Part shown: piece by piece, positions 1-32,999 of the stretch
Layout: every line of letters begins with the position of its first letter
How positions within the stretch are numbered: the first letter of the stretch is position 1
NCBI GenBank assembly: GCA_049999805.1
Contig: JBNGIO010005789.1
Location: 41,443-74,441, forward strand
Direction: 5' to 3'
Length of the DNA: 32,999 bases
Source: Folioceros fuciformis
Taxonomy: Eukaryota
Made by a program: the position numbers and the translations under genes
The notes under the pieces: generated by a model
Seen by the model: only the letters and a program-made list of their open reading frames with translations
Told to the model about the DNA's origin: nothing
Database searches by the model: none

Positions 1-19
1 ATAGGGGACTGTGCTCGCC

Positions 20-351
20 AAGGAAGAGGACTGTAGCGGGCATCCCGAACCCGAACAATAACAATCTGCTTTCCCGTCTGCACCCTTATTCGTTCCGTTC
101 CCAATGGAAAGCTAGCTCTCTATACTCAAGCTCTCCGCATACGGCCAAAGCCAAATCTAGCAATGATGCCCTCCAAGTTTCCGCTTCCTTCCCGAAATCC
201 CTTCTTTTCCCCCTTTCATATCGAATAATATTTAATTAGTAGATTGTGGGCCGCATTGCCATTCAAAATGGTAAGGACTTGCGTCTGCCACACCTCATGC
301 CTGTACCTTTCACACCTCCGGCCCCCCTGCCCCGAACTCGGAAGTGTGACA
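20..351 (+). mobile_element. Possible polypurine tract plus 3' LTR of an LTR retrotransposon
   Basis: Purine run AAGGAAGAGGA (20-30) lies just before TGT at 32, and the 320 bp segment ends ...GTGTGACA at 351 (TG...CA ends). No partner LTR or TSD is visible in the window. Confidence 0.35.
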
Positions 352-487
352 CTCTCCTCGCTTCATGCAACACTAAGACCAAGACAAGTTTGATTCCCTG
401 CTCTAATGAATCCAACTAACCTTCAACTTAACATCAAGGACCATGCTTTCCTTCTCCAATCAAATCTCCTCAACTTCTTTTGTGGAA

Positions 488-750
488 CTCCACATAACCC
501 ACATTCATTTCTAAAGGTCCCAAGTACTAATCTCATATCTTTAAGTACTCAGCTGCAATCTAGATCAAGTTCCAACTCCACTCAATCCACATTCATTTCT
601 ATAGGCCTAAGTACCAATTTGTATATCACCAAGTACTCAGTTGCGGTCTAGCACCAACTCCAGCTCCACATAACCCACATTCATTTCTAAAGGTCCAAGT
701 ACTAATCTGCATATCTCCAAGTACTCAGCTGCAATCTAGCTCCAACTCTG
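488..750. repeat. 88-bp tandem repeat, 3 copies
   Basis: CTCCAC...CACATTCATTTCTA...AAGTACTCAG(C/T)TGC..TCTAG recurs at 488, 576 and 664. Confidence 0.9.
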
Positions 751-819
751 CGGACCTCTGAGTATGTATGTACCTAGCACCAGCTCAACCACATTACTAA
801 ATGCTAGCAAAAAAGTGTA

Positions 820-1410
820 GTCCTTTCGATGGACTTCCTTGGATCCTCTCAATAAATGCTCGAGTAACTTGAGGTCCTTTCAATCAACTAGTCTGACAAG
901 ATTGCAATTTGCCAAGTACACACACATATGTACCTCCCAATTCAACCACGCCACAAAACGGTTAGCAATAAATTGTGATGTAAACCGTGGTCCTTTGAGT
1001 AGACTTACTCCTCATAAATGTCCATGACCGTGCTCCTTTTAATGAACTTCCTCCAAGTACATATATAAGTCGTAGTTCCAGTTCTTTGAGTAGACTTACT
1101 CCAAATGAATGTCCACGACCCGTACTCCTTTCAATGGACTTCCTCCAAGTACATACATATGTCGCAATTCAAACACCAAACACATTGTGTACTAAATGCT
1201 AGCATCCAATTTCAAAGCATCTATTTTCCATGGACGTCCTCTCAGTACAATATCTCACTCTTCAAACACACTACAGGCTTGAAAGCATTCAATTTTGAAG
1301 TGACCCATGATCCTTCCAATGGACTCTTGACTTACTAAATCCTTCTAAACTAACCCGTGGTCCTTCATGGATGACTAAGTAACCTCTAGTCCTTTGAGTG
1401 GACTTCCATA
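820..1410. repeat. Degenerate repeat block, probably TE-derived
   Basis: Recurrent motifs (G)TCCTTTGAGTAGACTTAC and CCTTTCAATGGACTTCCTCCAAGTACAT, e.g. ~990-1075 vs ~1083-1165. Confidence 0.6.
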
Positions 1411-1714
1411 TACAAAACATGAAATTGAACATAACTTAGACATACATAATTTGGAGCTAGGCGTAACTTGTGATATTATCCATAGAAAAGGACTTGTGGC
1501 TACTCTACATTTGACAAGAGTCATCAAAAATACATTGCATGTATAAGAGACAATAAAAGCTCTTTATTCTTAAAAAGAGTCAACATGACAATACAAGAGA
1601 TCATAAAAGAAAACCCTTAGGACTCCTTCTCCTCTAGATTCCCTCTCTTCCTCCCCTCCAACTCTCCTTCAAAAACTCGCCTTCAACTCTCCTTCTCCTT
1701 GAGAGACTCGCATT

Positions 1715-1910
1715 CAACTCTCCTTCCAAAACTTCTCTTGAACTCTTCAATACACCCTACCTCCAACTCACTTGCAACTCTCTTTCCAAAACTTCCCTTG
1801 AACTCTTCAATACACCCTACCTCCAACTCACTTGCAACTCTCCTTCCAAAACTTCCCTTGAACTCTTCATTCCCTTGAACTCTTCAATACGCCCTACTCA
1901 ACCTTACTTG
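1715..1910. repeat. 60-bp tandem repeat, ~3 copies
   Basis: CAACTCTCCTTCCAAAACTTCCCTTGAACTCTTCAATACACCCTACCTCCAACTCACTTG at 1715 and 1775, a truncated copy at 1835, then a further partial copy. Confidence 0.9.
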
Positions 1911-3218
1911 CAAGACTGATCTCACTCCTAACTCTCATTTACACTCACCTCCTGAATTTGCGACGCACAATCTAAGCTATTGAAGATTCCAAACGTTAAA
2001 GTAAGTCAAAAAACTAATTTTAAGGTTCACTTAAAATTTATGAAACAAAAAGAAAAGAATGCTGAAGTAGATTTCGGGCTAAACTAAGCCTTATTGGGTT
2101 CCATGTCTATGTACCTATGTCATTCTACAACTAGATGTTGAGAGCATCATACCTTCACATGTTGAAGGCTGTGGTGTCGCTGTAAGGGTAAAACCTTACT
2201 GACCTGCATGCATGCGCTGCATGCCTCTCATGCACCGCTCCTTGCTTCGTATGCCTTTCTAACTGATAAGCGTTTGTTTCGTCTTCTAAGAGCCTGTTTT
2301 TTTCCTTTTCCCACGAAGAGAAAGGTTGTCTCATACCCCCCCACGACGATATCTGCGGCGGTTCTGGCAGAAAAAGATGCCGACATGGTCAGAGATTTGA
2401 CTATACATGCCCTTTCGGCATTATTTACGGAGTTTTCCAAGCAGCGCATGGGGAAGGGAGGACGTCTTACAAACAGAAAAGCCTCATGGAGGTTGGTAAG
2501 AATGGGGTGAAAACCAACCGCCTCGTCCCAGACTTCTTGGAGAGCTTCGTACACATACTCCAAGAATTTGGTAACCTCTCCCAAGGACCTGCGCCTTCTT
2601 CTATGCCATAGTCGCTTCACAGATGGTCCATTCCTTGAAAGAAGAGACAAAAACTATGAGACAGGAGCCACAGCCATACTGTGAAACGGAGATATGGATG
2701 CTCTGAACATTCAATCCCTCTGCCATCGCGCTGGACCAAGAGCACGGAAAACTCCAGCCCTGAAGCCCTGGACATAATCAACACCAGGGCGGCAACCAAT
2801 TGCCACCCGTGGCAGGGTAGGCGCGCCTGCAAGAAGTAGCGGAGCTCCGAGAGGGACCTGCCAGCGGCAAGGAGGCAGCGGGTAAGTATATTGTGGGACG
2901 AAATGGAGGGCCTTCCGTCGTACATGAAGAGATGTAGATCGCAAACAAAGAGAAGAGAACAACGCAGAAGAGAGCCAAAATCCGGGGCCTGCACCGGTGC
3001 CCTAACTACTCATCTCCAAACACCCGGCACATCCCAGCGAGTCCACACCAGGCAGAGGCAGCTTCTGTGTTGCATTGAAGATGAGAGTTGCCAGGATTAG
3101 CGTTAGCCGTCCCTGTCCATGTCTCAGTTTGGGTAGGAACGGAACAGAACGGGCCGGACTTGTCCACTTCTCAGTGAGCGTATTCACCCGAGGGGTACTC
3201 GCAACAATTGATTTTGTT

Positions 3219-6200
3219 TCACGGTCGCCCCTTACAACTGCAGCACCCAGCTGTGAATCGGTGTACACGGTACCCATCCCTTACAACAATGTCTCTGTCT
3301 TCAACCCTGGACATGATCTCCGTGGAACTGTGGCAGTCACTGCACATGCGGAGATTCTTCGTTACCACCAGAGGTGTCCCATTCGGAGTGTTTAAGAGAC
3401 CGAACGCTAAAGCTAGCTTCTCAGCATGCCCACAAAGCACATCTTCCTTCTCCGTCTCACACAGTGGCTTCAACACCAAGTTGGTGTGAGGTACGTGGCC
3501 TCCTTCGTGCTTCATACGTGCATTCGTGCTCTCTACCTTCAGCGCAATGTCCATTCTCCTTTCTCCCACCAGGAATCTGTGAACCTCCATATTCACCTCA
3601 ATGGTCGCCACTGCAGGTTTCTTTTTAGCTCCAGCTTTTTTTCTCTGTGTTTCGATTCTGTCGACATCGGTCCACCTACCTGCATCCGCGTAGGTATTGG
3701 CCAAGAGCACATAGGCAGACGCCATGTGAGGGTCCAGCCTAACAATGCTTTCGAAACACCACACAGCCCTCTCTACATCCCCGTAACTTTTGCAGGCATG
3801 CAACAGAGATATCAAGCCCACAACATCACTTTGGCCCTCACAAGATAATAGCATCTTCTCTGCCTCAACTAGATGGCCAGCACGACCAAGAAGATCAATC
3901 ATGCAGGTGTAATGTTCAATAGTAGGTTTGATGCCATGCTGTTCAGCCATGGAATCAAAGTATTTGCGACCCTGGTGGACCAGTCCTTCATGACTGCAAG
4001 CTGCTAGAAGGCAGGTAAAAGTAGCATCGTTAGGCTGAACACCGGCAACCAACATCTCCTCGAAACAAGCTATTGCCTTGTGAGCTTCATCACAAGCACC
4101 ATACCCAGATATCAGGGCATTCCATGTCACCACGTCCTTCGTGACCAAGCTGTCAAAAACCTGGCGAGCATCGGCCAACGCACCACATTTCACATACATG
4201 TCCACCAGGCAGTTGCCCACCAAACCATCATCCAGCAATCCTCTTCCTACAATCTTTGAGTGCAGCTCCCTGCCCTTCTGTAAGGCACCAGTGCTTGCAC
4301 AGGAGTTGAGAAGGCAAGCAAAAGTAACATCGTTAGCCAACTCGAGGCCCAACGCCTCCATTTGTCCATACGCAACAAGCGCCTCCTGGCAGAGTCCTTG
4401 CTGCGCATACCCGGCAATCAGGGTTGTCCATGTAACCACATCCTTTGTGTTCATGCTGTCAAAAACATGGCGTGCATGTTCCAGTTTGCCACATTTTGCA
4501 TACATGTCCACCAAGCAGTTGCCCACCACACCGCTGTCCAACAGTCCTCTATCCACAATCTGCAAGTGCAGTTGCATACCCTGCTGTAAGGCACCAGTGC
4601 TTCCACAGGCACTCAGAAGGCAAGAGAACGTAACATGGTCAGCCAAAATAAAGCCAGCCTCCTCCATCTGTGCATACACAACAAGCGCCTCTTGGCCAAG
4701 CCCCTGCTGTGCATACCCAGCAATCAGGGCTGTCCATGTTACCACATCCTTCGCGTCCATGCTGTCAAAAACCTGGCGTGCATCTTCCAGTTTGCCACAT
4801 TTTGCATACCCAGCAATCAACGCTGTCCACGTCACCACGTTCTTTGCGTTCATGCCGTCAAAAATCTGGCGTGCATCTTCGAGTTCACCACATTTTGCAT
4901 ACATGTCCACCAGGCAGGTGCCCACCACTACATCATCCAGCACACCTCTTTCAACAATCTGGGAGTGCAGCTGCCTGCCCTTCTGCAAGGCACCACTGCT
5001 TCCACAGGCCTTCAGAAGGCAAGCAAAAGTAAACTGGTCAGCCAAAATGAGGCCCGCCTCCTCCATTTGTCCATACACAACAAGCGCCTCTCGGCCTAGC
5101 CCTTCCTGCACATACCCAGCAATCAGGGAGGTCCATGTCACCACGTCCTTTGTGGCCATGTTGGCAAAAATCTGGCGTGCAACGTCCAGCTCGCCGCATT
5201 TTATATACCCAGCAATGAGAGCATTCCATGTCACCACATTCTTGGTATTCATGCTGTCGAAAACCTGGCGCGCATCTTCCATCTTGCCACATTTTGCATA
5301 CATGTCCACCAGGCCGGTGCCAACAAATACGTTAATAGGAACGCCACTCTGCACCACATCACAGTGCATTTTTCTGCCGGATTCAAAGTCGGCAACAAAT
5401 GCACATGATTGAAGGGCAGCCACAAACAAGTGAGCATCAGGCTTCACTCCTGACCTACGCATCTCATGGTAGAGTTGTATGGCCTCCTCAGGTTTCCCAT
5501 GCTTAGCATATGAGGAGATTATGGAAGACCACATGAAGACATTTGGTTTTCTCACCCTGGTGAACACACCCATGGCCTCCTCCAGCCGACCTCCACATGC
5601 ATACATGCGCAATATATGATACGCCAAGTTTGCACTCGACTCGTACCCAAGTTTGACAGTGAGATCATGAACTCGTCGCCCCACGACCAAATCCTTTTCA
5701 GCTGTACACAGTTTTAGAACATTGCACAAAAGAGACTGAGAAACAGAAGAGGCTGTCCGCACCAGAAATTCCAAGGCTCGTACGGCCTCAGAAAGCTTTC
5801 CCTGCTGACATAACGTGCTCACAGCATTAACGACACCCATTTCCGATCCTGCATGCCTCCCAGGTTCAGGCTTATCCTGAGAGCTGAAGTCGGAAAGAGA
5901 GGCACCATGGCCCATCGGATGTGGAACTGCTGGGCTCCGTACGCTACTGCACACGGAGCCCATTTCCAAACCTGCACACCTTTCACGGTCAGGATAATCC
6001 GGGGAGCTCAACTTGGAAGGAGAGGCACCATGGCCCATCAGCATATCCAAGGAACTGAGCTGCTCATCAACCCAAGTTGGCTTAAACATGTCATTCAACC
6101 ACAGCACCTCGCCGGACCCTTTTCGCCGGAAGTCAGGAGAAAGGGAGCTCTTCTTATCCCGTCTGTTATCCCACCACATGGTAGGGTCCATAAACAAGTG

Positions 6201-6467
6201 CTGCCACAAGTGCTCCTGCTCCTTCTCCTGGCAACCACCATCGCTGGCAAGCCCGTCCCTAACCACAGACTCTCTCAGCAGTGGCAGTGCTGGGCTACTT
6301 ACCCTGCTGCACCTGGAGGCTTTGCTTGCCAGGCATCGACTCCCTAAACCGAGACTACCAGGAGCTCTTGTTACAATCCCTGTCCGCACACTAATTTGTT
6401 GAGCCCCGCCTGAAAGCCATTGACGTGCATAGAGAAGAAAAGAACCATCAGCCTTCGCTGGGGCCAT
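3219..6467 (-). CDS. PLS-class PPR protein with E1/E2 and DYW:KP (GRP-type) domain plus N-terminal PDF motif; putative organellar (U-to-C) RNA editing factor
   Basis: Intronless 1082-aa ORF. R/S/A-rich transit-like N-terminus, ~20 P/L/S/SS motifs, then E1, E2, KKKPAVATIEV (KPAxA replacing the PG box), HAEKLA, KNLRMCSDCH and terminal CCSCKGRP. Confidence 0.96.
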   Translation of the reverse strand: MAPAKADGSFLLYARQWLSGGAQQISVRTGIVTRAPGSLGLGSRCLASKASRCSRVSSPALPLLRESVVRDGLASDGGCQEKEQEHLWQHLFMDPTMWWDNRRDKKSSLSPDFRRKGSGEVLWLNDMFKPTWVDEQLSSLDMLMGHGASPSKLSSPDYPDRERCAGLEMGSVCSSVRSPAVPHPMGHGASLSDFSSQDKPEPGRHAGSEMGVVNAVSTLCQQGKLSEAVRALEFLVRTASSVSQSLLCNVLKLCTAEKDLVVGRRVHDLTVKLGYESSANLAYHILRMYACGGRLEEAMGVFTRVRKPNVFMWSSIISSYAKHGKPEEAIQLYHEMRRSGVKPDAHLFVAALQSCAFVADFESGRKMHCDVVQSGVPINVFVGTGLVDMYAKCGKMEDARQVFDSMNTKNVVTWNALIAGYIKCGELDVARQIFANMATKDVVTWTSLIAGYVQEGLGREALVVYGQMEEAGLILADQFTFACLLKACGSSGALQKGRQLHSQIVERGVLDDVVVGTCLVDMYAKCGELEDARQIFDGMNAKNVVTWTALIAGYAKCGKLEDARQVFDSMDAKDVVTWTALIAGYAQQGLGQEALVVYAQMEEAGFILADHVTFSCLLSACGSTGALQQGMQLHLQIVDRGLLDSGVVGNCLVDMYAKCGKLEHARHVFDSMNTKDVVTWTTLIAGYAQQGLCQEALVAYGQMEALGLELANDVTFACLLNSCASTGALQKGRELHSKIVGRGLLDDGLVGNCLVDMYVKCGALADARQVFDSLVTKDVVTWNALISGYGACDEAHKAIACFEEMLVAGVQPNDATFTCLLAACSHEGLVHQGRKYFDSMAEQHGIKPTIEHYTCMIDLLGRAGHLVEAEKMLLSCEGQSDVVGLISLLHACKSYGDVERAVWCFESIVRLDPHMASAYVLLANTYADAGRWTDVDRIETQRKKAGAKKKPAVATIEVNMEVHRFLVGERRMDIALKVESTNARMKHEGGHVPHTNLVLKPLCETEKEDVLCGHAEKLALAFGLLNTPNGTPLVVTKNLRMCSDCHSSTEIMSRVEDRDIVVRDGYRVHRFTAGCCSCKGRP

Positions 6468-7255
6468 CGTTCACGGGCAGCTGTCGGAATTGCATTCCCG
6501 GAAAGCAAGAGCTCCACGGTCCAACGAGTTCGACAAGCTACACACCTACCAAACGAACAAAGCAGAGAAACAATGTCACGCAACATTGGAATCAGGTGGC
6601 ATGGAGAGAAGATATAACTGAAAGTTGTCGAAATCATCCTTACCTGTTTTCTACTAACTCTGCTGCAGAGCACAGAAGCATGAGCAAGACCTGCAAACAC
6701 AACCTTCAAGCTTCCACGCCGGTATTGTGCCCTTCCTGGATTTCTCGGGAGGTGCAAGACGAAGGTCCCTTGACAGAAAACAGGTCTTTCACAAGGATCA
6801 GACTCCCATGCCTTGTCCAGTCCACAGATTCGTCCCCAAAACTCCACATCGTTGGACCCCTGCCCGAAATAGGGCTTGAGATCTTAAATTAAAGGCAGGA
6901 TCGGTCTCTTGTCCTTCAAATTTGCTGAGTATGTGATACGAGGCCACAGCATGGTTTCGCTTCCTGACGAAACCCGACACTATAACCGAAGGTCGGGCAC
7001 CTTCCTCCCCAACACTCTGTACAGTTTACCACCAGCTGGGTTCACCAGGGTCTATGATTGGGCTGCCAGGCAGTCCCCGCAGGAGCCAGTGAGAAGTTGG
7101 CATATCAGCATCGAGAGCATATGGTACCATGGCCTCCAACCAAGAGCTCTGCAAGTAACAATCTTAAGGTATGCAAGTGGTCAGTCTTCCACACACCGTG
7201 AGAGACTAGAAAATTGACGTGCAATGACATGCAAGCGCCAGTGTATATGACCAGA

Positions 7256-7286
7256 AATAAAATAAATAAATAAATAAATAAATAAA
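7256..7286. repeat. (AAAT)n microsatellite
   Basis: Direct reading: aataaaataaataaataaataaataaataaa. Confidence 0.9.
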
Positions 7287-7836
7287 GCGCGAATGCAAAT
7301 GCACATGAGGAGGGAAGGAGGAAAGTGCTGCGCAGCTGCGCCCAGACCTTCGATCCCGACGCCTGACTCTTCACGACTCGAATCGGGTGCGCACAATCTG
7401 AAGAGTGGGCCCTCGGATTCTTCCCTGGCGGTAGCGATCTCATGCCGTTCCTTCGTGCGGGGGGACGAATTTGCGCAGAAGTTTGGGCAGGAGCGGAGTG
7501 GGCAGGTTGGATTACATTTTTTTCCGTGTTGCTGGAATTGGCAGAGTTCCCGGGGCTGTGTCTCATCCGAAGCGCAGGCCGGCGGGAGGACTGCGTGCGG
7601 ATGACGGGGGGATGTAGGCAGGAGAAGTGGATGCGTTCCCAAGGCGGATCTGGATCGCTGCTCTTACGCTGGGACTTCCTGCAACCTTCCCCCTAGCTGC
7701 GGGCTTGGCTTGAGTTCTGGCTTGAGTGGTGGATCAGGGATCCGGGGGAAGGGGGCGGTAGAGGGGCTGTGTTCGGGCGGGGATTGATTTTTGAGAGGTC
7801 GGTGCAAAGGATTCCGTTGTTTGGGAGCAGGGAGTC

Positions 7837-9418
7837 ATGGAGGCAGGTGCTGGTTACGAGGAGGTTCCCGAGACCGAGATGGTTGCTGCAGACACGGATC
7901 CGCTTGTCAGACCGGAGAGGCCTCGTCGTCACCAGTCAGTTTTCCCTGGAGCCGTCAAGACGATGTCTTACAGATTTGACGGGCATGGGAAGTTCACCAA
8001 GCTGGACTGGGACCTGAGTAGGGAGTGGGAAGGGGGTGATCTGGGGTTTAGTTGGTTCCATGTGGAGCTGCCGAGGTCTATTAAGAATCCGGCCGTGGCG
8101 GCACAGTATCTGATTGATGTGCTGTGTCCGCCGTTGAAGTTGCAGGATATTTTGGCCATGGTGAGCACTGGGCCGTTCTGTGGGCCTGTGGATGGGGCGT
8201 TGATGTTTAGGGTGAACTCTGCGGGTCCGCCCGGTAGTAAGTTTACTCAGAAGATTGCTGCCCGTGTCACTAAAGATACAGTCATCACGGTGTCGTTAGG
8301 TAGGATTCCCAGACTGGAGTTCTTGAGTAACCCCACTCAATCGCTGCTTACGGAGATCCCCAGTGTGGAGCCACCTTCTGGGCGGGCGGACAGGTACTTG
8401 GCTTCTCAGTCTTCGTTCCGAGGGAGGAACTTGAAGGATTACCCGGAGAGTATAGTGATTCAGGAGCATGTGTTGGAGTTTTTGTTGACCATGAATCATC
8501 CCGATGATCTGGAAAATCAGATTCCAACTGATGTGCCCAAGCTGATCATCCACATTGTGGACACGCACATCGACCAGCTTCAGGATATTGTTATCAGATT
8601 GGAGGCGGAATTGGATGTTGTTGAGAATGAGATGGACTCAAGTAAGCTGGTGTGAGTGTTTTGTTTGTGTGAGACAATACCGACTGCTTTGTCGAACCGC
8701 AGGCTGATGATTGATTCTGTACTGCCAGGTGGTTACGGAGTCAAGAAACAGATGCTTGACGAAAGGCGGTTCCCTCAAATGCATCTGGATTTGCAGCGGC
8801 TTCTCCAGGTGATTGCTCATGGGGAACAGGTTTTCCCACGAGTCAAGGACAAGTGGGGACGTTCAGAAAAGTGGACTGCGGTAGATGATGTCGCTGCCCT
8901 TGAAGCACTCGTGGGACGGCTCAGGAAGCTGAAAGAGAACGTTGGTTTCATAGCCAGTCGTGTTACTGCTATTCAGGCTGGGCTGACGTCTTGGCAGTCT
9001 GAGCAAATCAACCGCAAGCTCTACTATCTGTCGTTCCTCTCCATGATATTTCTGCCCCTGTCCATCGTCACTGGAGGTAGGTCTCAACTCAGGAACACGT
9101 CCTTGCTACTAGCCGAGGGTTGGGGACTCTACTAACTCTGGCTTGTGTTCAGCTTTTGGCATGAATGTGGGAGGGATTCCATGGACAGAGCAGAAGAACC
9201 CGGCCTTGAGAGACGGCTTTCTCAACGTCATTTTAATATGCTCAGCCATCTTGGGCCTGCTCCTCTTGTGCTTTTGTGCCGGACCTGTTGTCTCCTTCCT
9301 TTCCACAGGGCGCAAGAAAGCCGCTGCCAGCAAGCTGTGGCAGAGTACCAAGCGCACCATGTCTATCAGCAGGAGGAAAGGTGCTCTACACTCCAACAGG
9401 ATACACGACTCTCCCTAG
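7837..9418 (+). CDS. CorA/ZntB-like Mg2+/Zn2+ transporter; exons 7837-8641, 8729-9076, 9153-9418
   Basis: Frame is preserved across two GT-AG introns (87 and 76 nt). C-terminal ...IFLPLSIVTG/AFGMNVGGIPW carries the CorA GMN signature and two TM helices. Confidence 0.92.
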
Positions 9419-10150
9419 AGTGTGGTGGGAGTGTTGCATGGACAGGGAGCGCCACGCCACCTCACCCATCAACATCAACCTGTGCCCGCCTTTTTCAGGG
9501 CTTTGTCCTCCAATCAATCCCTTGCGATTCTTTCTCCTCCAGTCAGCCACCTGCGATTCTTTCTCCTGCAATCGACCGTCGGCCAGTTGGCCTCACCTGA
9601 TGAACTAGGCCCCGTGCTTGATTCCGTCTGGTCATGGTAATAATTTTTACTCTTGCGTAAGATGCAGCCCCAACTGGTACTTCCGATCGGAATCTGCAAG
9701 GCCGCTGAAGCACGCTTCTCTCATCATCTCATGACCATCATGCACTGTCTGACAATGGAAATGAGACGCGTGCTTATGAGACGATTTGTTACTAGTAGAT
9801 TGAGTCGGGCTCATCAGATGTCTCTCATGTACGTGGAGTCCCAGACTGGATCTCGATATAATTCCATGAGCGGGGCGGATAAGGGCCTGGCCAGCCTCAC
9901 CCAAATGAAGATTCTTGGGACGCTTCCGGCGGGTGTAGCGACAGCCCGATTGCCATCTAAGCGGGATGGGCCGCGATGAAGCCGACGCGGTGGCGACAGT
10001 GCCAATTTGCCCTGCCTTGTTTTCTCAAGTGCAAATTTTTTGTCTCACTCGCCTTGTTTGAAGGATTGGATTTTTGTAGTGATGGTAATTCTCAAGGCTT
10101 GCTCTAGGATTGCTGCCAGCGTTGCAGATCGGGGGTTGGAGCACAATCAC

Positions 10151-12266
10151 ATGGGCCTGGGCCTGCTGTCCACGTCTCCCCAGCTCGCGATAGCCCGCAG
10201 CCTGGTCCTTCAGAGGGGACATTATGGGGATGTGAGAAGGCTCAGCTGCAGCAGAAGCAGAGGCGGAATCAGCAGAAGCAGGCATGCAGTTGTGTGTGAA
10301 TTCTGTGTTTTGCTGCCCAGACCCCGACCCAGGAGAAGATGTTCCGTTTCCGTTCCAGCCCACCAGTTTGTGGGTCGCGCGGGGAGGATCTGCAAGAGGA
10401 AGTACGGGCTTGGTGTGGTTTCTTTTGCCGCATTGTCGTCGTTTGCAAGTGGAGAGGAGGGAGAGACGGCCGGTCAGGGTTTAGAGGATGTGGTGGAGGA
10501 TTTTGAGTCGATTTCCAGCGAGGAGGCCCAAGTCTTCATGCACAGTGGGAGCAGCAGTAGCAAGCTGGGAGCTGCCAGCAATGGAGCGAGCAGTGCGCAC
10601 ATGAAGATGGCAGGGGAGGCCGATGCCACTGGCGGGATGCAAGGGATGGCGGAAGCCTTCAATATTTCGTCACGCACGGCAGTGGGGATCACTGGGAGCA
10701 TAGCGGTGGCAGCGTTTGTGGTGCCCATTTTCCTGCAGTCGTCGGCTGCTGGGTTGACGCTCAAGACTCGGGTCCTGTCGTACGCCACGCTGCTGTTTGG
10801 GTTCTACATGGCTTGGAACATAGGAGCGAACGATGTGGCGAATGCAATGGGGACATCGGTGGGTTCTGGTGCACTCACGCTGCGCCAGGCAGTGCTCACG
10901 GCCGCAGTACTGGAATTTTCTGGAGCCTTCTTGGTTGGATCGCATGTCAGTCATACAATGCAGAGTGGGATCTTGGTTGCTGATGTGTTCAAGGGACGAG
11001 ATTCCATGCTGTTTTCAGGGATGCTAGCATCCCTAGCTGCTGCTGGGACGTGGCTGCAGGTATGTGTATCTCTTGCTGCCTTTTTTGGGCTGCTTCCTGC
11101 TTCCAGATCTCGGGGCTCTGACTCGCTGACGTCTTGTTGGGATGGCAGGTTGCATCGTTTTACGGATGGCCTGTGTCAACAACCCACTGTATCATTGGTG
11201 CAATGGTGGGCTTTGGGATTGTGTATGGAGGAATTGGAGCTGTTTATTGGACGTCTTTAGCCCGTGTAGTTTCGTCATGGGTTGTATCACCACTCATGGG
11301 CGCTGCAGTCTCCTTCGTCGTGTACAAATGCATCCGTGTGGTAGGATTTTCAGCTGTGAGCATATCAAAGGATTGGAAACTGATGCAAGGCCAGTTCGTT
11401 TGGTGGGCTGACCTTAATTGTGTTTCTCTTGTGATCAGTTTGTGTACAGGGCACCAAATCCAGGTCAGGCAGCAGCTAAAGCTGCTCCACTTGCCGTCTT
11501 TGTTGGTATCACAGCTCTATCGTTCACAACTCTGCATGGGTCTGGAGACCCCCTGATTGCTGTGGCCAAAGCTTTGGCCTTTGGGTTATTGGGTGCAGCT
11601 GCTATCAGCACGGTCATTAACCAGCAAGTAGGTCAGCTTCTTGGGGACTATTGTGAACTTCCTTCCCCGTCTGACGAACAGGAAAACAAAAATTTACGAC
11701 GTTTGAGCTTGAACTTGCTAGCCAAGGTTGGAGGTCCGACTGGGACTCAGTTGAGGATTGTATACAGTATATTCGGGTATTTGCAAGTTTTGTCTGCTTG
11801 CTTCATGTCATTTGCACATGGGGCAAATGATGTTGCCAACGCTATTGGACCAATCTCAGCTGCTTTGGCAATACTTCACGGCAGCAGTGGGCAGGTGGGC
11901 ATGTCAACGGAAGTGTTAGCTTGGGGTGGATTCGGTATTGTGGCCGGCTTGTTAGTTTGGGGATATCGGGTGATTGCAACAATCGGGAACAAAATCACAG
12001 AATTGACTCCGACGAGGGGATTCGCTGCAGAGTTTGCAGCTGCCACTGTGGTTGTGGTTGCTTCAAGGCTGGGGCTGCCCATTTCCGCTACACATACCTT
12101 GGTGGGCGCTGTCATGGGAGTGGGGTTTGCCAGGGGCCTCAACAGTGTTCGAGGTGAAGTGGTCAGGGAGATTGCGGCATCGTGGCTAGTCACAGTCCCA
12201 GTAGGAGCCATTCTTTCCGTGATGTATGCATCTGTTCTCGTCAGGTTGATCCCTTCCCTGGTATAG
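10151..12266 (+). CDS. PHT2;1: Plastid inorganic phosphate transporter, PiT/PHO4 family; exons 10151-11059, 11149-11340, 11439-12266 (alternative ATG at 10082)
   Basis: Two PiT signatures ([20 protein letters not shown] and [15 protein letters not shown]), PVSTTH and PISATH motifs, a long R/S-rich transit peptide, and GT-AG introns of 89 and 98 nt. Confidence 0.93.
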
Positions 12267-12289
12267 AAGGCCGTGTTCCCTTTCCCGTT

Positions 12290-12390
12290 TCCATGGGATG
12301 CAGAAGGCCTGGTGGGGATTGCATTGTTCACGCCAGGAAATCGGGAAGATCCTCTTCCTGACATGCTTAAGGTACTCAAGGGGCTGGGAA
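12290..12390 (+). pseudogene. Possible receptor-like kinase subdomain XI remnant downstream of PHT2;1
   Basis: Across frameshifts it reads ..GLHCSRQEIGK / PDMLKVLKGL, resembling the RLK 'GLxCxxxxPxxRPxMxxVLxxL' motif. Weak. Confidence 0.25.
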
Positions 12391-13135
12391 ATCAGCCAGT
12401 TGCATCTTACAGGACGTGCAGTTTCAGACTCGCATCTGCGTGTTATGGCGGGAGTTGTGATCAGAACGAATTCAGATTCTGGAGCAGGGCCTTTGAACGA
12501 ATTAGTCGATTCTAACAAGCTTTCCTAACATTGTGTTCCCGTGGAGAGACTGTCGATCAAGGCAGCAGACTATCTTGTAGATAATTTGATTCTTCTTTAT
12601 GTTTTGACTGATTATCCAAGTCCCCCTGACCCCTCCCCTAATCCTTGGCACTTAGTGGGTTCAAAGCTCGAGGCTGCTCTGATCTGCATGTTGATCCACT
12701 TTCTGGTCGTCGACAAGTTCGAGAAAAAGTTGTCATGTGTCGTGAGTCACTGCCTACTGTAAGATGTCACACCGGGATACACTGTTTTTCATGGTGAAAG
12801 AACTTCGATGTCTCAAGTCTCTTTCGTACAACACGAATCCCGCCTTCTGCACAGTGTGTCTTACTGGTGGTAAAGATTTCTGTGTAATCACAACATGAAC
12901 CGAGTGCTCTAGCCGAGATGATTTGTGTGTGTCCAAAGCAAGCGAGCTATCCAAAGCTACCTGTCATGTAGCTGTTGCTGTGTTTGAATCTTCTGCATGT
13001 CGGAGTAATCTCTTCAACTTCTTCTGCCCGGACTCCATCATACGAATTGCCCCGTTGGAAGGTCGAATTGGAGATGCGAATATTCCAACACAACATCGTA
13101 GCTTGCTCTTCACCGCAGGCTGCTTATCAATATTG

Positions 13136-13787
13136 TTACGGTAGACCCTTACAACTGCAACAGCCAGCTGCAAATCGATGCCCTCGGTACCCATCCCTTA
13201 CAACAATGTCCATTAATTCAAGCCTGGACATGATCTCCGTGGAGGTGTAGTAGTCACTGCACGTGCGTAGATTTTTGGTTACAATCCGATTCGTGCCCAT
13301 GGGAGTGTTCAAGAGACCGTACGCCAGAGCTAGCTTTCCAGCGTGCCCACAAAGGAGGTCTTCCTTCTCCTTCTCGCATTGTAGCTTCACGACCAAATTT
13401 GTGTGTGAGGTCAGTAGACGCCTTCCTGCTTTAGACGAGCATTAGCCCTCTCTACCTTCAGCAAGATCCTCTCCTTTCTCCCACCAGAAATCTCTGTACC
13501 TCGTCGCTCACCACAATGCTTGCCACTGCAGGTTTCCTGTTAGCTCCTGCAGCCCTTCTCTGTGTCTCAATTCTGTCTACATCGGCCCACCTGCATGCGT
13601 CTGCACAGGCATTGGCCATAAGCACACAGTCCGGTCTCCCCTGGGGTCCAGCCTAACAATGCTTTCAAAACAACACACAGCCCTGCCCTGCCCTGCCCTC
13701 TGCCTCATCTACACGGCCAGCACGCCAAACAAGATCAATCATGCAGGTGTAATGCATAGTGGGTCTGATGCCGATCCCATGCTGTTC
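13136..13787 (-). pseudogene. DYW:KP PPR pseudogene fragment (S2/E/DYW part)
   Basis: Colinear with 3219-3945. HAEKLA is HAGKLA, CSDC is CSDY and GRP is GLP. It has frameshifts and a ~90-nt deletion replaced by (CCCTG)n at ~13681-13700. Confidence 0.9.
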
Positions 13788-14054
13788 CCTTCCCTGGAGA
13801 CGCACCAATTGGTTGGGATACAAAACAGGTCCGGTTGCCAAACTGTGGCCATCGTTCAGGCACCGAGGTCGGATGTGTCTGACAGCCTACAGCAGAGTGC
13901 CGAGGTACGACAGTGGGAGACCAAGCTTGCTATGCGGGCCTGTAGGTGGTTTGAAGGCGAATGGACAGACATACGAGCTCTCCAAACTCCAGCTCCCTAA
14001 ACCCTGAATCAAAGAAGAAGTAAAAAATTGTATAAATCTATAATTTAGTCTATA

Positions 14055-15043
14055 ATGGAGAACAAGCTGGTGAGCTACGAGACGATGAACGCGGCGGAGG
14101 AGGGGGAGATTTACAGACAACAGGTGGAGGTTCACAAGCGAGCGGCAGAGCATGCGAAGGGCCTCCGTGGGCAGCTGGAGTTGCAATTATGTAGCATGTC
14201 TTGTTCAAACTCTATCTGCTGTGGAGCACCTGTCGCAGGAGAACATGGCAATGCTAGGGAGATTGCAGCAGGAAGAGGGCCGCCGAACCAAAGTTGAATT
14301 GAAAGTTGGCAAATTAATGCAAGAGGTTCGTTGCTTGGGTTGTCGTCGCGTAAATCCTCGAGATGGCCTGTTAATGCCATTGGAGTCTTTTGACATAAAT
14401 TGTGGTTGAAACCTATGGAATGCTTGCACGTAAGCGACTTGAGAAGTAGGATGAAGGAGTCAGAAGACATAAGTCTAAGTGCAATTGCAAGACCAGGTGA
14501 AGCTTACGATTCTTATGCCTTCGATTGCAAGACCAGGTGAAGCTTAGCGTGGTCCAAGAATCGTAAGCTGTGGCCGATGAGCTGGTAGCGCAAGCAAGGT
14601 TGATTTCGAGGACAGCAACTGGGTGATAGACAGTTGCCTCTTTACCCATCAAGGAGGAGGAGGGGATGGATGGGGACAAGTTGAAGGGGAAGGGGCTTGC
14701 AATCGACCCAGACTAGCTTTGCCAGCTCTTGGAGTCGTACCATAGTTTGCAGAAGAAGTACGACGACTTGCAGGAGGAGGTGAGGAAGCTACATGCAGCC
14801 ACTGCGCCTACGCCTAACCCTGCCTCAGTAGGCAGCGACGAGTCGGTGAGATCCTTGACCCGGTATAAAATGCTGGAGGGTGAGTTGGAAAAACAGCGGG
14901 ACATGCACCAAGAGTTGGAAGACATGCTGGAGCAGTGGCAAGGTGGTGCGCTAGTAGTACCATCCTCCGGCTTGGGATCTCGGTTGGAGGAACTCTTGAG
15001 CCAAGAGGAGAGTCGTATGTTGGTGGGAGAGGCCAAGATCTAA
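14055..15043 (+). pseudogene. Degenerate coiled-coil-encoding region of unknown origin
   Basis: E/Q/K/L-rich ORF pieces in several frames (14055-14297, 14729-15043) broken by stops. Internal duplication ATTGCAAGACCAGGTGAAGCTTA at ~14484 and ~14525. Confidence 0.35.
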
Positions 15044-16160
15044 GTTCTGACTCATGAGGTTGGAATCCGTCTATCAACTCACCTCACCTGGTCTTCCTTG
15101 CAAGTTCTTCTCAGATCGGGACCTAAATCATCAATCACTATCATGCTTTTGTGTGCCAGGTAGAAGAGTTGCAAGCAAGTAGAATGAGCAAGTCGGATTT
15201 GAAGACCAGCTCGGGACTGTTGGGGCTCTTGCCTTAGCGCAAGCGATAATGCTCTCTTCTGGCTTTGGAGCTTGGTTTGAGATGATGCTTATCCCTCTGT
15301 TTGGTCCGTTTCCTACGTGAATACCTGAAATTCTTGGACCACGATTTTGGAACAACCTGTGCCTCCACTTTTCGAACCCGACGCATTAGGACGACGGGTA
15401 TCTCATGACTACAGGACACCAGCAGATCCTCTCTGTTATAGTATCTGTATATTGGAAGGATGCATCCCAAGCTCGCCTTTAAAATTAGGTCCGTAGCTGT
15501 GAAATGTGCACTCCACCAATTCTCTCCAGCCAGGACACAATCTCCTGGGAGACAAGAGTAGGATTTCATGAGAATTTCATGAGATGCTCAAACCGGTCGG
15601 ACACAAGCTCTTGACAGGAGGAGGATTTCATTACATGCCCTACATAGAATAGAGCCAAAACTTCCGAACACAAGGTCTAGACAGGATAGCAGGTTTTCAT
15701 GAAATGGGCAAGGACCAAGAGTAGGTGAACTCTCACATGCGCCACCCAGAGGAAGGAACCTCATCTGGGTTTTTGAGAAATCCCAAAGTCTGGATGGCCC
15801 ACGATGTGGATCCGTGGAAGGAGAAGACCGCATTGATTTGCATGAAAGTTTGATGCTCACGTTGTAACATGCTGACAGGCGGCATGTGTGCGGCGTACTT
15901 GAAAAGTTCGTGTCCTCATGGACCGATCCAAACCCCATGCGCTCTGATTTTTGACACTAGCGAGATCACCGAGGACACACTAACCAAACGAGAACTAGGT
16001 TCTAAGTGTGGTCTTATCCCTCGGACGAAGATGAGTTTTTATGTTATTCGTCCCGTGTGTTAATCGACTACACAGGTAACTGTGCGTAGCGGTCAGTGTA
16101 AAGGAGTCAGTCACGACCTGTTACCGGCCTGTCATACCCTGGCGCTTTCTCCCGGCCGAC

Positions 16161-16168
16161 TAGGGTTT
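16161..16168 (-). promoter_or_regulatory. Telo-box (AAACCCTA) upstream of ribosomal protein gene
   Basis: TAGGGTTT lies ~230 nt upstream of the RPS28 ATG. Telo-boxes are typical of plant ribosomal protein promoters/5'UTRs. Confidence 0.55.
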
Positions 16169-16390
16169 TGGGGGGCCTCGTGCGTGAAGGTCATAGTTGC
16201 AGGCCGTCTCGGAGGCTGCGCTGAGTGAAGCGTATTCAGTCTTCCGCCCGCTGCACCGCGTTCCTGCCGCCGGTGAGACCTCTGCGTGAGCTTCTCGTAA
16301 TGTTTGTAGGGGAGGGGTTTTGCTGGCGTTGTAATTTTTTATCCCCTCGTCATGTGTGGATGTTGGATCTGGTGCAGGAGTCTGTAAGCC

Positions 16391-16588
16391 ATGGACTCAT
16401 CTGTGAAGCTGGCGGTCGTGGTCAAGGTGATTGGGCGCACGGGATCCAGGGGACAGGTCACCCAGGTGCGGGTCAAGTTTCTGGATGATCAAAACCGGCT
16501 GATCATGAGGAACGTAAAGGGACCGGTACGAGAGGGTGACATTCTGACTCTGCTGGAGTCGGAGAGGGAGGCAAGAAGGCTCCGGTGA
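16391..16588 (+). CDS. RPS28: 40S ribosomal protein S28 (eS28); probable 5'UTR intron 16273-16377
   Basis: 65 aa containing [60 protein letters not shown]...TGCAG lies just upstream of the ATG. Confidence 0.98.
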
Positions 16589-16987
16589 TGCGGGTTCTAG
16601 TATACTAGCCGTTGCGAGGGGCTAGGGCTATGGACGGAAGAAGTCCTTTTCTTAATTGGCGACCTGAAAGAGCACGGTCGGAGCTGTGGACCGTGGTTAG
16701 GAGTTTCATGGTCAATAGGCTGAGGCGTCGGGAACATTTTGTTTCTTGTCGTGAATTATTCTGCTGGTTGCGTGGAAAGTCAGCCAGAGAAATTTAGGAA
16801 TGTGATTTGGCGGGTTGTTTCCGTTCGAATTCATGGCGTGCTGGGTACACGGTTTGGTGATTTAAAGACGATTGCGTGTTATGGTGTCTCAGATTCGGTG
16901 ATTAGGGTTTGCTTCTTTTGATCTCCTTGATGCACCTTGTTCACTAGAGTAGTAGCAGGCAAGTTAGGCTGTTTCAGTGGTGGATAG

Positions 16988-17555
16988 CAAGTGGAGGTGA
17001 TGAAACAAGTTATATGGACTTTCCACTGAACAGGTCCACTGAACAGGGAGGGGATGTGGACATGATGAGGCTGTTTCGGATCCGCTTCGTCACCATTTCT
17101 GCTCAGATCTACCTGGTGATGGTGTGTGCACTGACTGTGTAGGATAATAGTGAAGCAGCTGGGCCCCAACTGGACTTGACGATACAGAAAACTATTGACT
17201 TCCCACTGAAACTTTTCATGCGGACCTCATGAGGCTGTTCCTGATCCATTTCTGATCAGCTCTTCCAGGGGATGGTATGTGGAGTGACGGGTGTAGCATC
17301 ACAAGGAAGCCCTGAGGCGCGAACTGGACTTGATGAAATAAAAATTGTACTACTCGTCGCTGACACTCGTGTGTGGACCTTACGAGGGTGTTTCTGATCC
17401 ATTTCTGCTCAGTTCTAAACGTGTTGCTGTTGGGACTGACAATGTAAATGACATTGAAGCAGCTGGGTCCCAACTGGACGTGACGAAACAGAGGACCAAT
17501 CTTTGACCGCTAGCCGTCCCATGTGGACGTAACCAGGATGTCTCTGCTCCATTCA
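16988..17555. repeat. Degenerate tandem array, 4 copies (spacing 179, 154, 150 nt)
   Basis: Anchors (C/G)AA(C/G)TGGA at 16988, 17167, 17321 and 17471. Shared TG(T/C)GGAC...GAGGCTGTT.CTGATCCATTTCTG.TCAG and GAAGCAGCTGGG blocks. Confidence 0.8.
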
Positions 17556-17764
17556 CGGAGATTACTTTTGTGTGCCCGAGTAGTGTATTTTGGCGTTATT
17601 CAACGAGTTGGATGTCCACTGTCAGGGAGCTATTGGTCTCTTCTCTATCCCGTAGTGTACGTCTCGTGGTCAACACTTGATCCGATTCGTTGTATACAGC
17701 ATTGTCAGAACCCCCTCTGTCTGAGCTCTCCTGTGGTTGCTTCTGCAGGGCTCGGAGCGAGTGG

Positions 17765-18030
17765 GCAGACTTTCCAAATATCAACAAATTCTGGGTGCAT
17801 GGATTGTGAGAATCAAGCGTGTGCCATTATGCCATATGAGCGAATGCGGGAAGGGTTGCAGGAATATTTGGCAGCTGCAGCACTACGTAAAGACCATATT
17901 TTGGTTTCCAGCTTCCGGCAATGCTTTCGTGGCTGCTGTCCGACATTGCGCAAGCGGTGGTTGGCATCCAGACACACCAACCTTTTGATATTAGAAGAAA
18001 TTCACTTGCGATTACAAAACTCCTTTCTTA
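17765..18030 (+). pseudogene. Highly degenerate protein-kinase (RLK-like) fragment, subdomains IV-VIb
   Basis: With frameshifts it reads PNINK / GCMDCENQACAIMPYERMREGLQEYL / DIAQAV / IHLRLQN, loosely matching HPNIVKLxGxC...LIYEYM..GSL..YL...DIA.GL...IHRDLK. Confidence 0.3.
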
Positions 18031-18334
18031 CATAGATTGCGGACAACGCTACGCAAAATGAATAGGGAGGCTTAATTGGGTGTGATACCCACACCGGATC
18101 GTCCAGCCGAGTGTCTCCTACTCTTCAGGTCCATACCAACCACATGCTCGCGCAATAATCGATCAGCCTACGTCGCTGGACACCAAAAGAAACGCATGGC
18201 CAAATTTCCTGGCATTGCACATGCATTGCGGTGGAATCGCAATGCAGCAATCTCCTTCCCGGAGCTCAAAGAAATGAAGAGATGGAAGAAACTGGTTAGA
18301 ATTGTAGACGCATTGGTGAAGGGGAAGGCAGTTT

Positions 18335-19033
18335 TCAGTCCCACAAGCCGGGATCCCAGGCAGCGTCGTCATCGTCGTCGTCAAGGCATGCCTCGTCGTA
18401 GGAAAGCGGGCAGCTGTGATCCAGCAGCATCGCCTGGGCCATTCCTTTGAGCACATTATGCATGTCGAAAATGGAGTCCTCGTCCAAGTACTCCGGGCAG
18501 GGCTGCGGCTGCCAATCCAGGACCTCCTTTTGCTCTGATTGTGTTTCCTGGGAGCCCGATGCGCCGGCGGATTCCTCTTCCTGCAAGCGACTCGAGCCAC
18601 CTCCAGAATCTCCCTCGCCGGCCCTCCGCCCATCACGGTGCAGCGTTCCCGAATCCGACGCGTACCGGGCCGCTGTGGCCTGGATGGATTTGGGCGACAT
18701 GGAGGCCGGGCAAGGGAGAGATGTGCGGCATTCTGGGAAATTGAGCACGGCCTCCGGGCCCTTGAGGCAATGGGCGGCCACGTCGTACGCCCGCGCGGCC
18801 ATCTCCGGGTTGGTGAATGAACCCAGCCAAATCCTCGACTTCTTCCTGGGCTCTCGAATTTCCGAAACCCATTTCCCCCAGCTCCTCCTTCGCACTCCCC
18901 GGTACACCGGATGCCTCGTCTCCGCATCTGCTGCCGTCGGCCTCGCACGCCTCCGTACCTGCCCAGCCCCCTCCGTCCCCCCGATGCGGATCCCGGTCCC
19001 GTTCCAATCTGACCTGATCACTTCTATCTCAGC
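18335..19033 (-). CDS. AP2/ERF transcription factor, DREB subfamily (TINY/A-4/A-5-like); start codon unresolved
   Basis: [49 protein letters not shown]...LNFP (V14/E19 DREB type), [10 protein letters not shown] motif and an acidic C-terminus ending LWD. There is no ATG between the in-frame TGA (19034-36) and the AP2 domain. Confidence 0.85.
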
Positions 19034-19039
19034 TCACAT

Positions 19040-19180
19040 TCTCCGAGTTCCTCGAAGCTTCTTCGCCTTTGGCCAGTTGTTCATGCTTCGAAGCTTCTTC
19101 GTTCCTGGCCAATTCCACATTCCTCGAAGCTCCTTCGATCTTGACTAATTCTGCATTCCTCGAAGAGTTTTCGTTCTTAG
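19040..19180. repeat. 33-bp tandem repeat, ~4 copies
   Basis: TTCCTCGAAGCTTCTTCG-type core recurs every 33 nt. One minus-strand frame reads an 11-aa repeat (AKNENSSRNAE-LVKIEGASRNVE-LARNEEASKHEQ-LAKGEEASRN) bounded by stops. Confidence 0.8.
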
Positions 19181-19387
19181 CCTATTCCCGCTTTCATGGA
19201 AGCTCTTGGGGCTCTGCTCCCCTTGCGCTGTATGGCTCGCTCTTAGCATAGTAAGACTTCTTCATGTTACTCCTTGCAAGCCCATGGCTCGCTCCTAGGA
19301 TCCTGAGACTACTTTCTCATGCCAAGACGACCCCTTTGCCGAGTGAAAAAAGAGTCTTCTCCACATTCTCCTCTGTCAAGGCTTAAC

Positions 19388-20847
19388 TCAGCTGGTTGCA
19401 TCCACTTCAGCCCACATACTTTGCGTTGGGACTTGCTGCCTTGCTGCTGCCTCTATAGCGTTCTTCCTAGCCAAGAGGGCAGCACTCAACGTTGGAGGTA
19501 GAAAATCCTTCCCTCTGTACAGGAGAACGAATCCCTTACACCTGGAGAGCACAACACCTCCGGTGAGCCGCTGCAACTCGTCAACCATAGCCCAAAGGCT
19601 AGAGCAAGGCAATTCCGGCTTCGCAGCGACTTTGGCAACTTCACATGTTTCCCACAACTCCAGGATGGCAACGGCAACAAACTCCAGCTTATGCACCTTT
19701 CCTTCAGCACCAAAAAGACATGTCAGTTAGGGCACGAGCACATCCAGATATCTTGCTAGGACCGGCCTAAGGAACACCAGAAATCTCACCCACAACAATG
19801 TGAGGAGGCAGGATGTTATTGGCTCTCCTCAACAAGGTCTGCTCATTGCGGCTCAAATCGTTTGTGCTGCCGCAAGGCAACAGTCTGAAGGGTCTCCTGT
19901 ACTGTTGAGCAGGAGGCCCGGTAAGAAGATCCCCGTCCACTGGAACAGGGTGTGCGCCCAGCCAGCCATGGTAACGAGGCCCAAGCCCCTCCAGCACATC
20001 ATTCACCTCCACTTGCCGAGGACTCAGACGTTCCGCAGGCCTCCAGTCAGGATTGTAATCCTTTCCACGGTACACAATCACCACCCCCTCCGACCTCCAA
20101 ATCACACTTCCTCCAGTCTTCCTCTGTCAAACAACAGCACGCAGCGCACCATGAAGACGAAGCTTCCGCTGAAGCTCACGAGGAGACGAGAAACCGAAGC
20201 CATAAAACCAGACTCACTTCCAGGTCATCCGCAATGTGACGCATGTCGGCAGCCGCTGGACCGTGGCACCTGACCTTCACCACCTCCGAGCTCCGCCACA
20301 CATTGTGAGTAATTTGCACAACTCCTTCCGTCACTCCGAGTCTGCCGATTTTGAAAGAATGCTTCAGGGAAAGACCAATCGTCTGCAACCTCCTGAGCTC
20401 CGTCTGTGAAGGACTGTATGCACCACCTTCCCCACCTTCTGCAACCACATTCTCAGACGCTGCCACGGAGAGAGAAGCGCCAGCGCCAGCAACATCTACC
20501 ACACCCAAATCCCCGACAGCGCTGAGCACCGGCAGCAGGTCCTGGTTAAGCCAGCCGTTCCTCTGCGACAAGAGAGAGCCTCCAGCACGCCCACACCGGG
20601 CTTCCATGGACGGAACCTGGACCACCAGCTCCTTCTCCACCGCACTCCCTTCTCTCCCCCGCTGCTGCAGCTTGGCCAGAACCCTGGCCAAGGCCGACGG
20701 TGGCTCGTCTGCAGGCGCGCTGAGGGTGGTGGTGGTGGTGATTGCCCTACTACGACTGCTGCCTCCGGAAGCTGCCACAACAGAGCGGGCGAGAAGAGAA
20801 GATGCTCCTCCGCCTGGCCATCCCAAGAGACATAGGGTCGACGCCAT
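19388..20847 (-). CDS. CRM-domain (CRS1/CFM-like) organellar group II intron splicing factor; exons 20847-20218, 20123-19790, 19701-19388
   Basis: CRM1: KIGRLGVTEGVVQITHNVWRSSEVVKVRC...LE/RKTGGSVIWRSEGVVIVYRGKDY. Linker LGPRYHGW..P.PVDGDLL..YRRPFRLLP. CRM2: LWETCEVAKVA...LQRLTGGVVLSR...LYRGKDFLP. Introns of 94 and 88 nt. Confidence 0.88.
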
Positions 20848-20943
20848 GGCCGTCCCAGCTGGACAAAAATCGGAGAAGATGCAGCCTAGGCTGTCGCTTT
20901 ATATACCTACCTGCTCCTATCGTCGGGCATCACGAAGGTGGAG

Positions 20944-22191
20944 ATGGAAGCGGGTGTGCAGAGGTGGGCCTTCAACACGTCACTGTGGCATCCGTCTCCG
21001 GAGGAATTCAACCTCTGCCTATCCATGCTCCCGCCATCCCAGCAGCAGGACGTGACTCGGTAAGGACGCCATCCATTCCGGGCCAGGAGAATTCTAGCAG
21101 CCATGTCGATACGGCATGGACGCTCCTGGTTTTGACCCTAGCATCCTGCTGCTGCAGGTTTGTCATGATGCAGGACCAGAAGCGGGCACTGGTGAGTCGA
21201 CTGCTGCAGCTCAAGGTGGTGCACTCCGTTCTGGGCATCCCGTACGAGGAAATCGTGATCCACCGAACCAAACAAGGGAAGCCATACCTGGTCTGGTCTG
21301 AACCCAGGCTTTGCCTTCCATGACTGCATTTCGCGATTAGAAGCCAAGGGACCTGGCGGGTAGATGGGTGGCCACAATGCAAGTGCCTCGCATGACGCAT
21401 GTTTGTCCTGGCCAGGCAAACGAAGTGGCCGAGCCTGCACTCCCCAACTTCAACTTCAACACATCCCACCATGGCGACTTCGTGGTGCTGGCCTCGGAGC
21501 CCTTATGTGCCGTGGGCGTGGACGTCATGGCCCACGACCCCACCACGACGGAGCCTCCATGGGAGTACCTGAAGGCCTTCCAGGCCTGCTTCACAGGACA
21601 CGAGTGGGAGCGCATCCTGAGAGCAGGTCCTGACTGGGGCCCTGTTATGGACCAATTTCTCAGGTGTGCTTGCCTTCAAGCGCCTGCCTGGGCTGCCTGG
21701 CAATCTCGCACCGTTGCTCGGACCTGACAGCCTTACAGATTCTGGTGCATGAAGGAGGCATACATCAAAGGTGTGGGCATCGGTCTGGGTTTCGAGCTCC
21801 AGAATGCAGAGTTCCGATACCAGGACGATGATCTGTGGGCAAACACAGCGCGCGTGTGGATCAAGGGACACGAGCAACGCGACTGGCGCTTCCATCTCCA
21901 CGACCTGGGCGCCAGGCACTGGGTGGGTTCAATCGGGTTCAAACTTGAGTTGCCAATCCTCATCCCCCCGCCCTCGCTGACAGTGAGCATGTTCCTTCAC
22001 AGGCCTGTGTTGCTCGAGGGCCACCTTGGGACTCGCTTGAGACGCGGCTCACAGAGTCGCACTTCCAGGATGATATGTACGCCAAGGCCCTCTGCCTTTC
22101 AGAGGAACACTTTCGCATGCTGTGCCTGCAGGATATCCTGCCTCCAAACTCGCTTCAAGTCCGAACAAAGAGCAGCCATCTCATCTGCTAA
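20944..22191 (+). CDS. Sfp/AASDHPPT-type 4'-phosphopantetheinyl transferase; exons 20944-21059, 21158-21290, 21416-21663, 21739-21922, 22003-22191
   Basis: RTKQGKPYL, FNFNTSHHGDFV, VGVDVM and FWCMKEAYIKGVGIGL signature motifs. All junctions are GT-AG and frame-consistent. Confidence 0.93.
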
Positions 22192-22636
22192 GAGGAAACG
22201 AGTGCGAGAATCAAGTCCGACAAAGAAGGGCCTCTAAACCATTGCAGGTGCATGGCCCCAGCGATGGTCGAACTTCCAGCTGCATCCACTCCTGTAGAAG
22301 ACGAGGATGCTTTCTCCTCCAACTTTTCTCAGCTTATTCCAGCCTAGATACGAACTACTTGTAGAGCATATGGCCTTTCCGGAATCGGGAACGGCACTTG
22401 GTCCATTTCGACGTTCACATGCCACCACAAAACAAAGCTTTGCACACGTACCGCCGAGGCTGGCTAATGGGGCTTTTTTATCTTTAATGGATCAAACTTG
22501 AGACATAGTAGGAGCCTGTGGCAGACGAGACGAGAAGGAGCGCCGAGGCGCAAGGCGAGGAGAGGCTGTGGAGCGTACTCTGGAGGCTTGGAGTGGTGGA
22601 GCTACCGTGTCCTTCACGCTCGCCACTCCTGCCACC

Positions 22637-24402
22637 ATGACGCACCGCGAGGCCTCCCATGCCGGCTCCTGGTACTCCGACAACGGTATGGTGTGGTGTG
22701 CGCTGGGATCGTGTCTGCTCTCCTGCGTCCTTACCGACTGCTGGTTTGATTCGCTCGCACTTGGTGCAATTTCGCAGCAAGAGAGCTGGCGGAGGAGATC
22801 GACATGTGGCTGACGGCCTCGGCTCTCCCTAAATTGGCCAATGCCCGGGCCGTGATTGCGCCGTGAGGCCAGCTTGCTCTTCTTGAATGTTTGGTTCTGC
22901 TGCTGGTGTGCCAGGAATTAGGTCTCACGGGAGGCATGTGAGATGCGATGCGATGATGCGTCGTTCGTGGTGATGCAGTCACGCTGGATACCGGTATTCC
23001 GGGCGCTGTGCTGCTTTTGCGTTTGCCAACATCGAGCCTCGGGGAATGTGAGAAATTGTGCTGGAGCTTCTGGTTTGTTTGTCTGTTTTGAGGAAGCGAT
23101 TTTGTAGTTGTTGTGGTTGGTTGCCTGGTTGGGTGGATGTGATGTGATGTGATGTGATGTGATGCCGGGTTTGTGTGGGATGCTGAAGTGGCGGCTGTTG
23201 CGTGGGTTGCGACAAGATCGCGTGTGTTCCTGCTTGGGCCGTCGCATCACTACTTCACTCGGAAATGTGCTCTGTCGAGGGCATCGGTGTACAAGACGCC
23301 CCTGGGTGACCTCCACATAGATCAAGAAGGTAATTTGGCGTTGGGAGGGCTGAGTTGTGGGACTCTGGTTCTCTAACTTCGGTGGCTGCGCTGTGTCATT
23401 TACTGTTGTCGTTGTATTTCTTGTGGTAAGGCAGTTTATCGAGAGCTCAAAGCTACCGGTAAGTTCGAAGATATGGATCTTACCGTGGATGAGGCAGAGC
23501 ACAGTATGGAAATGCACCTGCCGTACTTGGCTAGAATCTTCCAGGGGTATGTCTCTCCTCCCTCGTACCAAAACCTGCGTTGTCTTATCTTTTTCAGTCT
23601 TGAGAGAGCAGCCCAGGTTGAGCTTGTTCCCTTTGCTTACAATAAAATCTTGACTGCGGGTGTTTTACAGGTGCCCAGTGAAGATTGTTCCGATTTTAGT
23701 GGGCGCACTCACTTCTGAGAGCGAGGCAGCATATGGGAGACTTCTAGCTAAATATCTTGATAATCCTGTTAACTTCTTTTCCGTGTCATCGGACTTTTGC
23801 CACTGGGGAACAAGGTGATGCACTTTCTGGTGTCTGAGACGTCTTGTCTTTGAAACACTTTTGAAACATCGAAGGGCTTCACACAGTGAGGGTGACATGA
23901 AGCACGGGCCTTATTGGGTGCAGGTTCAATTACACCTACTATGAAAAGAAGCGGGGTCCAATTTTCAAATCCATAGAGGCTTTGGATCAGAGTGGCATGG
24001 ATATCATAGAGGGAGGCAATCCTGATGCCTTCAAGGAGTACCTGAATGAGTATGACAATACAATATGTGGCCGTCACCCTATTGGAGTATTCCTGCACGT
24101 ACACCCTCTGGCTTTTACCCGCGTGTCCCCTTGAGAGCATTTTGCGGACAAACTTCTGTGATGGCGACTGTTGTCAGAAGCAGCTCTATCTACTCACCTC
24201 TCGCCTTCCTAGATGCCCTGTCTGTCCTGAAGTTCCTCTGGCAATGTTTCACTGCAACGTTGTGTATGTTTTGCAGATGGCAAAGTGCTGTGTTACGAAG
24301 ATTCGTATCAAGTTTTTGCAGTATGAGCAGTCAAGCCACTGCAAGAGCATGCGGGACAGTAGCGTCAGCTATGCTTCAGCTGTGGCAACGGTTGAAGCTT
24401 AA
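22637..24402 (+). CDS. MEMO1: MEMO1 family protein; exons 22637-22685, 22778-22862, 22979-23047, 23217-23329, 23435-23546, 23671-23814, 23924-24098, 24277-24402
   Basis: REASHAGSWY, IAPHAGYRYSG, LLGPSHH, DEAEHSMEMHLP, SSDFCHWG, NTICGRHPI and DSSVSYASA motifs assemble across GT-AG introns. Confidence 0.95.
23136..23165. repeat. (GATGT)n microsatellite in MEMO1 intron 3
   Basis: Direct reading: gatgtgatgtgatgtgatgtgatgtgatg. Confidence 0.9.
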
Positions 24403-24778
24403 TCTTGTGCTACATCGTCAGAGGTACCTTTATTCCTTTGTGGGGTCGTCGGTCGAGTCATTGTCTGGTGAGATGGTAGGAATGAACTCACTTCATAAGC
24501 TTAGTGAGGGCACAATTCGGAGCTCAGATCCGCATTAACCTGGGTAGTGAGCACACCGATGGGTCGATTTATTCATGTACAGATTATCTGTCCAGCTTTG
24601 CCGGCCATGGATAATATTCTAGAGAAGTTTCCTTGTATTCATAGTAATAATAGGGAGACGAACATTGTCTATCCAAATCAAATGTAAAAACGTTCAATTC
24701 ACCTAGTTCCCTGCACTAAATACCTTCTCATTCACTGAAAGTCGGGATAGCGACACTTTCTGATGTCTTCTCTTCACA

Positions 24779-26263
24779 TCAACTTGGATTGGATGGTCGA
24801 AAAGAGTGCATGTTTCGTTGGATCAAAAGTTGTGAACATGTTTCCTCATCGGCATACAGCCAAGGGAATGAGCCTTGCGTTGCACTTAGGAGTCCTTGTT
24901 TCAGTTGTCCCAAATGCCTAGAAAACAGGACCTGCTGAGCAGTGACATCAACACGGGCTTCGTCATACTCCTTCAGTGCCTCATCAACCTGGGAAGGCCC
25001 CCGCTGCTTCAAAGACCTGCCCAGAGCAAATGCATCCAGGATGGACATGTTGGTACTCCGAACCCCGTGAGGAGAAGTTGGGTGTGCTGCCTCTCCGACA
25101 AGAACCACCCGATCCCTCACAAATTGCTTTAGCGGCTCTCTGTCGAAGATGGCATTCACAAATGGCGCAGCTGTGCTTTGCATCACCGCAGCCAGCTCTG
25201 GCAGCCATGTCCTCTTGGCCTCTTCGTGCATCTTGCTGATCTGTTCTTCATCCGCCTTGGCTGTCATGGACTTTCCCTGGCCAATAACCAGAGGTTCAGC
25301 ACTGAACTCACGTGCTTACTATAATCCAGGACGGACAGGTACAAACCTTCAACTCAGGTTGTGGCTGGTTCACATACCACAGCCAGTTCAGCCTCTGATC
25401 CGGAAGCATGTACAGAACAGAATGTGTGCCGGGAGCAAGCTCGAAGTAGAGACAGCGTCCGAGATCAGGATACACTTCTCTGATTGAAGCGACCACTTGT
25501 GCAACCTCCGTTCCGGAGCAGTCCAGGACACCCCTCCAGGCAGAATACCCCCGATAAAGACGCTCATCTTGGTGTGCACACACGATTCAGCTAGACCATC
25601 CACGAGATCTCTGCTTTCAGAAATCGATCAACGAACTGCATGTACCCTTAGGAAGAAAATGCTGTCGCGTGTGAGACATAGAACCGTCGGCTGCCACCAG
25701 CAAGTCACACTCGTACTTTCGGAGGTTCCCGCCATTGCCTTCCATCATCACATCCACAGAAATGTCGTTAGAATTGAGGTTAGAAAACGAGACAACCTCG
25801 TGACCATATCGCACTGAGCCCGTCGGCAGAGCCTCCAGAAGCATGCGATGCAGATCGCTCCAGTGCAAGGCCCGGTGGTGGAAGCTTTCATCTTTGGCGA
25901 CCAGACGCACCTCTTTGGTTACCGTGTGGATCGCCCGGTTCTACGACAGAGGGTAGCGAGACTCAGCTGCAGGATAATGCGGAATGGACACAGAAACACG
26001 TGATCGGGGCAACATATAGTGACCTGTTCAGAATCCAGGGGTAGGGATTGAGCAGACAGGACATCCTGGAGGCCCCAATCACCGAGAGCTGCACATGCGT
26101 CCGGGTCCAAGGCCAGTCCAGCTCCGGCTGCAGTCACAGCTGCTCCAGCTCTCTCAAGCACAACAACAGAACAGAATCCTGTTTGGAGCAAGGCGTGGGC
26201 GCAGCTCAGCCCCGCAATGCTGCCACCAACCACAACCACTCGCAACTCCTGTTTGTGCACCAT
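24779..26263 (-). CDS. Class A FAD-dependent monooxygenase (2,6-dihydroxypyridine/salicylate hydroxylase-like); exons 26263-26024, 25940-25646, 25567-25347, 25276-24779
   Basis: VVVGGSIAGLS Rossmann motif, DLLVAADGSMS (DG motif), GYSAWRG and LVGEAAHPTSPHGVRSTNMSILDA (GD-motif position). Confidence 0.93.
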
Positions 26264-26647
26264 CTCGTCTCAGTCCAAAATCCACAGCCCACACGCAGCT
26301 GAGCTCCGCAATGCTACCAGCTACCACAAGCACTCACGTCCGCTGTCTCCGCACTATCTGTTTTCAATGTAGATTCCGCATTGTTGAAGGTAGAGGGAAA
26401 GTACCATCCTTGGAGTCTGGAACGTCGAGCAGAACTAGATTATTCCTCACTGTGCGTTAAACACTAGGCGATTCCGCCATACAGGGTTTTCAGGTCTCTA
26501 AAGTAGTGACGTGACAGTATCCCACCCTCAATTGAAGCAACAACCGATCCTCAATTGCTGCAACAGGCTAGGAGATGAGCATGCTTCCTAAAAAACACGC
26601 CTCAAGAGTTAGGTTAGATTTGGCTCTCATGTCGGATAAAACGTCCC

Positions 26648-27461
26648 CTATCTCTGCTGCCGCCTGCTCATCAGCTCCTTGCCCGCTACCAGGAAAAACG
26701 CAGTATGCCTGCCACGAGCACCGGGTGAGTGGAAGAGGCAAGGAAACGGGATTCCAGCCCGGCGGGAGCTGGTACTTGCGTGGGATAACGAAACGGACCT
26801 GAAGAAATTACGCATGCGCGTTTTAGAATCAGCATCTATCTCATTCACGCTGTCCAGAGCTGCGTCCATGTGCTGCAGCCATCGGTGAGCAGCCTGTTCC
26901 GTGACAGCATAGGGGCCGTGTCTCCCAATTAGCGCCGGGTGACCTAAAGCCATACCCCAGACAAGCATCAGCCAAGGACAGGGTTTAGGGTTTACCCACA
27001 AAAAAGACTTTCTCCCTTCAGCTCCAAGCCTTCAACAAAGGGGGAAGAACTGCAAGCACCAGTCTCGAGAGTGGATGGGGTTACCTTTCCTTCGCGAGTA
27101 CAGAGGGGGACCTCCCATTCTCTGGATAAAGAACTCGTACTGATTCTGGATGGCATCACCTTTTTTGGAATTTGCGAAGATGGATCGAAACGCCTCATCC
27201 TCGTCAGCGTATACCCTGTGCAACCGACAAGCCGTAGGCAAGCCTTACAAAGTGAGCCTGCGACATGGTGCCAGCTCCAGAGCATCCGTGAGAAGCCGCC
27301 CCAGCAGCACAAACATACCTGTCGTAGAAGTTGGTGGAGAGCTTCACAAACGTTTCATGTCCCAGCTTGTCGTAGAGGCTGGGACTGACTTCGTCAATCC
27401 CGAATGCATCTTCCTGCTTCACCCCGCTCCTAATGGAAGCCTGCTCCTGGAGGCTCTGCAT
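26648..27461 (-). CDS. GLB3: Truncated (2-on-2) hemoglobin, plant class 3; exons 27461-27319, 27215-27085, 26943-26799, 26708-26648
   Basis: MQSLQEQAS...[13 protein letters not shown]...[29 protein letters not shown]...[13 protein letters not shown]. Confidence 0.96.
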
Positions 27462-27959
27462 TGCGGAAACACACTAGGCCAACCTCACCTGGCGACTCTT
27501 CTAACGACGAACCTTGAAAAGGCTTCTGAAGGCAATCAAAGCCCTGGAGGCCGCACCAGAATGCTCGCGAAGCTCTCCAAACGAGCCTACTCGTCTGCGT
27601 ACCCAAAAAGGCACACATATTCATTCGAGCTTCCATGCCACTACCTAAGTACAGTACATAGCAGGTTCTCAAAATAAAACGCCTGCTGCTTGTGACTTCA
27701 CTCTTCGTGCGTTTTGGACCGCTCTCACCTACACAGTACTGAACTTGGTTGGGAAACTAAGGTTCTCCCGATAATCCCAGAACGACGGAGCAATTAAAAT
27801 TGAGTAGTTTCTAAGGTACAAAACGGCTTGTTAGTAAGTGTTTGTATCAGCAAAGTATTTTTAGTTATTTATTATTAACATAATGTGGAATAACAAAAGA
27901 CCTACCACCAACTGTCCCGGCCCGATAAGCCACTTGACCAGCGCTTGTTGCTATTCTTA

Positions 27960-28720
27960 GAACTGCGTAGGCCAATGCTTTTTCAAAGCAAAGGCATTTG
28001 ATGATAGGGAATCATCAAAGTTAGGTATTATTTGACCACTAATGACAACACATTAGATGTGATTGACCTAGTCCTTAGATTAGACTATCAATAGCACTTA
28101 TAGTTATGGAATAGCTGAAGTGTGGAATAACTAACAAAGGTAGGCTTTACTCTAGTTGAAAGCCATGTCGGTGCAAGATGTGCATCCAAAAGCTTGAACT
28201 TGTGTAGATTTATTTCCAAAGCATACTTGGACTAGAGAGAGTTGATATAGTGATTAAACTTGCCTATCTCAATGGACTTGCACTCTAAGAAAGAATTCCA
28301 AAGCTTCTAAATCTACCATCTTCAACTAGTGATAAACATTCCCTTTATGTTCACAAGTAGTTTTCTTGGGTCATTCGTGAACAAGATGCAACCATCAATG
28401 AACAAGACTAGGAGGAGAAAGTGTCTCTTTGTGTGTTTGTGAAAACGTTTTGAAATACGAGGCTGTTGATCGATGGATGAAAGCCTATTGGTGCTTGTTT
28501 GAGGCCATATGAGCCCTTGAGCAACTTGCAGACTTAGGAAGGGCTTCCGTCTCAATCTCCAAAGCTCAATACACTCTTTCTGCAAGAATCCTTTCCAAGT
28601 TCCAAAGGCTTAAAGAGACAACAATATCAACCCATTGTATCATATCCTTCCCACGCTTCCAGCATCTTTCCAAAGAAATGACAAGTACATCACGTCAGCC
28701 TTCAACTTATGAAAGACGCC
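27960..28720 (-). mobile_element. Decayed Ty1/copia reverse transcriptase remnant
   Basis: Minus-strand pieces SYGLKQAP (~28490-28515), LLLVLFIDGCIL (degenerate YVDD) and EFFLRVQV...SKYALEI, with many stops and frameshifts. Confidence 0.75.
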
Positions 28721-29828
28721 CCTCTCCAATCACATTTGGTGCAATAATATCGTAACCCAAATAAAAAAGTCTTAAATTCAAAGACCGGCCAGCACGGTCC
28801 ACCGTTACCAGGTCTGCATCAGACTGTCAACAAAATGCTCTCTGATGAGCTATGATCGAGTCTCCTCCACGAGGCTGTCCTGTCCGCGCGAAAAGGCTAG
28901 GAAAGGGAAAGCGTGGCGATGCCAGAGGCTACAATTAATGCCAATGTGTGCCCTCATGGGACACGTGTCAGACGTGTGACCTCAGAGGAAGATGCCGTGC
29001 CACCTGCATATTCGCCCAAGTACCGCCTCCGGATTTTGAACAATGCAGGCATAATACCACCTGCTGCAGCGGCTCCTTCGGGGCTGCGCGAATCGTGGAA
29101 CTGTAGTGTGTGGATCCAATCTGTGCCGAGCTCTCCCGCGTGGTGGGTTGTGGACTCGGCCTCCGCAGCCGGTTTGGATTGGCGTGCTTGTGGCGTGGCG
29201 TGGCTTGGTGGGCTTAGTGGGCATTGTCAAGAAGGTGCGGAGGAGTTCTGCGTCACGGAATTGGCCATGTGTAGAGAGGGCGTGGCTTGCGTGAGCGCTT
29301 CGCTTCTGGTGTCAGCTTCGTGCGCGTGCCCTGTCTGAGACCCTGTCCACGCCGGTTTGGACATTTCTGCATTATCTGCTCAGAGTTTTCGGAAGCCTAG
29401 GCTTTTGCTCGCGACGCTGAATTCTGGCGGGGGAGCTCGGATTGTCGTGTTGTGTGATTGATTCGAGAAGACCGCCAAGCGGCGGATTGTGGAGGGGCTG
29501 GAGGAGACGAGGAGGCGGTTTAGTAGTTGAATTGAGTCGCAGCACAGGTCGAGGAGGTTCTGCAGCCAGTGTGCTTGAGCTGGTGCTGGTGAATGTGCCC
29601 GTGGGGACGTTTAACGTGAGTGTGTGCTCTGGCAGTCTTGCGCGTCGGGTTAGGGTTTAGGACGCTGACTGTGCTTCGAGCCAGGAGGCGATTTTCTATG
29701 AATTCTCATGGCATGTGTTGTAGAGCCGAGCGCACATTGTAGCGGAGTTTTTGTTCCGGGCAGGGTTCGGGGCAACGAATTGTGGCTGGATTGGTTGCCC
29801 TCGTGCGGGCTTCTCACTACAGTTATTC

Positions 29829-32800
29829 ATGAAGGAGAAGATGAAGTCCGTCCAGACTATGTTGACTCATACTCATCCCTACCCCCACGAGCACTCTCAG
29901 CATGCGTTGTTGGCGGTGGTTGTTGCCTCCATTTTCTTGATATCCACGGATAACATGCATACACTGGTTCACAAGTTGGAGGATAATATCAAGTGGTGGT
30001 CAATCTATGCCACCCTCCTGTTGTTCTTTTACTTTTTCTCTTCGCCGTTTCTGGGGAAGACAATCCAGCCAAGCTACACCAATTTCAGTCGCTGGTATTC
30101 TCTTCCATCTAACTCTGCTGTGGAGCCCATGGTTTGACAGGGAAACCGGAACTGCACAACTCTGCTAGATTTCTGCCATGAGAATACCGTTTTCTCCGCT
30201 GACCTGGTGTCACTTGCTTTTCTCAGGTATGTGGGCTGGCTCCTAGTTGCAGCTGTGCACCATCTTCCCAGCTTCCAGTCTATGGGAGTGGACCTACGGA
30301 TGAACTTGTCTCTTTTCTTGACGTTGTTCCTGGTATCAGTCCTGGCCCTTGTGGCGTTTCATGTGACGTTTCTTGGGTTTTGGTACCTCGGTTTAGCGGC
30401 GAGAGTTGCTGGGAAGCGGCCTGAGATCCTGACCATCGTGCAGAATAGTGCGGTATGTTGGATGGTCGTGTGGCAGCTTTTTCATTTGGTCAGAGTAGTT
30501 TCCTGAGCATTTGCTTTCATTTCAAGTCTTTGACTCTGAGTTATCTACTGTCATTGTGGCAGGTACTGAGTGTGGCGTGCATTGTCTTCTACAACCATTG
30601 TGGCAATCGGGCACCTTTTAAGCCTGCCACAGGCTTGCGGTGGTTTAGGAACTTTTTGTTTGAAGAGCTTGCAAAGTGGAATGCAACAGCAGTGTATCAA
30701 GGCTGGCCTGCGATGAATGAAATCAAGGAACAAGTATGCACAAATTGGCTAGGTCCAGTGGGATCCGCAAGTGACTACCCTGTCTTCTCAAAATGGGTTC
30801 TCTACGGAGAGGTGTGGTATGGTCCCTGAAGAATCTTCTGTGGAATTTTCTGTGTGATTCATTGATACAGTGAATACAGCAGTTCAATTTGGTGGGCCGA
30901 AGGTCGTTCCTTTGCCTGCCGGTTTCTTTTTCTCTTTGTGGTGAACTCTGATCGTGTTTCTATTTGTCAGCGGGTCTGCAATGATTCTTGCATTGAACCA
31001 TCAGATAATATATCTCCGGTTTACTCTTTGTGGGCAACGTTTATTGGGTTGTATGTTGCCAACTATGTGGTGGAGCGTTCCACTGGGTGAGAAAGTCTTG
31101 TCCTTTCTTGTGGTCGTATTGCTGATTGAAATATTCATGTTGTCTTAGACTGCAGCTTTGTAGGGGTTGGTCGTAAGGTTCTTGGCCATATGCTTGTTGC
31201 TTATGTCTTTGAGGGATTGAACAGGTGGGCACTTACTCACCCTGACTGTGATCAGAAACCTGAACAACACAAACCCTTGACATCTCCGGAGTTTTTGGAT
31301 ATGGTGCCTTGGTATTCGGGGTGAGTTTAGCTGTTTGTCTGCAGCTCGACTATCCTTGTTCTACTGGTTCCGTTCAGTGGGGTTAACCAGTGTCTGTCCT
31401 TTAACGTAGGACCTCTGTTGATCTTTTCAAAACTGCATTTGATCTCCTGGTGTCTGTCACGCTGTTCCTCGGCCGCTTTGACATGCGAACTATGCAGGTA
31501 TCCAGGATAGCTGATTCGGTGCGATGTTTCCTGCCTTACATGTATGAATGTTGTGAACTGATTAGCTTTGAATATTGTAGGTGGCAATGACGCAAGCGCA
31601 GCAACAGGGGAAGACTGACAGCTTTTTACACGTTCACTTCAGTAAGCGCGATGAATTTTGGTTTGACTTCATGGCAGACACAGGCGATGGAGGCAATTCA
31701 ACATATAGCATTGCTCGGCTGCTTGCACAGCCAAGCATATTGTCAAAGAACAGGCACAAGCAGTATAAAGATCTTCCTCGTGGTGACTTGCTTCTTGTTG
31801 GTGGTGATCTTGCGTAAGTCCCTGCAAGCGTATCCCTTTGCTCCTCGTAGCTTCTGAGTTCATGTCCTACTAATCATCTGAGTGGCATTTTGTGTGGTGA
31901 GCTTCTCTTGGCATTTTGTGTGGTGAGCTTCTCTTACAGAATGTTTTGCGTTTGTATTGACCTCAGTTATCCAAATCCTTCTCAATTCTCGTACGAGCAG
32001 AGACTCTTTCATCCTTTTGAGCTGGCCTTGCAACCACCTCTGAGCTACAAGCCTGAGCATATTGCTGTGAAGAAACCAGAGCTTCCAAAGGGAGTGCGGT
32101 CTCTTGAAGAATATGATGGTCCACAGTGCTTTGCGATTCCTGGAAATCATGGTAATCTGGAATACTCGGCTCAGTAGTCATGAGATCCTTAGCCCATCGC
32201 CCATCTAAATCAATCATTTGATTCGTTGTTGTGCATGGTCTTGGTAGATTGGTTTGATGGGCTGGATACGTTCATGCGATATATTTGTCACAAGAGCTGG
32301 CTTGGGGGATGGCTCTTACCACAAGAGAAGAGCTACTTCGCACTGCAACTTCCTCATGGCTGGTGGGTCTTTGGTCTGGATCAAGCTCTTCATGGAGATA
32401 TTGACATTTTCCAGTTCAAGTATTTTTTGGAGATCATACGGGATAAGGTACAGACTACCCATTTGTTGTGGGAAGTAGCATGAGTTACGGTTTCTTTGGG
32501 TGGTTCTCTGTACGTGGCCTTCGTGTTTGCAACAGATGGGAGAGTATGATTCTGTCATCATCATAACTCATGAGCCCAATTGGCTCTTGGACTGGTACTG
32601 GGACGGTTCGACTGGGAAGAACGTGGCACATTTAATCCAGGATCACTTGCATGGCCGGTGTCGCCTAAGGCTCGCCGGTGACCTGCATCACTACATGCGG
32701 CACTCAGCTGTTCCTTCAGGGGCAGCTATAAACGTTCAGCATCTAGTTGTCAACGGATGTGGTGGTGCATTTCTTCATCCGACACACGTGTTCAAAGGAT

Positions 32801-32999
32801 TTTCTCAATTTCAGGGTGCCCACTACCAAAGGTTGGCTGCATACCCATCTATTGAAGATTCCCAGAAGGTACCTGTAGGATACATCCCATCTAATATATC
32901 TTCTGTGTTTCACAATCTAAATCTCATCTGTACCATTACTGCACAACTACGTCAAGCTAATTCATTGTGTTGAACTGCGGCACATCAGATTGCTTTGGG
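29829..32999 (+). CDS. Membrane-anchored calcineurin-like metallophosphoesterase (plant-conserved family), multi-exon, 3' end outside window
   Basis: N-terminal LTHTHPYPHEHSQH followed by TM segments. Metallophosphoesterase motifs FDFMADTGDGGNSTY, GGDLA/YP, IPGNH/DWFDG, THEP and AGDLHHY are spread over many GT-AG exons. The start ATG is uncertain (29829/29841). Confidence 0.9.

What the first reader, a model, noticed from the sequence alone, without database searches (positions are those of the whole stretch)
6057..6209. OSB-type PDF (ssDNA-binding) motif fused to a DYW:KP PPR editing factor
Seen: aa ~87-137, between the transit-like peptide and the first PPR, read LWQHLFMDPTMWWDNRRDKKSSLSPDFRRKGSGEVLWLNDMFKPTWVDEQL. 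Established: this matches the pattern of the PDF motif (WWDNRxxKxNxxxPDFKHKxxGExLWL...PxWV) of plant organellar ssDNA-binding OSB proteins, where it binds ssDNA. Canonical PLS-DYW factors carry no such domain. Inference: the PDF-PPR-DYW:KP architecture could tether a reverse-editing enzyme to the nucleoid or transcription bubbles (co-transcriptional editing), add a single-strand-binding/unwinding aid, or allow action on ssDNA. I do not know of a functional description of this fusion, though it may already be present in annotations.
Basis: partly seen in the sequence, partly recalled or inferred. Interest (0 to 1): 0.85.

Follow-up and report, generated by a model that had tools for sequence, protein, structure and literature searches.

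The report
PDF domain on PPR editing factor

Summary
On the minus strand, window 6057-6209 encodes aa 87-137 of a 1082-aa single-exon ORF (3219-6467). A profile built only from non-PPR (OSB-type) PDF copies scores it 73.9 bits (shuffles at most 5.4). AlphaFold2 models a compact domain (aa 77-146, pLDDT about 90) between a disordered presequence and a disordered linker of about 60 aa. Downstream come a PLS-PPR array, an E motif and a 133-aa DYW:KP domain of the GRP type (KP, HAE, Lys88, GRP end). A spliced contig runs from a 5'UTR through the ATG into the motif.

The fusion is not special to DYW:KP, and canonical DYW factors do carry it. I found 31 other PDF-PPR proteins (Diphasiastrum, Selaginella, three ferns, Sphagnum, unnamed); three of them end in canonical DYW. 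In addition, 73 of 80 PDF loci from metagenome plant contigs have PPR repeats directly downstream, with PG/HSE-type DYW wherever the type is readable. PPR-linked PDFs cluster together, and one ancient fusion is not rejected.

I found no paper describing this architecture. The function is inferred: a flexibly tethered accessory module that binds single-stranded nucleic acid. I rate it a new variant of a known kind, of moderate interest.

The parts
3219..6467 (-). Complete single-exon CDS (1082 aa plus stop) of the PDF-PLS-PPR-E-DYW:KP protein
   Evidence: ORF list and translation. Pfam finds 12 PPR stretches, an E motif and DYW_deaminase. An in-frame TGA lies at 6473-6471 just upstream.
6644..7184 (-). 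5'UTR exon; the 5' end is a minimum, where the contig ends
   Evidence: Run X1 record 3 (926 nt, 0 other letters) lies on 6642-7184 and 6161-6543.
6546..6643 (-). 98-nt intron in the 5'UTR (GT..AG on the minus strand). The contig alignment gives 6544-6641, with a 2-nt ambiguity.
   Evidence: The joint in X1 record 3. GT at 6643-6642 and AG at 6547-6546 were read from the sequence.
6234..6467 (-). aa 1-78: presequence-like N-terminus; a likely organelle targeting peptide (inferred)
   Evidence: Composition: R+K 10, D+E 4, S+T 14 of 78. pLDDT is below 50 for aa 1-76. Homologues also carry 60-130 aa ahead of their first PDF.
6039..6233 (-). aa 79-143: PDF domain (profile envelope).
   Evidence: 73.9 bits against the non-PPR PDF profile. 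AF2 pLDDT is 89.8 with the pattern helix, three short strands, helix. 15 of the 22 invariant columns of the N-terminal 400-aa alignment lie in aa 87-133.
5850..6038 (-). aa 144-206: S/P/G-rich flexible linker that contains a tandem duplication
   Evidence: pLDDT is below 50 for aa 147-158 and 160-206. An 81-nt direct repeat at 5836-5916 and 5959-6039 is 80% identical with 123-nt spacing. At protein level 15 of 29 residues are identical.
3798..5849 (-). aa 207-890: PLS-type PPR array, roughly 20 helical-hairpin motifs by length
   Evidence: Pfam PPR, PPR_1, PPR_2 and PPR_3. Helix pairs from aa 209 have pLDDT above 90.
3597..3785 (-). aa 895-957: E motif
   Evidence: Pfam PF20431, E 3.9e-17, aa 895-957.
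3222..3620 (-). aa 950-1082: 133-aa DYW:KP deaminase-like domain, GRP variant
   Evidence: Pfam PF14432, E 1.7e-32. It starts KPAVA, has HAE at domain positions 65-67 and Lys at position 88 (TKNLR), carries CSDCH, and ends GRP. Three canonical comparators show PG, HSE and DYW instead.

Best explanation
The gene is a nuclear, intron-poor gene for an organelle RNA-editing factor of the PLS-PPR-E-DYW:KP class. It is the GRP variant, a type that one paper describes for hornworts.

After a targeting peptide of about 78 aa, the mature protein begins with one genuine PDF domain (aa ~77-146). This domain is homologous to the ssDNA-binding PDF domains of OSB proteins. It is predicted to be a small autonomous fold, joined to the PPR array by a disordered linker of about 60 aa.

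The protein belongs to an old, so far unnamed subfamily of PLS-PPR proteins with 1-3 N-terminal PDF domains. That subfamily also occurs in mosses, lycophytes and ferns, with E-only or canonical DYW ends. The PDF is therefore a general accessory of such PPR proteins and not a reverse-editing speciality.

Most likely mechanism (inferred): the PPR array reads the RNA upstream of the target base and the DYW:KP domain does the chemistry. The tethered PDF contributes sequence-independent grip on single-stranded nucleic acid, either RNA 5' of the PPR footprint or nearby ssDNA. This would raise local concentration and affinity.

Shown here: homology, reading frame, predicted fold, domain order, and family distribution. 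Inferred: the targeting peptide, nucleic-acid binding in this context, and any effect on editing.
For: Homology:
- 562 hits at E<=1e-3, including named OSB1-4.
- 73.9 bits against a non-PPR PDF profile, versus at most 5.4 bits for 1000 shuffles.

Fold and layout:
- The PDF alone gives pLDDT 89.8 and pTM 0.76.
- In the 400-aa model, aa 1-76 and 147-206 are below 50, while the PDF and the PPR helices are near or above 90.

Coding status:
- One open frame runs from Met1, with TGA just upstream.
- 15 of 22 invariant columns across nine PDF-PPR proteins fall in aa 87-133.
- The spliced, mismatch-free contig X1 record 3 runs 7184..6642 + 6543..6161, through ATG 6467 into the motif. Record 2 covers 5785-6091.
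- X1 also holds a mismatch-free contig that skips three segments of the neighbouring genes, one of them GT..AG. X1 therefore behaves as an RNA assembly.

Family:
- 31 other PDF-PPR proteins were found: 18 Diphasiastrum, 7 fern, 2 Selaginella, 1 Sphagnum and 3 unnamed. They carry 1 (10 proteins), 2 (14) or 3 (7) PDFs. All have PDFs N-terminal of the array; P0196 has an extra internal copy.
- 73 of 80 metagenome PDF loci have PPR repeats directly downstream on the same strand.
- The L013 ORF (1002 aa) aligns colinearly with window aa 83-1078 at 37% identity.
- PPR-linked PDFs need 3 label changes on the tree, against 42 for shuffled labels. The tree that holds them together is not rejected (p-AU 0.966).
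- At window position 6191, inside the motif, 12, 30, 38 and 12 contigs of four runs that are at least 90% alike show the same other letter. The PDF-coding DNA is therefore multi-copy in this organism and its relatives.

Function of PDF in OSBs:
- Passages of PMC6963530, PMC4166229 and PMC13393729 state that the PDF is responsible for, or sufficient for, ssDNA binding.

DYW:KP features: read.
Against: - No experiment exists for a PDF in a PPR context.
- According to a passage of PMC4166229, OSB1 and OSB2 prefer ssDNA over RNA. This fits an RNA-affinity role less well than a DNA-tether role.
- The window's PDF envelope is net acidic (R+K 9, D+E 12 of 65), which is unusual for a nucleic-acid binder.
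- The modelled fold matches no solved structure: 0 Foldseek hits at E<=1e-3, and no PDB sequence match (best E 0.84). The structure therefore gives no independent support for binding.
- The listed contig pieces do not bridge 6092-6160, so one mRNA from PDF to PPR is not directly shown.
- Many metagenome PDF-PPR loci have interrupted frames. Presence alone does not prove function.
- This is the only PDF+DYW:KP protein I could see whole.
- The metagenome survey used a pattern derived from PPR-linked PDFs, so the 73 of 80 is biased upward.
Confidence: 0.6

Rival explanations
1. Nucleoid or ssDNA tether. The PDF binds single-stranded organellar DNA, such as transcription bubbles, R-loops or replication intermediates. 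This places the editing factor on the nucleoid so that editing is co-transcriptional.
For: In OSBs the PDF is the ssDNA-binding element and prefers ssDNA to RNA (passages of PMC6963530 and PMC4166229). A disordered tether of about 60 aa would allow reach beyond the bound RNA.
Against: There are no localisation or binding data. The fusion is not specific to KP, so it cannot explain reverse editing as such. The envelope is net acidic.
Confidence: 0.2
2. Protein-protein or assembly module. The tryptophan-rich mini-domain mediates oligomerisation or recruits a partner, such as another editing component, and does not bind nucleic acid.
For: The many conserved aromatic residues could form an interaction surface. 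The domain occurs in 1-3 tandem copies. A passage of PMC6963530 says OSB2 is a tetramer.
Against: The only function reported for the PDF is ssDNA binding. No partner is known.
Confidence: 0.1
3. Untranslated or decaying relic. Translation starts downstream (Met144, Met146 or Met185), or the motif is a remnant without function.
For: In-frame ATGs exist downstream. Many related loci in metagenome contigs are interrupted.
Against: Every invariant PDF residue is kept. The PDF is the best-conserved part of the N-terminal 400 aa across hornwort-like, fern, lycophyte and moss proteins. The frame is open from Met1, and a presequence of similar length precedes the PDF in homologues. The contig runs from the 5'UTR through ATG 6467 into the motif.
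Confidence: 0.04
4. Chance resemblance or gene-model artefact, for example a merged OSB gene and PPR gene.
For: Some PDF hits do look like merged gene models: a kinesin in Coptis (P0045) and an ICR2-named protein in Striga (P0033).
Against: The score is 73.9 bits against at most 5.4 for shuffles. The ORF is single and uninterrupted, with no OB fold. The same architecture appears in 31 proteins and 73 loci from independent sources.
Confidence: 0.01

Closest known systems
[quoted passage not shown]
   Same: The 50-65-aa PDF domain is the same, with the W..WWDNR..K..PDF.(H/R)K..GE.LWL..P.WV signature. It matches a profile of OSB-type copies strongly, and named OSBs are among the best hits.
   Different: The window protein has no OB-fold/SSB-like domain. 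Its PDF is N-terminal and single, and it is followed by PPR-E-DYW. In OSBs the PDFs are C-terminal to an OB-like domain (passages of PMC4166229 and PMC13393729).
PPR-DYW:KP U-to-C editing factors, GRP variant of hornworts (the basis of designer KP2/KP3)
   Same: It has a PLS array, an E motif and a 133-aa DYW domain with KP in place of PG, HAE in place of HSE, Lys88 and a terminal GRP (features from passages of PMC9478123 and PMC11845758).
   Different: None of the passages I read mentions an N-terminal PDF domain. The designer proteins start with the PLS array or a tag.
Unnamed PDF-PLS-PPR proteins of non-seed plants, e.g. Sphagnum compactum CAM6033764.1, Diphasiastrum complanatum O6H91_23G059500, Selaginella XP_024517303.1, Adiantum KAI5076972.1 and Ceratopteris KAH7429238.1
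   Same: They share the domain order: presequence, 1-3 PDFs, then the PLS-PPR array. Their PDF copies cluster with the window's.
   Different: Their C-termini are E-only or truncated (28 of 31) or canonical DYW:PG (3 of 31); none is DYW:KP. In the metagenome loci the PDF abuts the PPR array within a few tens of bases. The window protein instead has a linker of about 60 aa with a duplication.
Other accessory-domain fusions of editing factors (RRM-PPR, MORF/ORRM/OZ fusions)
   Same: The general idea is shared: a generic RNA- or protein-binding module is fused to an editing component (passages of PMC13386178).
   Different: That kingdom-wide survey does not contain the word OSB at all (0 occurrences). 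PDF is a different domain, with a reported preference for ssDNA.

Membership tests
PDF motif/domain (as in OSB proteins) | A motif of about 50 aa with a conserved Pro-Asp-Phe signature | tested here: met
   P111-D112-F113 lie within aa 87-137. The definition is from passages of PMC6963530.
PDF motif/domain (as in OSB proteins) | Significant profile match to PDF copies of bona fide OSBs | tested here: met
   73.9 bits and i-E 3.4e-25 against a profile of 332 non-PPR copies; shuffles reach at most 5.4 bits. Named OSB1-4 are among the hits.
PDF motif/domain (as in OSB proteins) | Binds single-stranded DNA | not testable with these tools
   Known only for OSB1/OSB2, and read second-hand in reviews. 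Zaegel 2006 itself is not held.
OSB protein family | An OB-fold/SSB-like domain together with the PDF (the criterion used in PMC13393729) | tested here: not met
   Pfam finds no SSB/OB family in the 1082-aa protein; the N-terminal 206 aa give 0 families. The protein contains a PDF domain but is not an OSB.
PLS-class PPR editing factor | A tandem PPR array followed by an E motif | tested here: met
   PF01535 E 5e-105 with 12 stretches; PF20431 E 3.9e-17 at aa 895-957.
DYW:KP subgroup (GRP variant) | A DYW deaminase-like domain with zinc ligands (HxE...CxxCH) | tested here: met
   PF14432 E 1.7e-32. HAE and CSDCH are present.
DYW:KP subgroup (GRP variant) | KP in place of the PG box, HAE in place of HSE, and a terminal triplet other than DYW (GRP or DRH in hornworts) | tested here: met
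   The domain starts KPAVA, has HAE at domain positions 65-67 and ends GRP. Three canonical comparators show PG, HSE and DYW. The features come from passages of PMC9478123.
DYW:KP subgroup (GRP variant) | A conserved Lys88 in a domain of 132-133 aa | tested here: met
   The domain is 133 aa counted from K950, and position 88 is K (TKNLR). The feature comes from passages of PMC11845758, which also say this lysine is conserved in DYW:PG.
DYW:KP subgroup (GRP variant) | U-to-C editing activity | not testable with these tools
   This needs an editing assay.

The most novel reading that the evidence does not exclude
PDF-PLS-PPR proteins form an ancient, undescribed class of organelle editing factors of non-seed land plants. 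In this class an ssDNA-binding domain, probably fused once before bryophytes and vascular plants diverged, docks the editing factor on single-stranded organellar DNA at the nucleoid. Editing would then be coupled to transcription, or the deaminase/aminase could even reach ssDNA. Seed plants later lost the fusion and replaced it with trans-acting helpers.
Probability: 0.15. Interest if true: 0.8.

Novelty: new variant of a known kind. Interest (0 to 1): 0.55.

Why it matters
Both parts are well known: the PDF domain of OSB proteins and PPR-DYW editing factors. I could find no description of them joined. The library holds 5 papers with 'PDF motif', none of them on PPR. It holds no paper with both 'PDF domain' and 'pentatricopeptide'. 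The 2026 OSB survey required an OB fold and never mentions PPR. The 2026 kingdom-wide survey of editing factors never mentions OSB.

If the PDF really adds single-strand binding, three things follow:
- It would be a built-in helper of editing factors in lineages with very heavy editing.
- It would be a candidate link between editing and the nucleoid.
- It would be a small (about 70 aa), autonomous module that could be tried on designer PPR editors, including the U-to-C type.

The result also corrects the idea that the fusion is tied to reverse editing.

Tried and rejected
Searches and tools that gave nothing:
- Word-indexed searches with the single peptide found nothing (3-4 candidates). Only the alignment query worked.
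- Pfam has no PDF model.
- No whole genome is held for this window, so I could not count PDF against C-terminal type among this organism's PPR genes.
- Earlier findings of the scan: nothing by words, sequence or place.
- ESM Atlas: no usable hit.
- Foldseek against the PDB: 16 matches, all at E>=3. The PDF profile against PDB sequences: only CP29 at E 0.84.
- Complex prediction of two PDF copies: no verdict (score 0.03). This is not evidence either way.
- The look-up of sequencing runs: no RNA holder listed.
- The contig pieces listed leave 6092-6160 uncovered, and 43,485 further pieces were not shown.
- Tandem Repeats Finder saw only a hexamer at 6211-6230. The linker duplication came from the repeat finder.
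- The bacterial promoter/terminator scan is irrelevant to a nuclear gene.

Papers not held:
- Zaegel 2006, Gerke 2020 and Gutmann 2020. A mention of the fusion there cannot be excluded.
- Supplements are closed. The tables of PMC13386178 and PMC13393729 could list such proteins.

Explanations considered and rejected:
- Chance resemblance.
- A merged gene model.
- A downstream translation start.
- A KP-specific fusion.
Full report
**What is there.**
Window 6057-6209 lies inside a 1082-aa open reading frame on the minus strand (3219..6467). The plus-strand reading is meaningless. An in-frame TGA sits immediately upstream of ATG 6467, so Met1 is the first possible start of this frame.

Pfam finds 12 PPR stretches, an E motif (aa 895-957) and a DYW_deaminase domain (aa 990-1080). 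It finds nothing at E<=1 in the N-terminal 206 aa, so Pfam holds no model of the PDF motif. The neighbouring genes on the plus strand are intron-containing CorA-like and PHO4-type transporter genes. This is a plant nuclear region.

**Is the motif real?**
- phmmer of aa 79-143 against 1.84 billion representatives returned 562 proteins at E<=1e-3 and 135 at E<=1e-10. Many have several matched stretches.
- The hits include proteins that their sources name OSB1, OSB2, OSB3 or OSB4, for example from Populus, Amborella, Chenopodium and Arabidopsis relatives. Some carry the Pfam SSB domain.
- A profile built only from 332 PDF copies of 136 non-PPR proteins scores window aa 81-141 at 73.9 bits (i-E 3.4e-25). 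The best of 1000 shuffles of the N-terminal 215 aa reached 5.4 bits. The copies were collected with the window's motif as query, but the named OSBs among them anchor the family.
- All ten invariant columns of a 44-copy alignment are present in the window copy: W88, W98, D100, R102, K105, P111-D112-F113, P130, W132.
- It is the only PDF in the window in six frames.

**Shape and layout.**
With the 44-copy alignment, AlphaFold2 models aa 75-150 at mean pLDDT 89.8 and pTM 0.76. The model is a helix, three short strands and a C-terminal helix. The N-terminal 400 aa were modelled with eight other PDF-PPR proteins as the alignment. That model gives:
- aa 1-76: disordered.
- aa 77-146: confident (block means 87-95).
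- aa 147-206: disordered.
- From aa 209: confident PPR helix pairs.

The PDF is thus predicted to be an autonomous module on a flexible tether of about 60 aa. The fold has no solved relative. Foldseek against the PDB gave 16 matches, all at E>=3. The profile found nothing significant among PDB sequences.

The pre-PDF 78 aa are rich in Ser/Thr, Ala and Arg and poor in acidic residues. They look like an organelle targeting peptide, but that is an inference; no predictor was available.

**Is it in the message and in the protein?**
No sequencing run is on record as RNA. Run X1, however, holds contigs identical to the window that skip short segments. One 4924-nt contig skips three segments of the neighbouring genes, one of them with GT..AG ends. 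One 926-nt contig lies on 7184..6642 and 6543..6161.

The 926-nt contig defines a 98-nt GT..AG intron in the 5'UTR (sequence read). It runs through ATG 6467 into the first 16 codons of the motif. A second contig covers 5785-6091. The listed pieces leave 6092-6160 unbridged, so a single molecule from PDF to PPR is not directly shown.

Conservation argues strongly that the motif is translated. In an alignment of the N-terminal regions of nine PDF-PPR proteins, 15 of the 22 invariant columns fall in aa 87-133.

**The C-terminus.**
- Counted from K950 (KPAVA), the DYW domain is 133 aa long.
- It has KP where canonical domains have PG.
- It has HAE where canonical domains have HSE.
- It has Lys at position 88 (TKNLR).
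- It has the CSDCH zinc ligands.
- It ends GRP.

Three canonical comparators show PG, HSE and DYW. These are the features that passages of PMC9478123 and PMC11845758 give for DYW:KP. The GRP end is one of the two hornwort variants named there. Calling the organism hornwort-like rests on that alone.

**How common is the fusion?**
Among the 150 best phmmer hits, 10 are PPR proteins with an N-terminal PDF. A profile of PPR-linked PDFs found 683 proteins at E<=1e-3; of the 120 listed, many are PPR proteins.

Altogether I hold 31 other PDF-PPR proteins:
- 18 from the lycophyte Diphasiastrum complanatum.
- 2 from Selaginella.
- 7 from ferns (Adiantum, Ceratopteris, Pteridium).
- 1 from the moss Sphagnum compactum.
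- 3 unnamed.

They carry one (10 proteins), two (14) or three (7) PDFs ahead of the array. Three end in a canonical DYW domain (P0148, P0186, P0235). 28 stop in or before the E region, or are partial. None is DYW:KP. No named seed-plant protein among them is a PPR, but only the best 120-150 hits of each search were visible.

A scan of metagenome contigs with the same profile confirmed 155 of 200 matched stretches and kept 80 loci. The results:
- In 73 of the 80 loci, PPR repeats follow the PDF on the same strand within a few tens of bases.
- 33 loci have a DYW match.
- Among 29 distinct DYW segments, 15 show HSEKLA and none shows HAE. The box, where seen, is of the PG type.
- Intact examples end CSCMDYW (L013, L016, L017). 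Many others are interrupted.
- The L013 ORF aligns colinearly with window aa 83-1078 at 37% identity.

The search pattern was derived from PPR-linked copies, so the 73 of 80 is biased upward, and 20 of the 80 ORFs duplicate others.

In the laid runs, 12, 30, 38 and 12 contigs at least 90% alike carry the same other letter at window position 6191, inside the motif. The PDF-coding DNA is therefore multi-copy in this organism and three related ones.

**Origin.**
On a tree of 137 PDF copies (65 columns, so weakly resolved), the PPR label needs 3 changes, against a mean of 42 for shuffled labels. The window's copy sits in a 13-row PPR-only group with fern and unnamed copies (SH-aLRT 93). The best tree with all PPR-linked copies held together, plus one partial Sphagnum protein, is not rejected and even scores higher than the quick free tree (p-AU 0.966). 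That group was named after seeing the tree. One old fusion, inherited and expanded within the PPR family, is the simplest reading.

**What it most likely does.**
Reviews state that in OSB proteins the PDF is the element that binds ssDNA. They state that it is sufficient in OSB1, and that OSB1/2 prefer ssDNA to dsDNA or RNA (passages of PMC6963530, PMC4166229 and PMC13393729). The primary paper is not held.

It is established knowledge of PLS-PPR proteins, recalled here and not taken from a call, that the array binds RNA with its N-terminus toward the 5' side of the target. A PDF on a long tether at that end is therefore placed to grip single-stranded nucleic acid upstream of the footprint, or nearby ssDNA. 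I take an accessory, sequence-independent single-strand-binding role as the most likely. A nucleoid tether is the main rival, a protein-interaction role is a lesser one, and a non-translated relic is unlikely.

Points against a simple binding role:
- The net acidic charge of the envelope.
- The lack of any solved structural relative.
- The absence of any experiment.

**Verdict.**
The homology claim is right. The claim that canonical DYW factors lack the domain, and the implied special tie to reverse editing, are not supported.

I found no description of the architecture in the searchable literature. One search found 5 papers with 'PDF motif', none on PPR, and one search found 0 papers with both 'PDF domain' and 'pentatricopeptide'. 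Searches turned up nothing relevant. Searches found no mention in the two 2026 surveys. Gutmann 2020, Gerke 2020, Zaegel 2006 and all supplements could not be read.

I rate it a new variant of a known kind, with interest 0.55.

Noticed in passing
window 6546-6643 (minus strand): The 5'UTR of the PPR gene has a 98-nt GT..AG intron, defined by a mismatch-free contig of run X1. The coding region itself has no intron.
   Followed up: partly
window 5836-5916 and 5959-6039: An 81-nt direct duplication (80% identity, 123-nt spacing) lies in the linker right after the PDF. It gives two MGHGAS...AG.EMG peptide units, and this part is predicted to be disordered.
   Followed up: partly
window 7341-12000 (plus strand): Neighbouring intron-containing genes: a CorA-like Mg2+ transporter (Pfam PF01544 on ORF 8707-9135) and a PHO4-type phosphate transporter (PF01384 on ORF 10082-11260). 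One 4924-nt contig of run X1 spans both and skips 8642-8728, 9075-9150 and 11056-11437.
   Followed up: partly
loci L004-L080 (metagenome plant contigs): Many PDF-PPR loci have their PPR region split over several frames or stopped early. They could be pseudogenes, intron-containing genes or assembly errors; I did not resolve which.
   Followed up: no
P0045 (Coptis chinensis, 1526 aa) and P0033 (Striga hermonthica, 1063 aa): PDF copies sit in proteins that also hold a kinesin motor (P0045), or that are named 'interactor of constitutive active ROPs 2' (P0033). These are possibly merged gene models.
   Followed up: no
P0008 (Sanguina aurantia) and P0190 (MMETSP transcript): Multi-copy PDF proteins occur in green algae, so the domain is older than land plants. 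No algal PDF-PPR was among the listed hits.
   Followed up: no
window 4198-5412 (plus strand): A 404-aa open frame runs antisense to the PPR array. It is most likely a by-product of the repetitive, GC-rich PPR coding sequence.
   Followed up: no
window 3002-6341, runs X2, X3, X9: Summed contig depth of sequences at least 90% alike is very high across the whole CDS from about aa 42 to the stop. It drops sharply upstream of 6342 and downstream of 3002. This indicates a large family of close paralogues in related organisms.
   Followed up: partly

Follow-up and report, generated by a model that had tools for sequence, protein, structure and literature searches.

An intact natural gene of Folioceros fuciformis for a PPR protein with a GRP-type DYW:KP domain, a candidate U-to-C RNA editing factor

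We identified an intact gene for a PPR protein with a C-terminal deaminase-like domain of the DYW:KP class, GRP subgroup, in a stretch of DNA from Folioceros fuciformis (32,999 nucleotides of contig JBNGIO010005789.1, assembly GCA_049999805.1; this whole stretch is called the window below). The gene lies on the minus strand at 3219-6467 and is a single uninterrupted open reading frame of 1082 codons. In the encoded protein, Pfam and motif segmentation show 22 PPR-type motifs and, C-terminal to them, a DYW-family deaminase domain of 133 residues. The domain carries all of the motifs and has the fold of its class, it falls within the GRP clade of DYW:KP domains, and the 5' end of the gene is transcribed. 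We think it probable that the product of this nuclear gene is a PPR-DYW:KP editing factor that acts on organelle RNA at specific sites and converts U to C. The features of the gene are as follows, with the basis for each in parentheses.

3219-6467, minus strand: coding sequence for a PPR protein of the PLS class, 1082 residues long, ending in a DYW:KP domain of the GRP type (open frame; Pfam PPR, PPR_2, E_motif and DYW_deaminase)
3219-3221, minus strand: stop codon
3222-3230, minus strand: codons for the terminal Gly-Arg-Pro, at the place of the canonical Asp-Tyr-Trp (sequence and alignment)
3222-3620, minus strand: DYW:KP deaminase-like domain, residues 950-1082, 133 residues (motifs, 80-row alignment, AlphaFold, Foldseek)
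3333-3344, minus strand: codons for Cys1042-Ser-Asp-Cys1045, the CxxC zinc ligands (both Cys in 80 of 80 rows)
3357-3359, minus strand: Lys1037 codon, corresponding to Lys88 in domain numbering (all 80 aligned rows have Lys here)
3420-3428, minus strand: codons for His1014-Ala1015-Glu1016, or HAE (read from the DNA; His and Glu invariant in alignment A2)
3621-3824, minus strand: segment between the PPR array and the DYW:KP domain (motif-length segmentation; Pfam E_motif at residues 895-957)
3825-5837, minus strand: 20 PPR motifs that form the RNA-binding array, residues 211-881 (motif-length segmentation; Pfam PPR families)
5838-6467, minus strand: N-terminal 210 residues (0 Pfam families)
6465-6467, minus strand: ATG, with an in-frame stop one codon upstream
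6546-6643, minus strand: intron of 98 nt in the 5' UTR, GT..AG on the minus strand (spliced contig of run X1)
6644-7184, minus strand: first exon, non-coding; a minimum extent, limited by the end of the contig (spliced contig of run X1)

An earlier note on this DNA had assigned the domain to 3219-3627 and gave no strand. That interval does contain the domain; it consists of the stop codon, 135 codons and one extra base, read on the minus strand.

Numbering the domain from the K of KPAVA, we found KPAVA at positions 1-5, HRFLVGERRMDI at positions 14-25, HAE at 65-67, CSDC at 93-96 and GRP at 131-133. These are the substitutions that the earlier note had read from the sequence, with KPAVA, HAE and GRP standing where a canonical domain has the PG box, HSE and DYW, all three of which are absent, and with an intact CxxC. 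The HxE...CxxC signature is complete (H65, E67, C93, C96); the His of HAE is the expected zinc ligand and the Glu is the expected catalytic glutamate. Lys88 sits in TKNLRM, Glu101 is found where other KP domains carry Lys, and the C-terminal end has the form CxC-K-GRP. The domain matches Pfam PF14432 (DYW_deaminase) with an E value of 1.7e-32, over profile positions 1-91 of 93. Because the domain closes a 1082-codon open frame and gives this Pfam match, the set of motifs is not due to chance.

The AlphaFold model of the domain has a pLDDT of 94.5 and superposes on solved DYW domains. The best Foldseek match was 9kfx_A (TM 0.92, rmsd 1.7), and the other matches included the DYW domains of OTP86 (7o4f, 7o4e) and DYW1 (7w86). 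The shortened gating region proposed previously was also borne out: in the 80-row alignment described below, four residues are absent where PG-type domains carry HPxx. The gating domain is described in PMC7611903 as the insertion H837-G891, and the HPxx gap falls at its start. There is one extra residue farther along the domain, giving a net length of 133 residues, compared to 136 residues in 23 of the 46 PG rows.

We aligned 80 DYW domains, 46 of the PG type and 34 of the KP type (5 GRP and 29 other KP). The rows came solely from proteins retrieved with this query, and the group labels were derived from motifs within the alignment. Box position 3 is Ala in 5/5 GRP and 27/29 other KP rows and Gly in 43/46 PG rows; box position 5 is Ala in 5/5 GRP and 26/29 other KP rows and Ser in 45/46 PG rows. 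HAE was found in 34/34 KP rows and HSE in 46/46 PG rows, the same motif having served as the sorting label. Lys88 is present in all 80 rows, including 46/46 PG rows, and is thus necessary and does not discriminate KP from PG. Position 101 is Lys in 29/29 other KP rows and in 0/5 GRP rows, three of which have Glu. In the GRP rows the Asp-Lys pair is lost jointly: all five have Gly131, and their residue at position 101 is Glu, Thr or Gln.

A quick maximum-likelihood search over the 80 domains (138 columns) placed all 34 KP rows on one side of a branch with an SH-aLRT value of 89. The five GRP rows, including this domain, formed one clade (SH-aLRT 98) nested among rows ending in DRH. The domain was therefore apart from all 46 PG rows in this quick tree, and did not cluster with canonical DYW:PG domains. 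The best database relatives of the domain were 73-60% identical and ended in GRP or DRH, named fern proteins were at most 53% identical in the domain, and PG-type proteins reached at most 46%. The closest relatives are suggestive of a hornwort. In the Protein Atlas, hits to the E2-DYW part of the protein were limited to generic clusters (DYW and E-motif) whose taxon went no deeper than Streptophyta. The class assignment made in the earlier note thus stands on motifs, length, tree and fold.

The features of KP domains have been described in PMC9478123 and PMC11845758: an Ala or Cys after the catalytic His (HAE or HCE), a length of 132-133 residues, and absence of the xHP residues. In the GRP variant, the Lys partner of the DYW Asp is replaced by Glu (PMC9478123). 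The same paper credits the description of GRP-type DYW:KP proteins to Gerke et al. 2020 and Gutmann et al. 2020. The hornwort GRP-type proteins and the protein found here share a PLS array with E1 and E2, KPAxA, HAE, a domain of 133 residues, Lys88, membership in the GRP clade, Glu in place of the partner Lys, and the GRP terminus, and in these defining features there was no difference. The best match in the collection searched is 73% identical over the domain and 53% identical over the full length, and the exact protein is absent from that collection. The array of the protein found here includes two SS motifs, and a WWDNR-PDF motif lies in its N-terminal part. Proteins of the DRH type, which make up the other hornwort subgroup of DYW:KP, are the nearest neighbors in the tree and have the KP box, HAE, the deletion and Lys88 in common with it; they differ in having Asp131, Lys101 and a DRH end, in contrast to Gly131, Glu101 and GRP here. 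Canonical DYW:PG domains (OTP86, DYW1 and the synthetic PPR-DYW; 7o4e/7o4f, 7w86, 9kfx) have the same fold, zinc ligands, glutamate and active-site lysine, but carry PGxS, HSE, a DYW end and a gating insertion whose start is extended by four residues; they are 47% identical or below.

U-to-C conversion by KP domains, both in E. coli and in human cells, is reported in PMC9478123. There, the GRP-based consensus designs KP2 and KP3 gave about 26% and 22% U-to-C editing, with no detectable C-to-U editing in E. coli. The mutations HAA, AxxA and K88A abolish the U-to-C activity of KP2 and KP3 (PMC9478123, PMC11845758), and Lys88 is described as essential for U-to-C editing by designer KP proteins (PMC11845758). 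KP2 and KP3 belong to the same GRP subgroup as the protein found here, and the HAE, CxxC and K88 needed there are all present here; they are synthetic consensus proteins on an artificial PLS array, whereas the gene found here is natural and has an array of its own. Heterologous U-to-C conversion, which the earlier note had taken as established for KP domains, has been shown only for such synthetic consensus proteins. By 2025 no assay of a natural one had been reported, and PMC11845758 describes the activity of natural KP proteins as unknown.

Conversion by synthetic KP proteins is accompanied by a covalent crosslink between lysine and RNA (PMC11332814). The same paper also reports that in vitro reproduction of U-to-C editing failed and that edited RNAs in a fern were without the crosslink. 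KP6 is also a C-to-U editor, both in human cells and in vitro, and substitutions of K88 convert KP2, KP3 and KP6 into C-to-U editors (PMC11845758, PMC11332814). It is reasonable to infer that the protein is an active reverse (U-to-C) editor, as proposed previously, but this is not a result, because the activity has been seen for synthetic proteins alone, with a crosslink, and was irreproducible in vitro. The synthetic crosslink, the in vitro failure and the C-to-U activity of KP6 all count against reverse editing by the protein and bear on the direction and turnover of the native reaction.

We consider it unlikely that the protein is instead a C-to-U or dual-direction editor in which the KP and GRP features tune substrate handling without reversing the reaction in the plant. 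Such an enzyme is consistent with the hydrolytic-deaminase zinc site and glutamate, all of which are kept, with the C-to-U editing by KP6 and by the K88-substituted designs, and with the failure to reconstitute U-to-C editing in vitro that is described in PMC11332814. It is harder to reconcile with the behavior of KP2 and KP3, which are GRP-based and gave only the reverse reaction at detectable levels in E. coli, with the intact Lys88 of this protein, and with the confinement of the KP subgroup to lineages with U-to-C editing (hornworts, ferns and some lycophytes), a restriction that the earlier note had stated and that agrees with published papers.

The organelle targeting, target sequence and reaction direction that we infer for a U-to-C editing factor would fit together as follows. 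The N-terminus would direct import into the plastid or mitochondrion. Together with E1 and E2, the 20 PPR motifs of the PLS type would bind one stretch of single-stranded organelle RNA, with one motif per base. The base 4 nt downstream of the S2 motif would enter the pocket of the zinc deaminase-like domain at the C-terminus, and this domain would turn uridine into cytidine. [quoted passage not shown]

A PLS-class array followed by E1 and E2 was found with the Pfam PPR families and E_motif, for a total of 22 motifs. When motif lengths were counted off backwards from residue 950, the resulting order was P-L-S, (P1-L1-S1-SS) x2, (P1-L1-S1) x2, P2-L2-S2, and there are repeats at the DNA level with periods of 306 and 399 at 4100-5321. 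With the two-residue PPR code, the predicted target reads about 5'-nnnGnAUGnAGGnUAnU(C/U)nGnn-3'. Among the best 120 of 8000 candidates scored, the best full-length match was P0002 at 53%, followed by P0004 at 51%, and there was no close orthologue of the PPR array above 53% full length.

The N-terminus opens with a Ser/Arg/Ala-rich stretch that is presumed to be an organelle transit peptide. There is an internal duplicated stretch within the N-terminal 210 residues, and a WWDNR...PDFRRK motif, common to other PPR proteins, at residues 98-116. The P-D-F lies at residues 111-113, inside a conserved block. The PDF-motif consensus of OSB (organellar ssDNA-binding) proteins contains WWDNR and PDFKHK, and residues 88-136 resemble it in pattern. 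The N-terminal motif had no match in Pfam, in the Protein Atlas or among shorter proteins, and a limited literature search found no description of a WWDNR-PDF module on PPR editing factors. The PDF motif of OSB proteins is about 50 residues long, with a conserved Pro-Asp-Phe (PMC6963530).

There is a decayed copy of the gene 10 kb away, 78% identical to it at the DNA level, in which HAE has lost its Glu, CxxC has lost its second Cys and stops are present. These losses show what an unconstrained copy looks like, compared to the intact gene. They bear on the possibility that the protein is an RNA binder without editing catalysis (a stabilizer, a processing factor or a specificity partner of another enzyme), which we regard as quite improbable. 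The GRP end has neither the Asp nor the Trp whose mutation lowers or abolishes PG-type editing, as described in PMC9478123, the Lys partner of the DYW Asp is also absent, and the GRP-based designs are the weakest active editors, at 22-26%. Nonetheless, all catalytic and zinc-binding residues are kept over 133 residues here and are lost in the neighboring copy, and the GRP-type consensus proteins are active in a manner that depends on HAE, CxxC and K88.

The 5' end of the gene is transcribed. A contig of run X1 that is identical to the window joins 6161-6543 to 6642-7184 with no other letters, whereas a contig of the DNA run X2 is continuous over 6161-7079, including the intron. Run X1 was taken to be RNA from its intron-less contigs, and the types assigned to X1, X5 and X13 were guessed. 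The transcribed part covers only 6161-7184, of which 307 nt are coding, and among the matches listed there was no long mismatch-free X1 contig over 3219-6160. Short contigs from paralogues, thousands of them, inflate the sequencing depth over 3205-6408 and over 12817-13884, and depth in these two intervals is therefore uninformative about expression. Over the gene, runs X13 (organism B) and X5 (organism C) yielded nothing but diverged fragments. The family is very large, with 2412 representative clusters at E <= 0.001, there is a broken copy 10 kb off and no sequencing run is recorded as RNA, but it is very improbable that the open frame is that of a paralogue, whether recent, unexpressed or dying, in which decay has yet to set in, given that a 3249-nt stop-free frame with every functional residue is unexpected for a decaying copy, that a spliced contig spans the 5' UTR and the start codon, and that 78% identity to the neighboring fragment means that the gene is not its very recent duplicate.

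If the protein is a U-to-C editing factor, there is a further and doubtful possibility that this natural GRP-type protein is a true multi-turnover enzyme, unlike the synthetic editors, which apparently stall as lysine-RNA crosslinks. The rebuilt C-terminal lock, in which the Asp-Lys pair is lost, might contribute to such a difference, as might the WWDNR-PDF module if it serves as an accessory nucleic-acid-binding or release element.

To our knowledge, U-to-C is the sole pyrimidine transition without a clean programmable RNA editor. The value of this gene as a tool is limited because consensus designs from the same GRP subgroup already exist. The gene is an ordinary member of a subgroup known since 2020, one of many, and adds a candidate rather than a principle. 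With an intact frame, a readable PPR array and signs of transcription at its 5' end, this natural GRP-type gene is a reasonable candidate for assay.

We found that the GRP-type domain described in the earlier note forms the 3' end of a minus-strand PPR gene. An in-frame stop lies one codon 5' of its ATG, and Pfam detected many PPR repeats (PPR, E 5e-105; PPR_2, E 7.9e-99). The window has 51% G+C and is plant nuclear DNA with introns, and its remaining frames match the Pfam families CorA, PHO4, AP2, CRM, phosphopantetheinyl transferase, FAD-binding monooxygenase and bacterial-like globin. The intergenic DNA beyond the 3' end of the PPR gene has tandem repeats, at 486-748 (88-nt unit, 3 copies, 80% matches) and at 1663-1886 (60-nt unit, 2.6 copies, 96% matches).

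Features of the PPR gene and of a related fragment. Domain positions are numbered from the K of KPAVA.
3219-6467, minus: PPR-DYW:KP gene, single long open frame, 1082 residues
Residues 895-957: E motif (Pfam)
Residues 990-1080: complete DYW_deaminase (Pfam, E 1.7e-32, profile positions 1-91 of 93)
3222-3620, minus, residues 950-1082: DYW:KP domain, 133 aa
Domain positions 1-5: KPAVA
Domain positions 14-25: HRFLVGERRMDI
Domain positions 65-67: HAE, codons verified on the DNA
Domain position 88: Lys88, within TKNLRM, codon verified on the DNA
Domain positions 93-96: CSDC, codons of both Cys verified on the DNA
Domain positions 97, 101 and 120: His97, Glu101, His120
Domain positions 127 and 129: CxC
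Domain positions 131-133: GRP
13130-13787, minus: decayed GRP-type PPR fragment, L2-to-DYW part only, 78% DNA identity to the intact gene

To place the domain, we aligned it with 79 relatives from a sequence search and sorted the 80 rows on the residue following the catalytic His, giving 34 HAE (KP) and 46 HSE (PG) rows. Other features of the domain track this split. At box position 3, 32/34 HAE rows have Ala and 43/46 HSE rows have Gly; at box position 5, 31/34 have Ala and 45/46 have Ser, respectively; and 25/34 HAE rows have a domain of 132-133 aa, 23/46 HSE rows one of 136 aa. Where PG-type domains have HPxx, the gene's domain lacks four residues, and the deletion site coincides with the start of the gating domain, an insertion of about 55 residues described for OTP86 (H837-G891) in PMC7611903. 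The domain residues and the alignment thus bear out every feature that the earlier note had listed (KPAVA, shortened gating region, HAE, CSDC and GRP).

In a quick maximum likelihood search (IQ-TREE, 138 columns), all 34 KP rows fell on one side of a branch with SH-aLRT 89, the rows being matches to the gene's own domain and the KP and PG labels being taken from inside the alignment. Many forks of the tree lack resolution. Five GRP-ending rows, including the gene's domain, form a clade (support 98) nested among DRH-ending rows. The nearest proteins, unnamed records whose C-termini are GRP or DRH, share 73-60% identity in the domain; identity falls to 53% and 50% for named fern proteins, from Adiantum, and to no more than 46% for PG-type proteins of seed plants. 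When 1.84 billion cluster representatives were scanned, 2412 relatives passed E ≤ 0.001, of which the best 150 comprise 104 HSE, 16 HAE, 13 HCE and 17 not parsed by the pattern. Two database proteins, P0081 (463 aa) and P0083 (531 aa), are each matched by the domain query in two separate stretches and may carry tandem or split DYW domains.

These properties have published counterparts. PMC9478123 restricts DYW:KP domains to hornworts, lycophytes and ferns, a restriction confirmed over 364 genomes, 22 of them hornwort, in PMC13386178. Judged by the relatives of the domain, the source of the gene is probably a hornwort. PMC9478123 places the differences from DYW:PG in three regions (the PG box, the surroundings of HxE...CxxC and the DYW end), notes that most DYW:KP domains lack the xHP residues, and divides the hornwort domains into two variants, called DRH and GRP from their C-terminal tripeptides. 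It also describes GRP proteins as lacking the conserved Asp of DYW, with its Lys partner changed to Glu. Our counts agree: position 131 is Gly in 5/5 GRP rows and Asp in 26/29 other KP rows, and position 101 is Glu, Thr or Gln across the five GRP rows and Lys in 29/29 others.

An AlphaFold model of residues 915-1082 (input alignment of 73 rows) had a mean pLDDT of 94.5 and no residues below 70. The top Foldseek match in the PDB was 9kfx_A, a synthetic PPR-DYW with RNA (E 3e-18, query TM 0.92, rmsd 1.7), followed by the active and inactive forms of OTP86 DYW (7o4f, 7o4e) and DYW1 (7w86); generic cytidine deaminases rank far lower. Sequence search of solved structures returned the same three PG-type sets only, and neither search found a KP-type structure.

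The chemistry of the U-to-C editing proposed in the earlier note is drawn from papers on synthetic KP proteins. In KP2, KP3 and KP6, synthetic consensus proteins of which the first two are GRP-based, HAE-to-HAA, CxxC-to-AxxA and K88A each abolish U-to-C editing, according to PMC9478123 and PMC11845758. The main rival reading, that the domain edits C-to-U or works in both directions, seems unlikely to us; it holds that place because, as reported in the abstract of PMC11332814, U-to-C editing was not obtained in vitro and KP6 edits C-to-U. The fragment at 13130-13787 lacks a counterpart of positions 3771-3857 of the intact gene, contains stops and at least one frameshift, and has HAG for HAE, CSDY for CSDC and GLP for GRP. 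The contrast with this broken sister copy supports constraint on the intact one.

Segmentation by usual motif lengths, counted backward from residue 950, gave 22 motifs in register: P-L-S, (P1-L1-S1-SS) x2, (P1-L1-S1) x2 and P2-L2-S2-E1-E2. At the DNA level, the array also shows up as repeats with periods of 306 and 399 nt that match at 80-82%. The fifth and last residues of a motif specify the base: T/N reads A, T/D and S/D read G, N/D reads U, and N/N reads C or U. By this code, the P, S and SS motifs are predicted to read nnnGnAUGnAGGnUAnU(C/U)nGnn. The closest full-length relative among the matches listed is the GRP protein P0002 (53% identity over 1003 columns), which lacks both SS motifs of the gene's array, and a search for the array itself listed no closer match.

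Ahead of the array, residues 88-136 (6060-6206, minus) follow the pattern LW..(F/L)F..P..WWDNR..K....PDF(R/K)(R/H)K......LW.....P.WV, which may resemble the PDF motif of organellar ssDNA-binding proteins. This block had no match in Pfam, Atlas or among shorter proteins. Of the 340 proteins compared, 17 have both the WWDNR-like and the PDF(R/K) pattern: the gene's protein, P0002 and 15 PPR proteins labelled as Diphasiastrum complanatum. The PDF motif is 50 aa long (PMC6963530), and a literature search combining 'PDF motif' and 'pentatricopeptide' gave nothing beyond that review. Between this block and the first PPR motif, a segment of roughly 30 residues that opens MGHGAS occurs in two similar versions (5844-6038, minus, residues 144-208); P0002 is gapped over most of this region.

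Two sequencing runs of one organism bear on transcription: X1, whose listed type ('RNA?') is a guessed label, and the DNA run X2. X1 contigs cover the neighbouring genes intron-free with no mismatches (7341-8641, 8729-9074, 9151-11055 and 11438-12614). X1 cover is absent in the intergenic bins of 1-1602, and X2 covers 30/30 bins. A mismatch-free X1 contig links 6161-6543 directly with 6642-7184 and skips 98 nt that are GT..AG on the minus strand, whereas an X2 contig runs uninterrupted from 6161 to 7079. Therefore, a spliced minus-strand transcript includes the ATG and the first 307 coding nucleotides. Cover over the rest of the PPR gene derives from paralogues and is no gauge of transcription there. 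Directly 3' of the stop codon, 1603-3204 has an X1 depth of about 29-37 and a mismatch-free contig piece (2471-2858), and its frames match no Pfam family; this cover could come from an extended 3' UTR or from an independent non-coding transcript. On the plus strand, a single mismatch-free X1 contig (7341-12614; introns 8642-8728, 9075-9150, 11056-11144 and 11340-11437 removed) spans frames matching CorA (8656-9132) and PHO4 (9980-12263), and could reflect either read-through transcription or two neighbouring genes that the assembler merged.

The literature already covers the subgroup, including its motifs and its use in engineering, and the gene encodes a further natural GRP-type DYW:KP protein. 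Because this protein was absent from the searched collection and the subgroup was already described, we count the protein as new and its class as known. Its worth is as a natural test case, one among many.
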